Source: a virus (lineage: Duplodnaviria; Caudoviricetes). From it: a DNA stretch of 64,000 nt. The notes below the pieces were generated by a model. It was not told the origin of the DNA. It saw only the letters and a list, made by a program, of their open reading frames with translations, and did no database searches. Below are positions 1-64,000 of this stretch, in pieces. The DNA lies in the IMG/VR virus record IMGVR_UViG_3300020048_000002. One strand, 5' to 3'. Positions within the stretch are counted from its first letter, which is position 1. The number at the start of each line of letters is the position of its first letter. The position numbers and the translations under genes are program-made.

Positions 1-216
1 CAACGTGGGGGATCTTTGCCGAACGTCCGAGGGAGCACCGGCTCGATACATCGGTGGCGGGAAGGCGCTCTACATCTCGGCCATGTGCAACGACCTGTCT
101 GTGAGTGACGCCCGTCTAGCTCGGGGCAACGAAGGAGATTTCCCGTTGCCCACGGACGAAGAGGTTACTCAAAAGGCGCTCCGGTTTCCGGACTAGACCC
201 GGTGTACGATCGTTCC

Positions 217-630
217 GTGACGAGCGTAGAGGACAAGGTATTGCGGCTCCTAAACCTGGCCGTTCGCGGGGAGGGGGAGGAGAGCCGAACAGCGGCTTTG
301 GCGGCGGCGAAACTCATCGTCGCCAACAGGCTGATCCGATCCAAGGAGTCCGACCAGGAGATCCATGACGTCGCCCGATCCCTGTACCGGTCCTTCATGG
401 CCATCGCCTGGGAGAAGCGGAACGACCTCGACTACTTGCTGACGGTCCCCATGGTGGTAGAGGCAGGGCTCAACGCCAACCTGTTTCGCCCCGAAGACCG
501 GAAGCAGATCACTCGCATCGTGTCGAGACTCGTGCTCCAGGAACGGAAGAAGGGGGTGCTCCTCAGCACCCGTGGTCGCTACGGGGGGTATCGCATGGCC
601 TCCAGGGTGGTCCGAAGCCATGCCCGTTAG
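217..630 (+). CDS. hypothetical protein (possible C-terminal winged-helix)
   Basis: ORF 202-630; GTG at 217 lies 10 nt after a GGTGTA motif; C-terminal STRGRYGGY resembles an HTH wing. Confidence 0.6.
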   Translation: MTSVEDKVLRLLNLAVRGEGEESRTAALAAAKLIVANRLIRSKESDQEIHDVARSLYRSFMAIAWEKRNDLDYLLTVPMVVEAGLNANLFRPEDRKQITRIVSRLVLQERKKGVLLSTRGRYGGYRMASRVVRSHAR

Positions 631-976
631 TCGAGTCCGTAGGGTCGTGGACATGCTCCATGAGCTTTGGGGCCATGTCTACGGAACCGGGCACAGGGAA
701 GTGCTTTCGACACGCGACCCCGTGTCCGGTCGAGTCTCTATTTGTTGCGCCGATTGCGACTTCATCGACGAACAAAACGACAGCAACCGAGACCACACGT
801 TTGAGGTTTACATTGAAGCCTCTGACCTAGTCCTCGATGACCCTCTTTTCGGGCAGGGGGACACACAGCGTAAGCTCGCTAGGTGGCTTCAAACGATCAA
901 GAGCCCGGTAGACCAGCTTCAGGAACCTACCAAGAACGATTGGGATCTGCTTTTACGTCGAGCAAACTACGAGTAG
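620..976 (+). CDS. hypothetical protein with CxxC
   Basis: ATG at 620 overlaps the upstream gene end; CADC motif. Confidence 0.55.
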   Translation: MPVSRVRRVVDMLHELWGHVYGTGHREVLSTRDPVSGRVSICCADCDFIDEQNDSNRDHTFEVYIEASDLVLDDPLFGQGDTQRKLARWLQTIKSPVDQLQEPTKNDWDLLLRRANYE

Positions 977-984
977 GGAAAGAC

Positions 985-1359
985 ATGCACAAAGATTACA
1001 CGGCAGAGTTGGCGGCGGCGAAGCTCATCGTCGCCAACAAGATGACTCGGTCCAAGGAGTTCGACCAAGTCGGACCCTCCAACGATCCGAGACTCCTTCA
1101 GCAGCTAGTAGGGGAGACGATTCAAGGCACCCTTATCAGCAAGAGCGGGCACATCTACCTCATCTTGTCGAACGGGAGTGCCATCGTCTTTTCGGGTGCC
1201 TCCTACTGGAAGGAGTCTCCCACCGATGTCCGCAATGCGGTTGAGTCACGAAGGGCAGAGATCAAAGCGCACATCGACGCCCTCCAAGCCGTCACAAACG
1301 TCATGGATCACGTAGTGGGGCCTCTCTCCGACGCTCGGGACAACACCGATGCCCCGTGA
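985..1359 (+). CDS. hypothetical protein
   Basis: ATG at 985 after AGGGAAAG; the N-terminus duplicates 20 aa of the 217-630 protein. Confidence 0.55.
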   Translation: MHKDYTAELAAAKLIVANKMTRSKEFDQVGPSNDPRLLQQLVGETIQGTLISKSGHIYLILSNGSAIVFSGASYWKESPTDVRNAVESRRAEIKAHIDALQAVTNVMDHVVGPLSDARDNTDAP

Positions 1360-1573
1360 AGACCACATCGAGTTTGAGGGTACGGTCGAGGAAGCCGGAG
1401 GTGGCGGCAAGTTCCGTATCCGGCTCGACCTGAATAATGCCATTGTTCTGGCTCAGCTAAGCGGCAAGATGCGCCAGAACAAGATTCGAGTCATCCCCGG
1501 GGATCGTGTACGTGTGGCAGTAAGCCCCTACGACCCGACCCACGGGATCATCACGTTCCGAGCAAAGAGCTAA
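1349..1573 (+). CDS. infA: translation initiation factor IF-1
   Basis: 74 aa; IEFEGTVEE...LAQLSGKMRQNKIRVIPGDRVRVAVSPYDPTHGIITFR is the IF-1 signature. Confidence 0.95.
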   Translation: MPREDHIEFEGTVEEAGGGGKFRIRLDLNNAIVLAQLSGKMRQNKIRVIPGDRVRVAVSPYDPTHGIITFRAKS

Positions 1574-1575
1574 CC

Positions 1576-2475
1576 ATGCGTGTCGGCTGCGTCTCCCTTT
1601 GCACCCCCGGTTGGGCGGCCTCGGCTCATCGTGACTTGCTACCAGGGAGCCATGCGGTTGCCCTCGGCCCCTACACGGCTTGCATCGATGCTCGTCGAGT
1701 TGGCTTTGAGGTGCGGGACACAATCCTCGTTCTCTCGGCCGAAGGCCCCCGGTTCGCCTTCCTGCTCCGAAAGCCCTGTTCCGAAGCAACCGTAGCGGAG
1801 AACGTGTTGAAGCACGGAACGGGTGGGCTCAACATCAACGCTACCCGTGTTTCCCACGCTTCAGCTTCCGACTTCGAGAAGCACAAGGCGGGGGTCGAGG
1901 CCATCAAGGCCCGTGGGGGTCAGATGGAAGGCTCGTGGAAGAACTCCTCCGACCTCTCGGGAGCAAGCGAAGTGACCATGGCGGGCCGGTGGCCGAGTAA
2001 CCTCGTTTTGGTTCACGGGCCGGATTGCCAGAGGGAGGGGGTTCGATCCGCAGGGACGGGAGGGCGGAGAATTAACGAGAAAGAAGATTTTCAAGACGGG
2101 GTTCATGAAGGGTACAAACGAAAAAACCGTTCGATGTACACCCACAATATGGTAGGACAGTTACGCACGTACGGGCTCGAAACCATCGCCTCCTGGGCCT
2201 GCGAGCCCGGCTGTCCGGTTGCTGAGTTGGATGGGATGAGCGGACTGCTAAAGTCGGCCATCGGGCAAGCCGCCCAACAGATGACCAACAAGGCAACCGT
2301 CAACTTCAACGGGAAGGCCGTCTCAGAGCCAGGGAGAAATCAGTGGGGAGACTCAGGTGGGGCGTCCCGCTTCTTCCCCCAGTTCGAGTCCGAGGACGCC
2401 CTTCGAGCCTGGTTTGAGAGGCTGATCGGGCTAGACCCTCGCAAGCCGAAGGATGACCTGTCTGACCTCGGGTGA
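1576..2475 (+). CDS. degenerate phage DNA methyltransferase-like protein
   Basis: GFEVRDTI, RKP..EATVAENVLKHGTGGLNI, GRWPSNL and GGASRFF match phage N6/N4 MTases, but no DPPY or FxGxG motif is present. Confidence 0.65.
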   Translation: MRVGCVSLCTPGWAASAHRDLLPGSHAVALGPYTACIDARRVGFEVRDTILVLSAEGPRFAFLLRKPCSEATVAENVLKHGTGGLNINATRVSHASASDFEKHKAGVEAIKARGGQMEGSWKNSSDLSGASEVTMAGRWPSNLVLVHGPDCQREGVRSAGTGGRRINEKEDFQDGVHEGYKRKNRSMYTHNMVGQLRTYGLETIASWACEPGCPVAELDGMSGLLKSAIGQAAQQMTNKATVNFNGKAVSEPGRNQWGDSGGASRFFPQFESEDALRAWFERLIGLDPRKPKDDLSDLG

Positions 2476-2853
2476 CGGGATCGAGTACTGCCACTCCTGT
2501 GCCTGAGCATTGTGCTCGGCGACAATCGGGTTCTTGCCCTTGTGACGCCCCTTCATGCGTCGAGAGAAGGCACCCATCATCCCTGCGATGGAGTGCCCCT
2601 TGTCGTCCTTGTCCAACACCTCTCGGCTGATGGTCTCCCCCGAAACGGGGTTGCCCGAGTTCGAGGCAAGCAGGATAAGCGTGCGACGGATGTTGTCGGC
2701 GGACTCGTTCCAGAGCTTGCGAAGCTCCTTCTCGGTCCATGCGGCGGACTGATCCTTCGCTACTTCCTGCTGGACCAAGTGGTCCGAGATGTAGGCGAGA
2801 ACGGCGGGGACGAGAGCGGACGGAACGGGCACCTGAACGTACTGTGTAGCCAT
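2431..2853 (-). CDS. hypothetical DNA-binding protein (DUF6416-like, tentative)
   Basis: Strong RBS AGGAGG before ATG 2853; helical protein with a SIAGMMGAFSRR segment. Confidence 0.6.
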   Translation of the reverse strand: MATQYVQVPVPSALVPAVLAYISDHLVQQEVAKDQSAAWTEKELRKLWNESADNIRRTLILLASNSGNPVSGETISREVLDKDDKGHSIAGMMGAFSRRMKGRHKGKNPIVAEHNAQAQEWQYSIPSPEVRQVILRLARV

Positions 2854-2865
2854 GGCTTGACCTCC

Positions 2866-2917
2866 TAGTGATGATGATAAGCCATCATTAGCCAACTGTA
2901 CACCCGCATTAGCTAAC
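2866..2917 (-). promoter_or_regulatory. operator-like direct repeats flanking a GGTGTA motif
   Basis: CATTAGCCAAC (2886-2896) and CATTAGCTAAC (2907-2917) are 21 bp apart with TACACC between them; inverted repeat at 2866-2891. Confidence 0.45.
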
Positions 2918-3053
2918 TTTTCACCCGGGTCGTTCATTTTCTTCTCTTTGCGTATGGGGTGCTGGTCAAGCAATCAGTATCGCCCTGGTTGGAAGGGGTC
3001 GTAAATTTAGGGTCGTCTTTTGTCGTAGGTTCTTATGCAAGGACAAATGTAGG

Positions 3054-3248
3054 ATGGACAACACCAGTTTGACCGAAGCCGTTGAGGCACTTCTCTCGGG
3101 GATTATTGAAAACGCGGAAGCCGCTCGAACTCGTGCTCAAGCGGCTCGCGACGCAGAAGCACTGAAGGAAGTGCAGTTTCTCGTGCTCGGTATTCAGGCG
3201 TACGCAGCCCGACTCGACTACGCCCTACGTGGACGCTCAAAGACTTGA
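3054..3248 (+). CDS. hypothetical helical protein
   Basis: 64-aa ORF directly after a TCTTAT-N13-TAG motif. Confidence 0.55.
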   Translation: MDNTSLTEAVEALLSGIIENAEAARTRAQAARDAEALKEVQFLVLGIQAYAARLDYALRGRSKT

Positions 3249-3412
3249 CGGACGGACAGGAGAACATCCCTCTCTACGTCCGGTCTTGCCTGGTTGCGAG
3301 TCTCGATGAGGTCGGCGGCCAACCTCATCGCCTTGATGAGATTATCTCCCGGGAAGTCGTGTTTCTCCTCGAAGATAGCAGGGCCTCTCTGGATGCGAAG
3401 GGTGGTCTTCAT
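3218..3412 (-). CDS. hypothetical protein
   Basis: ATG 10 nt downstream of GGTGTA (3423-3428, minus). Confidence 0.55.
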   Translation of the reverse strand: MKTTLRIQRGPAIFEEKHDFPGDNLIKAMRLAADLIETRNQARPDVERDVLLSVRQVFERPRRA

Positions 3413-3438
3413 GCGGGAGACTTACACCGAGGGGCCTC

Positions 3439-3687
3439 TTGTTTCGAGGAAGATTTGTGAACCTCTGCGCTCTACTCCTTCTCTGCCCTACGACTCAGCC
3501 CCTTCCCTTCAAGACGTGGCTCCTGGAGGAAGAGGTGGTGTTCGGCTGGCCCCTGGTGGTGGAACACAGGCCAACGGGTGGTTACCGCTCGACCTTTGAT
3601 CTACAAACCAGCGTGCTCTTTCAGTTCGGAGACGAGTCCTTACCGGAGCTAAACGGTGGCAAAGTCGGTGTTCGATTTCGTTTCTAG
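3439..3687 (+). CDS. hypothetical secreted protein
   Basis: Hydrophobic N-terminus; beta-strand-like C-terminus ending GVRFRF. Confidence 0.35.
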   Translation: MFRGRFVNLCALLLLCPTTQPLPFKTWLLEEEVVFGWPLVVEHRPTGGYRSTFDLQTSVLFQFGDESLPELNGGKVGVRFRF

Positions 3688-3690
3688 CGG

Positions 3691-3720
3691 TTGATTTTGA
3701 TCCCTCGGGCGTCGTACTAG
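3691..3720 (+). promoter_or_regulatory. sigma70-like (early) promoter, TTGATT-N18-TACTAG
   Basis: The same architecture recurs at 7396, 17293 and 29666(-). Confidence 0.6.
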
Positions 3721-3724
3721 GGGC

Positions 3725-3946
3725 ATGAACATGGACCAAGCAGCGATCCGGATCATGCTCAACGCCACCCTGAGCCAGAAGGCGAAGCAGGCGGCGCTCA
3801 CCAAGCTCGCCCGCACCCTAAAGGATCGACTCAACAACCGGATCGAGTGTCCCGACTGTGGGGACATGGGGCCTCACCACGACAACGGAGCGGAGACGCT
3901 CTGCTGCCAAGCGTGCGGGATGCACTTTGACCTCAACCCAGTGTAA
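3725..3946 (+). CDS. small Zn-ribbon protein
   Basis: CPDC...CQAC; ATG 4 nt after the promoter -10. Confidence 0.65.
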   Translation: MNMDQAAIRIMLNATLSQKAKQAALTKLARTLKDRLNNRIECPDCGDMGPHHDNGAETLCCQACGMHFDLNPV

Positions 3947-3961
3947 GGTGTCCGGGCCGTC

Positions 3962-4207
3962 ATGAACGAGCCCACACCCCCGGACGGCCATCCTTCTTGG
4001 CCTACACGCTGTAGACCCTTGCTCTTGGCTCTTCGTCAGACGCCCATGTCCAACAAGGAGTTGGTCGTCTGGCGACGGTCCGCAAAAATCCGTTCGTTCA
4101 TGCTGATGCAGATGCTCGCATGGTGCGAAAACCGTCAGCTTGTGCGATACCGTGACCAGCGGTGGGAGTTGCGGAGCAACCTCATTCGTTGGCTCGATCA
4201 AAAATAA
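3962..4207 (+). CDS. hypothetical protein (wHTH-like)
   Basis: 81-aa ORF co-oriented with its neighbours; AGTGTA motif variant upstream. Confidence 0.5.
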   Translation: MNEPTPPDGHPSWPTRCRPLLLALRQTPMSNKELVVWRRSAKIRSFMLMQMLAWCENRQLVRYRDQRWELRSNLIRWLDQK

Positions 4208-4263
4208 CATCAGATTGCCGGTTGGCCCTCGCTACCGGTGTAAGAAAGGGGTCGGAGTGACCC

Positions 4264-6570
4264 ATGTCTAACAATACCAGCAGCAAGATCGGAAAAGACC
4301 TCTACCTCGTCGGCCAAACGCTCGACGCCAAGCCCGCCACCACCGAGGTAGCGAGCCCCACGAACCACGTCGTCGTCATCGATTGCTCGGGATCGATGTA
4401 CGGAGCCCTGCCCGAGATCCGGACCCAGCTCAAGAAGAAGCTCCCGAAGCTCCTCGCCGAACAGGACACGCTCAGCATCGTGTGGTTCAGCGGGAAGGGT
4501 CAGTTCGGCACGCTCATCGAGAACGAGCCTGTCTCGACGCTCGCGGACCTCAAGGACGTGGAAAAGGCCATCGACCGCTGGCTCAAGCCGGTGGGCCTCA
4601 CGGGGTTCAAGGAGCCCTTGTTGGAGGTCGAGAAGCTCGTCGGACGTGTCTCAAAGGCTCGTCCCGGCTCCGTGTTCAGCCTGTTCTTCATGAGCGATGG
4701 CCAAGATAACCAGTGGCCGAAGGCGGACATCATCAAGGCCGTCGAGTCCGTCGCTGGCCACCTCGCCGCTGCGACGTTCGTGGAGTACGGCTATTACGCC
4801 GATCGCCCCCTCCTCACCCAGATGGCCGAGAAGGCTGGTGGTTCTCTCATTTTCGCAGAAGACTTCGACAGCTACCAACCGGCCTTCGAGGCTGCCATGG
4901 CCAAGAAGATCATGGGCGGCAAGCGAGTCGAGGTCGAGATCAACGGGGACCCCATCGGGGGATTCGTCTACTCCCTGGTGGACGGCGACATCGTGACCTT
5001 CTCGGTCAACGGGGGCAAGGTACTCGTCCCCGAAGGGCTCACGAAGCTCTGGTACGTCTCGCCGTCGAGTGCTGGCACCGTGGGGGACACCACCCCCGAG
5101 GTGACGGCTGCCTCGTACGCGGCGATGTCCCTCTACTCGACTCGCATGAAGTCGGACGTGATTCTGCCCTTCCTCAAGCTGACGGGCGACGTGGCCTTCA
5201 TCGAACAGTTCGCGGGCCTCTTTGGCAAGCAGGCTTACTCGACCTTCATGGACTCCGCCAAGGCTGCGGCGTTCGACCCGACGAAGCGACTCACCAAGGG
5301 CTACGACCCGAACAAGGTGCCCCGTGAGGACGCCTACACCGTGCTCGACTTCCTCCGTGCCCTGACGGAGGACGACGGTAACCGGGTTCTCCTCGATCAT
5401 GAGGCGTTCAAGTACAACCGCATTGGTCGTGGTCGTGTGGACGCTTCTCAGGTGCTCACGGACGAGGAGCAAGAGCAGGTCAACAAGCTCACCGAGGAGA
5501 TGGGCAAGACCAAGGACGCCAAGAAGGTGGCTGCCCTGGCTTCACAGATTGCCGACATCACGAACAAGCCCGAGGCGCTCAAGTTCGTAGGCAAGGCCAG
5601 CCCAGAGGGTTACGCTGTCAGCACGCTGACCTACAACGAGGATCGCCCGAACATCAGCGTTTTGGTCAAGAAGCCCGGTACCGTGGACCTCACGGGTCGC
5701 AACGCACCCAGCGGTATTCCGACGAACTTCGAGTCGTTCGTCTACCGCAACTACGCCATCGTGAAGGACGGCCTCGTCAACGTGAAGGTCCTTCCGTGCA
5801 AGCTCACCATGGCGACGGTGGGCAAGCTCCGAGATGCCGTTACCTCGGGACGGGTCGACCCCAACGCCTTCGAGTTCTACGACGACGGTACAATCTTCGC
5901 CAACCTCGACAAGATGCCGGTCATCAACCGACAAATGATCAAGGCGGTGTCGGCCAAGACCTTCTTCGAGAAGCAGTACACGCTCACGAAGGTTCAGGCC
6001 GAGGCCAAGGTCTACAACACGATCAAGAAGGAGCAGTTCCCCCGCAAGAGCGAGGGCTTTGCGTCCCTCTACGGCGACGATGCCGCAACCTGGCTGAAGG
6101 AGCAGGGGTTCACAGACTACTCGGGCTTCAACCCGAAGTCCGTCCAGGCAGAGTCCACGGACTTCTACATGGGCAAGGAGCTGAAGGTGAGCCTCAAGGG
6201 CCTCTCCAGCCTCCCGACCCTCAAGGTCGCCAGAGAGAACATCGCCAAGAACAAGGTCAACGCTCCAACGGCCCTCATGCGTAAGGCCATCGAGGCAGTC
6301 GATGCCTACATGGCTTCGGACGCCTACAAGTCGGCGGCAGACCAAGCCAAGGCGTTCGAGGCGTGGATTGACGCTCAGGTGAAGGCTTCGACCGAGCAAA
6401 GCCGAACCCTCCTCCGAGAGATCGCCGAGACGACGTTCACGATCATCGTGGGCCAAATCTGGCCCATCGAGTTCGCAAGCCTCGACGAGACGAAGTTGAC
6501 AATCACGGTCGCGGGGGGTACGTCGGTGGAGTGCGAAATGACGCTCCGCGAGGTCGAGATTCGGATCTGA
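4264..6570 (+). CDS. vWA domain-containing protein
   Basis: N-terminal MIDAS VVVIDCSGSM...T...FMSDG; 768 aa with strong codon bias. Confidence 0.85.
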   Translation: MSNNTSSKIGKDLYLVGQTLDAKPATTEVASPTNHVVVIDCSGSMYGALPEIRTQLKKKLPKLLAEQDTLSIVWFSGKGQFGTLIENEPVSTLADLKDVEKAIDRWLKPVGLTGFKEPLLEVEKLVGRVSKARPGSVFSLFFMSDGQDNQWPKADIIKAVESVAGHLAAATFVEYGYYADRPLLTQMAEKAGGSLIFAEDFDSYQPAFEAAMAKKIMGGKRVEVEINGDPIGGFVYSLVDGDIVTFSVNGGKVLVPEGLTKLWYVSPSSAGTVGDTTPEVTAASYAAMSLYSTRMKSDVILPFLKLTGDVAFIEQFAGLFGKQAYSTFMDSAKAAAFDPTKRLTKGYDPNKVPREDAYTVLDFLRALTEDDGNRVLLDHEAFKYNRIGRGRVDASQVLTDEEQEQVNKLTEEMGKTKDAKKVAALASQIADITNKPEALKFVGKASPEGYAVSTLTYNEDRPNISVLVKKPGTVDLTGRNAPSGIPTNFESFVYRNYAIVKDGLVNVKVLPCKLTMATVGKLRDAVTSGRVDPNAFEFYDDGTIFANLDKMPVINRQMIKAVSAKTFFEKQYTLTKVQAEAKVYNTIKKEQFPRKSEGFASLYGDDAATWLKEQGFTDYSGFNPKSVQAESTDFYMGKELKVSLKGLSSLPTLKVARENIAKNKVNAPTALMRKAIEAVDAYMASDAYKSAADQAKAFEAWIDAQVKASTEQSRTLLREIAETTFTIIVGQIWPIEFASLDETKLTITVAGGTSVECEMTLREVEIRI

Positions 6571-7316
6571 AGCCGTGGTTCATCTACATACCGCACGACC
6601 CTCGTGAACCGGGGGTCGTGCGGTATGTAGGTTGGACGACGAACCCGAAGAAGCGGCTAGCTTTACACCTCAAGCAAGCTACACGCGGCTACGATACTAC
6701 CCGGTGCGGGAACTGGAAGCGGAGCCTGCTCCGTGAGGGGGTTACTCCGACCCTAACTGTCGTGGAAGAGGGCGAGGGTCCGGGGTGGGCGGCGGCTGAA
6801 GTGCGGTGGGTGGCTCACTGCCGCGCCCTAAGCGGGGAACTCCTGACGAACTTGACCGAGGGCGGAGAGGGAGCCCTCGGAGTGACGCGCTCCCCGGAGA
6901 CTCGTGCCAAAATGGGTGCGGCTAGTAGGGGCCGAAAACACTCTGAAGAGGTCAAGGCTCTTTTACGCGCCCAACGACTCGGCTCGAAGGCGGCTGACGA
7001 AGTTCGCGCGAGAATGAGTGTGGCACATCAAGGCAAGACCAAGACCCCCGACGTGATCGAAAAGTCCGCCGCCTTCTGGCGAGGGCGTAAGCACTCGGAT
7101 GCAACCAAGGAGAAGATTCGCGCTTCTCACGGAAGTTCGAGAGAGGTCGCCAAACCTAAGCGTTCGGAGAAGTCTCGATCCAAGACTAGCGCCTCACTCA
7201 AAGAGCACTATGCAAATCAAGGCGGGGGGCGAAAGATGTCCGAGGAGGCCAAGGAGAAGATCCGTCAAGCGGTCAAAGCGTACCGTGCGAGGGTGAAATC
7301 TGTAGCCTCGGATTGA
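6531..7316 (+). CDS. free-standing GIY-YIG-like homing endonuclease with NUMOD3 repeats
   Basis: IYIPHDPR...RYVGWT...R..H, LTNLTEGGEG, repeated GRKHSEE/SPETRAKM motifs; start uncertain. Confidence 0.8.
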   Translation: MRNDAPRGRDSDLKPWFIYIPHDPREPGVVRYVGWTTNPKKRLALHLKQATRGYDTTRCGNWKRSLLREGVTPTLTVVEEGEGPGWAAAEVRWVAHCRALSGELLTNLTEGGEGALGVTRSPETRAKMGAASRGRKHSEEVKALLRAQRLGSKAADEVRARMSVAHQGKTKTPDVIEKSAAFWRGRKHSDATKEKIRASHGSSREVAKPKRSEKSRSKTSASLKEHYANQGGGRKMSEEAKEKIRQAVKAYRARVKSVASD

Positions 7317-7348
7317 CTCCCGAGCCGAGTCCAAACGGACATGGCTCG

Positions 7349-7390
7349 CGGAGGGCGGCCCCCATCGATGGGGGCCGCCCTCCGTCGTTT
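7349..7390 (+). terminator. GC-rich hairpin (perfect 36-bp palindrome), probable terminator
   Basis: CGGAGGGCGGCCCCCATC/GATGGGGGCCGCCCTCCG followed by TCGTTT. Confidence 0.6.
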
Positions 7391-7395
7391 GTGCG

Positions 7396-7425
7396 TTGAT
7401 CCTCGAAGCTCTTACCTCGTAGAGA
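7396..7425 (+). promoter_or_regulatory. early-class promoter TTGATC-N18-TAGAGA
   Basis: Same spacing as 3691; ATG 4 nt downstream. Confidence 0.5.
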
Positions 7426-7429
7426 AGCC

Positions 7430-7618
7430 ATGACCTTCTGCCCCTGCTACTTCTGCGCCAACACCCTCCCCATCGACACGGCGGTCAATGCCGGGTGGAT
7501 CCCCTACTTCTACAACGCCAAGGGGCGTGAGATTGACAGCTCATGTCCCGAGTGTGCAGCAAGCAGGCTGCGAATCGATGAGCACGGGGAGTTCGAGATG
7601 ATCCCCGTGGCGGTGTAA
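7430..7618 (+). CDS. small Cys-rich hypothetical protein
   Basis: CYFC...GWIPYF...CPEC. Confidence 0.6.
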   Translation: MTFCPCYFCANTLPIDTAVNAGWIPYFYNAKGREIDSSCPECAASRLRIDEHGEFEMIPVAV

Positions 7619-7628
7619 GAGAATCCCC

Positions 7629-9287
7629 ATGAGTCGTTGGTGGATTTTGGGGGCAACGTTGACCGTCGCCTCTCTCGGAGTAGGGGGTTATGTATCGGCC
7701 CCTCATATTCTACGGTCTCAGGTGAGCAAACGGCTTCCGCCCGATGTTCACTTTCGAGACGTCGTGGTGACGTGGGATCAAGTCACCTTGCACGGGGTGA
7801 CGTTTGATCGTGGTTGGGTTCGAGGGTCTCTCGATACCGTCACGTCGAACCACGAAGGGACTCGCATCATTGTGAGCGGCGGGGAAGTGTCGGTTGACCT
7901 CGACCTCAAGCCCCAGGACGGTCAACCTAGCGGCGAAGGGTCCAAACGGACCGTGGACGCTAGCGGGCTTTCGCTCACCGTGAAGAAAGGCTCGTATACA
8001 GCCAACATCGAGGAGGCGTACACACAAGGGTCCAAGGTGTGTTTCGCTCACGGGGCGCTACAGAGCCCCGTCGTCACGGTGGAAAAAGGGTGTGTCGAAC
8101 GGAACGGCTCCAAGGTAGACCTGGAAAAGGTCGTAGCTCCCGACGTCACCTTCCAAGGGCTCGTCACGGGTCCGATTGTAGCCACAGGGGTTGTCCTAGA
8201 ACCCAAGACGAAACACGTCACGGCCAAAAAGGTCGAGACGGAAGTTACCTTTGAGGGGCAGTCCTTCCCGGTTGAAGCTACGGGAGTCGACGCACAGAAG
8301 GGGGAGAAAGAGGCTGTCAGCGCCTCAAGCATCCGGACCAAACACGCCTGGCTTGCCCCCGACTGGACGACCCTCGAAGACGTCAAGGTTACGCGGAGCG
8401 ACAAGTGGGAAGTCCAGGTCGGGAAGTCTCACATGACAGTCGATCCCGAGTCCCTCACTTTCGAGGGGTCGGAGTCGTGTGCAACGTGGATTGAGTCCTT
8501 ACCGAAAGATCTCCGGTCGTCTCCGCTTGATCGTCTAGAGATGACAGGGGACGCAAGTTTCAAGATCCAGTTGCGTCCGAAGTCCAGCTTCTCGCTGAAG
8601 GCGACCTGCAAAGCCGCATGTAAGAGCCTTCCCGATCTGCGTAAGCCTTTCACGTACACGGCATACACGTCGAAGCAGAAACCGTTTTCCCGTGTCAGCG
8701 GAAGACTAACGAAGGAGTGGGTCCCTCTTGGGCTCATGGGCGACATGCCGATGGCCGTCGTGAACATGGAGGACCCGGGGTTCCAGAAACATCGGGGGTT
8801 CATTGCTCAGGCGTTCGCCAATAGCCTCACAGACAACCTAAAGCAGGGGCGTTTCGTCCGTGGGGGCTCGACCCTCACGATGCAGCTAGCCAAGAATCTC
8901 TGGCTCAACCGGGAAAAGACGTTGGGCCGGAAAGCGCAAGAGTTCTTCCTCGCTCAAGCCTTGGAGTCTTGCTACCAAAAGGACGAGATCCTTGAACTCT
9001 ACTTGAACGTCGTCGAGTTTGGTCCCGATGTGTACGGGGCGGCAGCAGGAGCCCAGCACTGGTTCAAGAAGGCTCCCATGGAGCTTGAGCCCGAAGAAGC
9101 CTTCTGGCTAGCGAGCATCCTCCCCCGACCCAGTAGGACAGCCCCTCCGAGCGATGCCTCGTTGGACCGGATTCGGAAGCTCATGAAGAAGCTGTCCGAC
9201 GATGGGCGCATCCCCGATTTGATCGGGGAGAGCACCGAGGACGAGACGGTGCCCGAGGACAACACTGGATGGGAAGCAAATCAATGA
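7629..9287 (+). CDS. membrane-anchored monofunctional peptidoglycan transglycosylase (GT51, MtgA-like)
   Basis: N-terminal TM; EDPGFQKHRG, RGGSTLTMQLAKNL, RKAQE, KDEILELYLN, YGAAAGAQHWF. Confidence 0.9.
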   Translation: MSRWWILGATLTVASLGVGGYVSAPHILRSQVSKRLPPDVHFRDVVVTWDQVTLHGVTFDRGWVRGSLDTVTSNHEGTRIIVSGGEVSVDLDLKPQDGQPSGEGSKRTVDASGLSLTVKKGSYTANIEEAYTQGSKVCFAHGALQSPVVTVEKGCVERNGSKVDLEKVVAPDVTFQGLVTGPIVATGVVLEPKTKHVTAKKVETEVTFEGQSFPVEATGVDAQKGEKEAVSASSIRTKHAWLAPDWTTLEDVKVTRSDKWEVQVGKSHMTVDPESLTFEGSESCATWIESLPKDLRSSPLDRLEMTGDASFKIQLRPKSSFSLKATCKAACKSLPDLRKPFTYTAYTSKQKPFSRVSGRLTKEWVPLGLMGDMPMAVVNMEDPGFQKHRGFIAQAFANSLTDNLKQGRFVRGGSTLTMQLAKNLWLNREKTLGRKAQEFFLAQALESCYQKDEILELYLNVVEFGPDVYGAAAGAQHWFKKAPMELEPEEAFWLASILPRPSRTAPPSDASLDRIRKLMKKLSDDGRIPDLIGESTEDETVPEDNTGWEANQ

Positions 9288-9300
9288 AGGGCGGTAACCG

Positions 9301-9984
9301 ATGATCATCGGCGTCAGCGGAGTAGCAAACAGTGGAAAAGACACGTTTGCCCGGTTCCTCGTCGAGGACCACGGGTTCGTCGTGGTCAGCTTGGCGGACC
9401 CCCTGAAGCGCATTTGTCGAGAAATCTTTGACTTCACGGACGAACAGTTGTGGGGGCCAAGCGAGCATCGGAACCGTCCTGACCTTCGCTACCCGACGCA
9501 GAAGTGTGCAGGGTGCCAGTCTTGCGAGTTCCGGTGCGACCACTGGTACTACCTTTCGCCACGGCACGCTTTGCAGCAGCTAGGTACGAACTGGGGCCGA
9601 GACTGCTACGAGAACGTGTGGGTTGAGTACACGATGCGGGTGGCCAAGCGACTCATGACCGGCCCCTACGTCTACTCTGCAAAGGAGGGGTTGAGGGATG
9701 TACAGGGAGTCCTCGTGCCGCCAGGCACGATGGCAGCAGGCGGTGTCGCCATCCCCGACGTGCGCTTCAAGAACGAAGTCGAAGGCGTCCGAGCGGCGGG
9801 CGGAAAGGTCATCCGCATCCGTCGTCCGGGGGCTGGACTCTCGGGGGCCGCTGCCCTCCACCCGTCCGAAACAGAGCAGGCGAGCATCCCCGACGAGGCA
9901 TTCGACATCGTGGTCGAAAACAACGGGACACTTGAAGAGCTACGGGCGAAAGCGGCAGCCTTGCTGACCCACTTTCGCCCGTAG
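9301..9984 (+). CDS. deoxynucleoside monophosphate kinase (T4 gp1-like)
   Basis: IIGVSGVANSGKDT P-loop, LADPLK, SPRHALQQLGTNWGR, DVRFKNE, HPSE. Confidence 0.9.
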   Translation: MIIGVSGVANSGKDTFARFLVEDHGFVVVSLADPLKRICREIFDFTDEQLWGPSEHRNRPDLRYPTQKCAGCQSCEFRCDHWYYLSPRHALQQLGTNWGRDCYENVWVEYTMRVAKRLMTGPYVYSAKEGLRDVQGVLVPPGTMAAGGVAIPDVRFKNEVEGVRAAGGKVIRIRRPGAGLSGAAALHPSETEQASIPDEAFDIVVENNGTLEELRAKAAALLTHFRP

Positions 9985-9999
9985 AAGGAGGAAGTCAGG

Positions 10000-10353
10000 T
10001 TACGACTTCTTCGACTTCTTCGACTTGGGTGCTGCCACAGGAGCAGCCGGTTCGACAGGGGCTTCCGCTACAGCGGGGGCCTCTTCTGCCTTTGGGACAG
10101 GCTCAACGACGGCTTCAGCCTTGGGAGCTTCGGGCTCGGCAGCCTTGGGAGCTTCAGCCTTGGGGGCCGCTCCACCCTTCTCGGCGAGCGAGATCAGGTG
10201 GAGCAGGTGCTCGATGGACTTCGGTGCGATTTCAGCGGGAGCTGGGCCACCACCAAGATCAGCGATGTAGCTCTCGATGTAAGCCATCTGGAACCCCTTG
10301 CTGAGGGCCTGGGTGGCTCGAACCTTCAGTTGAGCGAGCTGTTCGGGTGTCAT
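10000..10353 (-). CDS. hypothetical protein with Ala/Pro/Glu/Lys-rich tail
   Basis: RBS AGGA; APKAE repeats; late-type motif upstream. Confidence 0.7.
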   Translation of the reverse strand: MTPEQLAQLKVRATQALSKGFQMAYIESYIADLGGGPAPAEIAPKSIEHLLHLISLAEKGGAAPKAEAPKAAEPEAPKAEAVVEPVPKAEEAPAVAEAPVEPAAPVAAPKSKKSKKS

Positions 10354-11123
10354 TGTGGTGTTCCTGCTACCGATGTAGTCTTGATAAGACGATCTACGAC
10401 CACATCGAAGGTCTCACGCTGGTAGCCTGAGACTTCGTCTGCACCGGAAGTAGACTCGATCGGCGGGAACCCGTCTTGCTTTGGGGGCGGGGGCGGCAAA
10501 AATACCGTGTCGTCGAAGCTGGGCTTGTTGGCCGCATACCAACGCTGAGCCAGCCCCACACGACTTGCGGACTCCTTTGCCCCGCTCTTGCAGTTGCCGG
10601 AAGCGTAGATCCGCAGCCAGTCCTTGGGGTTGGGACCACAGGATCCGAACGACAAGCGGAGCAACCGGAGTCCCGCTCGGATGCACTTCTTGCGGTCGGC
10701 CAACACTTCTTTTGCCGTCCACCCTTCTTCGAGATCCTCCTTGGGATCGGCGGGGTAGGCGGGACGGTTCAGAACCTTGTTCCACTTCATCGTCTTGCCC
10801 TTGCCGATGTTGAGTTGCATCAGGCAGACGGAGTTTCCGTTATCACCCTTCGAGAGTTTCCCGAGACCGAGATCGACGTCCCGTCGAAACCCTGACTCGT
10901 GAAACATGACGCTGAGAATGAGTGCTGAGGTACGCAGTTTCCCATCGGGTCCCTTGAACAAGGGCTTCTCGTCCTTCAGCACTTCGGCAATGTCGGCTGC
11001 GATCGACTCATACCGGACTTGCCCTTCCTCGACCGTTTCTTTTGCCTCCGGGATGTAGTGGGGTCGAGTCAAAGGAGCCTTCGCCAGCATGAAGGCAACC
11101 AACCAGTTCATCAATTGCTGCAT
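10350..11123 (-). CDS. lysozyme/SLT-like fold protein (myxobacterial-type)
   Basis: HESGFRRDVD (catalytic-Glu-like), CLMQL, hydrophobic N-terminus. Confidence 0.6.
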   Translation of the reverse strand: MQQLMNWLVAFMLAKAPLTRPHYIPEAKETVEEGQVRYESIAADIAEVLKDEKPLFKGPDGKLRTSALILSVMFHESGFRRDVDLGLGKLSKGDNGNSVCLMQLNIGKGKTMKWNKVLNRPAYPADPKEDLEEGWTAKEVLADRKKCIRAGLRLLRLSFGSCGPNPKDWLRIYASGNCKSGAKESASRVGLAQRWYAANKPSFDDTVFLPPPPPKQDGFPPIESTSGADEVSGYQRETFDVVVDRLIKTTSVAGTPQ

Positions 11124-11386
11124 CGTAGACCTCTAGTGTTTCATGGGGCGAAACCCCCAAGGGGCCGTGCTGGGTGAAGGCGAACCTCTTAGCCCATCAC
11201 GGCGAGCTAGACAAGCTAGGTCCAAGCCGTATTGCCAAAGGATAAGTAAATCTTCAGCTTAGGTAAGTGCTTGGTATATGGTTTGCAAAGGATTGGGGGT
11301 TCCTTGGGGTCTATCTTCTACCCCCTGCGAACAAGGGCCAAATTCTCTGAGGTACTTCGTGATGCCTTGGTGTAGAACAGAAGGCG

Positions 11387-11887
11387 ATGAAGTCTCGTCT
11401 CGGATCTCTACACCAAATGCTTGGGGGAGCCCTTACGGCTGAACAGAAAGAGCTGTACACCGAAGCTCCTCGCAAACGAGGATTTCTTTTTCCGGTGGGG
11501 GCAAAGGTCGAACAAGAGGCCACTCTTTTCCAGGCCGTCTTTGTTCTCGCCCTGGCTTCCACGGCGATCGACTCCGGGGCTGCGACACACTCCCCCGTTT
11601 ACCTTTTCCTGCCAAAGCACTTGGAGAAGTGGGGCAACGAGGAGATCCGGAAAAACCTCATGGCCATCTTTGCTCACTGCAAGGAGCACCGAAAACCCGA
11701 CTTGGCCCGGCACTTGGGAGCGATGGCCAAGCACATCTACGTGGGTAGCCGTGTGACGCCTTCGATGAAGGCTCCGGACAAGTGGGTGGCCTACGGGTTC
11801 GACGATAGCCCTCATGTGCCGAAATGGCTCACAGAGGCGATGCTTCCGGTGTATGCCTTCCCCGAAGACGATGACCCCACAGGATGA
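11387..11887 (+). CDS. hypothetical protein
   Basis: ATG 12 nt after GGTGTA. Confidence 0.65.
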   Translation: MKSRLGSLHQMLGGALTAEQKELYTEAPRKRGFLFPVGAKVEQEATLFQAVFVLALASTAIDSGAATHSPVYLFLPKHLEKWGNEEIRKNLMAIFAHCKEHRKPDLARHLGAMAKHIYVGSRVTPSMKAPDKWVAYGFDDSPHVPKWLTEAMLPVYAFPEDDDPTG

Positions 11888-12782
11888 CCTCTACGATGAC
11901 TGGAAGGCGCTGGGCTACGTTCGATCGAAGCCTAGCAAGGCTCCAGTTGAAGTACCGGTCCCGAGGATAGGACCCGCCTTGGCTTGGCTTGGTGCGCTAG
12001 GGGAGGGTGGAGATCCCATTCTCGCCGTACCGGGGCAAGGCCCTCAATCACGAGGGGGCTTCTACAACCAGATCGACATCGCCCATTGGACGATCGAACG
12101 GTCCAACCCACGTTCTTGGATCCACGAGGATTTCGCCGACAACTGGTTCCATCGGGTCAGCCGTCTCCAGCCAGACCAGCCTGACGAACACAGGACCCCA
12201 ATCGCCTGGGCTTGGCTGTGGGAGCTGGTTCGTGTGGAAGGGCTTATCGTAGAGGAGCCCATCGGGTCGATGGTAGACAAGGCGTACAGTCTCCCGCACG
12301 ACTTGATGCGGATGCTTTTCGCCTGTCGGTTTCTGGCCATCGAGGACGCCTCTCCCCTCGAACAGGCTCAGTGTTTCATGTCCTTTGTCCGGTGGTTCAC
12401 GGGACAGACCTCGGAAAGCGACGAGAGGATCATCCGAGAGGCCGGAGTATGTCGTTATCCCACGAGTCTCGCCGACCGGTTCGATCTGGTCCTCCTGCTT
12501 CTCGACCTCGCCGAACAGAACGGCATTTTCGCTAAGATCGTGTTCGTGTTCGACGATCTGGAATCGGCGGGACACACGAGCAAACGGCAGACGCTCAAAG
12601 ATCTCTACACCCTCATCCAAGCGGTGCGGAGAGCAGCCCAGACGACAAGCAACTCTACCGGAGTTCTACTTGGGCTTGATCCAAGAAGGCTTTCTCTCGT
12701 GCGCAAGCAGCACCCAAAGCTAGCCATGGAGATCTCCAAGGGCCTCCAGTGGACGGCGAATCCTTCTAAGGACGGACTCTAG
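11871..12782 (+). CDS. hypothetical protein (degenerate P-loop-like)
   Basis: IVFVFDDLE resembles Walker B, no Walker A; ATG 11871 after GGTGTA. Confidence 0.6.
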   Translation: MTPQDDLYDDWKALGYVRSKPSKAPVEVPVPRIGPALAWLGALGEGGDPILAVPGQGPQSRGGFYNQIDIAHWTIERSNPRSWIHEDFADNWFHRVSRLQPDQPDEHRTPIAWAWLWELVRVEGLIVEEPIGSMVDKAYSLPHDLMRMLFACRFLAIEDASPLEQAQCFMSFVRWFTGQTSESDERIIREAGVCRYPTSLADRFDLVLLLLDLAEQNGIFAKIVFVFDDLESAGHTSKRQTLKDLYTLIQAVRRAAQTTSNSTGVLLGLDPRRLSLVRKQHPKLAMEISKGLQWTANPSKDGL

Positions 12783-12786
12783 TACG

Positions 12787-13314
12787 ATGCCTGAACTGCC
12801 TCGAACCCGTGACGTGGTGGTGCTCTTTAAGGGAGACTCCTACACTGTCCTCGTCGATGACTTGATGCGCTCAAGCGGGTGGCAAGGGGGCCAAGCGGTC
12901 AAGTGGACGGACTCTCCTCGGGACGAGTTCCTGGTCACCTACTCGGACGGGCTCTACGGAGGGTTCCTCCTCTGGGGCTCGAAAGAGTCTTCCGATCATT
13001 TCATCGCCATCGAAGAACAGCAACCAAAGTACGGGTACGCCACGTTGTGTCTCGGCGGGTGGCTCATGAGCACCCGCACGTTCGAGCGATACACGTACGC
13101 ATCTCGTACCGGAGGTGGACCGCTGGTACCTATCACCTACACGGTTGGGCAGCGGCTCCTCTTCGGCCTCCGGGGTTACTGGACCAACGAAGATGAATGG
13201 ACGCTCTCAGGAGACCCGAGAGCGCCAAACGGGTACTACATTGGTAGTGTGGTTCAAGCGCCAGCTCCCAATGAGCTTGGCGTCTACTACATGATGATCC
13301 AGACTTCGATCTAG
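12787..13314 (+). CDS. hypothetical protein, possibly virion-associated
   Basis: Gly/aromatic-rich beta-type sequence; late-like motif upstream. Confidence 0.6.
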   Translation: MPELPRTRDVVVLFKGDSYTVLVDDLMRSSGWQGGQAVKWTDSPRDEFLVTYSDGLYGGFLLWGSKESSDHFIAIEEQQPKYGYATLCLGGWLMSTRTFERYTYASRTGGGPLVPITYTVGQRLLFGLRGYWTNEDEWTLSGDPRAPNGYYIGSVVQAPAPNELGVYYMMIQTSI

Positions 13315-14103
13315 TCAGACAATCTTGCCGACCTCAAGGTGCATACCATCTGGCCTATTTTGATAAAATCCGCCCCAGTAGAAGCCGTGTTCCACGGCCA
13401 GCGGAACAAGCCTTCGCACGGAACCCTTAGCGCCAACAAGGGCCGGAACAGCACCTAAGCCGTTCCACGCAACGTTGACATCGAAGGCTGTCCCCCAACT
13501 ATGGTTGGAGAGGACAGATCGGCTCCCTCGAATGAAGCGAGGAACCCACGAGCCCCCGTACGAGAGTACGAGAGGAAGTAGGCCCGCCTTTTCCCAGGCT
13601 GCCCACAGAGCTTGAAGTTGAGCAGCGGCCTTGACGTGGAACTGGATGCGCCCGTCCTTGGGTGCTCCTTGAACCCCTCGGAGTTGGGGAATCTCAACCC
13701 AGTCGATGTTGGTCTTGGCCCAATCGTCCGTGATTTGAATACCCTCCGGATTGACTGCGGAAGGGCTGGGGACGTAGGAAAACTTCCCAAAGAGCCGCTC
13801 CCGACTCGCTTGATTGACCGGGCTCAGGTCTTTCGGCACGGGGGGCCAGTTGGGGCCACTCTCGTCCGTCGACTTGTCCTCTACTCCAGGGAAGCCGAGC
13901 GTCATCGCCAGAGCGTACGTACGGGGACCTACAACACCGTCAGCCACCAGCCCGTTCGCTCGCTGGAACTCCGACGTAGCTCGTTTAGTCTTGTCGTCGA
14001 ACACACCGTCGACCTCGACGTTGTAGTACCCAAGACCACACAGAAAGTTCTCCCACGCCATAACGGAGATCCCCCGATCCCCGAGCCGAATCACATTCAT
14101 CAC
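13315..14103 (-). CDS. endolysin: PG-binding domain + M15 family peptidase
   Basis: VDGVFD..T..A..FQ..NGL.ADGVVGP.T; R...SNHSWGTAFD...DGMHLE. Confidence 0.9.
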   Translation of the reverse strand: MMNVIRLGDRGISVMAWENFLCGLGYYNVEVDGVFDDKTKRATSEFQRANGLVADGVVGPRTYALAMTLGFPGVEDKSTDESGPNWPPVPKDLSPVNQASRERLFGKFSYVPSPSAVNPEGIQITDDWAKTNIDWVEIPQLRGVQGAPKDGRIQFHVKAAAQLQALWAAWEKAGLLPLVLSYGGSWVPRFIRGSRSVLSNHSWGTAFDVNVAWNGLGAVPALVGAKGSVRRLVPLAVEHGFYWGGFYQNRPDGMHLEVGKIV

Positions 14104-14112
14104 ACACTCCCT

Positions 14113-14490
14113 TTAGGGCAATATACCCGAAAATCGGGCTACCACTCGACTCGCTGGATTCAGCTTTTGCTCCATCTCTAGGAGAGCTTGGTAGTCCTGG
14201 ACTTCTTCGTCCGTGTACCCGAGCAAACGGCTGAAATCTAGGCTTCCGTACACACCACCGCGTTCAAGGTAGTGAATGAGGGGGCGTGCATCGGCCTCGC
14301 ACTTCGCGAAGATGTCCACCCCCTTCACGTTGCAGGTGAACAGGCCGAGTTGTCGGGCTAGAACCATGTCCCGCCCCGAGTCCCCCTCGATCCCGACGAG
14401 ACACCGCCCCGACAGCACGTCTTCCAACGTGTGCTGCTTTTCTAGGCAGCGTCGGTACAGGGCTTGGTATTCCGTCAGGTTCGCTTTCAT
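14113..14490 (-). CDS. hypothetical protein with C-terminal ASRVVARF tag
   Basis: ATGA overlap with the upstream gene; SRLLGYTDEEV motif. Confidence 0.65.
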   Translation of the reverse strand: MKANLTEYQALYRRCLEKQHTLEDVLSGRCLVGIEGDSGRDMVLARQLGLFTCNVKGVDIFAKCEADARPLIHYLERGGVYGSLDFSRLLGYTDEEVQDYQALLEMEQKLNPASRVVARFSGILP

Positions 14491-15452
14491 CGAACTGCCC
14501 TCGTGAACTTGCTCGCCACCCGTTGCTTCATGCAGGGGTAGTTGGAACCGCAGCCACAGTCGCAACCGCTCCCGCAATCCCCACCGCAGTCGCAGCTTGC
14601 CTCGATGATCCGGTGAAGCTCTCCGCGAACCTCGTCTGCGTGCTCACCGAGGGCGTCGTAGAACCGCTCGGCCACTTGCTCGGGCATCCCTGCCATCTCC
14701 ATGTCTCGGATCCCATCCCGCATCCGCTTGCCCCGGTAGGCCGACGCGAGATCGTTCACAAGCTCGTGGTCGATGAAGTTCGCTTGGCGAGCGTAGGATG
14801 CTTTTTTGACCACCATAAAAGGCTCTTTCGTCAATGCTTTTACTAGGTAGACAAACAACTTAGAGCCGGAAATGGGTGGTTCTAGCGAGCGAAAACCGCC
14901 CGTGTGATCGGAACGCACTCGTTCCCAACCACTCTTGCCAGGGGTCGTGTGTCGATAGAAGGTCAGGCCGTCTCTAGTGCCAATGACGGCACCGACCGGT
15001 AGAGCGTTGACCTGCTCAATAGTAAGGGGTTCAACGGCAGCCGTCTTATCGGCCTTCTCGTCCGCACGGTCCATTTGGTCCCGCACCTTCTCGGCCCACG
15101 TCTTGCCGGGGTCGCCGCCCCAAAGCAACCATGCGACGTGCCCCTTGTCCTTCCACGGGGTGCCCTTGTTCTCGGGGGAGATCCCCTTGTTCTTCTCGTG
15201 CCGGGAGAAGAAGGCGCACATTTGCCGGATGACCTCCGGGCTCACGTTCGTCCGGTTCTTGAGGTTCGTGGCCCGCTGAACGCCGGAACCAATCCCCTGC
15301 TTGGACGCTTCAGCCGGTGTAAGCCCACCCTTGTCAGATGGGTTCGCCTTCTTGCGGTACTCCAAACCTTTTTCCGCCTCGGCTGCAACCGATTTGGGCG
15401 GCGTGAAGTCAATATGCTCGTACTTCTTGGGAGCGGCAGCTTCGCGGAACAT
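14487..15452 (-). CDS. multi-module putative head-associated protein
   Basis: The N-terminal FTPP..V..EA.KGL...FFSRHE...AWLLWGGD.G..WA domain is typical of phage head/prohead proteins; modules joined by KTAA/KKAS/RQA linkers. Confidence 0.65.
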   Translation of the reverse strand: MFREAAAPKKYEHIDFTPPKSVAAEAEKGLEYRKKANPSDKGGLTPAEASKQGIGSGVQRATNLKNRTNVSPEVIRQMCAFFSRHEKNKGISPENKGTPWKDKGHVAWLLWGGDPGKTWAEKVRDQMDRADEKADKTAAVEPLTIEQVNALPVGAVIGTRDGLTFYRHTTPGKSGWERVRSDHTGGFRSLEPPISGSKLFVYLVKALTKEPFMVVKKASYARQANFIDHELVNDLASAYRGKRMRDGIRDMEMAGMPEQVAERFYDALGEHADEVRGELHRIIEASCDCGGDCGSGCDCGCGSNYPCMKQRVASKFTRAVR

Positions 15453-15485
15453 GCTATCAAGGCTCTCCTATTAGAGAAACAACGG

Positions 15486-15641
15486 ATGCTCCCAGGGTTC
15501 ATCATCGATGAAATCCGCCGTCGAGAGAAGCGGCGAGAAGAACGCCCTCAGCTAGAGCTACCGTTACCCACACTGCCCCAACGCCCGAAACCGGTCGACG
15601 AGGACGACCGAGATCGAGGTGTGGTGATCATCGACGTGTAA
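15486..15641 (+). CDS. small hypothetical protein (MLPxFII...RGVxIID type)
   Basis: 51 aa; resembles small myxobacterial proteins (from recall). Confidence 0.55.
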   Translation: MLPGFIIDEIRRREKRREERPQLELPLPTLPQRPKPVDEDDRDRGVVIIDV

Positions 15642-15665
15642 AGTTCTTCTAGGGAAACCATTGAC

Positions 15666-15983
15666 ATGAGCTACGACCGAAGAGCAGGCGCGGTACGCAC
15701 CGTGACAACGAGGAAGTCCATGGAGATCGAGGGCCAGGACATCCTCTCTGCCCTCCTGATGGACCGCAACGCTCAATCGGTCCTTCTTCCGGGCAACCGT
15801 CCATCCCCGCCCACCATCGAGTTTCTCAAGCCCACACGAGACGGTGCCCTAGCAGAGTTCGAGGCGTACCCTCGCTTTGAAGGGGGTGCCTACATCAAGG
15901 GCTGGGTGGTCCCGGCCAACGTACAAGCAGGGTCGAGCAGCAGCTCCTTTGGCCTCGAAATCAAATTTACCATCGTCTTTTGA
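15666..15983 (+). CDS. hypothetical protein
   Basis: 105-aa ORF. Confidence 0.55.
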   Translation: MSYDRRAGAVRTVTTRKSMEIEGQDILSALLMDRNAQSVLLPGNRPSPPTIEFLKPTRDGALAEFEAYPRFEGGAYIKGWVVPANVQAGSSSSSFGLEIKFTIVF

Positions 15984-15987
15984 CCGC

Positions 15988-16016
15988 TTGACGTGACTGG
16001 TCGCCTCTAGTAACGT
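15988..16016 (+). promoter_or_regulatory. sigma70 promoter TTGACG-N17-TAACGT
   Basis: Near-consensus -35/-10 upstream of 16064. Confidence 0.6.
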
Positions 16017-16063
16017 ATGCCTCGGGCCACTTCAGGCCCCACAGCACACACACGGAGTACACC

Positions 16064-16258
16064 ATGTCTGACAGCAAGCCGTTCGAGATTCGCGCCTCTC
16101 TTCTGCATCTGGCCAAGGACGTTCTCTCGCAGAACGCCCACATGCAGTTCGAGAGCGCGAAGGCTCAGGGGCGTCCAGGGGAATGGCCCGCCGTGACGTC
16201 CGAGAACATCATCGCAGAGGCCGAGAAGCTCTACGGATTCGTCTCCAAGACACGTTGA
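16064..16258 (+). CDS. small conserved phage protein (PFEIR..LL.LAK...IIAEAEKLY.FV family)
   Basis: RBS GGAG; own promoter and terminator. Confidence 0.75.
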   Translation: MSDSKPFEIRASLLHLAKDVLSQNAHMQFESAKAQGRPGEWPAVTSENIIAEAEKLYGFVSKTR

Positions 16259-16278
16259 CGAACGTTCCGTAGAAATCC

Positions 16279-16317
16279 GACCCGGTGGGCAAGTCCTACC
16301 GGGTCGTTTTCATTTCG
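16279..16317 (+). terminator. rho-independent terminator
   Basis: CGACCCGGTGGG-loop-CCTACCGGGTCG followed by TTTTCATTT. Confidence 0.8.
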
Positions 16318-16349
16318 ACCCGCCGTAAGTTCGGGGTAAATACCCCATC

Positions 16350-17282
16350 GTGCAGAACAGTCACATCCTCTCCGTCACACAGTTTCAGGCGTCGGATCTT
16401 CAGCGGCTTTTTTACTACGCCGACCAAATCGCCAGCTCCAAGCCGCACGAGTACCGAGACGTCCTAGCGGGTCTGACCCTCGCCTGCGTCTTCTACGAGC
16501 CTTCAACTCGTACCTCGTCGAGCTTTATCGCAGCGATGTCGAAGCTCGGGGGCAACGTCATCCCGATCACCCAGGGGGTCCAGTTTTCCTCGGTGAGCAA
16601 GGGTGAAACGCTAGAGGACACTATCACTACGCTCGGCCAGTATGCCGACGCCATCGTGCTCAGGCACCCCGAGACGGGGGCGGTTCAACGTGCGGCCAAG
16701 ACAAGCCCCGTTCCTGTCATCAACGCCGGGGATGGAATCGGGGAGCATCCGACTCAAGCGTTCACGGATCTCTACACGATCCGTCGAGAGCTTGGCCGCC
16801 TTGAAAACCTCCACGTCGCATTTGTTGGAGACTTGGCCTACGGACGCACGGTTCACTCTCTAGTGCGTCTACTCACCCTGTACCCCAACATTCGAGTCAG
16901 CTTGATCTCGCCCGAAAGGCTCATCCTCGATGCCCACATCCGGTCCGAGTGCGCCTCGATCATCGTGACCGAAACGGCCGTGGAAAAGAGCCTGCACGAG
17001 GCCGTCGACATCCTCGAAGATGTCGACGTGGTTTACATGACCCGTGTGCAAAAGGAGAGGTTCATCTCTCCCGATGAGTACGCTCAGGTCAAGGACTCGT
17101 GTCTCTTGACCCCGGAGATCATGGGGATGTTGAAACTTGAGGCCCGTGTCCTGCACCCCCTCCCCAGGGTCAACGAGATCCCCGCCGTGCTCGACACGGA
17201 TCCTCGATCGGCTTATTTCCGGCAAGTCAAGAACGGGCTTTGGACTCGCATGGGGCTTCTGGCCATTCTTTTTGGGAAATGA
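16350..17282 (+). CDS. pyrB: aspartate carbamoyltransferase catalytic subunit
   Basis: FYEPSTRTSSSF, SKGETLEDT, NAGDGIGEHPTQ, YMTRVQKER, HPLPR. Confidence 0.95.
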   Translation: MQNSHILSVTQFQASDLQRLFYYADQIASSKPHEYRDVLAGLTLACVFYEPSTRTSSSFIAAMSKLGGNVIPITQGVQFSSVSKGETLEDTITTLGQYADAIVLRHPETGAVQRAAKTSPVPVINAGDGIGEHPTQAFTDLYTIRRELGRLENLHVAFVGDLAYGRTVHSLVRLLTLYPNIRVSLISPERLILDAHIRSECASIIVTETAVEKSLHEAVDILEDVDVVYMTRVQKERFISPDEYAQVKDSCLLTPEIMGMLKLEARVLHPLPRVNEIPAVLDTDPRSAYFRQVKNGLWTRMGLLAILFGK

Positions 17283-17292
17283 TCGGAGCCGG

Positions 17293-17322
17293 TTGATTTT
17301 GACCTCTTCCGAGTCGTACTAG
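17293..17322 (+). promoter_or_regulatory. early-class promoter TTGATT-N18-TACTAG
   Basis: Nearly identical to 3691-3720. Confidence 0.6.
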
Positions 17323-17337
17323 GGGAGGAGGTACGTT

Positions 17338-17499
17338 ATGAAGGTTGGGAAAAAGGAACAGGGTCAGGAAGTAGGCTCGAAGATGGTCGTGATTCGTCAC
17401 GGCCGGGCCTCTCGCCGGGCTGTGAACCGGATCGAGAAGGCTGCCGAGGTGCGAGTCCGCCAGGCGGGTCGCAAGGCTTGTCGGGAGGTGGAGGCGTGA
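17338..17499 (+). CDS. small basic protein (53 aa, not in the ORF track)
   Basis: RBS GGAGG; MKVGKKEQ...ACREVEA; GTGA overlap with the next gene. Confidence 0.6.
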   Translation: MKVGKKEQGQEVGSKMVVIRHGRASRRAVNRIEKAAEVRVRQAGRKACREVEA

Positions 17500-17699
17500 T
17501 CCCCGGCGAGACGATCCTCTCCGGGGGTGCCTGCACCTGCCCGGACTGCGGGGTCCGCCCCGTCCTCCAGGTCTGCCGCTCGGCGGCGGGCTACTACTTG
17601 GGGACGTGGTGCGATTGTGGTCCGTACTCTCGCGAGTCGGACTACTTCAACACCCGCGAGGAGGCCGAGGAGGCCCTCAACTCGGGGGTCATGTCGTGA
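17496..17699 (+). CDS. small Cys-rich protein (SAAGYY.G...PYSRES family)
   Basis: GTG start overlapping the upstream stop. Confidence 0.7.
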   Translation: MIPGETILSGGACTCPDCGVRPVLQVCRSAAGYYLGTWCDCGPYSRESDYFNTREEAEEALNSGVMS

Positions 17700-18007
17700 G
17701 TCAGGTGAAGTTCCGGTCTGCCCTTGGAGGCAAGTTCGTCGACGTCATGGGCGGCTGGGACCGCCCTCTCCAAGAGTTCTTCCTCACGGTGTTCAACCTC
17801 GAATGCGCCGAGGATGCCGACACCGACGTGATCTGGTCCAGCATTGACGACCCGTCCGAAGCGGATCGTTGCGGAACAGATAGGCTTCGAGCCAAGCTCA
17901 AGGCGTTCGGGATTACTCCCCCAACGGACTTCTGGGAGCAAGTCGAACGCCGTGAAGGCAACATCACCCACGTCTACACGGACGATGGGGGTTGGACGAG
18001 CTACTAG
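17696..18007 (+). CDS. hypothetical protein (GWDRPLQ.FF family)
   Basis: GTGA overlap with the upstream gene. Confidence 0.65.
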   Translation: MSQVKFRSALGGKFVDVMGGWDRPLQEFFLTVFNLECAEDADTDVIWSSIDDPSEADRCGTDRLRAKLKAFGITPPTDFWEQVERREGNITHVYTDDGGWTSY

Positions 18008-18786
18008 GCTGACGGCACGTCCGAGGCCGTAATGGTGACCCGAGGTAACACAACGACTCGCTCCGTTGGCTCGGGCACCCCAGGTTGGCGGAGCACAGCA
18101 AGCGGCCCCTCGTGACTCACGAGGTAGCAAAGGGCGGGGTCCGTGAGCACGTAGCTGAGGAGCGTCTGCTCCCCGTCGACCCGACATACCATGCCGACCG
18201 TTCGGTGGATCTGAGAATAGTCTACGTGAGCGTAGTCGTGGGCTGTGGCACTTGGCTGGATGACGCTGTAGGGGAGGCCCGAGTCACAACGGTAGCCTTT
18301 GATCCCCTGATAGCTCGTCCCCTCGAAGTGCCACCCGTAGTTCAGGGCCTTCGTGGTTGTGCCCTTCAGCTCGTTCGAGATGCACCAGTACTTGCCTACC
18401 GTGTCCACCAACTGATCCGGTGTGTACCCTGGGATTTTCGCTAGAGCCGAGCTGACCTTCTGGCTGTGGTCCAGCATCGCTGACGTGGCCGACGTGATGG
18501 GTCGGGGTTGAGGACCAATCCGCAACTTTGTCGCATTGTAGACGAGATCAGCGATCTTCGGCGTCATGAGCATCGCCCCGGTCAGGTCGGCGATCTGCTG
18601 CGACAGCCGAGCCGACACGTTGACTCGACAACCCTCGACCTTGAGAGCATCGGCTTGCACGTCGAGTTCGACGGTGTGCCCCTTTTCGGTGTAAGTCAGC
18701 GTGACCCAGGTATGCTCAAAGTCTCCCTCTTTGACCGCATCGAGGATGTAGGCTTCACGGGCTCCGATGTCGCTGGGAAAGGTCAT
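18004..18786 (-). CDS. hypothetical enzyme-like protein (YGWH...IQP...H...DYSQ)
   Basis: Conserved-looking His motifs; possibly envelope-related (inference). Confidence 0.6.
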   Translation of the reverse strand: MTFPSDIGAREAYILDAVKEGDFEHTWVTLTYTEKGHTVELDVQADALKVEGCRVNVSARLSQQIADLTGAMLMTPKIADLVYNATKLRIGPQPRPITSATSAMLDHSQKVSSALAKIPGYTPDQLVDTVGKYWCISNELKGTTTKALNYGWHFEGTSYQGIKGYRCDSGLPYSVIQPSATAHDYAHVDYSQIHRTVGMVCRVDGEQTLLSYVLTDPALCYLVSHEGPLAVLRQPGVPEPTERVVVLPRVTITASDVPSA

Positions 18787-18814
18787 ACCGAGCCTTCTCT
18801 ACGAAAGGATACGC

Positions 18815-19336
18815 ATGAAATCGAAAAAGGCCGGTCGCACCTACACCGTCACGCTCACCGAGGAGCACCTCTACGCTCTAACAAGGGGTACAGAGCTGTT
18901 CGAGCGGATCACGATGGGGCAGTTTCGGGAGATCCTGGACGTCGTGGACCCTCAGTTCAAGCTCTCTCGAAAAGACCGGGATACGGCCGAACAGCTCCTT
19001 GTCCTCGCTCGACGCTACCTGATGCCGGAGCTTCTCACGGACTACTCCTACTGGAGCATCCACTCCAAGGAGATCTCGGACGATGCTCGCGTCTGCTACG
19101 ACTTTCTCCAAGTCGTTCGGCACCGGCTTGCCTGGGACAACAACCCCAAAGGGGATTGGACCGTGAACTTCGACGAACCCAGGCAGACGAGTTCGCTACC
19201 CTTGCCGCAAATCGCTCAGTCGGAAGTGAGCTTGACCCAATCGGGCTCCCGCTCGATCACGAGCGACTCGGGATCAAAGTCGGGGTCAAAGTCCAAGAGA
19301 GGGACTCGAAAAGCCAGCTCTCCGGTTGGCAAGTAG
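18815..19336 (+). CDS. hypothetical protein
   Basis: RBS AAGGA before ATG 18815. Confidence 0.6.
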   Translation: MKSKKAGRTYTVTLTEEHLYALTRGTELFERITMGQFREILDVVDPQFKLSRKDRDTAEQLLVLARRYLMPELLTDYSYWSIHSKEISDDARVCYDFLQVVRHRLAWDNNPKGDWTVNFDEPRQTSSLPLPQIAQSEVSLTQSGSRSITSDSGSKSGSKSKRGTRKASSPVGK

Positions 19337-19686
19337 CCCGTGCCAAGGGGGTTGCGTCGAATCTCCACCCACCACCCGTTGGCACCCTCGTCCAACAACG
19401 ACAAAAAGAACGAACACCTTTCGGTGAACGTCCCGTCCGTGTAAGCACTGTGGATCCAAAAGATGGTCGCGGCCCCCACCAAGTGCTCCCGCCGAACAAT
19501 CAGTTCGTAGACTACGAACCCGGCAATCGAGTCCTCCGTGATTCGCTGGAGGGCGGGATTCTCGAACTCTGGCCCCACCTCGATAAAACCATCGAGATCC
19601 TGAGCACTGGCGACTCGGATGACGAAGGAATGGGGTCGTTCGTGCGAGATGGCTGTGACCGACCCCTCTGTGAAATCGAGGAGCAT
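19216..19686 (-). CDS. hypothetical protein
   Basis: 156-aa ORF with a late-like motif upstream; 3' overlap with the opposing gene. Confidence 0.5.
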   Translation of the reverse strand: MLLDFTEGSVTAISHERPHSFVIRVASAQDLDGFIEVGPEFENPALQRITEDSIAGFVVYELIVRREHLVGAATIFWIHSAYTDGTFTERCSFFLSLLDEGANGWWVEIRRNPLGTGYLPTGELAFRVPLLDFDPDFDPESLVIEREPDWVKLTSD

Positions 19687-19730
19687 CCTACTTGTGAGAC
19701 CCTAACGAACGATCCTTGTGGGAGACAGCT

Positions 19731-20024
19731 ATGCCAAAGACCAAAAAGACCGATCTTCAAGTCCTCCGAGCACTTCTTTCCCTTCCTGCGGACAAGCTGA
19801 GCACGAGCGAACGATCTGCGTTCCAGGCCATGTACGACCAAGTGGCCTCCGGGCACGTCCTCTCGCTGAGCTTCAAGCAGAGGGCATGGGCGGATGCCGT
19901 TTACGACAAGCACAACCTCGACAAGGAAAGGCCCCCGGCCAAGCTCATACTGATTCGAGACAAGAGTTTACTCAGCCCCATTGAGAAAAAACCACTCCCG
20001 CTGAAACCACCCGGGCGGAAGTAG
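19731..20024 (+). CDS. hypothetical protein
   Basis: RBS GGGAGA before ATG 19731. Confidence 0.6.
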   Translation: MPKTKKTDLQVLRALLSLPADKLSTSERSAFQAMYDQVASGHVLSLSFKQRAWADAVYDKHNLDKERPPAKLILIRDKSLLSPIEKKPLPLKPPGRK

Positions 20025-20045
20025 CCTTCGGTGTAGGGTTGTTCT

Positions 20046-20408
20046 ATGAGAATCTTTCACGTTACGATCTCACGAGAGTTCGATTGCACGATTGCCGCCG
20101 AAAGTGAGGAGAACCTTGACTCGGCGCTTCAAGAGTACAGCTACGAGTTCGAGGACTGGTCGGATCGTCCGTGGACGTGGGTAATCCGAGACCCCTTCGA
20201 TCGTGTCCGTTCCTCCAAGCAGTTCCGTTTGATTGGCGACGAACCGGAACAGCCAGATATGGCCCTGATCCAGGAAGACATCCTCTGCTTTAGCGATGCG
20301 GAGGATCGAGACGAAGAACTCATGGGAAAGATCCGTGAGACGATTCGAGCACACAAGCGCAAAATCACGCAGGACGAACTGCAAGAAAAGCTACCCGGAA
20401 TCGAATGA
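20046..20408 (+). CDS. hypothetical acidic protein
   Basis: ATG 10 nt after GGTGTA. Confidence 0.65.
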   Translation: MRIFHVTISREFDCTIAAESEENLDSALQEYSYEFEDWSDRPWTWVIRDPFDRVRSSKQFRLIGDEPEQPDMALIQEDILCFSDAEDRDEELMGKIRETIRAHKRKITQDELQEKLPGIE

Positions 20409-21034
20409 TGTTGACGAAGAAGCAGGAAAGAAGGCTCAAGGACTACGTCCGTGCCACCCCCAAGGAACAACTGGCCTACGCCCACGTCACCTCTACAGAG
20501 AAGGTACGTAGCGGCCTATATCGGTTCATGCCCCTGATTGGCTGCACCCGGCCAAAGGAAGGGCAAGTGTACCTTCACCTCTCAGGGGTCTTGTTGCGTC
20601 CCTTCGAGTCAAAACACGAAGGGACGATGAGCTGGTACGCCCCCCTTTCGGACGAAAGCCTTGTGCCCCTAGCTGAGCTGCTTGTCGCTCTTGGCTGGGA
20701 TGGTCGTGTCTGGCCGAACGACGCCGGTTGGCCAGACGGGGATGACCGGGAGGCAGCCGGACTAGAGCAACTTCTCAAAGAAGGTCACCTGGACGCCAGC
20801 ATGGTGTTCCCACCTGATCCCAAAAAGGGATCCAAAGTCATCAACGTTCTTGTGGGCGGGTCGGACCCGTTTCCGATGCCCCTCGACCTGGAGCAGGGCG
20901 ATCGAGCCCTTGTGCCTTCTTCGATTCTCGATCGACTTCAAGCCCTCATGGCCGATCCGGGAGTTTTCACGGAGAAGAAAGCGAAGGAAGTCGATGCTCG
21001 AACTTTCCCCCGCTTTCAGTTCGTGTCCACCTAA
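20405..21034 (+). CDS. hypothetical protein
   Basis: ATGA overlap with the upstream gene. Confidence 0.65.
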   Translation: MMLTKKQERRLKDYVRATPKEQLAYAHVTSTEKVRSGLYRFMPLIGCTRPKEGQVYLHLSGVLLRPFESKHEGTMSWYAPLSDESLVPLAELLVALGWDGRVWPNDAGWPDGDDREAAGLEQLLKEGHLDASMVFPPDPKKGSKVINVLVGGSDPFPMPLDLEQGDRALVPSSILDRLQALMADPGVFTEKKAKEVDARTFPRFQFVST

Positions 21035-21621
21035 TCGTCGTCCTCGATAAGACGCCCCCAGGCGTTGTCCGGCTTGCCTGCCCCCTGAATGATCTTCGTC
21101 AGGGGGTAGTTGCTTTTGGGTACTTCCTTGCGCAAGTCGAGCTTCGGGATCGCCACCGCTACGAGTGCCGGACCCTCACACTGGCTCACCGTGATGATCC
21201 ACGTCCCCGTTGGACGCCGCTGCATCTGGATTGCGAGCCGCCATGTGCCAGACGTTCCCGTGATGAGACTGCGGTAAGCCGTGGCTACCTCGTAGGGGTC
21301 GGGTAGAATCGGGGTCGACGACTTCTCCTCAGATAGGAGTGCCGTCAAATCCGGACCAGCCGAGATGCTCACCGTCGTGTACGCCGGACCCTGGACCACC
21401 GGAAGGAGTCGTGTCTCTAGCGTCACCGTCCTGCCCTTGGGCAACTCGACACCAGGACTCACTTGCACCGTATGGGTTTTTGCGTCCAGCCGATCCGAGG
21501 TGCGGTACTGGCGAGACACAAGACCGGACACCATAGCCGTACCGAGTGTTCGCACGATCAGGTGATCGGACGCCTCGTGCGCAAGAACCAGGATGGGGTT
21601 GAGAGACAGATCGAGAAGCAC
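21031..21621 (-). CDS. hypothetical protein
   Basis: GTG 21621 lies 9 nt after GGTGTA (21631-21636, minus). Confidence 0.6.
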   Translation of the reverse strand: MLLDLSLNPILVLAHEASDHLIVRTLGTAMVSGLVSRQYRTSDRLDAKTHTVQVSPGVELPKGRTVTLETRLLPVVQGPAYTTVSISAGPDLTALLSEEKSSTPILPDPYEVATAYRSLITGTSGTWRLAIQMQRRPTGTWIITVSQCEGPALVAVAIPKLDLRKEVPKSNYPLTKIIQGAGKPDNAWGRLIEDDD

Positions 21622-21691
21622 CCCTATCTTTACACCGGCAAAGGTGGACAAAATCTCAGAAAAGGAAGAAGCCACGGTGTAAGGATAGAGT

Positions 21692-21961
21692 ATGACCACC
21701 GCCACACCGCGTCGTCGAATCGTCCGCCGAAACCGAAAACCCGCTGAGCGAGCCATCATCTTTGCTGCGTTGGTCGGGGGTCTGTCCCTCGAAGCCACAC
21801 GAAAGCTCCTTGATGAGGCCGGGTATGGAGACCGGGGGCTTCCCGAGCGGGCCTGGGTTCTGCTACGAGATGCCTACCTACCGAAGTTCTTGGCGAACCC
21901 TCAGTTCATCGGAGAAAGCATTTACTCTCCAATGACCATGAGCGAGCTAGCTGACCTCTGA
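21692..21961 (+). CDS. hypothetical protein
   Basis: ATG 10 nt after GGTGTA. Confidence 0.6.
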   Translation: MTTATPRRRIVRRNRKPAERAIIFAALVGGLSLEATRKLLDEAGYGDRGLPERAWVLLRDAYLPKFLANPQFIGESIYSPMTMSELADL

Positions 21962-21971
21962 GAGACACGTC

Positions 21972-22769
21972 ATGCCCAACTGGTGCCACAACATCCTCAC
22001 GCTCGTCGGACCCAAGAGAGTCCTACTCGAAATCGCTGCGACAAATCTCTGTCTCGACAAGATTGCCCCGTGCCCGGATGACCTGCGGGGCATCACCGAG
22101 AACGTGTCGAAAGAGAACGAGTGGAAAATTCCCGTGCTGATGAAAAAGTACGGGGTAGCGACTGAGTTGGATTGGCACGTCACCCGGTGGGGAACTCAGT
22201 GGGACATCGGTCCAATCAACCTTGAGATCAGCGAGTCCGGGGACGACTGCGAGATCGCCACCGGGTTCGATTCCGCCTGGCATCCTCCCGTGGAAGCGAT
22301 GCAGGCGCTTTTCGACCGCTACAAAAACGACGGACTCTACCTCCACCTGGAGTACCTCGAACCGGGAGTCTCCTTCGTTGGCCTCCTTCTCGGGGAGAAG
22401 GGCGAGATCAAGAACGACCATCGGGAGTACCGCACGTCCAAGGAACTAGAGGTTATCGCCAAGGATCTGTCCCTCACCATCACCGAGGGCGAGATTGACT
22501 GGCTCCGAGAGCGAGAGGCTCAACAAGAAGCCGTTGTCGTCAAGCTGCCTGAACCCCGAGCGAAAAAGATCGCGAAGCCAAAGACCGTGACGAAAAAGGC
22601 TGCACCTAAGAAGCCTGAACCAAAGGCTCCGGTCAAACAGGCTGCAACGAAGTCTCGAAAGTCGAAGGCCGACCGAGAACTAGAAGCGTTCTTGGCCTCG
22701 TCCCCCAAACCAAAGAAGCCAGCCAGCAAAAAACCGGCTAGCAAAAAGGCTGCCGCCAAGAGGGGGTAA
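21972..22769 (+). CDS. DUF1281/Api92-like protein with Lys/Pro/Ala-rich tail
   Basis: MPNWC.N, W....WGT.W, F.SAW.PP, Y.EPG; C-terminal KKPASKK repeats. Confidence 0.75.
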   Translation: MPNWCHNILTLVGPKRVLLEIAATNLCLDKIAPCPDDLRGITENVSKENEWKIPVLMKKYGVATELDWHVTRWGTQWDIGPINLEISESGDDCEIATGFDSAWHPPVEAMQALFDRYKNDGLYLHLEYLEPGVSFVGLLLGEKGEIKNDHREYRTSKELEVIAKDLSLTITEGEIDWLREREAQQEAVVVKLPEPRAKKIAKPKTVTKKAAPKKPEPKAPVKQAATKSRKSKADRELEAFLASSPKPKKPASKKPASKKAAAKRG

Positions 22770-22796
22770 GGTTTACTTATGCCCCCTAATTGGTAG

Positions 22797-23021
22797 ATGC
22801 CTCCACTTAGGTCGCCGAAGAAGCCCCCACAGAAACGAGAGCCTAAGAAGACCCCCAAGGAGCAGACGTTCCAGGACGTTTGCAAGGAGCTTCTGGAGAA
22901 GAAGTGGGAAGAAGAGCGTGAACGTAGAGAGGCCCCTCTCCGTGCTGCCAAGCAAGCTCAGGAGGACGAGGTGATGGCGATGCTCTACGGACCCAACTGG
23001 CGCGACGTGGCTCCGGCCTAG
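22797..23021 (+). CDS. hypothetical protein
   Basis: ATG immediately after ACTTAT-N13-TAG. Confidence 0.55.
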   Translation: MPPLRSPKKPPQKREPKKTPKEQTFQDVCKELLEKKWEEERERREAPLRAAKQAQEDEVMAMLYGPNWRDVAPA

Positions 23022-23466
23022 CAGTCGACGATTCCCCTACGCTTCTTGTCCCGACGCTCACAAGCCTCGGAGCAGTAGTACCGGGTCCAGTCATCCCCTT
23101 CGCCACAGGCGATGAACGTGTTAGGGATCACACCCTGACACATGCGGTAGCCTTCATCGTCGAAGTTGTCGTTCGCTGGTGCCTTGAACGGTTCTTCTGG
23201 GTCCACGGAGGAACCATACGAAAAAGGGGGCTCGACTTCTAGCCGAAATTTCCTCCTTAGCGTAAGCTCCCACCCATGGCCAGAGACGTGCCCATCTGCC
23301 CTTCTTGTTTCACCGATCAAGTTGTCGTGGTAGATTACCCGTCTCAAAAGGAGAAGGGTGTAACCACTCTCGCCACCCTTCAGTGCGATGGTTGTGGGCG
23401 CACTTGGTCGGATCGGGTTAAAGCGCCCGCCAAGAAACGGTAATCCTGTTGTCCGCCGCATAGGGT

Positions 23467-24459
23467 ATGCACGGGTTTTACCGGTACGCCATTCGTCTGC
23501 TTCTCTCGATGTCGATGGACGAAGCGAGGGGAGCGTTGGGTTTTCCTCCGGGGTACAACCCCAGCCCATCGGAAATCTCCAAGGCGCACCGAAGCATGGT
23601 CTTCAAGCACCATCCAGATCGTGGCGGATCCCATGAGAAGATGGTCGAGATCAACATCGCCAAGGATGTCCTAGAAGGTAAGCGTCACGAGCGGTACCGA
23701 CCATCTCCTCCGAAGGACTCGGAAGAGGAGAAGCGGAAGGAAGCTCAGCGAAAGCGAGTCGCTGCCCTATCCGCCATCGAACGAGCGAAGAAGGACGTTG
23801 GCAAAGCCCTCGATCAGTGCCGGGTAGAAACCGACCTTCTAGGCGGCTACCGTCTGAACATTCGGGGGTTCCTCGTCGATGACTACTCCGACGCCATCGA
23901 CAAGATGCAGGACGTGCTCGACGACCTTGCGGACTTGGGTTCGCCGAATAAGGCTCACCCCGACATGAAAGAGGCGGAGAGACTGTGCCAGAGCCTCTCC
24001 AACAGGGCCATGAGGCTCAGCAAGAAGTACCTTCCCTTGGCCAAGCTCCACGGTGAGCTTGTTGCGGACTTGCTCAACCTGAGCGGAGATCTCACCCAGG
24101 GCAAAGTAGCCCATCTCTACGCCGAGACTCACAAGTACATCGGAGCCTTCAACGAGATGTTCCAAGAGTCTCGAAAGCTAGTAGGGCTAATCCGCAGAAG
24201 TGAGATCCTCCCGCTGGAATGGGACGACATGTACAGCAAGGCCCACGGTGTCCTCGGAGCCTTTGCACACGACTGGTCAAAGTTCAGCAACTCGGGCCTG
24301 GAAGGGTACAAGAGTGCCCTTGAAAGGGCGGTGGCTGACGTTGGTGCAGCCGTCGAACCTCTTGCCCCCGAGGAATGGAAGAAGGCACCACGAGCTGAGC
24401 TTTGGCGCTACTCCAGTGACTTCGAGTGGGCCAAAGACGTTGTTGCCCGCAGCGCCTAA
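23467..24459 (+). CDS. J-domain (DnaJ-like) protein
   Basis: LGF...EI.KAHR......HPDRGG...M.EIN.A..VL. Confidence 0.85.
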   Translation: MHGFYRYAIRLLLSMSMDEARGALGFPPGYNPSPSEISKAHRSMVFKHHPDRGGSHEKMVEINIAKDVLEGKRHERYRPSPPKDSEEEKRKEAQRKRVAALSAIERAKKDVGKALDQCRVETDLLGGYRLNIRGFLVDDYSDAIDKMQDVLDDLADLGSPNKAHPDMKEAERLCQSLSNRAMRLSKKYLPLAKLHGELVADLLNLSGDLTQGKVAHLYAETHKYIGAFNEMFQESRKLVGLIRRSEILPLEWDDMYSKAHGVLGAFAHDWSKFSNSGLEGYKSALERAVADVGAAVEPLAPEEWKKAPRAELWRYSSDFEWAKDVVARSA

Positions 24460-24474
24460 GACCTAAGCCTCAAA

Positions 24475-24520
24475 CACTAGAGCCCTGCTACCTCGTGTGG
24501 GTAGCAGGGCTCGGTGCTTT
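24475..24520. terminator. hairpin between convergent genes
   Basis: GAGCCCTGCTACC-7 nt-GGTAGCAGGGCTC. Confidence 0.7.
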
Positions 24521-24533
24521 CAACGACTCAGGG

Positions 24534-25636
24534 TCAGTGCCAGACCGAGTGTTGAAACTCGTAGTTGATCTTGTTCTTCTTGAGGAAGTCGTCGAAGTCG
24601 TCCCACTTCATGCCCGAAAGGGCGTTGGGCTCGGCCTTGAGCATCTGGTAGAGCTTGCGGGCCGACGCAGGGGCCGTGGACTTGATGACGGTGTAGTGAG
24701 GATCACCGCTACCACCGTAGTCGTCGCTGCTGGGGGAGTACGACTTGAACTCCGTCCACGAGCACGAAACGGCAAAATCCTTGCCCTTCGCGACGAACGG
24801 TTCGACGTTCTCGGGCACAACCTTGAGGTAGTGTACCTCGTCCTCGTTCCACTGGGTTCGGTACTGCTTCAGCAACGCCAGCGGGTCGAGTCCCGGCTTA
24901 GCTTCCTCCTTCAACCAACCGAGAGTGCGTTCGTTGGTCAGAGCGTCGAACACCTTGGCCTTCGCCGTATCGTAGGTGTCGGAGGCGCTCACCTTGCCGA
25001 CGTGCTTGATGAGGTTGATGGGAAGCCACGCATCGAACTTCGTCCAATGGTAGGGAGTGAGCATCTCGGCCACTCGGAGCTTGCGCTTGCCCTTCGCAGG
25101 AAGCTCCTCGATGCGGATACTCGACTGATCCCAAGTCATGCGGAAACCGTTACCCACCAGTTTCCCGTCCCACCCCGCCGTCTTTCCAACGAAACGGGCC
25201 ACTACACGTTCAGAGGCGGATTTGCTCGCAAATAACAACATCTGCTTGTCGATCTCCGGATGAGGGTCATCGTTACCGTCAGCCTCTTCTCGGGCTGCTT
25301 CGGCCTCAAAGGCTTTATCGAATGCCTGTCGGCCTTCGCCTTTTCGGCCCGTGCCGCTAGGAACTTGGCGTCGTCGATCTTGCCCGCACGGTAGGCTTTG
25401 ACAGCAGCCTCGTACTCCTTAAGGGCCTTGGAGTGCGCTTCCGTCGCCTGCTCATACTCAGCCGACGCTGCCGTTTTCCCCTTGAGGTACTCGCTCGTCG
25501 GAAGGTGGCACGACTCCGACCCTGGCTCGACGTGCTTGCAGTAAATCGACCAAGCGGTCGCCCACGCCTGCTCGTCCGAGTAGGACGGATTGGACTTCTT
25601 TACTTCGTCGAACAGTTCATCGACCTTGGCGGGCAT
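24534..25636 (-). CDS. putative virion cargo protein split by a 1-nt frameshift near 25326
   Basis: ORFs 25202-25636 and 24534-25241 join as KAKAD-(K)-AFDKAFEAEAAREE...MLLFASKSASERVVARF if one base is restored. Confidence 0.65.
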
Positions 25637-25645
25637 GGGCAGCTC

Positions 25646-25841
25646 CTACTTGGGGATCTCCCGATAAAAGGAACCGTTGTCAAGACCACGGACCACGAGA
25701 AGGTAACGTGCCCATAGACGGTCACGTAGCCCAAGCAACGACGTGAACTCCCGGGCGGCAACATAAGGCCGTCCGGTCCAGTTCCGGTCCGTGGGCCTCG
25801 ATGATGAGGCCCACGGCAAGGTCGAGTTCTTCTCCGTCCAT
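25646..25841 (-). pseudogene. small ORF with an apparent 1-nt insertion at ~25765
   Basis: MDGEELDL...DRTA + YVAAREF...EIPK reads through if one T is removed (196 nt). Confidence 0.3.
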
Positions 25842-25844
25842 ACT

Positions 25845-26435
25845 TTAGTCTGCTACGACCGCCCACTCGGCATCGTACTGGATGCTCGCTTTGGCGTGTC
25901 CGTGAATCTCGGCGGCATTCCACATGGCGGCGGCAAGGTTGCCTCCGGCGAGGTTGTGGACGAGCCGGTAGGGGGAGAGGGGAGCCTTGGGTCCAGCGAA
26001 GCCGAGCACGGCCACGAGAACGTGGGTGGCTTCGCTTGCCTCAATCCGAGCCCGCTCGGCTTCTTCCTTCTGGACATCCGGGTCGGACAGATAGGCGTCT
26101 CGGGTGTAGACGATGAGGGCAGCACCCTCACACGGGGCCGCAAACTCACGCTTCAGGTAAGCGTCTACGCGCCCCCGGTAGAATCGGAGCACGTAGTGGT
26201 CGGGATCCGTCGACCGCTTCCCGACCCCAGCCGAGAGGTAGGGGACGAGATCGGGGCACATCACAAATCCCTGACCGGGCACCTGTTGGGCCGCAAAGTC
26301 AAAGCCCGCGATGGCGGCCTCAGCGGCCTCGAAGAACTTGCCGACGTTCGTGACCTTCGTCCCGAGAGTCGGGGAGTCGAAGGCCGAAACGATGTTGGCG
26401 GAGACGAGTCGGATTTGGTTCTGCATTTGATTCAT
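25845..26435 (-). CDS. hypothetical protein (distant DUF3228-like, tentative)
   Basis: RBS GGGGA; IVYTRDAY, APLSPYRLVHNLAGGN. Confidence 0.6.
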   Translation of the reverse strand: MNQMQNQIRLVSANIVSAFDSPTLGTKVTNVGKFFEAAEAAIAGFDFAAQQVPGQGFVMCPDLVPYLSAGVGKRSTDPDHYVLRFYRGRVDAYLKREFAAPCEGAALIVYTRDAYLSDPDVQKEEAERARIEASEATHVLVAVLGFAGPKAPLSPYRLVHNLAGGNLAAAMWNAAEIHGHAKASIQYDAEWAVVAD

Positions 26436-26660
26436 GTCCCCAAGACGGTACGGACGGTAGTTATCGGACACTACCGATTTTGACGCCTTCCGTGCTGCAA
26501 GACCATCACAGCCGTCAGGCTCACCAAGCACGACATGAGGGGCCAGAACACCTCTGACCCCACTTGCACGTCCGAGTTCAGCTCGGCCGCACTAAGCGCC
26601 ATGTCGACCGTCAAATCATGCCTTAGCCCCGGGATAAGAAAATCCACGCGGACGGACGCT

Positions 26661-28955
26661 TCAGCCCGTTGCCTTGGACCCCTCTCGAACCATGACCGCC
26701 TCACTCGCCTTGGTAACCGTATCTCCGGTGATCCGGATTGCCTTGAGCGTTGGATCGCTTGGAGCCGTAAAACTGTAGGGCCGAAGAACCGTCTCCACGA
26801 TACCACGGAGGGCACGGACACCCGTAGGTCGCCTCTTGGCCTCCTGTGCGATGGCCCGCAACGCTTCCTCGTCGAACTGAAGGTCGATGCCATCCATCGA
26901 GAAAAGCGCCTGAAACTGTTTGATAATGGCGTTTTTCGGTTCCGTGAGGATGCGGACCATCTCGTGCTCCGTGAGATCAATCGTCGTGGTGATCACCGGC
27001 AGACGCCCCATGAGTTCGGGGATGAGCCCGAAGTCAAGGACATCATCCTCCCCCACTTGGAGGTACGTGTCGCTCTTTGTCAGCTTCGCCTTCTGGCCTG
27101 ACCCGAAGCCAATACCCGCCCCACGATTGACTCGTTTGTCGATGACCTCTTCGATGCCCGCAAAGCTCCCGGCGCAGATGAATAGGACGTTCGAGGTGTC
27201 GAACACGTCCCCTCCCGCCCCCACCTTCATTCCCATCCCACGGGGAACGACCATCTTGGAGCCTTCAAGGATCTTCAAGAGCGCCTGTTGAACACCCTCT
27301 CCCGACACGTCACGGTAGCCGGTGGCCCCACGACCCGACTTGCGGGCGAGCTTGTCGAACTCGTCGATGAAGATGATGCCCCATTGGGCACGCTCTACCT
27401 CACCATCGGCGTCCTGAATGAGCCCCTGGAGCAACGACTCCACGTCGTCTCCGACGTACCCCGCCTGCGTGAGCCGGGTTGCGTCTCCCACGAAGAAGGG
27501 AACCCGGAGCATTTTTGCGATGGTACGTGCCAGTTCCGTTTTTCCCGTGTTGTGGGTTACGGTGAAATCGTCGAGCAGATAACGATGGTCCCCGTCGAGA
27601 ACAAATCCGAAGTACTCCTCGGGTGGCAATTCTCGGGTCGTGAAACCCACCCGGAGCACGTCTTTCGGCTGCTGACGCTTCCGAGCCTTTTTGTGGGGTA
27701 CACGAACGGGGATCTGGTTGACGTGCCCCGAGATCATGATCCGGAAGTACTTCCCCTCGGTACCGTTCTGGCTCTTCTTTTGACAGAGCTTGACGTAGGC
27801 CGCAAGTCCGACACTCCGGGCCACGAAAGCCACATCATCGGCGAGAGCCCGTGACTTTGACACGTAGTCATAACAGTTGTCCCTGACGGAGTAGCTTCCG
27901 TCCGTGTCGATGAGGCCCGCCAGAAGAGAGAGGCGCTCGTCCCGAGAAGCGGTTTTGAAGGGATGCGGGATGAACTTTGTTTCCGAATCGCATCCAAACA
28001 AACCCACGCTCCGAAGCACCTCACGGATGGGATTCTTCCTCCCACCACTCCGCTGGGTGCTCAAATGATAGGTAGCAGAAGACGTACCCTCGGCCTCGAC
28101 TTTGACACACAAGCCATACATCGCTGCCTGAACATAGACTTCCTTCACGATCTCGTGATCTTCGTTTGTGACAGCGACCCGATTGCAGAGGCAACCGTCT
28201 CCAAGCAGGATGCCCATAAAATAGGGGTCGAGGGGCAGGGGTTCAACTTGAGCCTCAAAGGTCACGCCAGTACGGAAGAGCTTGTGTACAGCCTTCTGCG
28301 TGCGAGACCACTTGAGGTATTCCGCAAGCCACACATCCTTAATCTCATTCGCCGCCCGGTAACCCGAGCCTCCCTTGTATTGCGTCCGTGTCAGGGTGAG
28401 AATATGGCCTTTGTTCACCACCCAAGGCTCGCCCTTTGAGGGAGTGATCTCGACCATATCTTCAACGCCCCGGTGAAGTTCCAGCACCGTGCGGGGCGTC
28501 GAGTCCGGCCCCATGAGCTTGTCTCCAACCTTCACGTTTTCGACAGCGAGGAGAGTGCCGTCCCACATCAGCACCTTCTGTCCCTTACGGTGGCAGCCGC
28601 TAGGTCCCAGCAACAAAATATTAGACTTCTGGACATCCACCCCAAGGTCCACCCCTTGCTTGATAGCGTCTCGACGCTTGTAGTGGTTGTAGACGGCGAT
28701 AGCGAGATCGGTCTTAGCTCTATCCTGAGCGATGATGTGCTCGTCGAGAAGGTTCTTGATCTCGACGGGCTTTCGCACGGGCTCGTCCTTATGGGCCGTC
28801 TGCGTCTCAGTCTTCTGGCTGTGTGAGTAGGCTTTCCAGCCATCCTCCAAACACCGGTTGCAGATGTACGGCCCACCCTCGCCACCAATGAGAGCCTTGA
28901 CCTCATTCCTCGGGCGGTTGCAGAACGAACACCTAGCGATCGTCTTTGTGGACAT
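26661..28955 (-). CDS. clpX: ATP-dependent Clp protease ATP-binding subunit ClpX, intein-containing
   Basis: C4 zinc finger CSFC..CNRC, AVYNHYKR, KSNILLLGP, TQAGYVGDDVE, IDEFDK, RDVSGEGVQQALLK, GIGF loop. Confidence 0.95.
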   Translation of the reverse strand: MSTKTIARCSFCNRPRNEVKALIGGEGGPYICNRCLEDGWKAYSHSQKTETQTAHKDEPVRKPVEIKNLLDEHIIAQDRAKTDLAIAVYNHYKRRDAIKQGVDLGVDVQKSNILLLGPSGCHRKGQKVLMWDGTLLAVENVKVGDKLMGPDSTPRTVLELHRGVEDMVEITPSKGEPWVVNKGHILTLTRTQYKGGSGYRAANEIKDVWLAEYLKWSRTQKAVHKLFRTGVTFEAQVEPLPLDPYFMGILLGDGCLCNRVAVTNEDHEIVKEVYVQAAMYGLCVKVEAEGTSSATYHLSTQRSGGRKNPIREVLRSVGLFGCDSETKFIPHPFKTASRDERLSLLAGLIDTDGSYSVRDNCYDYVSKSRALADDVAFVARSVGLAAYVKLCQKKSQNGTEGKYFRIMISGHVNQIPVRVPHKKARKRQQPKDVLRVGFTTRELPPEEYFGFVLDGDHRYLLDDFTVTHNTGKTELARTIAKMLRVPFFVGDATRLTQAGYVGDDVESLLQGLIQDADGEVERAQWGIIFIDEFDKLARKSGRGATGYRDVSGEGVQQALLKILEGSKMVVPRGMGMKVGAGGDVFDTSNVLFICAGSFAGIEEVIDKRVNRGAGIGFGSGQKAKLTKSDTYLQVGEDDVLDFGLIPELMGRLPVITTTIDLTEHEMVRILTEPKNAIIKQFQALFSMDGIDLQFDEEALRAIAQEAKRRPTGVRALRGIVETVLRPYSFTAPSDPTLKAIRITGDTVTKASEAVMVREGSKATG
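27549..28595 (-). mobile_element. intein (349 aa) with LAGLIDADG endonuclease in ClpX Walker A
   Basis: GPSG|CHRKG...LAGLIDTDG...VTHN|TGKT. Confidence 0.92.
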
Positions 28956-28994
28956 GCTACCTCTTACACCGGAGAGGATAGAATCTCGTAAGTT

Positions 28995-29285
28995 TCAACC
29001 TACGGTACCAAGCTCCCCAAGGAGCCAACTTCGGAACGCCTCCACGTTCTCGGTTCGAGCACCGATTCGGTACTGCCCCCACCGAGCGTAGACGTTGAAA
29101 ACGTCTCCCGTGTCAGCACGGAACGTCCACTCTTCGCCATCGTACCCCTTCTCAGGGTCGACGCACCCTACGCGAGGAGTCTCTCCGAAACGCCGCAAAA
29201 GAGCCGCTCGGTTCACCTTGTCCGGAAGGTGGGCCGCCAAGAAGGTTCCGTTGACGTCGACATACGGGGTGTACCGAATCTCCAT
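28995..29285 (-). CDS. hypothetical protein
   Basis: RBS GGAGG before ATG 29285. Confidence 0.6.
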   Translation of the reverse strand: MEIRYTPYVDVNGTFLAAHLPDKVNRAALLRRFGETPRVGCVDPEKGYDGEEWTFRADTGDVFNVYARWGQYRIGARTENVEAFRSWLLGELGTVG

Positions 29286-29287
29286 GG

Positions 29288-29632
29288 TCACGCCTCCACC
29301 GTGATACGGACAACGAGGCTCCCACCAAGGTTGTCCACGACAACAGCTCGCGCCGAGTAGCGGGTGTCGGGCCAGGGGGAACGCCACGTCACCGTGTCGC
29401 CGTTCAACTTGGGTTGGTCCCCGGTACATCCGGGCCAACCGTACGTCCCTGCCTTCTGGTAGTCCGTGCTTCGCAGCCACGCGAGCACGTCATCGATCGT
29501 CTCAGCGTCGTCAAGCACGGCGAGGACGGACCCCACTCCGTCCTCGGCCTCTTCGTGATGCAAGAAGGAGAGGCCAGCACACAGCCCGCTGAAACGGGCG
29601 AACACATCTTCCAACGCTTCGTAGATTTCCAT
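29288..29632 (-). CDS. hypothetical protein
   Basis: ATG 4 nt after the early-class -10. Confidence 0.6.
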   Translation of the reverse strand: MEIYEALEDVFARFSGLCAGLSFLHHEEAEDGVGSVLAVLDDAETIDDVLAWLRSTDYQKAGTYGWPGCTGDQPKLNGDTVTWRSPWPDTRYSARAVVVDNLGGSLVVRITVEA

Positions 29633-29636
29633 GCCC

Positions 29637-29666
29637 CTAGTACGACGCTGGGGCACTCGCGATCAA
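29637..29666 (-). promoter_or_regulatory. early-class promoter TTGATC-N18-TACTAG
   Basis: Shares GCGTCGTACTAGGGGCATG with the 3691 site. Confidence 0.6.
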
Positions 29667-29692
29667 CCGCAAATTTGAAAATCGATCCGTGG

Positions 29693-30577
29693 CTACTTCC
29701 CAAGCAGGCGGCGAAGGTGTTCCGGCAGCTCGCGGATTTCGGACTCGGGCACCTTGCCGGTCGCCATGTAGTCCTCAAACCTCGTGAGCACGTCCTCTTT
29801 CCCCGGCACGGGGAGCCCGAAGTTCGTCATCGCAAACAACTCGGCAAAGGCTTCCCCTTCCTTCGTCGAGTACTTCGTCGTGTGCCACTCGCTCTTGTCG
29901 AAGTCGAGCCTGGGTCGGAGCTTGTGCTCGTAGCGGTGACCTAACTCGTGAACGATGATATAGTCAAAGGCCCCATACGTCCCACGAGTCCGCTTCAGGA
30001 CGTTCGGGGTTGCTCGAACAAGCATCCGGTCTTGGCTCGACTGGTACTTGCCTCCGGCGGTTCCGGCGAACGACTTGGGGCTCGCTAGGACGACCGTGAG
30101 GCCCCCTGAGAGGGCCTTGCGCCGCCAACCCTTCACCTCGGCAAACACCTGCTCCAGGCTCTTGGTGTACTCCGTGAGCTTGGCCTCATCGAAACCCACT
30201 TCGTTGACGTACGTGTTGCCGCCAACCCGTAGCTCCTTGGGTACCGAACGCCCACCCTCATCGGTAAAAAGGCGCACTACTTCGTCGAGTTGCCTACGAA
30301 GTTCGCCCCACTTGTCCTCGATGGATGAACGGTAGCTCTCTACGGGACGACCGTTGGCCAAGTACCAGTGGAGGGCTTCGAGAGCTTCCTTGTACGCCTT
30401 GCCGCCCTTGGGGGTACGAGAGACGTCGAAACGGTAGTTCTCTTTGAGCCACGCAGCCAGCGTCTTCGCCTTACGCTCGTCGAGGGGCCTGTCTCCAAGA
30501 AAGTCATCGAGGCGAGCTTGCAGATCGACCGCAAGCCCAGCCAGGAAACGTCGAGCGATGCGTTGAGACAGCGCCAC
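29693..30577 (-). CDS. zincin-like (HExxH) protein with N-terminal RIARRF tag
   Basis: IIVHELGHRYE...Y......EAFAE. Confidence 0.7.
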   Translation of the reverse strand: MALSQRIARRFLAGLAVDLQARLDDFLGDRPLDERKAKTLAAWLKENYRFDVSRTPKGGKAYKEALEALHWYLANGRPVESYRSSIEDKWGELRRQLDEVVRLFTDEGGRSVPKELRVGGNTYVNEVGFDEAKLTEYTKSLEQVFAEVKGWRRKALSGGLTVVLASPKSFAGTAGGKYQSSQDRMLVRATPNVLKRTRGTYGAFDYIIVHELGHRYEHKLRPRLDFDKSEWHTTKYSTKEGEAFAELFAMTNFGLPVPGKEDVLTRFEDYMATGKVPESEIRELPEHLRRLLGK

Positions 30578-30578
30578 T

Positions 30579-32291
30579 TTAACGAACCGTAGTAGGCTTG
30601 ACCAGCTCCGACTTCAGAGTCCCCCACATGCTGTTGGGGACCTCCCGGTCATGATCCACGAGCCGTCGCTGAATGACGGCCATCTGTTGCGGAGAGAGCT
30701 TGGGCCACCGGCTCCAATACTCCAAGAGGCTCTTGCAGAACTTCTCCTCGAACGGAACATCCCTAGAAAAGACCTTGAACGCCTTCTGGACGTTGAAGCC
30801 CCATCGCTCGGAGAGCATCTCCCAAAGAGCTTGACCCTTTAGGGCCTTCACGTCGTCGACCTCTTGTTCAACGATCTCAATGAACTTGGGGTTGCCCTTG
30901 TCCAAAGCAGTTTGGAAATCCTCCGCCACCTCTTTGACCCAGAAGTCAACGATCCCGTCATCGAGAGCACGGAGGCACGCTACCTTGACCCCCGCCTTGT
31001 CTTGTACGCCAGGCAGGTTGTACTTGGCCTGGATTCCCCTTGTGACTTGAGGGAACACTCCGTACTCCATCGACCGGACGAGTTGGTCGAGCGCCCGAGC
31101 TTGCTCCACCATCTGGTGGTCGAAACGAACCATGGGGTCCATCTCGGAGATGTTGAGTAGGGAGGTTACGGGGTTGTTCGGCCTCGTGATGAGGTCAATG
31201 AAGTTTTCCTGTAGGACAAGCGACTTCGCCGTGTCCGCTTCATTGTCCACGAGCTTGCGTGCCGTGTTCATGCCCACGCTCAGAGAGAAGTGCAGGAACT
31301 CGTAGGGCTGAATCCGATCCAAGCTGGCATCGTAGGACTTGAGCCGTTCCTTCTGGGCGTCGCAGATCTTGTTGATCCGCTCCACCACCAACTGCTTCTC
31401 TTCCTTGATCGCATCCCAACACCTTTGGACGAAGGCTGTTGGGTGGCCCGCCTGAACCATTTCCCCAGCGGCATTCTGAATCCGATCCAGGTAGCTCAGC
31501 TTCGTCTCGTCGTCATGGAGGCGCAGCACCGTGGAGATGAGAGCAATCAGCCCCTTCGTCTTCAGGAACTTGCTCCGTTTGGCTAGTTCCTTGTGCAGCT
31601 TGTCGAGGACTTCGAGCTTGGACAAAACTGTCTGAATATCGACCAGAATCAGCGCCCTCTGGTTGATTTCCGTGATTATGTGCTTCGTCCGAAGAACCTG
31701 TTCTCCGTACTGCCCCCAGTCGAAGTCGGAAGCACCTCCCGCCAAAAGCGTATAGCGGAATCGGAGCATGTCCGCCCTGTCTAAGACTTTGCGGTGGAGA
31801 GCCAGGTCAGCTTCCCCCATCAGCCCCTTCTGCTTCTTTCGGAGCTTGTTGATCTCGGCGTTGAGCATACGCCGGATCTCATCCGGCGTGCCGAACTCAG
31901 GGATCTGGAGGTAGTTGTAGATACACTCCGAGCCGACAACTAGCCGCTTACCGGTGACTCGGTTCTGGATCGGGAAACGGAATGCGATAGGGTTCTTGCC
32001 GCAGAGCTGGCAAACCCCACCCTCTTCCCGCCACGCCCAACCGTTCCGGCTCCACTCCTTGATTGCCCCATCGACGTCAGAAGAAGACGAACAGGAGAGG
32101 AGCTTGGCTCGGATTTTCGACCAGTAGGGGCCACTTCGAGGCCCGCCTTGTTTTGTTGCCGACTCAATCTCTTGGAGCCCCGCCTCGATTTCAGGCAGTT
32201 CGTCCAAGTTTGCATCGAACTTTACCCCGCCACTCGACGCAGATCGAAGCGTATGGTCATGCTGTGCGTTGATGGCGTAAAGGAGGAACAT
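30579..32291 (-). CDS. hypothetical protein with Zn-finger (CQLCGK...VGSECI)
   Basis: 570 aa; RBS AGGAG. Confidence 0.7.
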   Translation of the reverse strand: MFLLYAINAQHDHTLRSASSGGVKFDANLDELPEIEAGLQEIESATKQGGPRSGPYWSKIRAKLLSCSSSSDVDGAIKEWSRNGWAWREEGGVCQLCGKNPIAFRFPIQNRVTGKRLVVGSECIYNYLQIPEFGTPDEIRRMLNAEINKLRKKQKGLMGEADLALHRKVLDRADMLRFRYTLLAGGASDFDWGQYGEQVLRTKHIITEINQRALILVDIQTVLSKLEVLDKLHKELAKRSKFLKTKGLIALISTVLRLHDDETKLSYLDRIQNAAGEMVQAGHPTAFVQRCWDAIKEEKQLVVERINKICDAQKERLKSYDASLDRIQPYEFLHFSLSVGMNTARKLVDNEADTAKSLVLQENFIDLITRPNNPVTSLLNISEMDPMVRFDHQMVEQARALDQLVRSMEYGVFPQVTRGIQAKYNLPGVQDKAGVKVACLRALDDGIVDFWVKEVAEDFQTALDKGNPKFIEIVEQEVDDVKALKGQALWEMLSERWGFNVQKAFKVFSRDVPFEEKFCKSLLEYWSRWPKLSPQQMAVIQRRLVDHDREVPNSMWGTLKSELVKPTTVR

Positions 32292-32339
32292 GTCCGGGTG
32301 CTCCTAGCAGGTTCTACGTTGAGGCACCCGATAGGAGGA

Positions 32340-32591
32340 CTATGCGTCCTCCTCGAACAACGCCTCGAAGTCGTTCGCTGTGCGAAGGAGGCGAGAGTAG
32401 TCGTCGACCCCATCTTTCCACCCCTCGATGAACTGTAGAAGGGTGGCCGTCACTTGGTCCTGCTCCTGCCCCGTCCGAGCACGGCGGTACATCAGCTCAA
32501 ACTGAGCCACTTCCTCCGGCTTCATCTTTGCCGCAAGGGCACGGGCCTTTAGTACGGTGATTAGGAGTGTCTTGCGATCTCGAATGCCCAC
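32340..32591 (-). CDS. hypothetical protein
   Basis: GTG 9 nt after GGTGTA. Confidence 0.6.
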   Translation of the reverse strand: MGIRDRKTLLITVLKARALAAKMKPEEVAQFELMYRRARTGQEQDQVTATLLQFIEGWKDGVDDYSRLLRTANDFEALFEEDA

Positions 32592-32599
32592 ACAGAGAT

Positions 32600-32851
32600 C
32601 TACACCAGAGCGTAGGCAAAGTAGACGTCAAATTTGCGGCATTCGTCCTGAGTCAGCCGCCGTAACACCCCCTCGTCCACCAGACTCTCCAAGAGGTCCT
32701 CCATGGGCCGGAGGTTCGCCCACCACCCAAGCTCTACGGCGAGGTTGCCGATGAGAATCGGACACTTGACACGGCGGCAGTAGTCAACCGTCCTCTGGCG
32801 AATCCCCGCTGGGGTCGGCTTGGGCGGTGGTTGGGAGGGTCGGGATGACAT
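32600..32851 (-). CDS. hypothetical wHTH-like protein
   Basis: RBS AGGAGG; LESLVDEGVL. Confidence 0.6.
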   Translation of the reverse strand: MSSRPSQPPPKPTPAGIRQRTVDYCRRVKCPILIGNLAVELGWWANLRPMEDLLESLVDEGVLRRLTQDECRKFDVYFAYALV

Positions 32852-33047
32852 CGAATTCCTCCTGAACGTCGAGCGGGTGGACCCGCTTTACGGTGACGTC
32901 CATGTCTGCAAGTGTGCGAAGGAACTCATCTACATTCGGGACGATCAGGTTGAAGGCGTTCATTCCAGGATCGAGAACGAGCCGATGCTCTGGGAGCACC
33001 AACTCCCGTAGGGCATGGACGACGAAGGAGTAGAACCCTGATTGCAT
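32784..33047 (-). CDS. hypothetical protein
   Basis: ATG immediately after TTTGAT-N13-TAG. Confidence 0.5.
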   Translation of the reverse strand: MQSGFYSFVVHALRELVLPEHRLVLDPGMNAFNLIVPNVDEFLRTLADMDVTVKRVHPLDVQEEFDVIPTLPTTAQADPSGDSPEDG

Positions 33048-33072
33048 CTACTTTGCCCGATCTATCAAAGGG

Positions 33073-34182
33073 CTAAAAGACTACGTGGGTAGTCGCAGGC
33101 ACTTCGATGCGGAGGCCGCGAATCTTGTCCCAGTCAACGTGGAACGTGAAGTCCACGGCAGCGGCCACTTCCCAACGGTCGAACACCTCTCGACTCACAA
33201 CCCGGTAACTATCGGAGTGAATCTGAAGGACCCCCGCTTCGTGAGGCAGCCCAAGGGCTACCGGGAAGTCCCCGTAGTAACACTGTCTACGGTAGAAGGG
33301 TTTTTTGGCCGAGGCGTCCACCACCCAAAACCTGCCAAGGGTGTCCTCGTCGTGAATGTCCTCGACGTTCTTTGGTTCCGGGTTCGGGTGCGAAGCTCCA
33401 AGGAACCTCGCCATTTCCATGACCCACGTCGTTCCGATGACCCCCATCTGCATCGAAAACGGGTCAAACCGAACGTTGAAAGACTTCAGGTCTGCCAAGG
33501 GCGTGCGTGTACGAGCAAACGCAGTAGCACGAGGCAGGGTCTCTAGACCACTGTATGGGTTCTCCGCAGAATCGAGGACCTGAAACCGATCAAGGAAGTC
33601 ACAGGCACGTCCCCCCAGCCCCTTGAGGATGTTGGGGGCCGAGTCCTCGATGCGTTTGGTTAGCCCTTGCCGCCCAGCGTAGGTCATCTGCTGCGCCGCT
33701 GGAGTCGAGGCAACCCATGGAGCTAGGGTGGAGACGTGCTGCTCTTCTCGGGAGCGGTCGAACACCCACTGGACTAGGAAGCCTTCGAGGTCGGGACGTA
33801 GCCTCGGGAGGGGCTGAACAAGAGTCCCGTCCTCTCGGCGTACCGGCTTCGGTTGCCAAACGTCCTCTTCAGCCAATCTGGCCAGGGCAAGTCCTGTTGT
33901 TTGAGACACAACGAGGATCCCATCGCCGCCTTGGAGGTACTCGTCCGCCAAGTAGAGGGCCACCTCACGGAGATCTTCCGGGGTCCCGTCCAACTTCTCC
34001 TCTAGGACGGGTTGGATCTGCTCCACCAACCGGTCCGCCGCCCATCCCTCTGCCTTGGCTTTTACGAAAGCCACTTGCAGATCGGCGTTCCGTTGCACTT
34101 CCCCCCGAGCCGCCAACAGGGGCTTTGCGGAGGGGCGTGCGAGCGTGTGGACTTCGGGGGCTAGCTTGGTTAGATCACTCAT
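33073..34182 (-). CDS. hypothetical protein (possible diverged capsid-fold paralog)
   Basis: 369 aa; overlaps the AAA gene end. Confidence 0.6.
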   Translation of the reverse strand: MSDLTKLAPEVHTLARPSAKPLLAARGEVQRNADLQVAFVKAKAEGWAADRLVEQIQPVLEEKLDGTPEDLREVALYLADEYLQGGDGILVVSQTTGLALARLAEEDVWQPKPVRREDGTLVQPLPRLRPDLEGFLVQWVFDRSREEQHVSTLAPWVASTPAAQQMTYAGRQGLTKRIEDSAPNILKGLGGRACDFLDRFQVLDSAENPYSGLETLPRATAFARTRTPLADLKSFNVRFDPFSMQMGVIGTTWVMEMARFLGASHPNPEPKNVEDIHDEDTLGRFWVVDASAKKPFYRRQCYYGDFPVALGLPHEAGVLQIHSDSYRVVSREVFDRWEVAAAVDFTFHVDWDKIRGLRIEVPATTHVVF

Positions 34183-35755
34183 CGTTGCCGACCAGTTTCA
34201 GCGCCCCAGTCTTTCGATCGGGAGCGGAAGCGAACTTTGCCCTTACACCGTCGTTGGCTTCAGCATCGTAGCCAACCCAATCCAAAATCTCACGTACATC
34301 GTCCGTCATTGTACGGATAATGCGAGGCTTGTGGGCCAACTCGTTTGCGAGTAGCTTCTCATCGAGAGCCGCTTTGCCCTTGTCGAAGCTCTCGACCATC
34401 GCCGCCCCGATGGCTTGCTCCATCTCGCGCCCGACCATTCCGGCAGCCTTCTCGGAGAGCATGGCAAGGTCAAAGTCGTCGGGCGTCTGCCCAGCCTTCC
34501 GGAGATGGATCTTCAGGATGTCTACCCGATCTTCCTCGGTCGGCATGTCGAAGAAGAACCTCTCGTCCATACGGTTGACGAACTCGACAGGCAGCGTCTT
34601 GAGGCTGTTGGCCGTCATGGCGAGACACACCTTGGCGTCCGTCTCCTGGAGCCAGGTAGAGAGAATCCCGATGGTCCGGGACGTGGTTCCGGCATCCGAT
34701 TGCGCCGACGACGCCCCACCCGAGAGGCTCTTTTCAGCCTCGTCGATCCATACGACACATGGGGCCGCCGCCTCGATGAGTCTGGTTACCCGATAGACAT
34801 TGGCCTCGGATTCGCCGACGCCCGACGAGCGGAGCTTGCCCATCTCGACCTGCACAACGGGAAGGCCCCATGCGTGGCCGAGAGCCTTGACGGAGAGGCT
34901 CTTGCCGCACCCCCAGACCCCCACGAGCAAGACACCCTTCGGTGGCTTGAGGCCGAACTTCTGCCCCGCATCCGTCCACGTCGCACGGGTCTTTTTGGCC
35001 CACGCCTTGAACCGCCCAGCACCCCCAACGTCGTCGAAGTTGAACGTCGAAGTGTCGATGTACTGAACGAGGTCCGACTTCTTGAGCTGCTTCTGCCGGT
35101 ATTCGGCAATGAGAGCCGGTTCGATACGGCGTGGGTTCTTCGTATCTTTTTTCGTGGCGATGATACTCTGTGAAATCGCCATCTTGATCTCGTAGCTCGT
35201 GAGACCCTTGAATACCTTGGGTGTATCGGCAGGCACTTCGGTACGAAGGTTCTTGGCCGCATCCTCGACGAGAGCCAAGATTTCGTCCCCTGTGAGCCCC
35301 TTGTCCTGAACGACCTCGATGTACCTAGACAGTTTCTCGGGAATGACCTTCCGGGTCCCGACAAAGATGAGTGTCTTGACGATCGTGTTGTCCTGGTGGA
35401 GCTGATGGGCGATGTTCAGAACACGCCGCTGGACATGAGGGTCCGCTAACCAACGCTCCGGATCGGTGATGACGTAGAAGTTCTGTTCCCGCTTCGGGTC
35501 ATCCTTGTAGATTTGGACGAGTGCTTGATGGATGTTGATCGTGTCCGGGTTCTCGGTGTGTGTGCGTTGCTTCCAATCGACGAGTAGGCCGTCGATAGGC
35601 ACGAGACCCAAGGCAGCGTTGTAGACCCATGTCCGCTTGCTGTACTCCTTGAGCTTCTGCTGGAGCTTCACGAGAAAGCGGTCTTCTTCGTCCGTCACGA
35701 AGTAAATAAAGCGAGCCAGCGAACTGAGGTAGAAGTTCAACTCGGGGGTGGTCAT
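34175..35755 (-). CDS. Ycf46-like AAA+ ATPase
   Basis: N-terminal YFVTDEEDR; PKGVLLVGVWGCGKS, GVGESE, WIDEAEK, TAN...LPVEF..RMDERFF.D.P. Confidence 0.85.
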   Translation of the reverse strand: MTTPELNFYLSSLARFIYFVTDEEDRFLVKLQQKLKEYSKRTWVYNAALGLVPIDGLLVDWKQRTHTENPDTINIHQALVQIYKDDPKREQNFYVITDPERWLADPHVQRRVLNIAHQLHQDNTIVKTLIFVGTRKVIPEKLSRYIEVVQDKGLTGDEILALVEDAAKNLRTEVPADTPKVFKGLTSYEIKMAISQSIIATKKDTKNPRRIEPALIAEYRQKQLKKSDLVQYIDTSTFNFDDVGGAGRFKAWAKKTRATWTDAGQKFGLKPPKGVLLVGVWGCGKSLSVKALGHAWGLPVVQVEMGKLRSSGVGESEANVYRVTRLIEAAAPCVVWIDEAEKSLSGGASSAQSDAGTTSRTIGILSTWLQETDAKVCLAMTANSLKTLPVEFVNRMDERFFFDMPTEEDRVDILKIHLRKAGQTPDDFDLAMLSEKAAGMVGREMEQAIGAAMVESFDKGKAALDEKLLANELAHKPRIIRTMTDDVREILDWVGYDAEANDGVRAKFASAPDRKTGALKLVGNDE

Positions 35756-35775
35756 CTCAATCTCTACTTACACCG

Positions 35776-35815
35776 GAAAAAGCGAAACGGTCTGCCTTTT
35801 TGGGGCAGACCGTTT
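35776..35815 (-). terminator. hairpin terminator
   Basis: AAACGGTCTGCC/GGCAGACCGTTT followed by CGCTTTTT on the minus strand. Confidence 0.6.
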
Positions 35816-35835
35816 GGGTCGTAGGATCGGGGAAC

Positions 35836-36162
35836 TCAACCCACCGCGCAGATCATCTCGATTTCGCCGTTCCTGTTGATCGTGCGAGACTCGATCATGA
35901 TCCCTTGTCGAGCACACTCCAACTTGTACTTGGCTTCGCTGTAGTGGAGCTTGAGGAGCCCGAGCTTGTCCTGGGTGTGCCCGAAGTCGGTGTCCCCAGA
36001 GATCTGCCCCGTCCGAAGGTCGAGGACAGCGTGGTTGAGCGCCCCACTCGTGAACCGGAGGAAAGAGCCGTCCTCCGTGACCCCGATGCCCGCTGCCTTG
36101 GCCGCCTGCATGGCAAGGGCCTTGTCCTTGATTTCCGTGGAAGTCGTCACGCGATGAGACAT
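35836..36162 (-). CDS. DUF1257 (Ycf35)-like protein
   Basis: MSH....TEIKD...L..A, D.DF, L...Y......ARQG...E......G.I. Confidence 0.7.
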   Translation of the reverse strand: MSHRVTTSTEIKDKALAMQAAKAAGIGVTEDGSFLRFTSGALNHAVLDLRTGQISGDTDFGHTQDKLGLLKLHYSEAKYKLECARQGIMIESRTINRNGEIEMICAVG

Positions 36163-36192
36163 GGTTCTATCCTTTCGTGTCCGGGCCGATCC

Positions 36193-36375
36193 TTACGACC
36201 CCTGAATCTCGTGGACGGAGTCGCACTCAGGGCCGATCTCCTCGTCCGAAAGCTGCTTGCCGACGGCGTTCGTGACCTTGTAGATCTCGCTACAGAGGTG
36301 CGATCCGCGATCCAGCACCTCCGTCACGACGGTGCCGTCCTTCTTGATCACAACCTTGAACTTCATGGCTGACAT
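36193..36375 (-). CDS. DUF2997-like protein
   Basis: KVVIKKDGTV..EV...G..C......A.G; RBS AGGAG. Confidence 0.65.
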   Translation of the reverse strand: MSAMKFKVVIKKDGTVVTEVLDRGSHLCSEIYKVTNAVGKQLSDEEIGPECDSVHEIQGS

Positions 36376-36394
36376 GTTTGTTCTCCTGTCCCCT

Positions 36395-37009
36395 TCATAC
36401 ACCAGAACCACCTAGTTTGACCCGACCACCTACAGGGATCACATTCTCCGCAGGTTCGGGGGCTGCCCAGGGGTCTTTGACCGGCGCTGCTTGTTGGGGT
36501 TTTACACCGGAGAGCATCATGCCTCCCTGTGATTGTGCGTTCATCGATAAAACTTCGGGTCGGACCACAGCACCGACGAAGGGAGTCGAAGGTCGAACCG
36601 CCGTTGTTGAGTCCACCACAGGTTGAGGCTCAGGGGCGTTCACTTTAGGAAGTTCGGGAACAACCACCGGTTCTGGAGCAAGTGCTACGACCGGGGCTCT
36701 TGGGGCCGGTTCCGTTGCTGCTACAGGGTCTACCCACGACCTAACCTCCGGCGGGGCGCTCATGTCCACGGTCAAGAACCGCTTGCCGGAAATCTCCTTG
36801 AATCGAGGGTCCTTCGAGTCCATTCGAGGGGGATTCTTGAACAAGCGATCCTCCCAAGAGTTGACCCGAATGTCGAACCGGCTCTGCCCGTAAAGACTAC
36901 GGGTGCATTCGGGGTTGACGCAACGTTTGCACCACCCCTCGAAAAATACGGGGAGGGCTTCGTTCTCCGTATTGCACTCGGCCAGTAGATCTCGACGGGA
37001 GGCTTTCAC
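36395..37009 (-). CDS. hypothetical protein (Cys cluster + Pro-rich tail)
   Basis: EC...WC.RC.NPEC; overlaps the polymerase stop. Confidence 0.65.
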   Translation of the reverse strand: MKASRRDLLAECNTENEALPVFFEGWCKRCVNPECTRSLYGQSRFDIRVNSWEDRLFKNPPRMDSKDPRFKEISGKRFLTVDMSAPPEVRSWVDPVAATEPAPRAPVVALAPEPVVVPELPKVNAPEPQPVVDSTTAVRPSTPFVGAVVRPEVLSMNAQSQGGMMLSGVKPQQAAPVKDPWAAPEPAENVIPVGGRVKLGGSGV

Positions 37010-40000
37010 GAAGACACCTCTTCTCCTACCTTACCATCGGACAAGTTCATCTCCAACAAAGAGCGAGCAAACTTGTTGGCGTCCACCCGAATCTTGAGGT
37101 TGGGGTCGATGAGGACATTGCCGAACCCATCGACGAGGCGCAGGTACGGACCCGTTTTCGAGATCCATCGAGCTACAGCCCCACGCACCTGCCCTACCGT
37201 GATGGCCTTCGTCATGGTCAGTCGCACCGTGGCGATGGAGGCTTTCTCCGACGTCGGAGGATTTAGCGTAGGGGTAGGCCGGACGGTTGTAGCGGGCACG
37301 GATGCCGCCACAGGTTCGACGACATGAGCTTTCCCCACCCCCTCGGTAGGTTGCACCCCTACGGGAGCAGGCTCAGGTACGTGACCTTCTGCGGGGATGA
37401 ACGGATGAAGGGCCTCTGGCACTTTACCGTAGACATACCCGTGAGCGATGAAGCCGCCCTCTTTCGGTTTCTCCCCCTCTTTTGCTCGATGGCAAGAGTA
37501 CTCAGCCCCCCATGACTCTCCGATGAGGGGTTCGGTGATGAGGGGTACCTTCCAAGGTGGGGAGTACGGTGGGCGAGCCATCTTCGTGGGGCTCTCCATC
37601 TTCTCCGTGAAGACAGGTACAACTTCAAATACCTTCTCGTGTTTTACCTCAAACACCAACTCGTCGTGGACGGTGAGGAGCATACGGACGGTATCGGTCT
37701 GGTTTCTCAGCCACCCGCGACGGTAGAACTCCTTGTGGAGCACAACCATCGCAATCTTCATGATGTCGGCCCCTGAGTTCTTCGTGATGACACCATCCGC
37801 CTCGAACCGGTGCAGAGGGTCGTTTACCGAGAGAGTGAAAGTATCATCCTCTTCCGTCCGCTCAATCTTCGAGGCCAGACGCTTGAACCCATAAATGGGG
37901 GAGTCGAGCACGACCCCCAACGCCTTGCACAAGCGGTCTAGCGTGTAAACGCTGACTTTGCCCCCGGTCTTGAGCCGGAGGTACATATTGTAAAGAGACT
38001 CGTCGGAAAAGTCTTTGCGGACCCATGCGCCCTTTGAGAGGAGGTTCCGGACGAGAAAGCTCGGAGCGAACATATCGTGGAACTTCGGGTGACGAAGTTC
38101 CGTTCGTCCCATGACATTACGCTCGAACATCCGCCGCTGTATGTCGAGCCGGTAGCTGGTCGTCTCAGATCCCTCACTGTTGACGCCCTGGTACGGACCT
38201 CGGAGGCACGACTCCACCCCCAGCGTGCGGAGCAAGAGTTTCGTGTCAACCAGAAGCTCCCGTTGACAGAGATGCAGATTATAGGGGTTACCTTTGGCTG
38301 TATCGAGCGGAGGACGATGCCCGTCCGAGTCCATGAAGCCACGCATGAACGACCGACGATGAGCCAGGGTTTCTTGAAACAAGCGAACTGGGAGTCGCTT
38401 GGTATGCGCTGTTGCCGGGTTGAAACCAACCCTGCTCAACCACCTTGTCAACTCGACCCCCCAGACTTCGACCCGTGCGCGGGTCGAGCTTTGCACAGCG
38501 GGGGTGTGCGTGGACCAAATCACTTGAGGGTTCAGTCCACACGACTGCCAAAAGCTGACGCAGGCGTCAATCGCTGCCCGCTCATGATCCCCGAACGTAT
38601 AGCTGAGCCCCCCACGGGGATCCAACCAACCGTCCCCCATGTACCGGCCAAGCCAGTACCAGAGATCTGCAAGCGCCTCGTTCGCAACCGCGACCTTGTT
38701 TCTCGCCTTGGGTTGCTCCTCCATTGGGGGAAGAGGCTCGGGGCTCATCTCCACAGGCTTGCACAAGGACGTTGCCACACGGTCGCCAGGCTTCAAGTCA
38801 GCGTACTCGACCCACGAGTAACCCTCGTCTGTGACAACCAAGAGCTTGTGGCGCGTGTCACACTCAACGGTAGTTCCGTCCGCCAGTAGAATGTCGGCAA
38901 GCTGCCACCGACCCATGTTGTGAGCCGTGAACGTCGCCCACTTGGTGCCCGTCCAGACGCGCAGTCCATCTGTGCCTTGAGCCTCAAGCTCTCCAATGGA
39001 CTTGTACCCTTGATCGGTTAGGACAACCGAGTGCGCTTGCAGGCACCCTTGGATCGGGTAGTTGGTGGCGTGACGTTCACAAGCAGCTCGTAAGGCTCGT
39101 ACGTCGTCCTCGCTCACGAGCATCCGACCGTTCGAGTCCTTCTCGTTGAGCTTTGCGTTGGCATCGGGGATCGCCACCCAACGACCAAACGCCGTGTGTA
39201 CGCCGAGTTGCTTCTTGACCCGCTCGTGTTGGCCTTTGACCCAGTTCGCGAACGTCGGGACGGCCTTGTCGAACGCTTGCTTGCGCCGCTGGGCTTCGAG
39301 CTTGTTGCAGCCAGTAGCCCTCATGATGGAGGCAGGCCCACCGCCGTAAACGAGGGCGAAATTGGCCGTGTTGTGGGTAACGTGCCCATTTGCCCAATAG
39401 ACGTGGGTAGGCTCTACGGTAAGGTCTACGCACGGCCCATCTTCGGCGGGAAGAACCGCCTTCACAACGTACCGATCTGTTACTCGACCTGCGTACTTAG
39501 GTTCACGCAGACGAGCCTTTTTACCCTCGTGGCGAAGGTACGAACGCATCTCCCATGAGGACGCAACCGTGAGACGTAGGCGAACATAGTGTCGCTCGTA
39601 CGTCCGGTTGAACGTAAGCTCCGTCTGAAAGTCAAAGCCGAAGGCCCGAAGCGAGGCCGCCACTTGACCCGCTAGAACCATGTCCTTCGTGGTCCAGTCA
39701 AGGTTGGGACTATCGAGCCCCACCGTGCCGTCGGTGTCGAGAAGGCCCGCAAAGTAGTGAAGGAACGAGGTACGGCCTGCCCCGAGTACCCAAGTCGGAA
39801 TGCGGAGTGCTTTGCCGTGCTTTCGCTGTAGACCTAGTCCAGTGAAAAGCCGCACCACTACCCGACTACCAAGGTAGAGTTGCTTTTCGTCTTTGCGTGT
39901 CGTTGTGAGCCCACAACGGGTAGCGGCATCTTCGAGGGTACGAATCCAATCCTCGTACGGGTTCCCGTAGGCATCGATCTTCTCGGCCTCCCCGTGCGTA

Positions 40001-42144
40001 AGGTACGCGGAGGAGTCGTTCCCGGTCCCGTCCCCCGCGTAGGCCCCAGCAAAGTAAGCCCAATCGTGAGAGAGGTCGTAACGACTTGTCGGGATCCCTT
40101 CCCATAGGGAGAGGCAAAGATCTGGGTAGGGTGAGTCCGTGAGGGTGGGATGGGACGAAGGCTCAAGGGTATCCCCTTCCTTCAAGTCCCCCGCCGCCAC
40201 AAACGAACCATCCCGCATCTTGAAGCGATGTTGCGGGGTACACGTCACGATACCCGCCTCCGTCACGACATGGACGAGGGACTTGACCCCGCCGTTGTAA
40301 GTGGCCGTGAGGGGCTTGTTGTCGAGCCCGTCCCAAATGACGTGTCCCTCGACTCCTCGAAAGGTGTCGGGTTCGTCGGGAAACCCCATCACACTCAAGG
40401 GAGTGAGCCGCCCATCCCGTACCACAAGGGTGTCGGGATGAACGCACTTGCCCATCTTGCGTTCCTCCTTCGTGACCTCCTGCTTGCCGAAGAACGCTCG
40501 GGCCGTGATGCTGTGGAGGTCGCCACCCCCCTCCATGAACTCCTTGATCCAAACCGGCTCGTTCGAGAGGTTCGTGACGATGCGAAGCTCCTCGCCCGCG
40601 TAGTCACACTTGACCATCGTGTAGCCGTCACGGGCCACGAAGCATTGTCGAATATCCGACGTCCCCGGAATCCCATGGATCGGAATCCCAGAGTACCCTT
40701 GGTCGTTGTCGCCAGCCGGAGCACTGAAACGACCCGTGGCAGCTCCAACCTGCTTGAAGTTGAAACGTAGCTCGTTGTTCGCATCGGGGTTGGTCGAGAG
40801 GCTTTCGAGATAAGTGCCAAGCATCTTATCTTCTTCTCGGTACGCCATGATCCACTTGAGAATCTCCGGCGCATTGTCACCAAGCTCCTCGGAAAGCTGG
40901 TGCATCGAGTCGTAGTCGGTCTTGTACTGGCCCGACTTCTCGTTCAGCGGTGGCTTCGGATTGATGTTGAGGCCACGCTCGCCAAACAAGAAATCCGAGA
41001 GTTGCTTGGGTGAGCCCGGCTCAAAGTCGGGAAAACCCTTATTCGCCGCAAGAGCAATGATCTTGGCTCGGTGCTCTTCACGAATGGCCCGGTGCTTGTC
41101 CCGAAGCTCCGTCAGCTTGTCTCGATCGACTCGAACGCGGTTGCGCTCCATGACTCGAACGACCTGGCTTACCTGCTTCTCCAGCCGGTATGCGAATGCC
41201 ATGCCCTTGTTATTGCGGATAACCGGCAACAAATCGGGACGGGCACATAGAAGGCGTGTGCAAATGGCATCCGACCCGGCATACCGGACGACACCGGGTT
41301 CGTCGGGTGAAAGCGAAGGGAAACTGATCTTCCGTCGATTCGGAAACAGTTCCTTCAGTTCGATCATCTCGTAAGGGTCGCCATCGGGTGACCGCAACAC
41401 TTCGGCGGCTTTTGCCTTGAGGCCGAGGTGTTTGTCTCCCGTGAAAAGCACGAAGTAGGCTAGTTGCCCGTCCTCGAAGCTATCCGGGTGCCAGTAGTCG
41501 ATACCCGTCACAGGGTAAAGGAACTCCTGGTCGAACTTGGCGTGCCAGAAGTCAATGATGACACGAGGGGGTGTCTCAAACGTCGTGAACCCAAGAGGGT
41601 CAAACTCACCTTCCTTGGGTTTCGGTTGGGCCTCTTGGCAAAGGCGGCGGATGGCCGCTTCAACCCGTTCGACGGGCTTGACGTTGATGTCGGGGCCACC
41701 GTCCGAGGGGTTGTGACGAACGGGGATGTAGTAGCCCTTTTTCGCTTCCCCTACGGCAATACAGAAACCGACGATTTGGTGAACCGTCCTCGGCTTTCCG
41801 ACTGCATCGTAGTTGATACGGTTGTCGAGACCTTCGGTTTCAAGGTCGAGCGACACATGACCGCACGCAAGAGCCTCCTCAACAATGGCCTCGACCTCTT
41901 CGGGCGTTTTGACGAGCACAAACTCGTGGTGCCGCATCCAAGGCTTGATGATGTCGGGCACATCCCTCTCGGCCTTCGTGCCCGTGGCGGACAAGAACGT
42001 GTCGAGGTCGTCCCCCTCATCCTCGTTCGGGGCCGAGGCTTTGGGCTTGCTAACGTGAGGTTGCGCTTGCGGGGCAGGAGCCGGTTCCGCCGTATTCAGG
42101 ATAGCGTAGATGTCGTCCAAGTCGTCTGTGTCGTTGTCGTTCAT
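37006..42144 (-). CDS. polA: family A DNA polymerase with 3'-5' exonuclease and two inteins
   Basis: DLETEG exo I, ATGRFS, DYAGEELR motif A, DLHS.TA, K|TANF..VYG motif B, TVHDEL motif C; ATG 42144 with GAGGAG. Confidence 0.93.
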   Translation of the reverse strand: MNDNDTDDLDDIYAILNTAEPAPAPQAQPHVSKPKASAPNEDEGDDLDTFLSATGTKAERDVPDIIKPWMRHHEFVLVKTPEEVEAIVEEALACGHVSLDLETEGLDNRINYDAVGKPRTVHQIVGFCIAVGEAKKGYYIPVRHNPSDGGPDINVKPVERVEAAIRRLCQEAQPKPKEGEFDPLGFTTFETPPRVIIDFWHAKFDQEFLYPVTGIDYWHPDSFEDGQLAYFVLFTGDKHLGLKAKAAEVLRSPDGDPYEMIELKELFPNRRKISFPSLSPDEPGVVRYAGSDAICTRLLCARPDLLPVIRNNKGMAFAYRLEKQVSQVVRVMERNRVRVDRDKLTELRDKHRAIREEHRAKIIALAANKGFPDFEPGSPKQLSDFLFGERGLNINPKPPLNEKSGQYKTDYDSMHQLSEELGDNAPEILKWIMAYREEDKMLGTYLESLSTNPDANNELRFNFKQVGAATGRFSAPAGDNDQGYSGIPIHGIPGTSDIRQCFVARDGYTMVKCDYAGEELRIVTNLSNEPVWIKEFMEGGGDLHSITARAFFGKQEVTKEERKMGKCVHPDTLVVRDGRLTPLSVMGFPDEPDTFRGVEGHVIWDGLDNKPLTATYNGGVKSLVHVVTEAGIVTCTPQHRFKMRDGSFVAAGDLKEGDTLEPSSHPTLTDSPYPDLCLSLWEGIPTSRYDLSHDWAYFAGAYAGDGTGNDSSAYLTHGEAEKIDAYGNPYEDWIRTLEDAATRCGLTTTRKDEKQLYLGSRVVVRLFTGLGLQRKHGKALRIPTWVLGAGRTSFLHYFAGLLDTDGTVGLDSPNLDWTTKDMVLAGQVAASLRAFGFDFQTELTFNRTYERHYVRLRLTVASSWEMRSYLRHEGKKARLREPKYAGRVTDRYVVKAVLPAEDGPCVDLTVEPTHVYWANGHVTHNTANFALVYGGGPASIMRATGCNKLEAQRRKQAFDKAVPTFANWVKGQHERVKKQLGVHTAFGRWVAIPDANAKLNEKDSNGRMLVSEDDVRALRAACERHATNYPIQGCLQAHSVVLTDQGYKSIGELEAQGTDGLRVWTGTKWATFTAHNMGRWQLADILLADGTTVECDTRHKLLVVTDEGYSWVEYADLKPGDRVATSLCKPVEMSPEPLPPMEEQPKARNKVAVANEALADLWYWLGRYMGDGWLDPRGGLSYTFGDHERAAIDACVSFWQSCGLNPQVIWSTHTPAVQSSTRARVEVWGVELTRWLSRVGFNPATAHTKRLPVRLFQETLAHRRSFMRGFMDSDGHRPPLDTAKGNPYNLHLCQRELLVDTKLLLRTLGVESCLRGPYQGVNSEGSETTSYRLDIQRRMFERNVMGRTELRHPKFHDMFAPSFLVRNLLSKGAWVRKDFSDESLYNMYLRLKTGGKVSVYTLDRLCKALGVVLDSPIYGFKRLASKIERTEEDDTFTLSVNDPLHRFEADGVITKNSGADIMKIAMVVLHKEFYRRGWLRNQTDTVRMLLTVHDELVFEVKHEKVFEVVPVFTEKMESPTKMARPPYSPPWKVPLITEPLIGESWGAEYSCHRAKEGEKPKEGGFIAHGYVYGKVPEALHPFIPAEGHVPEPAPVGVQPTEGVGKAHVVEPVAASVPATTVRPTPTLNPPTSEKASIATVRLTMTKAITVGQVRGAVARWISKTGPYLRLVDGFGNVLIDPNLKIRVDANKFARSLLEMNLSDGKVGEEVSS
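37777..39045 (-). mobile_element. intein 2 in DNA polymerase (423 aa, LAGLIDADG, ends KN)
   Basis: PIQG|CLQAHS...RGFMDSDG...ITKN|SGADI. Confidence 0.9.
39370..40446 (-). mobile_element. intein 1 in DNA polymerase motif B (359 aa, LAGLIDADG)
   Basis: MGK|CVHPDT...AGLLDTDG...VTHN|TANF. Confidence 0.92.
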
Positions 42145-42557
42145 GGCTCCTCGACGATGACGATATACACCGACTCGCGCCAAAGCCGGACGACTTCGTA
42201 GCCCAGTTCAGTGGGGTGCCCCTCTGGCTGGAAGCAGTTGGGTAATTTCGGCGACTTAGGCACACAGTCAGGCTTGCGGTAAAACACACAATCTCCCCAC
42301 AACGCACACTGTCTGGCGTTCGGGGAGATTCGGTGTAGGATGAGATTTGGAGCGTAGCTGAGACCCTTTGTCAGCGGACTGGTCCAGCCATGAAGGGCAT
42401 GGTCCATCGTCTCCTTGCTGACCTTGCTGAAGTGCTCAGCGTAGGGAGTGCCCTTTAGCGGTGCCCACTCGGGCTCCCATTCGCCACCCTTTGAGCGAAC
42501 GAGCATGAGGTGCAGATCGCCCATCTCACGGGTTTGGAGCTTGATCTGACGGGGCAC
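42141..42557 (-). CDS. hypothetical Cys-rich protein
   Basis: C...C....C...C cluster; ATGA overlap with the polymerase. Confidence 0.65.
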   Translation of the reverse strand: MPRQIKLQTREMGDLHLMLVRSKGGEWEPEWAPLKGTPYAEHFSKVSKETMDHALHGWTSPLTKGLSYAPNLILHRISPNARQCALWGDCVFYRKPDCVPKSPKLPNCFQPEGHPTELGYEVVRLWRESVYIVIVEEP

Positions 42558-43173
42558 GTTCGCGTTCTCCGATCTTCGCCAACACTTGCTGGAGTGCCTT
42601 CTGCACGTCCGGGCCTGTGGTGGTACCGTGCTCCAACCGGTAACGCAACCGATCTAGAAGGCTTCCTAGCTTCAGGTATGACTCACAACGGAATAGCGCC
42701 TTCGCTCCCACAAGACGGCGCTCACACACCCCAAAGAGTTGTTCCAGTTCAACGCTTACAGCTCTATCCTCGTCGAAGCGGATGGCCTCACGGGGCATCT
42801 CAGGAGTCTGGAGCCCGAAAGCTCGCTCCATGCTGGTCAGGGTACGAGTGAACGGCCCCTCAAGCTGCTCGAACTTCTTGAACAGAGTGATGCAGTCCCA
42901 CCGCTCCTGGCAGACGAAACACCAGACGCCTTCGGGTTTGCCGCCCTCCGAGGGGTAAAAGCGAGTGCTCGGCTTGTTGTCCTTGCCGTGGAACGGACAC
43001 GAGAACTGCTCGGGCTTGTGGCCCCCGTACCGGAGCCGGACACCGTTACGGGCAAGCACATCCTCACACGACACCTGTCTGTGAATCTGCGATACACGAA
43101 TGGCCACCCATTGGCGGAACGCCTCGGATTGACGGGCCTCTTTTTCAGCTTCACCACGAAAGTCTCGGCTCAC
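42526..43173 (-). CDS. stand-alone CHC2 zinc-finger (primase zinc-binding domain) protein
   Basis: CPFHG.DNKPS...WCFVC...D.I; no TOPRIM domain; GTGA overlap. Confidence 0.8.
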   Translation of the reverse strand: MSRDFRGEAEKEARQSEAFRQWVAIRVSQIHRQVSCEDVLARNGVRLRYGGHKPEQFSCPFHGKDNKPSTRFYPSEGGKPEGVWCFVCQERWDCITLFKKFEQLEGPFTRTLTSMERAFGLQTPEMPREAIRFDEDRAVSVELEQLFGVCERRLVGAKALFRCESYLKLGSLLDRLRYRLEHGTTTGPDVQKALQQVLAKIGERERAPSDQAPNP

Positions 43174-44963
43174 TCTTGGTCTAGCCCCATCATGGCATCG
43201 AACCCCTGCCGCTCCTTTTCGAGATCCTCGGCAGGACGCAACCGCTCCTCGATGAGCTTGTGGTACTCCGGGTTCAGTTCGACCCCGAGGTAGTCCCGGC
43301 GGAGATACTTGGCGACCGCGAGAGTCGTACCGGAGCCCGAAAAGGGATCGAGCACGAGATCCCCTTCCTTGGATCCTGCTCGGATACAAATCTCTGGAAG
43401 CTCCTCGGGGAAAGTCGCGAAATGGGCTCCCTTGTAGGGCTTCGGATTGATGTACCAGACGGTGCGTCGGTTGCGAGTCTGGGGTAGCCCGCTCTCCTTG
43501 TACCTGCTGAGCAGGTCAGTAAGGCCGCTGTTCCCACCGTTCCCAGCCCCATAGTGGAATGTTTCTGTGACCTTTGCGCCGGGCATGTGAGTGGTGACAG
43601 CGGGCTCACGGACAGCCTCGTGGTCGTAGAAATACCGCTCATTCTTGGTCAGGAGGAAGATGTACTCGTGGGCCTTGGTGGGCCGATCCGTGACGCTTTC
43701 CGGCATCACGTTTCCCTTCGCCCAGATGATGTCGGAGCGAAGGTACCAACCATCAGCTTGGAGGGCGAGTGCCACTCGGGCCGGAATTTGAGCGTCATCT
43801 TTGGGTTTCAGTACATACGCAGGACGAAAGTACCGATAAAGATGTTCTGGGATTTCAGAAAATCGAACCGTTATCTCCAAACGACGACGGGGATGGACGC
43901 GATGAACCGCAGAATGGGGGCGTACTCCATTTCGTGATGGCGAAACTGTTGGTGGCAATCTCGGCACAAAATCACCCCGTTCGACTCTTCCCACCGATGC
44001 TCTGGATGCGTCGAGTACGGGAGGATATGATGGGCTTCCAGATAGTCCCCCGTGTGACACAGGCGACAATGGTACTGATCGCGTTTCAGCACCTCCTTGC
44101 GCCATTTCACCGCTTCGGGACACATTCTCCCGTTCTGCCCGCCCGACCAAAGATAGTGGTTGTCCCGCTGATTGAAGCTGTACCAACACGTCGGACTGCA
44201 AAAGTGCTTGCCGTGCCGATTCTTCTTGATCTCCGCAACATACTTCTCGAACGGAATACCGCACGTCTTGCACGACACTTGTGGGGTTTGCTTCTTTCGT
44301 GTCGGACTTCCCGATCTCGCACAACTGCGAGAGCAGTACATCCCCTGCCCCATGCGTGTCTGACTTCGATGGATCGTGAAGGGGACCCCGCACTTGAGGC
44401 ACCCCCTCGTAAGGTAGCTCTCGGGACGCACTGTGTTCTTCAAGTGGCATTTCCGACACGTCCGACTCTGCCGGTTCATACTCTCCCCACAAACCGGACA
44501 GGGCTTCCCAGTACTCTTCGTCTGTGAGGTCTTCTCGGATGATGGCATGGTCTGACTGAATCCTACCACTAACGTAGGATGACGCAAGGTTGAGCCACAA
44601 CGTCCCATCGTCCCGAAGAACCCTGCGGACTTCGCGGAAGACCTTGACCATCTCGGCCACATAGGCATCGGGGGTCTGCTCTAGGCCGATCTGAGAGTCA
44701 ATGCGCTTGGCTCCACAATGGCAAACTGTCCTACTAAGACAGTTGGCTTTAGACGAGTGACCGGACTGGGCTCCCTGTGTCTGTTTAGGGCCATCCCACC
44801 TCGTAACCCCGTGAGGACATGACGGATCCCCACCCTCCCACTTGCCCGTACCGTAGTCCCGAAGCCCGAAGTAGGGAGGACTCGTCACGCAGGTTTGCAC
44901 GACCCCATCGGGGACTTCCTTGAGCTTCTCTCGAACATCGCCAAGTAGAACTACGTTTCTCAT
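43170..44963 (-). CDS. N4/N6 DNA methyltransferase with large in-frame insertion
   Basis: VTSPPY, LRDDGTLWLN, ADGWYLRSDIIW.K, HEYIFLL, HFATFP, VLDPFSGSGTT. Confidence 0.9.
   Translation of the reverse strand: MRNVVLLGDVREKLKEVPDGVVQTCVTSPPYFGLRDYGTGKWEGGDPSCPHGVTRWDGPKQTQGAQSGHSSKANCLSRTVCHCGAKRIDSQIGLEQTPDAYVAEMVKVFREVRRVLRDDGTLWLNLASSYVSGRIQSDHAIIREDLTDEEYWEALSGLWGEYEPAESDVSEMPLEEHSASRELPYEGVPQVRGPLHDPSKSDTHGAGDVLLSQLCEIGKSDTKEANPTSVVQDVRYSVREVCCGDQEESARQALLQSDVLVQLQSAGQPLSLVGRAERENVSRSGEMAQGGAETRSVPLSPVSHGGLSGSPSYPPVLDASRASVGRVERGDFVPRLPPTVSPSRNGVRPHSAVHRVHPRRRLEITVRFSEIPEHLYRYFRPAYVLKPKDDAQIPARVALALQADGWYLRSDIIWAKGNVMPESVTDRPTKAHEYIFLLTKNERYFYDHEAVREPAVTTHMPGAKVTETFHYGAGNGGNSGLTDLLSRYKESGLPQTRNRRTVWYINPKPYKGAHFATFPEELPEICIRAGSKEGDLVLDPFSGSGTTLAVAKYLRRDYLGVELNPEYHKLIEERLRPAEDLEKERQGFDAMMGLDQE
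43871..44548 (-). CDS. HNH endonuclease nested out-of-frame in the methyltransferase
   Basis: Multiple CxxC/YCS..C zinc fingers, then RD.Y.C..C....L.AHHI......N...LC..CH. Confidence 0.8.
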   Translation of the reverse strand: MPSSEKTSQTKSTGKPCPVCGESMNRQSRTCRKCHLKNTVRPESYLTRGCLKCGVPFTIHRSQTRMGQGMYCSRSCARSGSPTRKKQTPQVSCKTCGIPFEKYVAEIKKNRHGKHFCSPTCWYSFNQRDNHYLWSGGQNGRMCPEAVKWRKEVLKRDQYHCRLCHTGDYLEAHHILPYSTHPEHRWEESNGVILCRDCHQQFRHHEMEYAPILRFIASIPVVVWR

Positions 44964-44970
44964 TTGATCC

Positions 44971-47900
44971 TCATACGTCAGCCATCGCATCGAGCACGGC
45001 TTGGTGGTCATCGATGCTCATGCCGCTGCCATCGGCCCCCTGATACGAGTCAAGATTGTAGATCCGACGACAGGCAAACTCGACCTTCGCCATGAAAGGC
45101 TCGATGAGCGGGTTGTCACGGTTCTTGAGGTTGCAGAACAGGGTGGTCCCGTTCTTCCGGTGCTCGTCGTTCAGGTAGGTGGTCGTGATCACGTCCGCCG
45201 ATTTTTCGCAGTTGTGCGAAAGGAACCCGTTCGTCGAGTACTCGTGATCTCCCGTCACCTCTAGGTCATAGACCCTGATGGGAGCTTCCTGCACAACACC
45301 TGTGACCTTCAAGGGCAGCACGCAATCCAACCGTTCTTGCAAAGTTGCTCTATCTGGGTCGGTCTCAGGCAACCTGTCAATGACTTCGCGGATAACGCCA
45401 AGGCTCGCGTAAACAGCCCCCATACGAATGCGTCGAGCGGCCTTTTTGGCAGCACGGCTCATCCCTGAGCATCGCTCCACAACGTCGGCGAGAAGCGTCC
45501 CGATAGGCCACGTCGCTCGATTGTCCTTGGTGCTGCCCACCACATTACGGAGGCGTTCGGTCTTGTGTGGCTCTGTGAACCCCACGGTCTCCATGAACGT
45601 CCGAACGCCTAGCCGTGACCCTATGCGCAACACGAAACGTTTGTAGGACTTGCCGTTCAATCGTGTGCTGCCTTCCGACAAGGTCGAGTCAATGCCAAGA
45701 CCGAGGAGCATTAGGTGAACTTCTTGCAAGAGACGTTCGGACTTCGCCGCCATTCCCAAGGCTACGCTGCCTTGATTGTTGATCGACCCGTCCGTGTCAA
45801 ACAACCCTTGCAAGAATGCCTGTACTTGAGACTTGGTTGCCCGTCGAATAACGTCAGGGACGGCAGTCGCCCGACCTTCCCCCACGACGACTCGCTTGAA
45901 CCATCTCGTCAGAGCCTTGTTGCTTTTCAGGAGATCGAACGATCCCGACCGTGACGGGCTCTCCAGCAAGGTCATGTCCTGTCCAAAAGTGCTTCGGAAC
46001 GCCTCCATGAGGCGAGTCCGGACAGCGACCTCTTTCCGATTCCCCGTGAAGCCTACAGTGCTCAGGCCCTCCTTGAAAACACCGTCGCCCATGAAGGCCC
46101 CGATCAAGTAGGCTAGGTCGCTCGTCAAGTGATTTGGCACCACAAGGGGCTGTTGTTTCATGCCTTGTGGTTTCTCGTATGCCTGAAAATCCAGGGCGGG
46201 AAGGTTAGGAGGATCCTTGGCGAAAGGGTAGTCTCCAAAGGTGGTGCCTACGTAGTCGCCAACCTTCAGGTTCTCCGCATAACCCCACCCCCAACCATCC
46301 AAACCTCCAACCCTCAGACGGTGGTTGGAAGTGACTTGAAGAGTGAGCCCCTTATCCGTCTGCACCCGGAGGGTAGGTCGTACCCCATTGTCGAAACGAT
46401 TCAGAACCGTTTTCCACCCCGAACGGCTCCACACCAAGGCACCCATGGGCACCGACTCAATGGGTACCAAGCCCTCGTCCGTAAGCACGAGAGTGCCCTC
46501 TGCTACGCACTCGTTGGCGTAGGAAAGTGCCGACGCCTTGTAGCGACCATCGTTCTTGTTGGCCTCTTCCTTACCTTGACGGTTGATCTGAAACAACATG
46601 AGGACGGGGATCTTCTCGCCGTGGTTGAAGTGGAGGCAGAACTTCTTGGTGTCGCGAATGATGGAGTTCAGCTCCACCACGTAGTCCTTCGACTTCTTAG
46701 CCTTCCGGGCTTCCATGAGCTGCCCGTGGTCGATGACGATGAGCCCGACCTCCATCTGCTTGTGGGTCAACTCCGCATCGAGGCGAATATCGTCGATGGT
46801 CATGTCGCGATCGGGGGACCGAATCTCGAACTGACAATACTCGGGGTTGTTGCAGAAGTCGTCGATGACCTTCTGGTAAAAGGCTTCCTCCTCGGGGGTG
46901 AGTTCCCCGTCACGGACTCTCCGGTAATCGAGGGGGCGATAACCCTGAGCCCGCCACTTTGCATGACTCGAATGAATGACGTAGACTTGCAGCCGTAGCT
47001 GTTCGTACGGCATTTCGAGCGAGTAGTAGAGGATGTTCGACTTGTAACGGGTGGCGAGGTTGTAGCACCAGTTGAGGGCGAACGATGTGTTATGCGTTAC
47101 GATGTCGTTCGCGACGAACGTGTGATGCTCTGGCACGGATAGGTCGTACGTCATCTCCCGTCCACGAGAGACGACGGAAGTAACTTGCTCCCAGGTGAGA
47201 TCGCCGTCTAGTACACGAGCCACGTCGGGGTATTGCCGGAAAAGCGTCGCAGTATCCGCCCGCATGGTGGACCGTCCCTTGACTTGGCTGGCATACCTAA
47301 ATTTACCGTGGACGAAAGGCACCTTAGCCCCATCGGGCACGAAGTCTGATGGGATGGACATGTCGTCCCCCGGCAACAACCGAGCACGAACTTCCGCGAA
47401 GTCGGCCTCTTTCCCGACCACCACGACTCGATGGGCAAACACTCGCTTGGACTCGCGCGTCACCACACGAACCGTGTGGAACGTGTAAGGCTCCCCCCTG
47501 TACGTGGTGTTCACCTGAGTGACCGTGGACTGAATGCCGAGACGTAGCAAGAGGGCCTGCACGTCAAGGCACAATCCACGGCTAACGGAGGCATACGAGA
47601 TGTCGTTTCGATGGCAATCGCTTTCACGATCATCTCGTTCATGGTCCCCGTGATGACATGAACCATCCGTCGACCACAAGGCCCCGATAAGCAAAGCGAC
47701 TTGGTCCTCGGGAAGGGAGAAGAAGTCGTCAGGGACGCGCTTATCGTAAGACCCCTTGCCATATAGGCCGAGCAAATCGAGAAGCCCTCTGACTGGAGAT
47801 TCCATAGGGCTGTTACCGTCGCCCGCGCTGTTGCTGACCCGCACGCTAGGGGCACGATTGGGTTGGAAAACCTCGCGAAACGTGGGGGTCACGTAGTCGG

Positions 47901-49026
47901 CGGCACCCTTTACCAAACCCATGTCGATCAGGCACGCCATGAAGTCTCGCCGGATTTCCTCGTTAGAGGCAGTCAAGGTGATGTCTTTCGTGAGGGACCC
48001 GTCCCCGATGAGGTACCCCACCACCTTGACCTCTGCGTCCGTAAACAAACGCTGACCCTCGAAAGACATTTGCTTTGGGGTCGCTACCCAATCCCCTTCC
48101 CGAAGAGTGGATAGTTCCTTCCAACCTGCCGGGGTAAAAAACTTGTGGTTGTCCGTCGCCCCAATGGTTCGTCCCGACGACAAGGTCAGGTCGAACACTT
48201 CGCGCACCCCGTTCTGAACGAGATGTGAGGCTGGGGTGCGAATCAGCCGGAAGGTTTCGCCCTCACGGTCGAGAGCGGTGACAACGGGCACGTCACCCGT
48301 CTCATACATCTCTTGCAAGGTGCGACGCCGGTTCGTGCGGTGGTCATACACCGTCACGTCTCCCGCGAGACACTTGAGTTCCCCCGGAAATGCAGCGTGA
48401 ACCCACAACTCGCCCTTCTTGATACCGTGGCTCACCGAATCGATGTTGTTGAGTCCGGTGAACTTTCCCCACACCTTGTCTTTGTTGACCTTGGCGTCGA
48501 GATAAGAGTCCCACATGGCTTGCCCGTCGAGCCGGATGTCTCCCGCCGTCCGAGCATTGAAGTCCGATAGGACGAGATCATGGGCCTTTTGCGTGAAGTA
48601 AATGAGCCCCTCTCGAACTCCCTGCTTCCGAATCTTCTCCCGACCCTCCTGGATGATGAGCCCCTTGTTGATAATCTCATGGGCTTCCTTCAGAAGGGTC
48701 GTTGCCTTGATTCGATTCTGCTCCTCTAGGAGAGTCGTAATCAGGTGAGCGAAGTTGGTACGAACGTACCAAGGGGCTGCTGCAATGTCCTTCAGCCGTT
48801 CGTTGGCCTCTAGGTCGCCCGTCTTGTCGAAGTAGTCGATGACGGTCTGAGCCGAAGGCATTTCCAGTCGTTGCTGGAAGTACGAAGCAAGGAAATCGTA
48901 AACCTTGGCATCGTCCGGGCGGTTCCATTCGATGCGCGCCTGCGTCACCTTCTGGAAATTTTGGACAAGCTGCTCCGGGGTGATCTGCCCGTCGAAGTCA
49001 ATGCAGGATCGGAGTAGGCGCTTCAT
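44971..49026 (-). CDS. dnaB: replicative DNA helicase (DnaB-like) with two inteins
   Basis: GIKKGEL...PGELK|TS, YSLEM, LIVIDH, QINR, E..AD, KNRD. Confidence 0.88.
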   Translation of the reverse strand: MKRLLRSCIDFDGQITPEQLVQNFQKVTQARIEWNRPDDAKVYDFLASYFQQRLEMPSAQTVIDYFDKTGDLEANERLKDIAAAPWYVRTNFAHLITTLLEEQNRIKATTLLKEAHEIINKGLIIQEGREKIRKQGVREGLIYFTQKAHDLVLSDFNARTAGDIRLDGQAMWDSYLDAKVNKDKVWGKFTGLNNIDSVSHGIKKGELWVHAAFPGELKCLAGDVTVYDHRTNRRRTLQEMYETGDVPVVTALDREGETFRLIRTPASHLVQNGVREVFDLTLSSGRTIGATDNHKFFTPAGWKELSTLREGDWVATPKQMSFEGQRLFTDAEVKVVGYLIGDGSLTKDITLTASNEEIRRDFMACLIDMGLVKGAADYVTPTFREVFQPNRAPSVRVSNSAGDGNSPMESPVRGLLDLLGLYGKGSYDKRVPDDFFSLPEDQVALLIGALWSTDGSCHHGDHERDDRESDCHRNDISYASVSRGLCLDVQALLLRLGIQSTVTQVNTTYRGEPYTFHTVRVVTRESKRVFAHRVVVVGKEADFAEVRARLLPGDDMSIPSDFVPDGAKVPFVHGKFRYASQVKGRSTMRADTATLFRQYPDVARVLDGDLTWEQVTSVVSRGREMTYDLSVPEHHTFVANDIVTHNTSFALNWCYNLATRYKSNILYYSLEMPYEQLRLQVYVIHSSHAKWRAQGYRPLDYRRVRDGELTPEEEAFYQKVIDDFCNNPEYCQFEIRSPDRDMTIDDIRLDAELTHKQMEVGLIVIDHGQLMEARKAKKSKDYVVELNSIIRDTKKFCLHFNHGEKIPVLMLFQINRQGKEEANKNDGRYKASALSYANECVAEGTLVLTDEGLVPIESVPMGALVWSRSGWKTVLNRFDNGVRPTLRVQTDKGLTLQVTSNHRLRVGGLDGWGWGYAENLKVGDYVGTTFGDYPFAKDPPNLPALDFQAYEKPQGMKQQPLVVPNHLTSDLAYLIGAFMGDGVFKEGLSTVGFTGNRKEVAVRTRLMEAFRSTFGQDMTLLESPSRSGSFDLLKSNKALTRWFKRVVVGEGRATAVPDVIRRATKSQVQAFLQGLFDTDGSINNQGSVALGMAAKSERLLQEVHLMLLGLGIDSTLSEGSTRLNGKSYKRFVLRIGSRLGVRTFMETVGFTEPHKTERLRNVVGSTKDNRATWPIGTLLADVVERCSGMSRAAKKAARRIRMGAVYASLGVIREVIDRLPETDPDRATLQERLDCVLPLKVTGVVQEAPIRVYDLEVTGDHEYSTNGFLSHNCEKSADVITTTYLNDEHRKNGTTLFCNLKNRDNPLIEPFMAKVEFACRRIYNLDSYQGADGSGMSIDDHQAVLDAMADV
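45211..46509 (-). mobile_element. intein 2 in DnaB (433 aa)
   Basis: YANE|CVAEG...QGLFDTDG...LSHN|CEKSAD. Confidence 0.92.
47089..48372 (-). mobile_element. intein 1 in DnaB Walker A (428 aa)
   Basis: GELK|CLAGD...GALWSTDG...VTHN|TSFA. Confidence 0.92.
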
Positions 49027-49889
49027 ACTGGACCTCCCCCTTTGTCGCCCTTCTTACCCTTTTTCCCCTTACGGTTACCACTTTCGCCAAGAATGGCTGC
49101 GTAGTCTGCCATGTCCACAACGGGGGCGTAGAACCGCTCTTTCGGCTGCGCCTTTGGCATTGGGGATGGACCTAGACCAACGTCCTCTACGGGTTCAGTG
49201 GACTCGCCCTCGAACCCGTGAGGGGCATCCTGAACGTCTCTTTCTCGCACGAGGTTGACGACATCGAAGAGGCGTTCGATGTAGTTCGCCACGTCCTCGT
49301 TGTAGGAGAAGTGCCCTGGACCAAACACACTCGATGGCACTTCCACCACCCAAGTAGGTTTGAGGGCCGATTCCCGAAGCATCAGGGCCTCTTTGAGGAT
49401 GCCGGGCATGGCGACGTTCTTGTAGCCGAGAAAGCCAAGTCGCAGCACGACAAGATCGAGATCCGGACCCACGAGATCCCCAATGCTGTTGTAGGTCACG
49501 ATCTCGTTCCGCACTTCTTTGGACCGTTGCCCGTAGCTCTCACCGCCGAGGTACACGGTCTTGAGCTTCTCGTCGGTCACAACCCGGTAGCGAAACATCG
49601 GACCCTTGCAGGCAAGGGTCCACTTGAGATGAGGGAGAAGGTCGGACCAGTACGACTTGATGAACAGGTTGTCCTTGGTCCGATCCACGGACGGAGGCGC
49701 ACCCTTCTCCCCTACCGCGTACAGCGGGCTTCGAGTCACCGTTGGGGCAGCGGCGATTTCTGGCCCCAGGTACGCCTTGAGCGTCTTAGCGTAAGAGCAG
49801 ATGCACTGCTGCACCCGCGAGTCGTCTCCGTTGACGTGGAGAAAACCCGTGTAGTTGCACTTGGGGCAACCGGTCTGCGGGACTGTCAT
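49023..49889 (-). CDS. putative helicase loader-like protein (Zn finger, degenerate ATPase)
   Basis: CPKC..TG...QCIC N-terminus like DnaC/DnaI; ATGA-coupled to DnaB. Confidence 0.55.
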   Translation of the reverse strand: MTVPQTGCPKCNYTGFLHVNGDDSRVQQCICSYAKTLKAYLGPEIAAAPTVTRSPLYAVGEKGAPPSVDRTKDNLFIKSYWSDLLPHLKWTLACKGPMFRYRVVTDEKLKTVYLGGESYGQRSKEVRNEIVTYNSIGDLVGPDLDLVVLRLGFLGYKNVAMPGILKEALMLRESALKPTWVVEVPSSVFGPGHFSYNEDVANYIERLFDVVNLVRERDVQDAPHGFEGESTEPVEDVGLGPSPMPKAQPKERFYAPVVDMADYAAILGESGNRKGKKGKKGDKGGGPV

Positions 49890-49908
49890 GTTGAGCCTTT
49901 TACACCGA

Positions 49909-51657
49909 TCATTCGTCGTCGTCGCCCTTGCCTTGCATACGACGAACAAGATCCTTCGTGGACGACTCCTTGCCGAAGTCGAGAGCGCCGACAGCGGACT
50001 CCCCGAGCACCCGATCGATCAGGTTCTTCTTTGACTGAAGAAGGGCCAGGACGTGGTGGTCGATGGTCTTGCGGTCCTTCTTCTTCTCACGGGGCCGCTC
50101 AGCGACAAGGTGGTAGCAGACGATGTGCTGATGAGGGCTCCCGATACGGATCGGACGACCAAGGAGCTGGACGTAGTTGCCCCACGACCACGGGGCGTCG
50201 TAAAACACCATCGCAGAGGCGGCTTGAAGGTTGATGGCTTCCGAGCCCGCATCCGTGATGAAGATGACCTTCGTGTCGGATTCGAGGTTCTGGAACGCCT
50301 CTTGGTTGCGACGACGGGCCTTGTCGTCTTCCTTACCGGTGATGCGGACGCTCTTGATCTTGGCCTCGGCCAGGATGTGCTGAAGACGTGGGACGATACT
50401 GGCGAACCTCGTGTAGACAATGACCTTTTCATCCTCTAGCTCATCGACGATGAGGTCGAGAAGCGCCTGTTCCTTTGAGCCGAGCTTGTCGATCTTGAGG
50501 TACTCGTCGCGGAACATGCCCGTTTCGATCTCGGTCCCTTCCTCGAACTTCAAGGTAGCGAGCGAGTTCACGACCTGCTGGCAATAGATGAGGCTGACGA
50601 ACGCCTTGTGCTCCTCGTAGTCCTTGACCGTACCGTCCCCTAGCTCGAACACGCCGGTTAGGGCCTCGGAGTACTTGGCGTCCTCGGCAGGGGTGATCTC
50701 GCAAGCGATTTCTTTCGTGATGAGGGTCGGAAGCTCCTCACTGATCGTGTGCTTTTGCCGCCCAAGAAAGAAAGGGTCGATACGGTCCCGGAAGTGCTGA
50801 AGATTCCGGTAGCCTACGACCAACGGGACCGAACGCCCACCGCCAACCGGCATGAGACGGGTCACGCAGTAGTCGTTCATGAACGCCGTCTTTGTCGAGA
50901 AAAGATCCGGTACGAGCGCCTTGTAGATCGAGAACCCCTCCATCAGGTTGTTCTTGAGCAAGGTCGCCGTGAGCCCGTAGACCCTATGAGATCTCTGCGA
51001 GAGCTGAGAGACCACCTGCCATGTCTTGGTCGAATGGTTCTTGAACGCCGTAGCTTCGTCGAACACAACGACGATGCTCTCCAGGTCGTTGGTGAGCCCG
51101 TTGACGAGCCCCCGCATCATCACACCCTTGTCCTTCGGGTGACTCTTCTTCAGCCCGCCACCGTGATCCCAGTCTCGTACTAGGATGTGGTAGTTGACGA
51201 GCAAAACGGGCTTCGTGTCCCCGTCCACCGGGTGCTTGGCCCAGGCTTCGTAGGTCTTGCGCCGTTCGTCCAGACTACCCGAGACGATGTACGTTTTGAC
51301 CCCCGTGGTGAACCGCTGAATCTCGCCGTCCCACTGACGCAGGGCGGACTTCGGGGTCACGACGATGACCTTGTTGGCCGGTTCCTTCGGCCAAAGGTAA
51401 CAGAGGGTACCTATCGTCTGAAGCGTTTTACCCGTGCCCGTGGCGTCCCCGAGCACGAGGCGCTTCATCATGAGCAGGTGGTAGATGCCCTGACACTGGT
51501 AGTACCGGAGCCGGAGAGGCTGAGGTTTCCCATCCAGCCCCTTGATCTCCGCCCGAAGCATCGGGGTCGGCTTGAGGGCTATCGTTTTGGACGCTCGAAC
51601 CTGCCTGAGCTTTTCGTAGGCAGTCGCAATCTCGGGAGGCAGTGGTTTATCAGCCAT
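49909..51657 (-). CDS. SNF2-family helicase
   Basis: LRYYQ, DATGTGKT, FDEAT, LTAT...NN, AGSEAINLQ, QLLGR..RIG. Confidence 0.9.
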   Translation of the reverse strand: MADKPLPPEIATAYEKLRQVRASKTIALKPTPMLRAEIKGLDGKPQPLRLRYYQCQGIYHLLMMKRLVLGDATGTGKTLQTIGTLCYLWPKEPANKVIVVTPKSALRQWDGEIQRFTTGVKTYIVSGSLDERRKTYEAWAKHPVDGDTKPVLLVNYHILVRDWDHGGGLKKSHPKDKGVMMRGLVNGLTNDLESIVVVFDEATAFKNHSTKTWQVVSQLSQRSHRVYGLTATLLKNNLMEGFSIYKALVPDLFSTKTAFMNDYCVTRLMPVGGGRSVPLVVGYRNLQHFRDRIDPFFLGRQKHTISEELPTLITKEIACEITPAEDAKYSEALTGVFELGDGTVKDYEEHKAFVSLIYCQQVVNSLATLKFEEGTEIETGMFRDEYLKIDKLGSKEQALLDLIVDELEDEKVIVYTRFASIVPRLQHILAEAKIKSVRITGKEDDKARRRNQEAFQNLESDTKVIFITDAGSEAINLQAASAMVFYDAPWSWGNYVQLLGRPIRIGSPHQHIVCYHLVAERPREKKKDRKTIDHHVLALLQSKKNLIDRVLGESAVGALDFGKESSTKDLVRRMQGKGDDDE

Positions 51658-51707
51658 GCCCCCTCTTACACCGGAGGACGGACCCAACCCGGTGTTTTTT
51701 GCAGCCA

Positions 51708-52255
51708 AAAACGCGAAAGGCCCGCATCCTTTCGGAGCGAGCCCTGCACGGGTTCTGGAGCACGTTTGCCTATGTTGGGCGTCTGTCGGCTCCTTGCGGT
51801 AGCCTTCCACCGATCCCATTCGGGGACCAGCCTTTCGACTGGTCACGACCTCCGAGGGGCCTCAGTATGCGGTTGCCCGCGATACCGTTCCACCTCTGCC
51901 CTCCTTGACCTCACCCGCCTGTTGCTTGCGGGGTGTTGGGGGCTGTCTCTCAGCACCTAGCTTGAGTCGGCTCTTTCGAGCGTTCTCACCGCACCCGTCC
52001 GGCCCGCTTGGATGGTGTTACCCACCGCGCTGCCTTCCCGGTCTGCCTGCCCGAACGGTGTCCGTTTCCTTCCACCGTCCTTGCCGCTTGACCGGCGGAC
52101 CCTTTCAGGTCCGTGGTCCCCTTCGAGCTTCTCGGCGATCCTTTCGGGGTCCGATTCACCGGCAGCCTTGCGCCTACCGTGTGTTGCTCTCTTAGGGGAA
52201 GACCGACAAACCCTTGGCCTTGCGGCACTCAGGTTCGGCGGTCAGCGCCGAAGAC
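51708..52255 (-). ncRNA. large structured non-coding RNA (~550 nt), class unassigned
   Basis: Intergenic; about ten GNRA-capped hairpins on the minus strand; long-range 5'/3' pairing; upstream promoter and 3' hairpin with U-tract. Confidence 0.8.
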
Positions 52256-52262
52256 GAGGCCC

Positions 52263-52290
52263 ACTATACGCAGGCTGAGACGAAGTGCAA
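52263..52290 (-). promoter_or_regulatory. sigma70-type promoter TTGCAC-N16-TATAGT for the ncRNA
   Basis: 16-bp spacer and GC-rich discriminator GGGCCTC, as in stable-RNA promoters. Confidence 0.7.
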
Positions 52291-52321
52291 CAACTATTTT
52301 CGACACCGATGTCGATTTTTC

Positions 52322-52885
52322 TCAATCGGCGGAAAACATGCTGTTTTGGAGCGATAAAAACCGCTGGACGACTCGTTCCGATGCAAGTCGGCAGTCGAGG
52401 TTGCGGGGTGGGGGCGTGTCCTGACGCCCCTTCCAGAACGTCGTGATGACGTGGGCCGTACGCCCACGTAGCTCGAACACGACTTTCAAGCTGTTCTTCC
52501 CCACCCACTCGATCTTCCGACCTTGAGAAACGTCACGGTACATCCGATCGTAGTTCGGATCTCGCTTCGCCTTCCACTCGTCCAGTTGACGCACGAAATC
52601 GGAGAGGGCCTGTCGAACATCCTCTACCGTGATGCTGCGCAAATCCATGCGGTATTGCCCGTGGGCCGTGATCAAGATCTCTTGGATCGGCCCGGTGCCC
52701 CGCTCCTTGTCCAGACGATAGATCTTGGAGGCATCGGAGTTGGATAGGTCCACCCCAGACTCCACCTCATCGATCATGTCCTCCTTGAGCTGAGGCTCCC
52801 GGACGGCACGATCGATTCGTTGGACTACCTGGCATGGGCCACCGGGCTTGCCGAGGGGCGGCGTGAGATCGGCTTCGTGTTTCAC
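52322..52885 (-). CDS. protein with DUF4258/RelE-like domain and C-terminal SERVVQRF tag
   Basis: ITAHGQYRMDLRSITVEDV...LKVVF......VITTF. Confidence 0.6.
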   Translation of the reverse strand: MKHEADLTPPLGKPGGPCQVVQRIDRAVREPQLKEDMIDEVESGVDLSNSDASKIYRLDKERGTGPIQEILITAHGQYRMDLRSITVEDVRQALSDFVRQLDEWKAKRDPNYDRMYRDVSQGRKIEWVGKNSLKVVFELRGRTAHVITTFWKGRQDTPPPRNLDCRLASERVVQRFLSLQNSMFSAD

Positions 52886-52892
52886 GGGGGCC

Positions 52893-53996
52893 TCACTTCA
52901 TCTGCGAGATAGCAGCTTCGAGCGTCGCTTTGGTGGACGGGGAGAGGTTGAACTTGTCGACGAATAGTTGCAGGAGCTTCTTGCCGTCCCGCATCCGAGT
53001 GACGTTCTTCTTCTCGCCTCCGTAGGTGTAATCCCCAAAGATCTTCCGTAGAAGCCCCGCCTGCATGAAGCGCGTGATGTCGTTCTCGTCAAGGTACTCA
53101 GCCTTGCCGTTACAAACGATGGCCACCGACTGCCAATCCGACGTGGAGTATCGTTCCTTCACCTGGTAGTGATGAGGCTTCTGGTCGTAAGACTTGCCGT
53201 AGGCAACCTCGATGACGTGCTTGCGCCCCATGACCTTGGGGTCGTCCCCGGCCACAGCTCCAGACTCAGCGAGCCAGTGCTTGATCGAGAGGGCCGATCC
53301 ACGCGGAGCCTTTTCGCTAAAGTGCCAACCACGGGCGTCCACAACCTTCGAGTTGAACTTGCCCTCGAAGCGAATGAGCTTCATGGCTTTGACGACATTC
53401 CCGTAAAGCCATGCCGGTTCGGTGCCTTCGCTACCCGAGATCGGAATCTCAAGCACCTTCATGGCCCACTTGTCCTGGTCGGCACCCGCACCGATGAAGT
53501 ACTGCTTGTAGATGAAGTGCTGTGCGGCCACGAAGACATGCTTTGAGTCCGTCTTGCCGTAAGCCACCCAGCAAGTATCCGAGCGGTAGAACTCGTCCGA
53601 CGAGTACCCGGTGCCCCGCTGCGTGTCGGTCACGAACTGCCAATCGACGCCGCCAGGGACACCAGCCTTGCTCTTGGCCTCGTCGAAAGAGACTTCCTCC
53701 GTCTTGGCTTTTTCCCAGTGCGTCTTTGTTGGACCACCGGAGCTAGGAGCGTCGTAGGAGCTAGGTCCCGAACGATCGTAGGTCGGACGCTGCTTGCCCG
53801 TGAGAACGTCCTTGGCGACGTTCACCTCGACCATCTTAGCGGGGTCGCCACCCCGGTCAGGGTGCATCTCGAACGCCTTGGTTCGCCATGCCTTCGTAAT
53901 CTCGGCCTCGGAAGGATTGTCTTGGGGGCCGAAACCAAGGAGGGCCTTGGCTTCTTCCATCGACATCGCGAGCATCAAAAAGGCGTAACGGTTCAT
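52893..53996 (-). CDS. J-domain (DnaJ-like) protein, paralog of 23467-24459
   Basis: MSMEEAKALLGF...HPDRGGDPAKMVEVNVAKDVL. Confidence 0.85.
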   Translation of the reverse strand: MNRYAFLMLAMSMEEAKALLGFGPQDNPSEAEITKAWRTKAFEMHPDRGGDPAKMVEVNVAKDVLTGKQRPTYDRSGPSSYDAPSSGGPTKTHWEKAKTEEVSFDEAKSKAGVPGGVDWQFVTDTQRGTGYSSDEFYRSDTCWVAYGKTDSKHVFVAAQHFIYKQYFIGAGADQDKWAMKVLEIPISGSEGTEPAWLYGNVVKAMKLIRFEGKFNSKVVDARGWHFSEKAPRGSALSIKHWLAESGAVAGDDPKVMGRKHVIEVAYGKSYDQKPHHYQVKERYSTSDWQSVAIVCNGKAEYLDENDITRFMQAGLLRKIFGDYTYGGEKKNVTRMRDGKKLLQLFVDKFNLSPSTKATLEAAISQMK

Positions 53997-54001
53997 TGTC
54001 T

Positions 54002-54610
54002 TCACCAAAGGTCGAAAGAAATGGTCATGTGCGGGTTGTGCTGCCACGTACCCCAAGTTACAGCGTATCCAGCGTACAGCCCTACCGTATCTGTGAGATC
54101 GAACCCCAAGCCAGCACCGACGGATCGAAACCCGACGTAGGCATTGAGGTTGGACCATTCAAGGAAAAATGGCTCGGCAAGGAGCCCAAAGTCCAGGCCC
54201 GCGTAACCGTCCTTCTCGACAAGGGCTGTCACGGGCAGGTAGCCCGGTGCAGCCTTGAGCCGGAATCGGAACCCCCACGTTTCTGGCTCGGCTCGCGCCA
54301 CAACGACGTTGAGCTTGGACTTAGCCTCAACCTCGTAGCCACACCACTTGAACCGTACCGTATACGGGATGGGGTCGCTCCCAGAAAGGAACACGCGCCC
54401 GTCCTTGTCCTGCACGACGGAGATCTTATCCAGATCAAGCTCCGGGGGCTTCGACTGCAAACAGTCCTTCTCCTGAAGGAGCTTCACGAATACGGCCATG
54501 TCGTCGGGCGGTACGCACGTCGACCCGTCTTGACACTCCGCCCCCAAACTCGACGATGCACACAGCAACACGAAAAGACATGCCGCCAAGGGTAAGAACT
54601 TGCGCATCAT
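54002..54610 (-). CDS. secreted / outer-membrane protein (possible spanin-like outer component)
   Basis: Signal peptide; amphipathic beta strands ending ISFDLW. Confidence 0.6.
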   Translation of the reverse strand: MMRKFLPLAACLFVLLCASSSLGAECQDGSTCVPPDDMAVFVKLLQEKDCLQSKPPELDLDKISVVQDKDGRVFLSGSDPIPYTVRFKWCGYEVEAKSKLNVVVARAEPETWGFRFRLKAAPGYLPVTALVEKDGYAGLDFGLLAEPFFLEWSNLNAYVGFRSVGAGLGFDLTDTVGLYAGYAVTWGTWQHNPHMTISFDLW

Positions 54611-55110
54611 CGTTTCCCGTACTTGTCGAGAAGGCTTTTGACGGTTGACGGTTTGACGTCGGACTTGTCCGTCACCTGGACCTGAGTGACGGTGGGCTGG
54701 ATCACCACGACTTGATCAACGTCATCGGCCTCAACCCCCGTTGGCAACTTCACTTCGGTAGGCTGCTTGTCCCCCGGAACCGCCACCGTGACTTGAGTCT
54801 TGTCGTCAAAGATCCCCGGAGGGGTCAAAGGTACAACGGGTACTTGAACTTGTCCCGTAGAGTCGGGTGTACCCAAAGGGATCGGTTGACCGTCACCGTC
54901 AACACGTCCAGGGGGTGGTGTGTTGGCTGGTCGCAAGGGCTCTTTCTTCCGCCCAAGGATGCGATCGACCAACCCCCCAACGTTTAGCTCTTTCCAGCCT
55001 ACGGCGATAAGGATGAAGCCTCCAACAAAAACGAGGAGAGCGACCCCAGGAGCCATCAGCTTCTCCCAGAGCCACTTTCCAATCGCTTTGAGACGGTCAG
55101 AGAGACTCAT
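54607..55110 (-). CDS. single-pass membrane protein (possible inner spanin-like component)
   Basis: N-terminal TM, Pro-rich soluble region; ATGA coupling to the next gene. Confidence 0.6.
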   Translation of the reverse strand: MSLSDRLKAIGKWLWEKLMAPGVALLVFVGGFILIAVGWKELNVGGLVDRILGRKKEPLRPANTPPPGRVDGDGQPIPLGTPDSTGQVQVPVVPLTPPGIFDDKTQVTVAVPGDKQPTEVKLPTGVEADDVDQVVVIQPTVTQVQVTDKSDVKPSTVKSLLDKYGKR

Positions 55111-55654
55111 CGGCAGGCTTCGACTCGGGCTTGGCAACTTCGCTAGCCACTTCTTCGAGGTTCTTTGCAGCTTCCTCGATCTTCTCCGCCTTCTCCGAAA
55201 CCTTCTCGGCCTTCTCCGCTAGCTTGACCGCTGCATCCGCAACCTGGGCCAACTTGTCATCGAGAGCTTCCGGCTTGGGCGAAAGACTCGGGATCATGTT
55301 CGCTCCGTTGTCCGGTCCTTGGGCTTGACCCTGTCGGAAAAAACCACGAACACGAGCGTAGAGCCACCCACAGAAAAGGCCGCACACGATGGCGTACATG
55401 GCCCGGGCCGAAGCCGATTCGGCTACAGCAGGAGGCCACGGGAACTGCTTCAACGTGACAGCAAGGAGGAGTCCGTTGCCGATGGGGCCAAGCGGCAGGA
55501 GCACCTCGTACCACCACTTGTTCGTGGTCGCACCCTTCCACGCCGTCTCGACGACTCGCCGAACGGCTGCCGTCATCACGTAGATGGTGAGTCCCAAAAG
55601 AAGCGTTTGCCAGTTGGCAAACACGCTCAGTCCGTCATCAAGTGTAGTAGGCAT
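55097..55654 (-). CDS. holin-like membrane protein
   Basis: About 3 TM segments plus a charged C-terminal tail; downstream of tail genes. Confidence 0.6.
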   Translation of the reverse strand: MPTTLDDGLSVFANWQTLLLGLTIYVMTAAVRRVVETAWKGATTNKWWYEVLLPLGPIGNGLLLAVTLKQFPWPPAVAESASARAMYAIVCGLFCGWLYARVRGFFRQGQAQGPDNGANMIPSLSPKPEALDDKLAQVADAAVKLAEKAEKVSEKAEKIEEAAKNLEEVASEVAKPESKPADESL

Positions 55655-55686
55655 CGGGGTCTCCTAAACTGGAGACCCCGATAGAA
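55653..55686 (-). promoter_or_regulatory. RBS-sequestering hairpin overlapping a late-type promoter
   Basis: 12-bp stem ATCGGGGTCTCC/GGAGACCCCGAT covers GGAG and AT of the ATG; TTCTAT-N14-TAG overlaps it. Confidence 0.7.
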
Positions 55687-55693
55687 CGATCCA

Positions 55694-55900
55694 CTACTTA
55701 GCTGTCTCAGGCTTGACTACGGCGATGAGACCCCGTGCCCACTTTTCGAGGTGAGCGACTTGATCTTGTAGACCCTTTCGCTGCTCGTCCGTAAGCATGG
55801 GGTTCATCATGGCCGAGCGAAGCCGATCCTTCGCTGCCTTGGCCCCCGACCGTCGTTGCTCGGGGGTCAGATCCAAGTATGTGAGAGTCTTGATGCCCAT
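55694..55900 (-). CDS. hypothetical protein
   Basis: 68-aa ORF following the tail gene. Confidence 0.6.
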   Translation of the reverse strand: MGIKTLTYLDLTPEQRRSGAKAAKDRLRSAMMNPMLTDEQRKGLQDQVAHLEKWARGLIAVVKPETAK

Positions 55901-55909
55901 GGGTGTGTC

Positions 55910-58900
55910 TCAGGGTGCCGGGGGCCGACGAGTCAGAGCAAGCGTCGAGGGGTCAACGTTTGCTCGAATGTTGTCCCGAACAAGCGGGTGGCCCTCGATG
56001 CGGTAGAGGTCAACTGCCGCATTTCCTTCGGCCATGCCGTTCGTCGAGAGGTCCACCACTTGAGGCGCTGGTCCGACAGTCCCAAACGTGTCTTGGAACT
56101 GCGTTGCCACCACCAGCATCAACTCGCCTCCGGCCGAAACCTCCGTGGCCCCCTTGAGGGTCGGAGCATTTCGCACGAGATAGGCGGTCCCCGCAAGCAC
56201 GTTGGATACGCCGTTCGTCAGGTTGGACGAACCTACGAATCCGGGTGAGAACGAGCCTCCGGGGTTGTCCCCAGAAGCCAGGAAGGCTGAGCCGCCTCGG
56301 AAGGTTCGGTAGTTCGTGAGAAGGGCGTAGTTCCCCTGCTCACCGTCAACGTGAACCATCACGTTTCCGGGTTCAACCGAAGCGTCCGCAAGAGCCACCA
56401 AGCTGGTTGCGTCGAGGGTCGAGTTCGTGGCTAGCCCACCAAAGTACCCCAGAGACATGTTCTGGTGAACTTGCGTGTGACCCGGTTGAAGGTTCGAGAA
56501 GAACACCGCTCGGAAGTCCTTGTCGCGACGGAGAGCCCCAAGGGGAAGGCGTTCCGTGCAACCATTGTACTTCGAGAGGTAGTTCGAACTCTGAGGCTCG
56601 CCAGCAAGGCCGCCCGTAAAGAAGTTGGGACGGGGATCCAGCGAGGTCAAAGGCGGGTAAGGCGTCGGCCCTGATTGGCTGATGTCCTCGTACCCTGCGT
56701 TCCCCAGAGGGCTGTTGAGGTTGGGGGCACCCCCGATACGTCCCGTTCCAGCCGTCGTCGCGAAGTTGAGGGCGGCTAGGATCTCTAGCGGCTTCTGGTT
56801 CGGACGAGTCAGAGCACTCTCGTTGATCTGCGTCGAGGCGATCTGGTAGGCCACACCGGTCTGGAGAGGGCCGGGGTTGTAGGAGATGTCGATGTTGTTC
56901 GTCTGCGTGCCCCACGCATCTCCACCGTACGGGGTACGGCTGAAGTTCACGAGGGCACTGTCACCCGCCGTCATGGGGCCGGGCAGAATCCCGACGGGTC
57001 CAGCGATGGCAATGTTGACGTTGTTGGCTCGTGTAACGAGATCGTTGGCCTGCTGGCGCATCCCCGACGAGGGAGTTGCACGGGTGAGGACAATCCGAAC
57101 CTCACGGCGGTTAAGCGTCGGATCCGGACGGAACGTGTCCCGGTCGAACCCAAAGATGCTCGCCTCGATGATGTAGTTCCCCGCCGCAAAGTTCGCGATG
57201 GGAGCCGGGGACTTCGAGATGTCAATGGCAGCCGCGTTCAGCACGAACGTCGAATCTCCATCGTCGTCCGTTTCGATCCAGAAGGTCGGGCCGACAACGT
57301 TTTGACGAAGGAGGTTCGTCGCCGCCGTGAGAGAGCCCGTCCGCTCACGGGTCGAGCTGTCAAAGGGCGAGCCGTTGATCTTGTAGTCGTTGGCTTCGTA
57401 GACGCCGAAGAGTCGAGTGACCCCGTAGAACGGAGGAAGCTGTAGCCCTTGCCGACCCGAACCCGTGGTGTCCGTGAACTGCCGGATTCCAGCGTAGTTG
57501 TTTCCAGAGTACGAGATCGCCGCATTGTAGGGTGCGGGGTTCGTACCCGGAGGGTTCAAGTCCAGCGTCGTGAACACGGCGTAGCTGAACGTACCGTTCG
57601 AGTAGGGCACGTAGTTACGATCCGAGTTCGCTTGAGGCGACGCCCCCTTCAACGAGTTGAAGAAGAAGTTGACCCCCTCATCAAAGCTCGTCGTATCGAC
57701 CGGGAGGATCGGTACGTGAACTGCCCCGTTCTGGGGAATCAGATGGCCGGGGAGCGACACGTAGAGGTTCTTCGTCGCCGCCGTGGTATCCGTCGTCCCT
57801 GCGAACAGTTGGAGCGGATCCGTCGTCGTCCACTTGGCCGTCACACCATCCCGCTTCAGGAGCGGCATGAGCCCTTGCGCCTTGTAGACAAGGTAGCTTG
57901 CACTTCCGGTGTTGCCGCACGGGCGGTCGAGTACAAGCGTGTCGTTCGGGTTCACCGTGGTCGTGATGGCCGTGATTGTGAACCTGCCGGTGCGCACACC
58001 CGCCGTGATCACGACCGCATCTCCAACCATGACCCCGGCTGCTGCGAGGTTGGTACCCGTGACGTCTTGGAGCTGGTTTCCCGTCGCTCCAGCAAGGCCC
58101 GCAGGGGTAAAGAAGGGGGTGGGCCGAAGGTTGGCGGCCGTACCCTCGATAGTGATGAAGTTGTCCGGCCAATCCATGAGCCGGAACGGCTGAAGGACAA
58201 GCGTCTTGCTTCCGTGGTCGAGGTAGGACTCGGCTGTTACAGGCGGTCCGTCGAACCCGGTCTCGTAGCGGAACTTGCTCCATTGAACAACGTGGCCCGT
58301 GCTCAGTCGGTAGTTGTTCGAGGGGAACTGCGCCGCCGTGTGCATCAGGTTGACGGTCGGGCTAAGCAGGCTGACCGAGTGCAGAGCATCCGGTCGCCTC
58401 GAAACACCACGACCAGCCCCGTACATGACGTGGAGGGTGATGTAGAGCTGCTTGCCGGTGATCGGGAACCCGCCACCCAAGGTGATGACGAGATCCGTCC
58501 CGGACGTGAGCGTTGCCGGAGTCACCGTATACACAGCAGGGGTCAGCGGGTCGGTGTCCCCGTCGATCCTGATTTTCACTTCGTACGGGGCCTCGTTGCA
58601 CCAACGGACCTGATCGGAGTCTCCCCCAGGGAGCCCTGCCTTGAGCTGTGCGACGGGGATCTGAATGACCGTGCCGGGCTCGAACTGAGCCACACCCGGA
58701 GCCGCAGAGGTGCGGTTGGCCGTAAGGGTGAGAGCCCAAGGCGCACTCAAAAGGGCCGGGGGTGCGTTCGTGTTCGGAGCGACCACAAGCTCGACTGGCT
58801 GAACCACCGACGCATCCGAGAAGATCATTCGGATGTTGTCGGGAGCGTCGAGCTTCGTGACTCCAAGCGCCACACCGCCACCCGTCACCTTGTCCTGGTA

Positions 58901-60277
58901 GGCGACGAACGTCCCCTGCTGGGTGCTGTTGCCAGCACGCTTCCAGTTGGAGCGAAGCTCACCACGAAGGAGCTTGTCGAAGTTCGAGCGGAGCAGGGCG
59001 TTGTAATCGAACCCGTTCGGGTTGACGAGATGCCGAAGATCAAGGATGTCCGTCTGGGCTACCTGATCGGAGTAGAGCCCATCCGGACGACCGGCCACCG
59101 GAGTGATGGTCGAACCCAAGGGGTGCGGCTCAGCAACCGTGCCCGCAAGACCACGAACGAGCCCGCTCATGGTCGTCCCGGTGATGCTCGTGTACGTCAT
59201 GATCTCATCACCGATCTGGATGTAGACCGGCGTGAGTGGCGTCAGGGGCAGAGGGATGTTGGCGACCGAGGCCAAAGTGAGCGTCGTGCTGCTTGCCGTC
59301 ATGGCAGCGTTGAGCGAAGGGATCGTCGAGAACGTCTTGACCCCAGAACGGTCTACAGCGGTTGGGTTGCGGTTGAACCCACCGTTGAGGTTGGGAGAAG
59401 GGTCCCCCGTCCACACGACAGCGTTGCGACGGAAAACGCCGCAAAGGGGGATGGCGTAGACGTACCCATCGACCGTGTTGAGGTTGTTGGCCGTCCCGTC
59501 ACCCGCACGCCAGAGGCCAGAGTCCCCTAGCTCCTGACGCATGTTCGAGTACGTGTAAGCGGTCACCGTGTCCGGGTTCGTCGGATCGTAGGCACCCTTG
59601 GCCTTCACGACGCTCGGATCAAACCCGTCTGGGTAAGAAGACAACCCGAGAAGTCCCTTGACGACTCGGATGCGATACTGGAGCTGAACCCGCTGGCTCG
59701 TCTCGAAGCCCAAGGCAGGGTCTACCATGTCGTCGGCCAGATACGTGTTGCCCGACTCCACGTTGCCGTACTTGAAGATGCCAGACGAGCTGGGCTTGTT
59801 CGTAGACGACGGGTTGGGGGCCACACGGGCCTTCCACACCTCTAGGAACACGAAGTCCGTTCGGAAATCGCCCGAGTTGGCAGGGGGCGGGTCGAGGGCA
59901 ATGAGGTTCCATGCGTCCACATCGTTCGGAGCACCCGGGGGAGTGCCCGTGCGAGTCGAGGTGACCGGGACCAGCCAGCCGTTGACCACGGCCCACATGA
60001 TCGCCTGCTTCTCACCCGTCCGCTGCGACCCGAACTTGAACCAGTTCGACCACTGGGAGTTCGTGATGTAGTCCGCCATCGTGCTGGTCTCGTTTCCGAG
60101 CCATCCCGAGGGAGTGCCACGAAGCACGGCCGTACGGCTAAAATCAGCCGCAATCTCCTGGAGCAGATTGAACTCTGCGTCCATTGGCGGCTTGCCTTGC
60201 TGAAGGATGACCTCAAGGAACTCCCGTCCGTTGGGGTCTAGAACGCGCGAAACGCCGGGGCCAAGATTACTTGCCAT
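55910..60277 (-). CDS. large tail/baseplate structural protein
   Basis: The N-terminal V.LQQGKP..D.EFN..QE motif is typical of baseplate/tail proteins; 1455 aa, G/T/P/N-rich. Confidence 0.75.
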   Translation of the reverse strand: MASNLGPGVSRVLDPNGREFLEVILQQGKPPMDAEFNLLQEIAADFSRTAVLRGTPSGWLGNETSTMADYITNSQWSNWFKFGSQRTGEKQAIMWAVVNGWLVPVTSTRTGTPPGAPNDVDAWNLIALDPPPANSGDFRTDFVFLEVWKARVAPNPSSTNKPSSSGIFKYGNVESGNTYLADDMVDPALGFETSQRVQLQYRIRVVKGLLGLSSYPDGFDPSVVKAKGAYDPTNPDTVTAYTYSNMRQELGDSGLWRAGDGTANNLNTVDGYVYAIPLCGVFRRNAVVWTGDPSPNLNGGFNRNPTAVDRSGVKTFSTIPSLNAAMTASSTTLTLASVANIPLPLTPLTPVYIQIGDEIMTYTSITGTTMSGLVRGLAGTVAEPHPLGSTITPVAGRPDGLYSDQVAQTDILDLRHLVNPNGFDYNALLRSNFDKLLRGELRSNWKRAGNSTQQGTFVAYQDKVTGGGVALGVTKLDAPDNIRMIFSDASVVQPVELVVAPNTNAPPALLSAPWALTLTANRTSAAPGVAQFEPGTVIQIPVAQLKAGLPGGDSDQVRWCNEAPYEVKIRIDGDTDPLTPAVYTVTPATLTSGTDLVITLGGGFPITGKQLYITLHVMYGAGRGVSRRPDALHSVSLLSPTVNLMHTAAQFPSNNYRLSTGHVVQWSKFRYETGFDGPPVTAESYLDHGSKTLVLQPFRLMDWPDNFITIEGTAANLRPTPFFTPAGLAGATGNQLQDVTGTNLAAAGVMVGDAVVITAGVRTGRFTITAITTTVNPNDTLVLDRPCGNTGSASYLVYKAQGLMPLLKRDGVTAKWTTTDPLQLFAGTTDTTAATKNLYVSLPGHLIPQNGAVHVPILPVDTTSFDEGVNFFFNSLKGASPQANSDRNYVPYSNGTFSYAVFTTLDLNPPGTNPAPYNAAISYSGNNYAGIRQFTDTTGSGRQGLQLPPFYGVTRLFGVYEANDYKINGSPFDSSTRERTGSLTAATNLLRQNVVGPTFWIETDDDGDSTFVLNAAAIDISKSPAPIANFAAGNYIIEASIFGFDRDTFRPDPTLNRREVRIVLTRATPSSGMRQQANDLVTRANNVNIAIAGPVGILPGPMTAGDSALVNFSRTPYGGDAWGTQTNNIDISYNPGPLQTGVAYQIASTQINESALTRPNQKPLEILAALNFATTAGTGRIGGAPNLNSPLGNAGYEDISQSGPTPYPPLTSLDPRPNFFTGGLAGEPQSSNYLSKYNGCTERLPLGALRRDKDFRAVFFSNLQPGHTQVHQNMSLGYFGGLATNSTLDATSLVALADASVEPGNVMVHVDGEQGNYALLTNYRTFRGGSAFLASGDNPGGSFSPGFVGSSNLTNGVSNVLAGTAYLVRNAPTLKGATEVSAGGELMLVVATQFQDTFGTVGPAPQVVDLSTNGMAEGNAAVDLYRIEGHPLVRDNIRANVDPSTLALTRRPPAP

Positions 60278-60329
60278 GTGGATTCCCTGCCGATGTGGAT
60301 CCGATTAGAAGATCAAGACGCAAGGGGAC

Positions 60330-60962
60330 TCAGTAGATCACGGCCCAAGATCCCACGTAACGCCGACTTCCCGCCGTGTTCGCGAACCGAATCTTGAAGT
60401 CCGTGCCTTGCCCGATCAACGGGATGTTGAACACAGCACCGTCGCTCACCGTGTACCAGTTTACACCGTTGTCGAAGGACACTTCGCAAGTCAGATCGCT
60501 GGCGGGCTCCTCCGTGTAAGTTCTCTGCAACCGAGCCAGAGCGAGATCTGAAACGGCGACAGAGTACGTTTCCCAAGTGATCACAGCCTGAGTTGGGGCA
60601 GGACCAGAGAGCATCGAGGTCGTTGAGAAAAGCGCCCCGGCAGATCCGACCTCGAAGATGCTCACCGCCCCACGCTCCCCGAAGATGCCCCGTAGAAGGG
60701 GAGCGGTGAGGTCGATGCCTGCGATGTCGAGGAAGTCGTCGTACGTGACGTAGGAGAACCCGGCGTAGTACGCAAGGAGTCCGGCGTACTTCTTGGCCAC
60801 GAGATCCATCGTGTTCGTAGGATCTTGCACCTGGATGTAGTCGGGTACCCGAATTACACCCCCGCCGTTCATGGGGCTTGTTCCCATGGGGGCTTCCACT
60901 ACATCGAGAATTCTCGACATGGGGAAGCTCGGGCTGTGAATGTCGACCAAGTAGTGGCTCAT
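60330..60962 (-). CDS. putative virion structural protein
   Basis: EVSFDNGVNW motif; located in the tail cluster. Confidence 0.65.
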   Translation of the reverse strand: MSHYLVDIHSPSFPMSRILDVVEAPMGTSPMNGGGVIRVPDYIQVQDPTNTMDLVAKKYAGLLAYYAGFSYVTYDDFLDIAGIDLTAPLLRGIFGERGAVSIFEVGSAGALFSTTSMLSGPAPTQAVITWETYSVAVSDLALARLQRTYTEEPASDLTCEVSFDNGVNWYTVSDGAVFNIPLIGQGTDFKIRFANTAGSRRYVGSWAVIY

Positions 60963-60993
60963 GGTTCAACCTTTGATCTAGTTACAGCCCCAA

Positions 60994-61179
60994 TCAGCTA
61001 GGCTCAATAAGTTTTAAGTGGATCGCAACAACTTTTAGAAGAGCCTCTTTGTCCTCCGAGGACAAGTCCTCAAAAGTTTTCCCTGTGAAGCTCTGCTTAC
61101 CGGCCTGTTGCTGTTGTTTCGCCTCTAGGCGAGACTGCCATTGAGGCACATGTTGCCGCACTCGTTTGGCCTCAGCCAT
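60994..61179 (-). CDS. small tail-fibre-associated protein
   Basis: RBS GAGG; overlaps the upstream gene. Confidence 0.55.
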   Translation of the reverse strand: MAEAKRVRQHVPQWQSRLEAKQQQQAGKQSFTGKTFEDLSSEDKEALLKVVAIHLKLIEPS

Positions 61180-61570
61180 TGGACACCTCTTCCTTGGGCT
61201 TCACGCAGCGGAAAACACGCATGTCGACTGTCGCCAAGTCAGACGTGTCTGGTGGAATGTCTGCCAATAGGAACAGATGAAGATTGATATAGGGATCATC
61301 TTTTTCCCATCGGTAGCCCTGACCGTGAGGCGCATCGTCAACAAGCAACGTGACTTCGTTTGTAGCCTTTTCCTGGACCAGGTACACCGAAAGAGCGCAA
61401 CGGGAGGTCATCGAGTCTAGGGTGAAGAAATGGTCCTCCCCCAACTCGTAAGTCACCCTACCCACGCCAAAGGACCCAGCCCTAATTGTTACAGTCAAGC
61501 CTTCAACTTCAACGGGAAGTTCGACAAAGTTGCTCGATGAGCCCAGAGTGTCAACGAACGTGATACCCAT
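61172..61570 (-). CDS. putative tail fibre chaperone/associated protein
   Basis: TAATG coupling to the fibre gene. Confidence 0.55.
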   Translation of the reverse strand: MGITFVDTLGSSSNFVELPVEVEGLTVTIRAGSFGVGRVTYELGEDHFFTLDSMTSRCALSVYLVQEKATNEVTLLVDDAPHGQGYRWEKDDPYINLHLFLLADIPPDTSDLATVDMRVFRCVKPKEEVSNG

Positions 61571-63480
61571 TAGCTATCCTGCTCCCCAACAATCATGAAT
61601 GTGATGTCCTCAGCCGACGAAGACAGATCGGTTTGGATCCCAGAGCTAGCATCGAAGTGGCTAATTCGAACAGAGCCCACGGCGTAATTGTGGTACGTGA
61701 TGATCTTGTCGGTTGTGTTTCGAGCCATACCGGCCACGACATAACTGGTGTCCGCGAAGTTCGAAGCAAAAGTAACTACTAAGTCAAACCCCGAGTACGA
61801 AACGCTGGCAATGTTGAAACCATTGAGCACATAAGGGGGTACGAAAGGGAAAACTACAGGTCCAGTTAGAACCACGCCCCAGCACTTGACAATGTTCTTC
61901 GCCTTTAGAATATTGAGGTGCCCTTGAGTCGATGGCGGATTTGTATCCGACCCGGAAACATTGTTCGTATTGAGGACTTGAAATTCCCCGTTTTCAACAG
62001 TGAGGGAACACACAATCGAAGCAGGGCCAACAATCGTAGAGTTGCCAAGACTGATTGCTTGCGAACCGTATGTCCCGGATTGGTCCCAGCCGGACGTCGA
62101 CCATGGAATAACAGTCGAAGTCTTACGGTAGATCGACAAAATACCCGGGGAGTCCTCGAACCGGTACATGATCGCTGGTGCGCCGGTATAGTCAGCTTCC
62201 CACTGCGTGCCGTTCCAAAGGGCATTGCTCGTAACGACAAGAGACTGAAAGCTCCTATCGTTGTAGATCCGCTTATAGTAATCTGGGCCGCTTGCGTTGT
62301 TGTTTTTGATCTGCCAAAGGAGCTTACGGGCAGTTGGGATCGTCTCTGTGGCAAAGACCGGTTCTGTGTCTCCTGCCTGCCCCTCAACGACCTGAGCATT
62401 GGTCCAAATATTAGACCTGCTCAACTTGCCCCAATTGACGTCCAGCTCATCTAGTTGGGCTCGAACGGAGACTCCAGTTAGATTGGTTCCGGCCCCCGCT
62501 TTAGCTCCAATGCGTGAAGCGCCATCGTCATTACCAACTGAATTGTCGCTTAGGTCGTTGACGACTTTATCAAGCTGGGCTTGAACTGTCGTATCGGGGT
62601 TCGTGCGACCCCCGAGCCACGCCGGGCCAGTGTTGTACTGATTGTACTGTGCTCGGGTGGAGTCTTGAACTGTTTTGACAAGCTCCTGTGCTGGAACCGT
62701 AAACGACGTGTTAACAATCTGCTCACACCCGATCTTACGTGCCCCACTAGCTAGAGCAGTAGTGTCTGCAAGTCGGTTGACTACCTGATCGAGGCTACCC
62801 TGAACGTCATCGGAAGGAAATGCGGTGGCATCTGCCCAGGTTGCCGAGCTAGTGTAGTCAATGTTGCTCGCATAACTGAGATCGTCGAGTTGGCTGTCGA
62901 TTGTACCGGATGCGATTGAGATCGCACCGTGGGCAATTGCACGGGTCCCAATCTTCTTGGCCCCGGCCGGATCCGTGACCGCACTGAGATCCGTAATGAT
63001 CTTGTCGATCTGGTTCCCGAGGGTGTCGGCGGGGTTGGTTGTACCATCTGCCCAAGCTCCACCCCCATCATACTGAATCTTCCCAGCACCGTCCCCAGTC
63101 GCTAGATCCGTAATGATCTTGTCGATCTGGTTCCCGAGGGTGTCAGCGGGGTTGGTTGTGCCGTCAGCCCAAGTGCCACCCCCATCATACTGAATCTTTC
63201 CAGCACCGTCCCCAACAGCCAAATCCGACACAATCTTGTCGAGTTGAGTCTCAACGTCACTAGCGGGGTTGGTTGTGCCGTCAGCCCAAGTGCCACTACC
63301 GTCGAACCCGATAGCAGATCCATCATGGGCATCTACAGGGTCCGTGATGTGGGCATTAAGAGCTGCTAGCGAGTTAGACCCACCACCAGGAAAAATAAGA
63401 GCACTTGCCGATACAGTGGACGACGGAAGACGTCCAGGCCCGGGTTGAATAACGGTAATCGGGTTCTTATTGCTCGGCAT
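61570..63480 (-). CDS. tail fibre / receptor-binding-like protein with internal repeats
   Basis: HITDP..AH.A..I motif, WADGTTNP repeats, beta-rich C-terminus (FNIASV). Confidence 0.7.
   Translation of the reverse strand: MPSNKNPITVIQPGPGRLPSSTVSASALIFPGGGSNSLAALNAHITDPVDAHDGSAIGFDGSGTWADGTTNPASDVETQLDKIVSDLAVGDGAGKIQYDGGGTWADGTTNPADTLGNQIDKIITDLATGDGAGKIQYDGGGAWADGTTNPADTLGNQIDKIITDLSAVTDPAGAKKIGTRAIAHGAISIASGTIDSQLDDLSYASNIDYTSSATWADATAFPSDDVQGSLDQVVNRLADTTALASGARKIGCEQIVNTSFTVPAQELVKTVQDSTRAQYNQYNTGPAWLGGRTNPDTTVQAQLDKVVNDLSDNSVGNDDGASRIGAKAGAGTNLTGVSVRAQLDELDVNWGKLSRSNIWTNAQVVEGQAGDTEPVFATETIPTARKLLWQIKNNNASGPDYYKRIYNDRSFQSLVVTSNALWNGTQWEADYTGAPAIMYRFEDSPGILSIYRKTSTVIPWSTSGWDQSGTYGSQAISLGNSTIVGPASIVCSLTVENGEFQVLNTNNVSGSDTNPPSTQGHLNILKAKNIVKCWGVVLTGPVVFPFVPPYVLNGFNIASVSYSGFDLVVTFASNFADTSYVVAGMARNTTDKIITYHNYAVGSVRISHFDASSGIQTDLSSSAEDITFMIVGEQDS
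62987..63320. repeat. 117-bp (39-aa) tandem repeat, ~3 copies
   Basis: Units start at 62987, 63104 and 63221; GGGTWADGTTNPADTLGNQIDKIITDLATGDGAGKIQYD. Confidence 0.85.
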
Positions 63481-63492
63481 GGTAGGACCTCA

Positions 63493-64000
63493 TCAGGCTC
63501 GCTTGTTGAGCAGGTTGCCCTTGATGCGGAAAACGGTCGCAACCGTCGTGTTCGCCGTCGGGTCGGGGTCAAACACCACATTGTTCTGGTTGTCGAACTC
63601 CGCCTCCCGGAGGAGAAGGATCAAAACAAGTTGACCCTTGAAACCAAGAGGGCTGTCCGCCGTCAACTCCGCCAACATGGGGAGGAAGTTCCGGTGCTTC
63701 TTGGCGTCCGTGAGAGGTTGGGCGTAGGCATTCGGCACGTACGTCCCAACTGGAACCGTGGGGAAGTAGCTACGCCCTTCAATGTCGACGTCACCTGCAA
63801 GTCGAGTGAAAACCGCCTCTTGCGGGTTCGGGGTATACCCAACATAGGTCGGCATCTTCAGCATACCGGTTGAGGCGTTGAACTCCCCGGTGTAGATCGC
63901 CGCACCAGCGGCAAGCTCGTGGTCCCCGTTGAACGTCCCCACAGACGTTGGGAAGATACCCCCCATCTGAACATAGGCCGTCTCGTAGGGATACGCCGTA
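63493..64000 (-). CDS. C-terminal part of a structural protein (extends beyond the window)
   Basis: Open frame to the window edge; C-terminus resembles that of the 55910-60277 protein (G.L.L...A...RI.G..L). Confidence 0.65.
   Translation of the reverse strand, partial: TAYPYETAYVQMGGIFPTSVGTFNGDHELAAGAAIYTGEFNASTGMLKMPTYVGYTPNPQEAVFTRLAGDVDIEGRSYFPTVPVGTYVPNAYAQPLTDAKKHRNFLPMLAELTADSPLGFKGQLVLILLLREAEFDNQNNVVFDPDPTANTTVATVFRIKGNLLNKRA

Follow-up and report, generated by a model that had tools for sequence, protein, structure and literature searches.

An HNH endonuclease gene nested within the stop-free reading frame of a phage DNA methyltransferase gene

Introduction

How can a gene harbour a second, complete gene in its middle and still be read from end to end? 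The survival of homing endonucleases inside genes is usually ascribed to an intron or intein as helper, or to splitting of the host gene. A sequence-only reading of 64,000 nucleotides of DNA (the window) from an uncultured freshwater phage of ~310 kb had pointed to a methyltransferase gene that carries an insertion between WLNL and LKPKD, and had interpreted this insertion as a homing element that neither splices nor breaks its host. Here we ask what the segment consists of, what keeps its frame open and how it may have arrived.

Results

The DNA methyltransferase gene occupies 43170..44963 on the minus strand and is of the beta-class N4/N6 type (PF01555; motif IV 'SPPY', motif I 'DPFSGSGTT'). 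The surrounding ORF spans 43170..45011 (minus strand, 613 aa) and matched PF01555 N6_N4_Mtase in Pfam with an E-value of 2e-48; the ATG at 44963 (MRNVVLLGDV...) is likely the start, as in the relatives P0005 and P0013. Together with P0004, these two are the nearest methyltransferase relatives (64-67% at the amino-acid level), and all three lack the extra segment. In an AF2 model the core reached pLDDT values >90, and fold comparison of this model revealed a resemblance to M.BceJIV, M.MboIIA, CcrM and M.RsrI. The host frame is open from LNLASSY (aa 140-146, from 44594) to LKPKD (aa 401, from 43811). Over 43815-44585 we counted no stops in the methyltransferase frame, in agreement with the sequence-only reading, one in the +1 frame, which is the HNH gene's own, and eight in the third frame. 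The neighbouring DnaB carries two inteins.

The HNH endonuclease gene lies at 43871..44548, likewise on the minus strand, in the +1 frame of the methyltransferase (678-nt ORF, 225 aa). It begins with an ATG at 44548 and ends with a TAA at 43871-43873, which sits within the methyltransferase codons ATA-ACG (Ile-Thr). The protein has its HNH core at the C-terminus (HH173-174, N190, H199), preceded by three CxxC...C..C zinc ribbons. Matches to PF13391 HNH_2 (E 1.4e-6) and to PF01844, as well as ~84 homologous protein clusters, confirmed that a zinc-finger and HNH protein is encoded here in a shifted frame of the same strand. The catalytic and Cys columns are invariant among the homologues, and the AF2 model (pLDDT 84) has a core resembling those of the McrA, Cap5 and GVE2 HNH proteins. 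Within the window the gene is present in a single copy. Homologues also occur outside methyltransferases: L004 is a phage locus with a free-standing copy, and in L166 the gene neighbours a dnaE-like gene. Our search of genome contigs returned no close HNH relative (best match 32%), tblastn of the HNH protein against phage records found distant HNHs only, and no match with a coverage of at least 80% turned up when the full insert-bearing protein was compared by tblastn with 50,697 phage records. A quick tree of the HNH proteins was poorly resolved, with most forks unsupported. As for expression, a weak Shine-Dalgarno-like AGGA is located 12-13 nt upstream of the HNH ATG; a promoter and terminator scan of the methyltransferase gene detected neither, leaving an internal promoter without support. 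A +1 frameshift fusing the N-terminal half of the methyltransferase to the HNH was set aside, as the HNH frame above the ATG is inconsistently open in relatives.

The anatomy of the segment emerged from two kinds of empty allele. The nearest syntenic relative, L244, shares the order DnaB, methyltransferase and DnaG-like zinc-ribbon gene with the window and has a nucleotide identity of 72-83% with it, 74-83% in the flanks of the segment. In blastn and tblastx comparisons, homology with L244 ends sharply at 44585 and restarts at 43811; the boundaries drawn from the sequence alone thus coincide with breakpoints in the DNA, and the insert-free allele needed for that comparison exists. What lies between (43812..44584, minus strand) is a cassette of 773 nt that consists of the N-terminal part of a subdomain, the HNH gene and the C-terminal part of the subdomain. 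The term insertion therefore holds in that L244 lacks the segment, but the cassette replaces a 137-nt variable-loop segment rather than being simply added. The second empty allele, P0233, has the subdomain but not the HNH gene. Its residues 2-172 align to 44957-44475 and its residues 177-345 to 43874-43371 (tblastn), which narrows the net HNH insertion to 43875..44474 (minus strand), 600 nt or 200 codons.

The two subdomain parts are encoded in the methyltransferase frame on the minus strand at 44475..44584 (N-part, aa 143-179, ASSYVSGRIQSDHAIIREDLTDEEYWEALSGLW...) and at 43812..43874 (C-part, aa 380-400, ...ITVRFSEIPEHLYRYFRPAYV), the latter immediately before LKPKDD. The N-part is kept in 8 loci and gave 165 matches in a profile search; the C-part motif 'IP..L..(Y/F)F.P' is shared by P0233 and by most of the 8 loci, L001 having a degenerate version. 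Since the two parts are adjacent in the HNH-free P0233, these flanking peptides seem to be a subdomain that was there beforehand, not tails made by the insertion. In the AF2 model both halves stay confident alongside the methyltransferase core (pLDDT 90-92 for aa 140-170, falling to 74 for aa 171-180; 91-93 for the C-part). The net insertion, read in the methyltransferase frame, is a stop-free linker predicted to be disordered, with pLDDT <50 over most of aa 191-374. That is, the first ~35 and the last 22 or so codons of the segment form a small conserved methyltransferase subdomain, and the label 'low-information' given to the whole of it applies only to the remainder. Between 44475 and 44548 (minus strand) the DNA is dual-coding: the N-terminus and first zinc-knuckle of the HNH protein, both poorly conserved, lie over a helix of the methyltransferase subdomain.

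The residues bordering the cassette had been singled out as deviating from the usual pattern (ASSY for GDSY, KDDAQIPAR for KDLIGIPWR), and the deviations are real. The near-invariant Asp of GDSY is a Ser in the window's enzyme, and variants are common to all cassette-bearing loci examined (GSSY, GSSF, ASCY or GSSH on one side; KPKDD, or KQRDD, KQKDD or KPKND, on the other). Cassette-bearing methyltransferases show an overall identity of only 39-47%.

The prediction that homologues should keep the host frame open held for part of the family. Three related metagenomic loci (L163, L003 and L001) carry the insert with an open host frame, but in four others (L164, L167, L168 and L005), which have the same HNH family at the same site, the host frame is broken and the locus is arranged as three overlapping ORFs. 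In these split forms conserved peptides remain at the broken methyltransferase ends; out-of-frame relatives have a restart ATG overlapping the HNH stop, and L167 has an overlap between the stop of the N-terminal fragment and the HNH start. Host-frame stop counts were as expected in L167 and L168, and L164 had 3 stops versus 12 expected, plus a 3' frame change. We read the split relatives as a separate, organised state rather than as a refutation of read-through. Two further loci (P0252 and P0236) are decayed read-through forms in which most of the HNH gene is deleted and the host frame is still open. A second, different type of insert exists at the same methyltransferase site.

We compared stop counts with those in synonymous shuffles of the HNH gene, using the remaining alternative frame as control. 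In the window, the host frame contained 0 stops versus 7.2 expected (P about 2-3e-4) and the control frame 5 versus 4.7 expected. The host frame was similarly depleted of stops in L163 (P 3e-4), L003 (P 7e-3) and L001 (P <2.5e-4), and control-frame counts fitted expectation in every locus tested. The window and L001 had been ascertained via their open frames; L163 and L003 were picked up via the HNH, so that openness of the host frame played no part in their choice. Chance does not account for the open host frame.

Comparison of dN/dS in both frames, as suggested by the sequence-only reading, gave values of about 0.1 (0.09-0.15) for the HNH frame, indicating purifying selection, and apparent values of about 1.4-1.8 for the host frame, equal to those of relatives in which that frame is full of stops. 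Differences by codon position ranked third above first above second. We considered a weak amino-acid constraint on the linker and rejected it, since the host frame of the split forms, where the equivalent stretch is untranslated, has the same dN/dS. Selection keeps the host frame free of stops and leaves the amino acids of the linker unconstrained.

Signatures of splicing were absent. An Rfam search of 43000-45200 at E <= 10 returned no intron family, only a CRISPR repeat and an RRE, both at chance level. N6_N4_Mtase was the sole Pfam domain of the methyltransferase ORF, which lacks a Hint or intein domain, and the insertion boundaries lack the Cys/Ser ... His-Asn signature of inteins, as the sequence-only reading had noted. 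The 600-nt net insertion falls wholly within the HNH ORF, and conserved methyltransferase-frame peptides abut this ORF on both sides, so that there is no room for a ribozyme. Judged by these features, the element appears to be neither spliced nor gene-breaking in the window.

Discussion

We consider it probable that a homing-type HNH gene has settled in a loop at the surface of a small methyltransferase subdomain and that the host frame is read straight through it. Ribosomes translating the methyltransferase would read through the HNH gene and yield one polypeptide. The stretch of 200 codons from the HNH gene would appear in it as a disordered linker looping out between the subdomain halves. 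The codon choice of the HNH gene would be selected against host-frame stops, with the linker sequence otherwise free. The HNH protein would be made separately and at a low level, most probably by ribosomes that initiate internally at the ATG at 44548, and would presumably be an active nuclease with a target in empty alleles. The cassette, comprising the subdomain halves and the altered ASSY and KPKDD flanks, may have entered by recombination with a cassette-bearing allele. Homing of this kind would be promoted by the endonuclease and would co-convert the flanks; the conserved LWLNL and KPKD..IP..AL..DGW motifs could have served as homology arms, and the altered flanks may protect the allele from its own nuclease. 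The empty syntenic allele, the patchy distribution and the free-standing and decayed copies support homing of the HNH gene indirectly. The enzyme would retain its activity on this reading; a 200-residue disordered loop beside the catalytic core could well cripple it.

The possible loss of activity leads to the most serious competitor of this reading, which we nevertheless regard as improbable: the methyltransferase is inactive or dispensable, and the frame is kept open for translation as such, because a premature stop would uncouple translation and exert polarity on the replication genes translationally coupled to it downstream. The DnaG-like gene begins right where the methyltransferase ends, in L244 the methyltransferase stop overlaps the start of the next gene, and the overlapping starts and stops of the split relatives would hold ribosomes on the message; the unconstrained linker and the replaced Asp of GDSY fit as well. 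However, all catalytic and SAM-binding motifs are kept and are conserved across very divergent cassette-bearing lineages, the subdomain halves around the HNH gene are conserved as protein, and decayed HNH forms retain a full-length methyltransferase. An accord between the two proteins, in which HNH and methyltransferase form a compact restriction-modification or addiction-like module or the nuclease is domesticated rather than parasitic, is very unlikely. The HNH core does resemble McrA-type restriction nucleases, also by JGI names, and HNH genes recur in or beside methyltransferases of several classes, but close methyltransferase relatives do without the HNH, the HNH family occurs free-standing (L004) and next to a dnaE-like gene without a methyltransferase (L166), and decayed copies and patchy distribution are typical of a mobile homing gene.

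Removal of the segment by splicing fares no better. Phage group I introns commonly harbour HNH genes, and in four relatives the methyltransferase halves lie in different frames, as exons could. Yet a self-splicing intron (group I, group II or of a new type) with an HNH ORF, whose open frame would be incidental or serve unspliced transcripts, conflicts with the lack of any Rfam intron match and with conserved methyltransferase-frame peptides directly adjoining an insertion that lies inside the 678-nt HNH ORF. A strong depletion of host-frame stops would also be pointless in a segment that is removed, and the out-of-frame relatives show overlaps of coupled genes (restart ATG with HNH stop; in L167, N-fragment stop with HNH start). 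We give an intron correspondingly little credence. Least probable of all is protein splicing: an in-frame insertion in a conserved gene of an intein-rich genome (two in the adjacent DnaB) would invite the idea of an unusual intein, but the Hint domain, intein blocks and boundary signature are missing, and the peptide is predicted to be disordered and evolves without constraint.

The read-through arrangement has a precedent that the sequence-only reading had correctly named. In mycobacteriophages, the ShiLan domain inserts a hidden HNH gene out of frame into DNA methylases (Gosselin et al. 2023, PMC9957025; Arsenault, Gosselin & Gogarten 2025, PMC11855218), and the abstract of the latter paper mentions such insertions also for other phages and for prokaryotes. 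We compared the window with phage Filuzino gp74. In each, a PF01555 methylase with a stop-free frame contains a complete, same-strand HNH gene in another frame. Both also lack an intein or intron signature, have an in-frame peptide predicted to form an unstructured loop, are patchily distributed with insert-free close relatives, and encode HNH proteins with repeated 'CxxCG...(Y/F)CSRxC' zinc-ribbon modules. However, the methylases belong to different subfamilies that have only generic motifs in common (SPPY and PopTart_60-like in the window, DPPY and PopTart_63-like in ShiLan), the insertion sites differ (before KPKD versus inside GTALKP|SFEPVVVARKP), and so do the frame offsets (+1 versus +2). 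The HNH core is C-terminal in the window and central in ShiLan, with no convincing alignment between the cores; in BLASTP of the two HNH proteins the zinc-ribbon repeats alone aligned. The hosts are an uncultured freshwater phage and a temperate mycobacteriophage, respectively, and selection on the open frame has been quantified for the window family, in contrast to ShiLan. Judged by subfamily, site and frame offset, the window's element is analogous and not homologous to ShiLan. It represents a new, independent lineage of the published hidden-HNH design.

The window's phage is a non-actinophage, as the sequence-only reading had it, but it is not unique in this. We found the same design in other methyltransferases, those of E. 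coli phage BUCT618 (OM735461.1), of L182 and of a C5-methyltransferase locus (L013), with sites and HNH lineages unrelated to the window's. In these loci the host frame is at +1 of the HNH, an offset for which the expected number of stops is small, so that an open frame carries little statistical weight (P 0.02-0.1); in the window family the host frame is at -1 of the HNH and P falls to ~3e-4 or lower. Presence and absence alleles of the BUCT618-type element were sought in 5,426 complete E. coli genomes, which yielded no match.

The split relatives have the three-ORF layout of another known system, the nrdA-a / mobE / nrdA-b genes-in-pieces of Aeromonas phage Aeh1 (Crona et al. 2011, PMC3045599). 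In both cases an enzyme gene accommodates a mobile endonuclease gene of the HNH family with no splicing of either RNA or protein; the window's host gene differs in being a single, unsplit read-through ORF. Phages also have intron- and intein-encoded homing endonucleases, for example I-HmuI, those of the T4 td and nrdB introns and those of the inteins in the adjacent DnaB. Like these, the window's element would be a selfish nuclease gene at a conserved site of a conserved gene with its own cost neutralised; unlike them, it has neither ribozyme nor Hint domain, and its cost would be neutralised by frame-compatible coding instead of excision.

More tentatively, a single mobile cassette may be able to switch between the read-through and the three-ORF split form. 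It would bring along a methyltransferase fragment of its own, the subdomain halves with their altered flanks, as a portable 'landing pad' that replaces the recipient's loop by co-conversion. We think this possible, but less likely than not. If true, the HNH could invade methyltransferases that never had the subdomain, the host enzyme would stay functional as one chain or as two, and L164 would be an intermediate caught in between.

Since automated gene calling picks up the long methyltransferase ORF only, nucleases hidden in this way are invisible in protein databases and phage annotations. The locus adds a statistically clean non-actinophage lineage to a recently described third route by which an endonuclease gene persists within another gene, namely frame-compatible coding with read-through. 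Alleles of several kinds stand side by side for this HNH family and its single site: empty (either with or without the subdomain), read-through, split-gene and decayed. With this series, both the evolutionary cycle and the burden that a disordered loop of 200 residues places on an enzyme become directly testable.

Hidden HNH gene and insert-free alleles

The methyltransferase ORF (45011 to 43170, minus strand, 613 codons) probably starts at the ATG at 44963, because relatives begin with MRNVVLLGDV. It lies downstream of a DnaB-type helicase gene with two inteins (44971-49026, minus strand, 1351 aa) and upstream of a DnaG-like zinc-ribbon gene. A protein index places this methyltransferase on a contig of 310,849 bp. 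Pfam N6_N4_Mtase matches the ORF in two stretches with a long gap between them (E 2e-48), and about 255 stop-free codons separate LNLASSY (aa 140-146) from LKPKD (aa 401). Over 43815-44585, the methyltransferase frame (hereafter host frame) contains 0 stops, its +1 frame 1 and the third frame 8. Encoded in the +1 frame is a protein of 225 aa (ATG at 44548 to TAA at 43871-43873, minus strand) that combines Cys4 zinc-ribbon repeats with an HNH motif at its C-terminus and matches PF13391 (E 1.4e-6) and PF01844. The ORF, the stop counts and the Pfam matches thus bear out the sequence-only reading, which had described an open methyltransferase frame over a zinc-finger HNH gene in a shifted frame. 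Most homologues share a Cys/His-rich stretch of about 50 residues elsewhere in the methyltransferase (44694-44850, minus strand, GKWEGGDPSCPHG...CHCGAKRID), which the allele P0013 on contig L244 lacks.

The nearest methyltransferases (P0005, P0013 and P0004, 64-67% identity) all lack the insert. L244 shares the gene order of the window (DnaB, methyltransferase, DnaG-like gene) at 72-83% DNA identity. Homology ends at window base 44585 and picks up again at 43811, in agreement with the insert coordinates first proposed, and the breakpoints enclose 773 nt in the window versus 137 nt in L244. The segment, bordered by the highly conserved motifs LWLNL and KPKD..IP..AL..DGW, is therefore an acquired or lost block in place of a variable loop. 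The C-terminal intein of the neighbouring DnaB (45202-46510, about 1.3 kb) is also missing from L244 (L244:1-966 compared); within 3 kb there are thus two selfish elements that one phage has and the other lacks. The gene for insert-free P0004 (contig Logan SRR23086390) adjoins an HNH gene, a second PF01555 methyltransferase gene (555 aa) and a GIY-YIG gene, so that genes for methyltransferases and for homing-type nucleases cluster there.

Subdomain halves flanking the HNH gene

Reading related loci frame by frame, we found that the first ~35 codons of the segment (..SSY.S..IES..Y.IR.DLT.EE..) and its last ~22 codons (..IP..L..YF.P...) are conserved in the host frame. The insert had been described as low in information; this does not hold for its two ends. 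A profile search with the N-side motif matched 165 proteins among 1.84 billion representatives. In one of them, P0233 (474 aa, phage-like contig L248), the N-side and C-side motifs are directly adjacent and the HNH is absent. By tblastn, its residues 2-172 correspond to window positions 44957-44475 and residues 177-345 to 43874-43371, alignment ends that place the net HNH insertion at 43875-44474, exactly 600 nt.

An AlphaFold2 model of the full-length protein supports this composite structure, with pLDDT above 90 for the methyltransferase core, about 90 for both halves of the small subdomain that flank the HNH gene, and below 50 for most of residues 191-374. The core model matches solved beta-class N6/N4 methyltransferases. 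The HNH ORF (678 nt) reaches 74 nt upstream into the subdomain helix, a genuine case of dual coding, and its stop codon lies within ATA-ACG, the codons that open the C-side motif, leaving zero non-coding space on either side. A second, different insert (about 150-200 codons) occupies the same subdomain loop in P0248, P0260, P0280, P0288, P0303, P0327, P0330, P0337 and P0342; it has a conserved host-frame 'shadow' (..LLRG.., ..EGQ(V/I)S..LLELQL..) and may conceal a further gene in a different frame.

Stop depletion and selection

Synonymous codons were shuffled within the HNH ORF, keeping protein and codon usage unchanged, and host-frame stops were counted. The window has 0 stops where 7.2 are expected (P about 3e-4). 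Relatives were gathered through the HNH protein rather than the methyltransferase ORF to guard against ascertainment bias, which yielded the loci L163 (0 versus 6.5 expected, P 3e-4) and L003 (0 versus 4.2, P 7e-3); L001 (0 versus 10.8, P <2.5e-4) was identified by the length of its methyltransferase ORF. Stops in the other alternative frame, our control, were as expected in every locus (5 versus 4.7 in the window). L002, also ascertained through a long ORF, contains a related methyltransferase gene (P0029, 318-2024). In the same loop, the strand opposite this gene encodes a distant relative of the HNH (808-1431, minus strand), and the host frame remains open (0 versus 4.1, P 0.0026).

Differences among loci fell chiefly on HNH codon position 3 (0.57, compared with 0.33 and 0.27 at positions 1 and 2), and HNH-frame dN/dS was 0.09-0.15 (Nei-Gojobori; dS saturated); the HNH is a maintained protein. 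Apparent host-frame dN/dS over the HNH core was 1.4-1.8, the same as in relatives whose equivalent frame is stop-filled and untranslatable (1.1-1.7). Absence of stops is the sole constraint on the putative read-through peptide.

These results bear on other explanations of the open frame. Were the segment an intron carrying the HNH gene, depleted host-frame stops would serve no purpose once it was spliced out; moreover, Rfam gave no match at E <= 10 and space for a ribozyme is lacking. If the in-frame peptide were an intein, a Hint domain would be expected, but none was found, and the peptide is predicted to be disordered and is unconstrained. The frame may instead stay open solely so that translation continues and remains coupled to the genes downstream, the enzyme being inactive; that every catalytic motif is conserved, and the subdomain too, speaks against this reading. 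That HNH and methyltransferase form a cooperative, restriction-modification-like pair is unlikely, because their distribution is patchy and both free and decayed copies exist.

Split, decayed and free-standing forms

Searching with the HNH also recovered L164, L167, L168 and L005, where the same HNH family occupies the same site and the methyltransferase halves lie in differing frames. In three of them (L167, L168 and L005) the N-side frame meets a stop shortly past the subdomain helix, whereas in L164 it runs on for a further 47 codons and ends within the HNH gene. The N fragment of L167 overlaps the HNH ATG at its end. A conserved ATG (RCGM(L/F)S) overlapping the HNH stop restarts the C fragment in L164, L167 and L168; in L005 the corresponding region contains an ATG in frame. 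Host-frame stops are as expected in L167 (28 versus 25.6) and L168 (24 versus 26.0). With 3 stops where 12 are expected, L164 resembles a read-through form that was broken recently. Many short proteins among the N-side motif matches terminate a few residues past the motif, suggesting that split forms occur often.

In the read-through forms P0252 and P0236 most of the HNH is deleted, and L004 is a free-standing HNH copy in an AT-rich phage. At L166:492-1347, an HNH gene of the same family adjoins a dnaE-like gene without the methyltransferase halves; a short ORF before it holds a remnant of the subdomain N-motif (IESDEYVIRNGLTDEERAYVY). This copy, whose protein (P0148) is found on 7 contigs (longest 146,794 bp), has the appearance of a cassette that has relocated or is decaying. 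Taken together, split, decayed and free-standing copies resemble stages in the life cycle of a homing element.

Comparison with known systems

The ShiLan insertion of mycobacteriophage methylases has the same design (PMC9957025, PMC11855218). The sequence-only reading, which drew this likeness, is supported. However, the window methylase is of the SPPY type (PopTart gp60-like), whereas ShiLan methylases are DPPY-type, PF01555 proteins whose insert-free member is PopTart gp63, and the two share generic motifs only. The insertion sites also differ (the loop between LNLGDSY and LKPKD versus after GTALKP, as in Filuzino gp74), as do the HNH frame offsets (+1 versus +2), and the HNH proteins align only over zinc-ribbon repeats. 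The window element is thus a lineage independent of ShiLan, with a design already known. The split sister forms resemble the Aeh1 nrdA/mobE genes-in-pieces (PMC3045599); unlike in Aeh1, the flanking peptides of the window cassette also occur contiguously without HNH.

Other hidden HNHs are those of E. coli phage BUCT618, L182 and the C5 methyltransferase locus L013. The DPPY-type methyltransferase of BUCT618 (L243; OM735461.1 36396-38258) is annotated as a single 620-aa protein; its out-of-frame HNH ORF (201 aa, L243:2462-3067) sits at a site different from that of ShiLan, and L182:2570-4144 is a close relative. Host-frame openness is only weakly significant in the two (P 0.02 and 0.10), and none of 5,426 complete genomes of E. 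coli contains a match to the element. In L013:1904-3691, a C5-cytosine methyltransferase gene (PF00145, E 4e-76) carries an out-of-frame HNH gene before the last motif and is open through it (0 stops versus 2.4 expected, P 0.036).

With good support from the sequences, we infer that the host frame is read through the HNH gene, which would make the cassette a putative splicing-free homing element. To the known design the window locus adds strong statistics, exact boundaries, and read-through, split, empty and decayed states side by side.

What the first reader, a model, noticed from the sequence alone, without database searches (positions are those of the whole stretch)
51708..52290. Large (~550 nt) highly structured phage ncRNA with its own promoter and terminator
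Seen: the ~660-bp gap between the SNF2 helicase and the late operon has no credible ORF. On the minus strand it carries about ten hairpins closed by GNRA loops: GCC-GCAA-GGC, GACCCC-GAAA-GGAUC, CGGACCU-GAAA-GGGUCCG (52096-52113), GGUGG-GUAA-CACC, GCUC-GAAA-GAGC, GCGG-GCAA-CCGC, GACCAGUC-GAAA-GGCUGGUC (51825-51844), CUACC-GCAA-GGAG and UCC-GAAA-GGA. Nested multistems include CCCCU/AGGGG, CCGGUC/GACCGG and GGACGGUG/CACCGUUC. A long-range helix pairs 5' GUUUGUCGG-UCUUCC (52197-52211) with 3' GGAAGG...CCGACAGAC (51781-51808). Upstream is TTGCAC-N16-TATAGT with a GC-rich discriminator; downstream is a hairpin plus UUUUU. Established: phage-associated large ncRNAs of this size and complexity include GOLLD and ROOL. 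Inference: this is a diverged member of those or a new class. I saw no RNase P GAGGAAAGUCC, tmRNA ends or intron signatures.
Basis: partly seen in the sequence, partly recalled or inferred. Interest (0 to 1): 0.88.

Follow-up and report, generated by a model that had tools for sequence, protein, structure and literature searches.

The report
New large folded RNA, huge phages
The gene-free gap in this giant freshwater phage is a real gene for a roughly 545-base RNA whose intricate fold is kept across related phages, which turns up by itself in lake RNA samples and matches no known RNA family; it is a new large phage RNA whose job is not yet shown.

Summary
Confirmed. Window ~52255-51708 (minus strand) is a stand-alone structured ncRNA gene of a huge freshwater phage clade. 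It folds better than shuffles on this strand only (z -4.3 to -4.9, against +0.1 to +0.2). I found seven further copies; six lineages in all, the five compared being 74-82% identical. Of 154 modelled pairs, 33 show compensatory changes. No ORF is conserved; the sigma70-type promoter and terminator are. In three metatranscriptome studies, contigs cover only the RNA, not its flanks. No relevant Rfam 15 family (GOLLD, ROOL, OLE, RNase P, introns) matches at E<=10. The cassette sits at two different loci and is missing from both sites in contigs of a close relative, so it is accessory and not a helicase leader. Best mechanism (inferred, 0.5): an abundant, compactly folded, trans-acting RNA working like GOLLD/ROOL, perhaps self-assembling. 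The scan has noted other large jumbo-phage RNAs, but found this sequence only in this genome; my models miss RaK2.

The parts
52300..52315 (.). Inverted repeat in an A-rich stretch just upstream of -35 (UP-element-like; also reads as a plus-strand terminator)
   Evidence: left arm conserved in six copies, right arm degenerate in L041/L037, stretch mostly replaced in L049; role inferred
52285..52290 (-). -35 box (TTGCAC)
   Evidence: conserved with a 16-nt spacer in all copies checked (TTGCGT in L049) while the spacer sequence varies
52263..52268 (-). -10 box (TATAGT; TATAAT in L035)
51708..52255 (-). The ncRNA, about 545 nt. The start (~52255) is inferred from promoter spacing and from where conservation begins; the end is inferred from the terminator
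   Evidence: RNA-library contigs lie within 51795-52247 only
51945..52255 (-). 5' domain, closed by P1 (52255-52247 with 51954-51945): a seven-way junction with arms P2-P9, a three-way junction, and conserved GNRA loops at 52223-52220, 52171-52168 and 52068-52065
   Evidence: the arms covary; P1 itself is nearly invariant (one one-sided change)
52106..52109 (-). Pseudoknot/bridge PK1, 5' strand; pairs with 51959-51956
   Evidence: 3 of 4 pairs change on both sides; 0.017 such helices expected per column-shuffled alignment; caveats in the full report
51956..51959 (-). PK1, 3' strand
51855..51943 (-). Two linker hairpins: P10 (conserved core 51932-51914) and P11 (variable length, 24 nt shorter in L041)
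51757..51853 (-). 3' domain: closing helix 51853-51845 with 51765-51757; GNRA hairpin 51844-51825; predicted H-type pseudoknot PK2 (51823-51820 with 51813-51810, and 51818-51814 with 51780-51776); GNRA-capped P14
   Evidence: 5 of 8 pairs compensatory in the hairpin; one compensatory pair in each PK2 stem; the closing helix is invariant but for one one-sided change
51708..51750 (-). Intrinsic terminator hairpin with a weak U tract
   Evidence: the model of this part matches ordinary gene-end terminators of related phages, e.g. after a long conserved ORF, probably the major capsid gene
51667..51673 (-). CGGTGTA motif before the SNF2 start, a recurring phage promoter-like element; SNF2 keeps it in relatives that lack the RNA
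49909..51654 (-). Downstream neighbour: SNF2 helicase (not part of the RNA unit)
52322..52885 (-). Upstream neighbour: DUF4258-like protein with a RelE/BrnT-like fold hint; not consistently linked to the RNA
   Evidence: (below cut-off); adjacent to the RNA in only 2 of 7 placed copies

Best explanation
A self-contained gene for a ~545-nt ornate non-coding RNA of an undescribed family. Host sigma70-type RNA polymerase transcribes it from its own promoter to its own terminator (inferred from conserved elements). It accumulates as a stable RNA (supported by metatranscriptome contigs). It folds into two domains: a multi-arm 5' domain closed by the very 5' end, and a small pseudoknotted 3' domain (arms shown by covariation; domain-closing helices and pseudoknots inferred). 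GNRA loops, A-rich internal loops and two covarying long-range pairings pack it into a compact particle (inferred). It most likely works in trans, like GOLLD and ROOL: a protein-independent structural RNA, possibly a homo-oligomer in which PK1 or PK2 is an inter-chain bridge, serving as scaffold, container or decoy during infection. It is dispensable for the core phage cycle.
For: Strand-specific stability. 98.3% of cells paired; 33 of 154 pairs change on both sides against 13.2 +/- 2.4 shuffled and 1-6 for slid partners. A further variant from RNA run X9, not used to build the model, keeps 17 of 20 changed pairs, 7 by double change. Five loops stay in the GNRA class, three of them while changing sequence. 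98 of 114 invariant unpaired positions are A or G. RNA-library contigs from three studies fall only within 51795-52247 of a 3-kb stretch, and two stop at 52240 and 52247, next to the predicted start; a DNA run also has an exact piece in a flanking gene. Promoter, RNA and terminator move as one cassette between two loci. GOLLD and ROOL are phage RNAs of like size whose covarying tertiary pairings proved to be inter-chain bridges of RNA-only cages; ROOL is very abundant yet non-essential (PMC12286853).
Against: No direct evidence for function, oligomer state or partners. Only about six independent lineages, so no phylogeny-corrected covariation test was possible, and the structure was derived from the same sequences. 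No conserved palindromic loop for a symmetric kissing contact. Large ornate RNAs need not multimerise: raiA is a monomer and HEARO needs its protein (PMC12286853). Contigs show neither ends, strand nor level, DNA carry-over in RNA libraries is not excluded, and the runs were chosen for holding this region. No tRNA neighbours, unlike many GOLLD/ROOL copies.
Confidence: 0.5

Rival explanations
1. The RNA is the scaffold of a ribonucleoprotein, or a decoy/antitoxin that binds a specific protein, for example the neighbouring DUF4258 RelE/BrnT-like nuclease or a host defence nuclease.
For: DUF4258 lies directly upstream in the window and in L035; the Atlas links its fold to BrnT/RelE (TM about 0.5, a lead only). 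Patchy, accessory distribution fits counter-defence. OLE and HEARO are protein-binding precedents (PMC12286853).
Against: Five of seven placed copies lie downstream of a DHH gene with no DUF4258 adjacent. L036, L038 and L039 carry DUF4258 without the RNA beside it. The RNA has its own promoter and none of the tandem repeats of type III antitoxins; GGA motifs are not conserved in hairpin loops as in CsrB-type sponges.
Confidence: 0.23
2. A ribozyme, or the remnant of a selfish RNA element (intron-derived, or a guide RNA that lost its protein), which would explain why it moves between loci.
For: Size and complexity in the ribozyme range; two predicted pseudoknots; two genomic positions; absent from both sites in L036 and L052 (one sequencing run).
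Against: No Rfam intron, RNase P, HEARO or small-ribozyme match. No group II domain V or group I P7 signature on inspection of alignment A2. An HDV-like junction look-alike at 51822-51815 has the wrong topology. No adjacent RT, nuclease or transposase, and no interrupted gene. One copy in the window. The helicase-side site holds different small genes in relatives, so it is a variable spot anyway.
Confidence: 0.13
3. A highly diverged member of GOLLD, ROOL or another described large RNA family.
For: Length close to the ROOL mean of 581 nt (PMC5737381); phage-borne; ROOL has few conserved nucleotides, so distant members may be missed.
Against: cmscan of five copies finds no such family up to E=10. 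My model has three multistem junctions and two pseudoknots against six and three for ROOL. No tRNA island.
Confidence: 0.08
4. A cis-acting leader (riboswitch or attenuator) for the SNF2 helicase/replication operon.
For: It lies on the same strand just upstream of SNF2; the 7-mer GCGGGCC occurs both at 52007-52001 and in the terminator, so an alternative pairing with the terminator's 5' arm is possible.
Against: In L019, L040, L041 and L049 no SNF2 follows, only a convergent non-coding element or a 60-aa ORF. SNF2 has its own CGGTGTA element and keeps it in relatives without the RNA. The alternative pairing shows no compensatory change.
Confidence: 0.04
5. A protein-coding gene, a DNA-level structure, or chance folding of GC-rich DNA.
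For: Open frames of 80-100 codons overlap the region; GC is 61-64%.
Against: Frameshifts and stops in every frame; no codon bias; G-U-tolerant covariation and stability on one strand only.
Confidence: 0.02

Closest known systems
ROOL RNA (PMC5737381, PMC12286853)
   Same: Similar length (mean 581 nt), phage-borne, ornate multi-junction fold with pseudoknots, abundant and non-essential in the one tested host.
   Different: No covariance-model match; three junctions and two predicted pseudoknots rather than six and three; no tRNA neighbours; GC-rich freshwater huge phages; octamer not tested.
GOLLD RNA (PMC12286853)
   Same: Phage-encoded, separable 5' and 3' domains with a variable linker between them, GNRA/A-minor-type motifs, freshwater occurrence.
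   Different: About 545 nt against often more than 800 nt; no match to the conserved GOLLD 3' domain; no tRNA link; 14-mer cage not tested.
OLE and raiA motif RNAs (PMC12286853)
   Same: Large, stand-alone, structured bacterial ncRNAs with unresolved mechanism; OLE is 577 nt.
   Different: No Rfam match; host-encoded rather than phage-encoded; no OapA-like neighbour. raiA is much shorter (about 200 nt, from memory) and monomeric.
Large RNAs of other jumbo phages noted earlier by this scan (e.g. RaK2-like multi-copy RNAs; unchecked AI notes)
   Same: Same theme: promoter-to-terminator, 350-1100 nt, ornate, no Rfam match.
   Different: Models R1 and R3 find nothing in RaK2; this RNA appears as a single copy in the window; the scan's sequence look-up returns only this stretch.

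Membership tests
ROOL | Match to the Rfam covariance model | tested here: not met
   no hit at E<=10 for window, L019, L035, L040, L041
ROOL | Length near 581 nt, phage/prophage context | tested here: met
   about 520-565 nt in full copies, all in phage-type contigs
ROOL | [quoted passage not shown] | tested here: inconclusive
   three junctions and two pseudoknots modelled; further ones could be hidden in invariant columns
ROOL | Octameric RNA-only nanocage | not testable with these tools
   needs mass photometry or cryo-EM
GOLLD | Match to the Rfam model, in particular the conserved 3' region | tested here: not met
GOLLD | Length often above 800 nt | tested here: not met
   about 545 nt between promoter and terminator
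GOLLD / ROOL | Frequent position next to tRNA genes (typical, not universal) | tested here: not met
   no tRNA in the window or in L019, L035, L037, L040, L041
GOLLD | 14-mer nanocage | not testable with these tools
   needs cryo-EM
OLE | Rfam match and linked OapA gene | tested here: not met
   no Rfam hit; neighbours are DUF4258/SNF2 or DHH/small ORFs
RNase P RNA | P4 pseudoknot with conserved regions CR-I and CR-V | tested here: not met
   no Rfam hit; the CR-V look-alike near 51758-51750 lies at the base of the terminator and has no P4 partner; the P13 look-alike at 51996-51978 is not conserved
Group II intron (including permuted forms) | Domain V with catalytic triad and two-base bulge; domain VI branch A | tested here: not met
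   no Rfam hit; inspection of A2: the only candidate hairpin is the terminator (9+3 bp, single bulge, no AGC/CGC triad)
Group I intron | P3-P7 core and flanking exons | tested here: not met
   no Rfam hit; no P7 pairing on inspection; no interrupted gene
HDV-like ribozyme | Nested double pseudoknot with the P2 5' strand upstream of P3, inside P1 | tested here: not met
   the strand after the look-alike junction pairs downstream (51780-51776, covarying), and the preceding helix is a plain hairpin in L041
Type III toxin-antitoxin | Tandem-repeat RNA co-transcribed with, and always linked to, an RNase toxin | tested here: not met
   no repeats seen in the alignment; DUF4258 adjacent in 2 of 7 placed copies and present without the RNA in L036, L038, L039

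The most novel reading that the evidence does not exclude
A third, independently evolved kind of phage RNA-only assembly (after GOLLD and ROOL), or a new catalytic RNA, in which PK1 switches between a local GNRA hairpin and an inter-chain bridge to control assembly; it would be one of several distinct large RNAs carried by the same huge-phage genome.
Probability: 0.3. Interest if true: 0.85.

Novelty: new variant of a known kind. Interest (0 to 1): 0.68.

Why it matters
Only a handful of bacterial or phage RNAs above 500 nt with this complexity are known, and recent cryo-EM showed that two of them form RNA-only cages of unknown purpose; whether cage formation is common among large natural RNAs is an open question (PMC12286853). 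This is an unrelated family with defined ends, a covariation-backed model, signs of expression in the wild and natural variants. It can be transcribed in vitro and tested directly. Limits: the family is small so far, phage and host are uncultured, and no function is shown.

Tried and rejected
No whole genome is held for the window. blastn found nothing meaningful in cultured phages or plasmids. Five exact-pattern scans of IMG/VR and one of GTDB genomes returned only chance matches (32/35, 56-57/59). BLAST and three covariance models over 38 IMG/VR records of the wider clade (four at least 90% complete) found no homologue; R1 and R3 also found none in LR745208, Tunturi_5 or RaK2. Many of these records are fragments and no positive control genome was in the set, so this is weak evidence of absence. 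The 3' model hit only ordinary terminators. 79 DHH-centred viral loci lack the RNA. Single-family Rfam searches on L019 were not possible. Resemblances to RNase P, T-box T-loops, a kink-turn, the HDV junction and group II domain V were considered; each failed on conservation or topology. Invariant alternative pairings (52248-52243 with 52032-52027; 52008-52001 with 51743-51736) show no compensatory change and are left open. The host was not identified (one search gave no names). Four literature searches aimed at this RNA or its clade found no description, but the library lacks many journals. No complex or structure prediction was run.

Full report
Setting. The window is part of a huge bacteriophage genome: DNA polymerase with inteins, DnaB, ClpX, SNF2, tail-like proteins. 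Relatives lie on IMG/VR contigs of up to 530 kb. The best match among deposited phages is an uncultured 485-kb genome at 41%. Runs that hold the region are almost all freshwater or subsurface. The host was not determined.

The minus strand folds at z -4.9 and the plus strand at +0.1. Rfam gives nothing for the stretch up to E=10, and ARAGORN finds no tRNA or tmRNA.

Expression. I laid three RNA runs from three studies and one DNA run on 50500-53500. All six RNA contigs fall inside 51795-52247; none touches the 2.4 kb of flanking genes. Two stop at 52240 and 52247, 8-15 bases short of the start predicted from the promoter. The DNA run has exact pieces both in the RNA and in the DnaJ-domain gene. 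This supports a discrete, stable transcript. Contigs cannot show strand, ends or level, the runs were picked for holding 51400-52600, and DNA carry-over is not excluded. Run X9 also holds a second variant about 84% alike.

Homologues. A 20-mer shared by the two X9 variants found a full copy in a JGI metagenome, L019, 83% identical from the upstream A-rich stretch to the terminator and unrelated on either side. Following neighbouring proteins gave L035, L037, L040, L041 and L049. Lineages are 74-82% identical; L037 is 98% like L019, and L049 is close to L041. The cassette sits at two loci: after DUF4258 (window, L035; SNF2 follows in the window), and after a YAcAr-DHH pair, upstream of topoisomerase I where the contig reaches that far (L019, L037, L040, L041, L049). 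These contigs belong to the same phage clade: DHH relatives lie on the same IMG/VR contigs as the SNF2 relatives. L036 has the same gene order and an 85% identical SNF2 but no RNA there; L052, from the same run, lacks it at the DHH site. No copy was found in 38 more distant records. The RNA is therefore an accessory, relocatable unit of one subclade, as far as these searches reach.

Not coding, not a leader. Every frame of 50 codons or more is broken in homologues and substitutions are spread evenly over codon positions. The downstream gene is not conserved, and SNF2 has its own CGGTGTA element, which precedes many genes of this phage. The 3' hairpin looked atypical because of its weak U tract, but its model matches the terminators that end ordinary genes in relatives, so it is the clade's usual terminator.

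Structure. On alignment A2 a 154-pair model has 98.3% of cells paired and 33 pairs with changes on both sides; shuffles give 13.2 +/- 2.4 and slid partners 1-6. These controls lean towards a model derived from the same sequences. The better test is the X9 variant, which was left out: 17 of its 20 changed pairs are kept, 7 by double change, and the three breaks lie beside indel calls or unlisted changes. The 5' end pairs with 51954-51945 and closes a 310-nt domain. Two hairpins follow, one of variable length, then a 97-nt 3' domain and the terminator. The two domain-closing helices are nearly invariant, so they are plausible but not proven.

Pseudoknots. PK1 pairs 52109-52106 with 51959-51956: CU/AG becomes UC/GA in L019/L037 and G-U becomes U-A in L040. 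Column shuffling gives 0.017 such helices per alignment. PK2 has H-type topology with one compensatory pair in each stem; it rests on four sequences.

How it probably works. Shown: a conserved, strand-specific fold with conserved promoter and terminator. Supported: expression as a separate RNA. Inferred: compact tertiary packing through five conserved GNRA loops, purine-rich invariant loops and PK1/PK2. By analogy: action in trans as an RNA-only particle like GOLLD and ROOL, whose covarying long-range pairs turned out to join different chains (PMC12286853). I give this 0.5, and an actual homo-oligomer about 0.3. A protein-binding scaffold or decoy gets 0.23; DUF4258 is a poor candidate partner because the linkage is inconsistent. 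A ribozyme or selfish remnant gets 0.13, a diverged known family 0.08, a leader 0.04, and coding or chance 0.02.

Verdict. A real, apparently undescribed family of large ornate phage ncRNA. It may work like GOLLD/ROOL but fails the membership tests for both. New variant of a known kind; interest 0.68.

Noticed in passing
L019:7400-7668 (-), L040:2440-2704 (-), L041:3715-3978 (-), L049:10977-11240 (-): A second conserved non-coding element of about 270-330 nt faces the large RNA at the DHH locus, with a phage-type promoter and a terminator. About 90% identical across four copies, 4 compensatory pairs of 70, no Rfam hit, but z only -0.09. Scan notes place a similar element 158 kb beyond this window.
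   Followed up: partly
window 7262-7389 (+): The only Rfam hit in the window is sbcD RNA at 40.5 bits against a cut-off of 40. It overlaps the end of an ORF and is driven by a near-perfect palindromic hairpin, so it is probably a terminator rather than sbcD.
   Followed up: partly
window 4236, 7611, 20029, 21675 (+); 51673, 49907, 42172, 35775, 28971, 3429 (-): CGGTGTA sits about 15-30 nt before many start codons, a likely phage-specific promoter element; it is also seen in relatives.
   Followed up: partly
L136, about 1580-1950 (-): A ~350-nt apparently non-coding, hairpin-rich stretch ending in a terminator in a 407-kb relative; no Rfam hit. It shares a short motif with the 3' end of the second element above.
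   Followed up: partly
window 52322-52885 and homologues P0002-P0032: The DUF4258-like proteins carry a short 'RVxxRFL'-type tag at either the N- or the C-terminus depending on the phage, possibly a targeting or processing signal.
   Followed up: no
window 16350-17282 (+), 7629-9287 (+), 26661-28955 (-): The phage carries host-type genes: an aspartate/ornithine carbamoyltransferase, a transglycosylase-domain protein and an intein-bearing ClpX. These could be used to assign the host.
   Followed up: no
L036:10547-11100, L038:912-1873, L001:5440-5990: In relatives without the RNA, the site after DUF4258 or before SNF2 holds small opposite-strand genes, so it is a variable insertion spot.
   Followed up: partly
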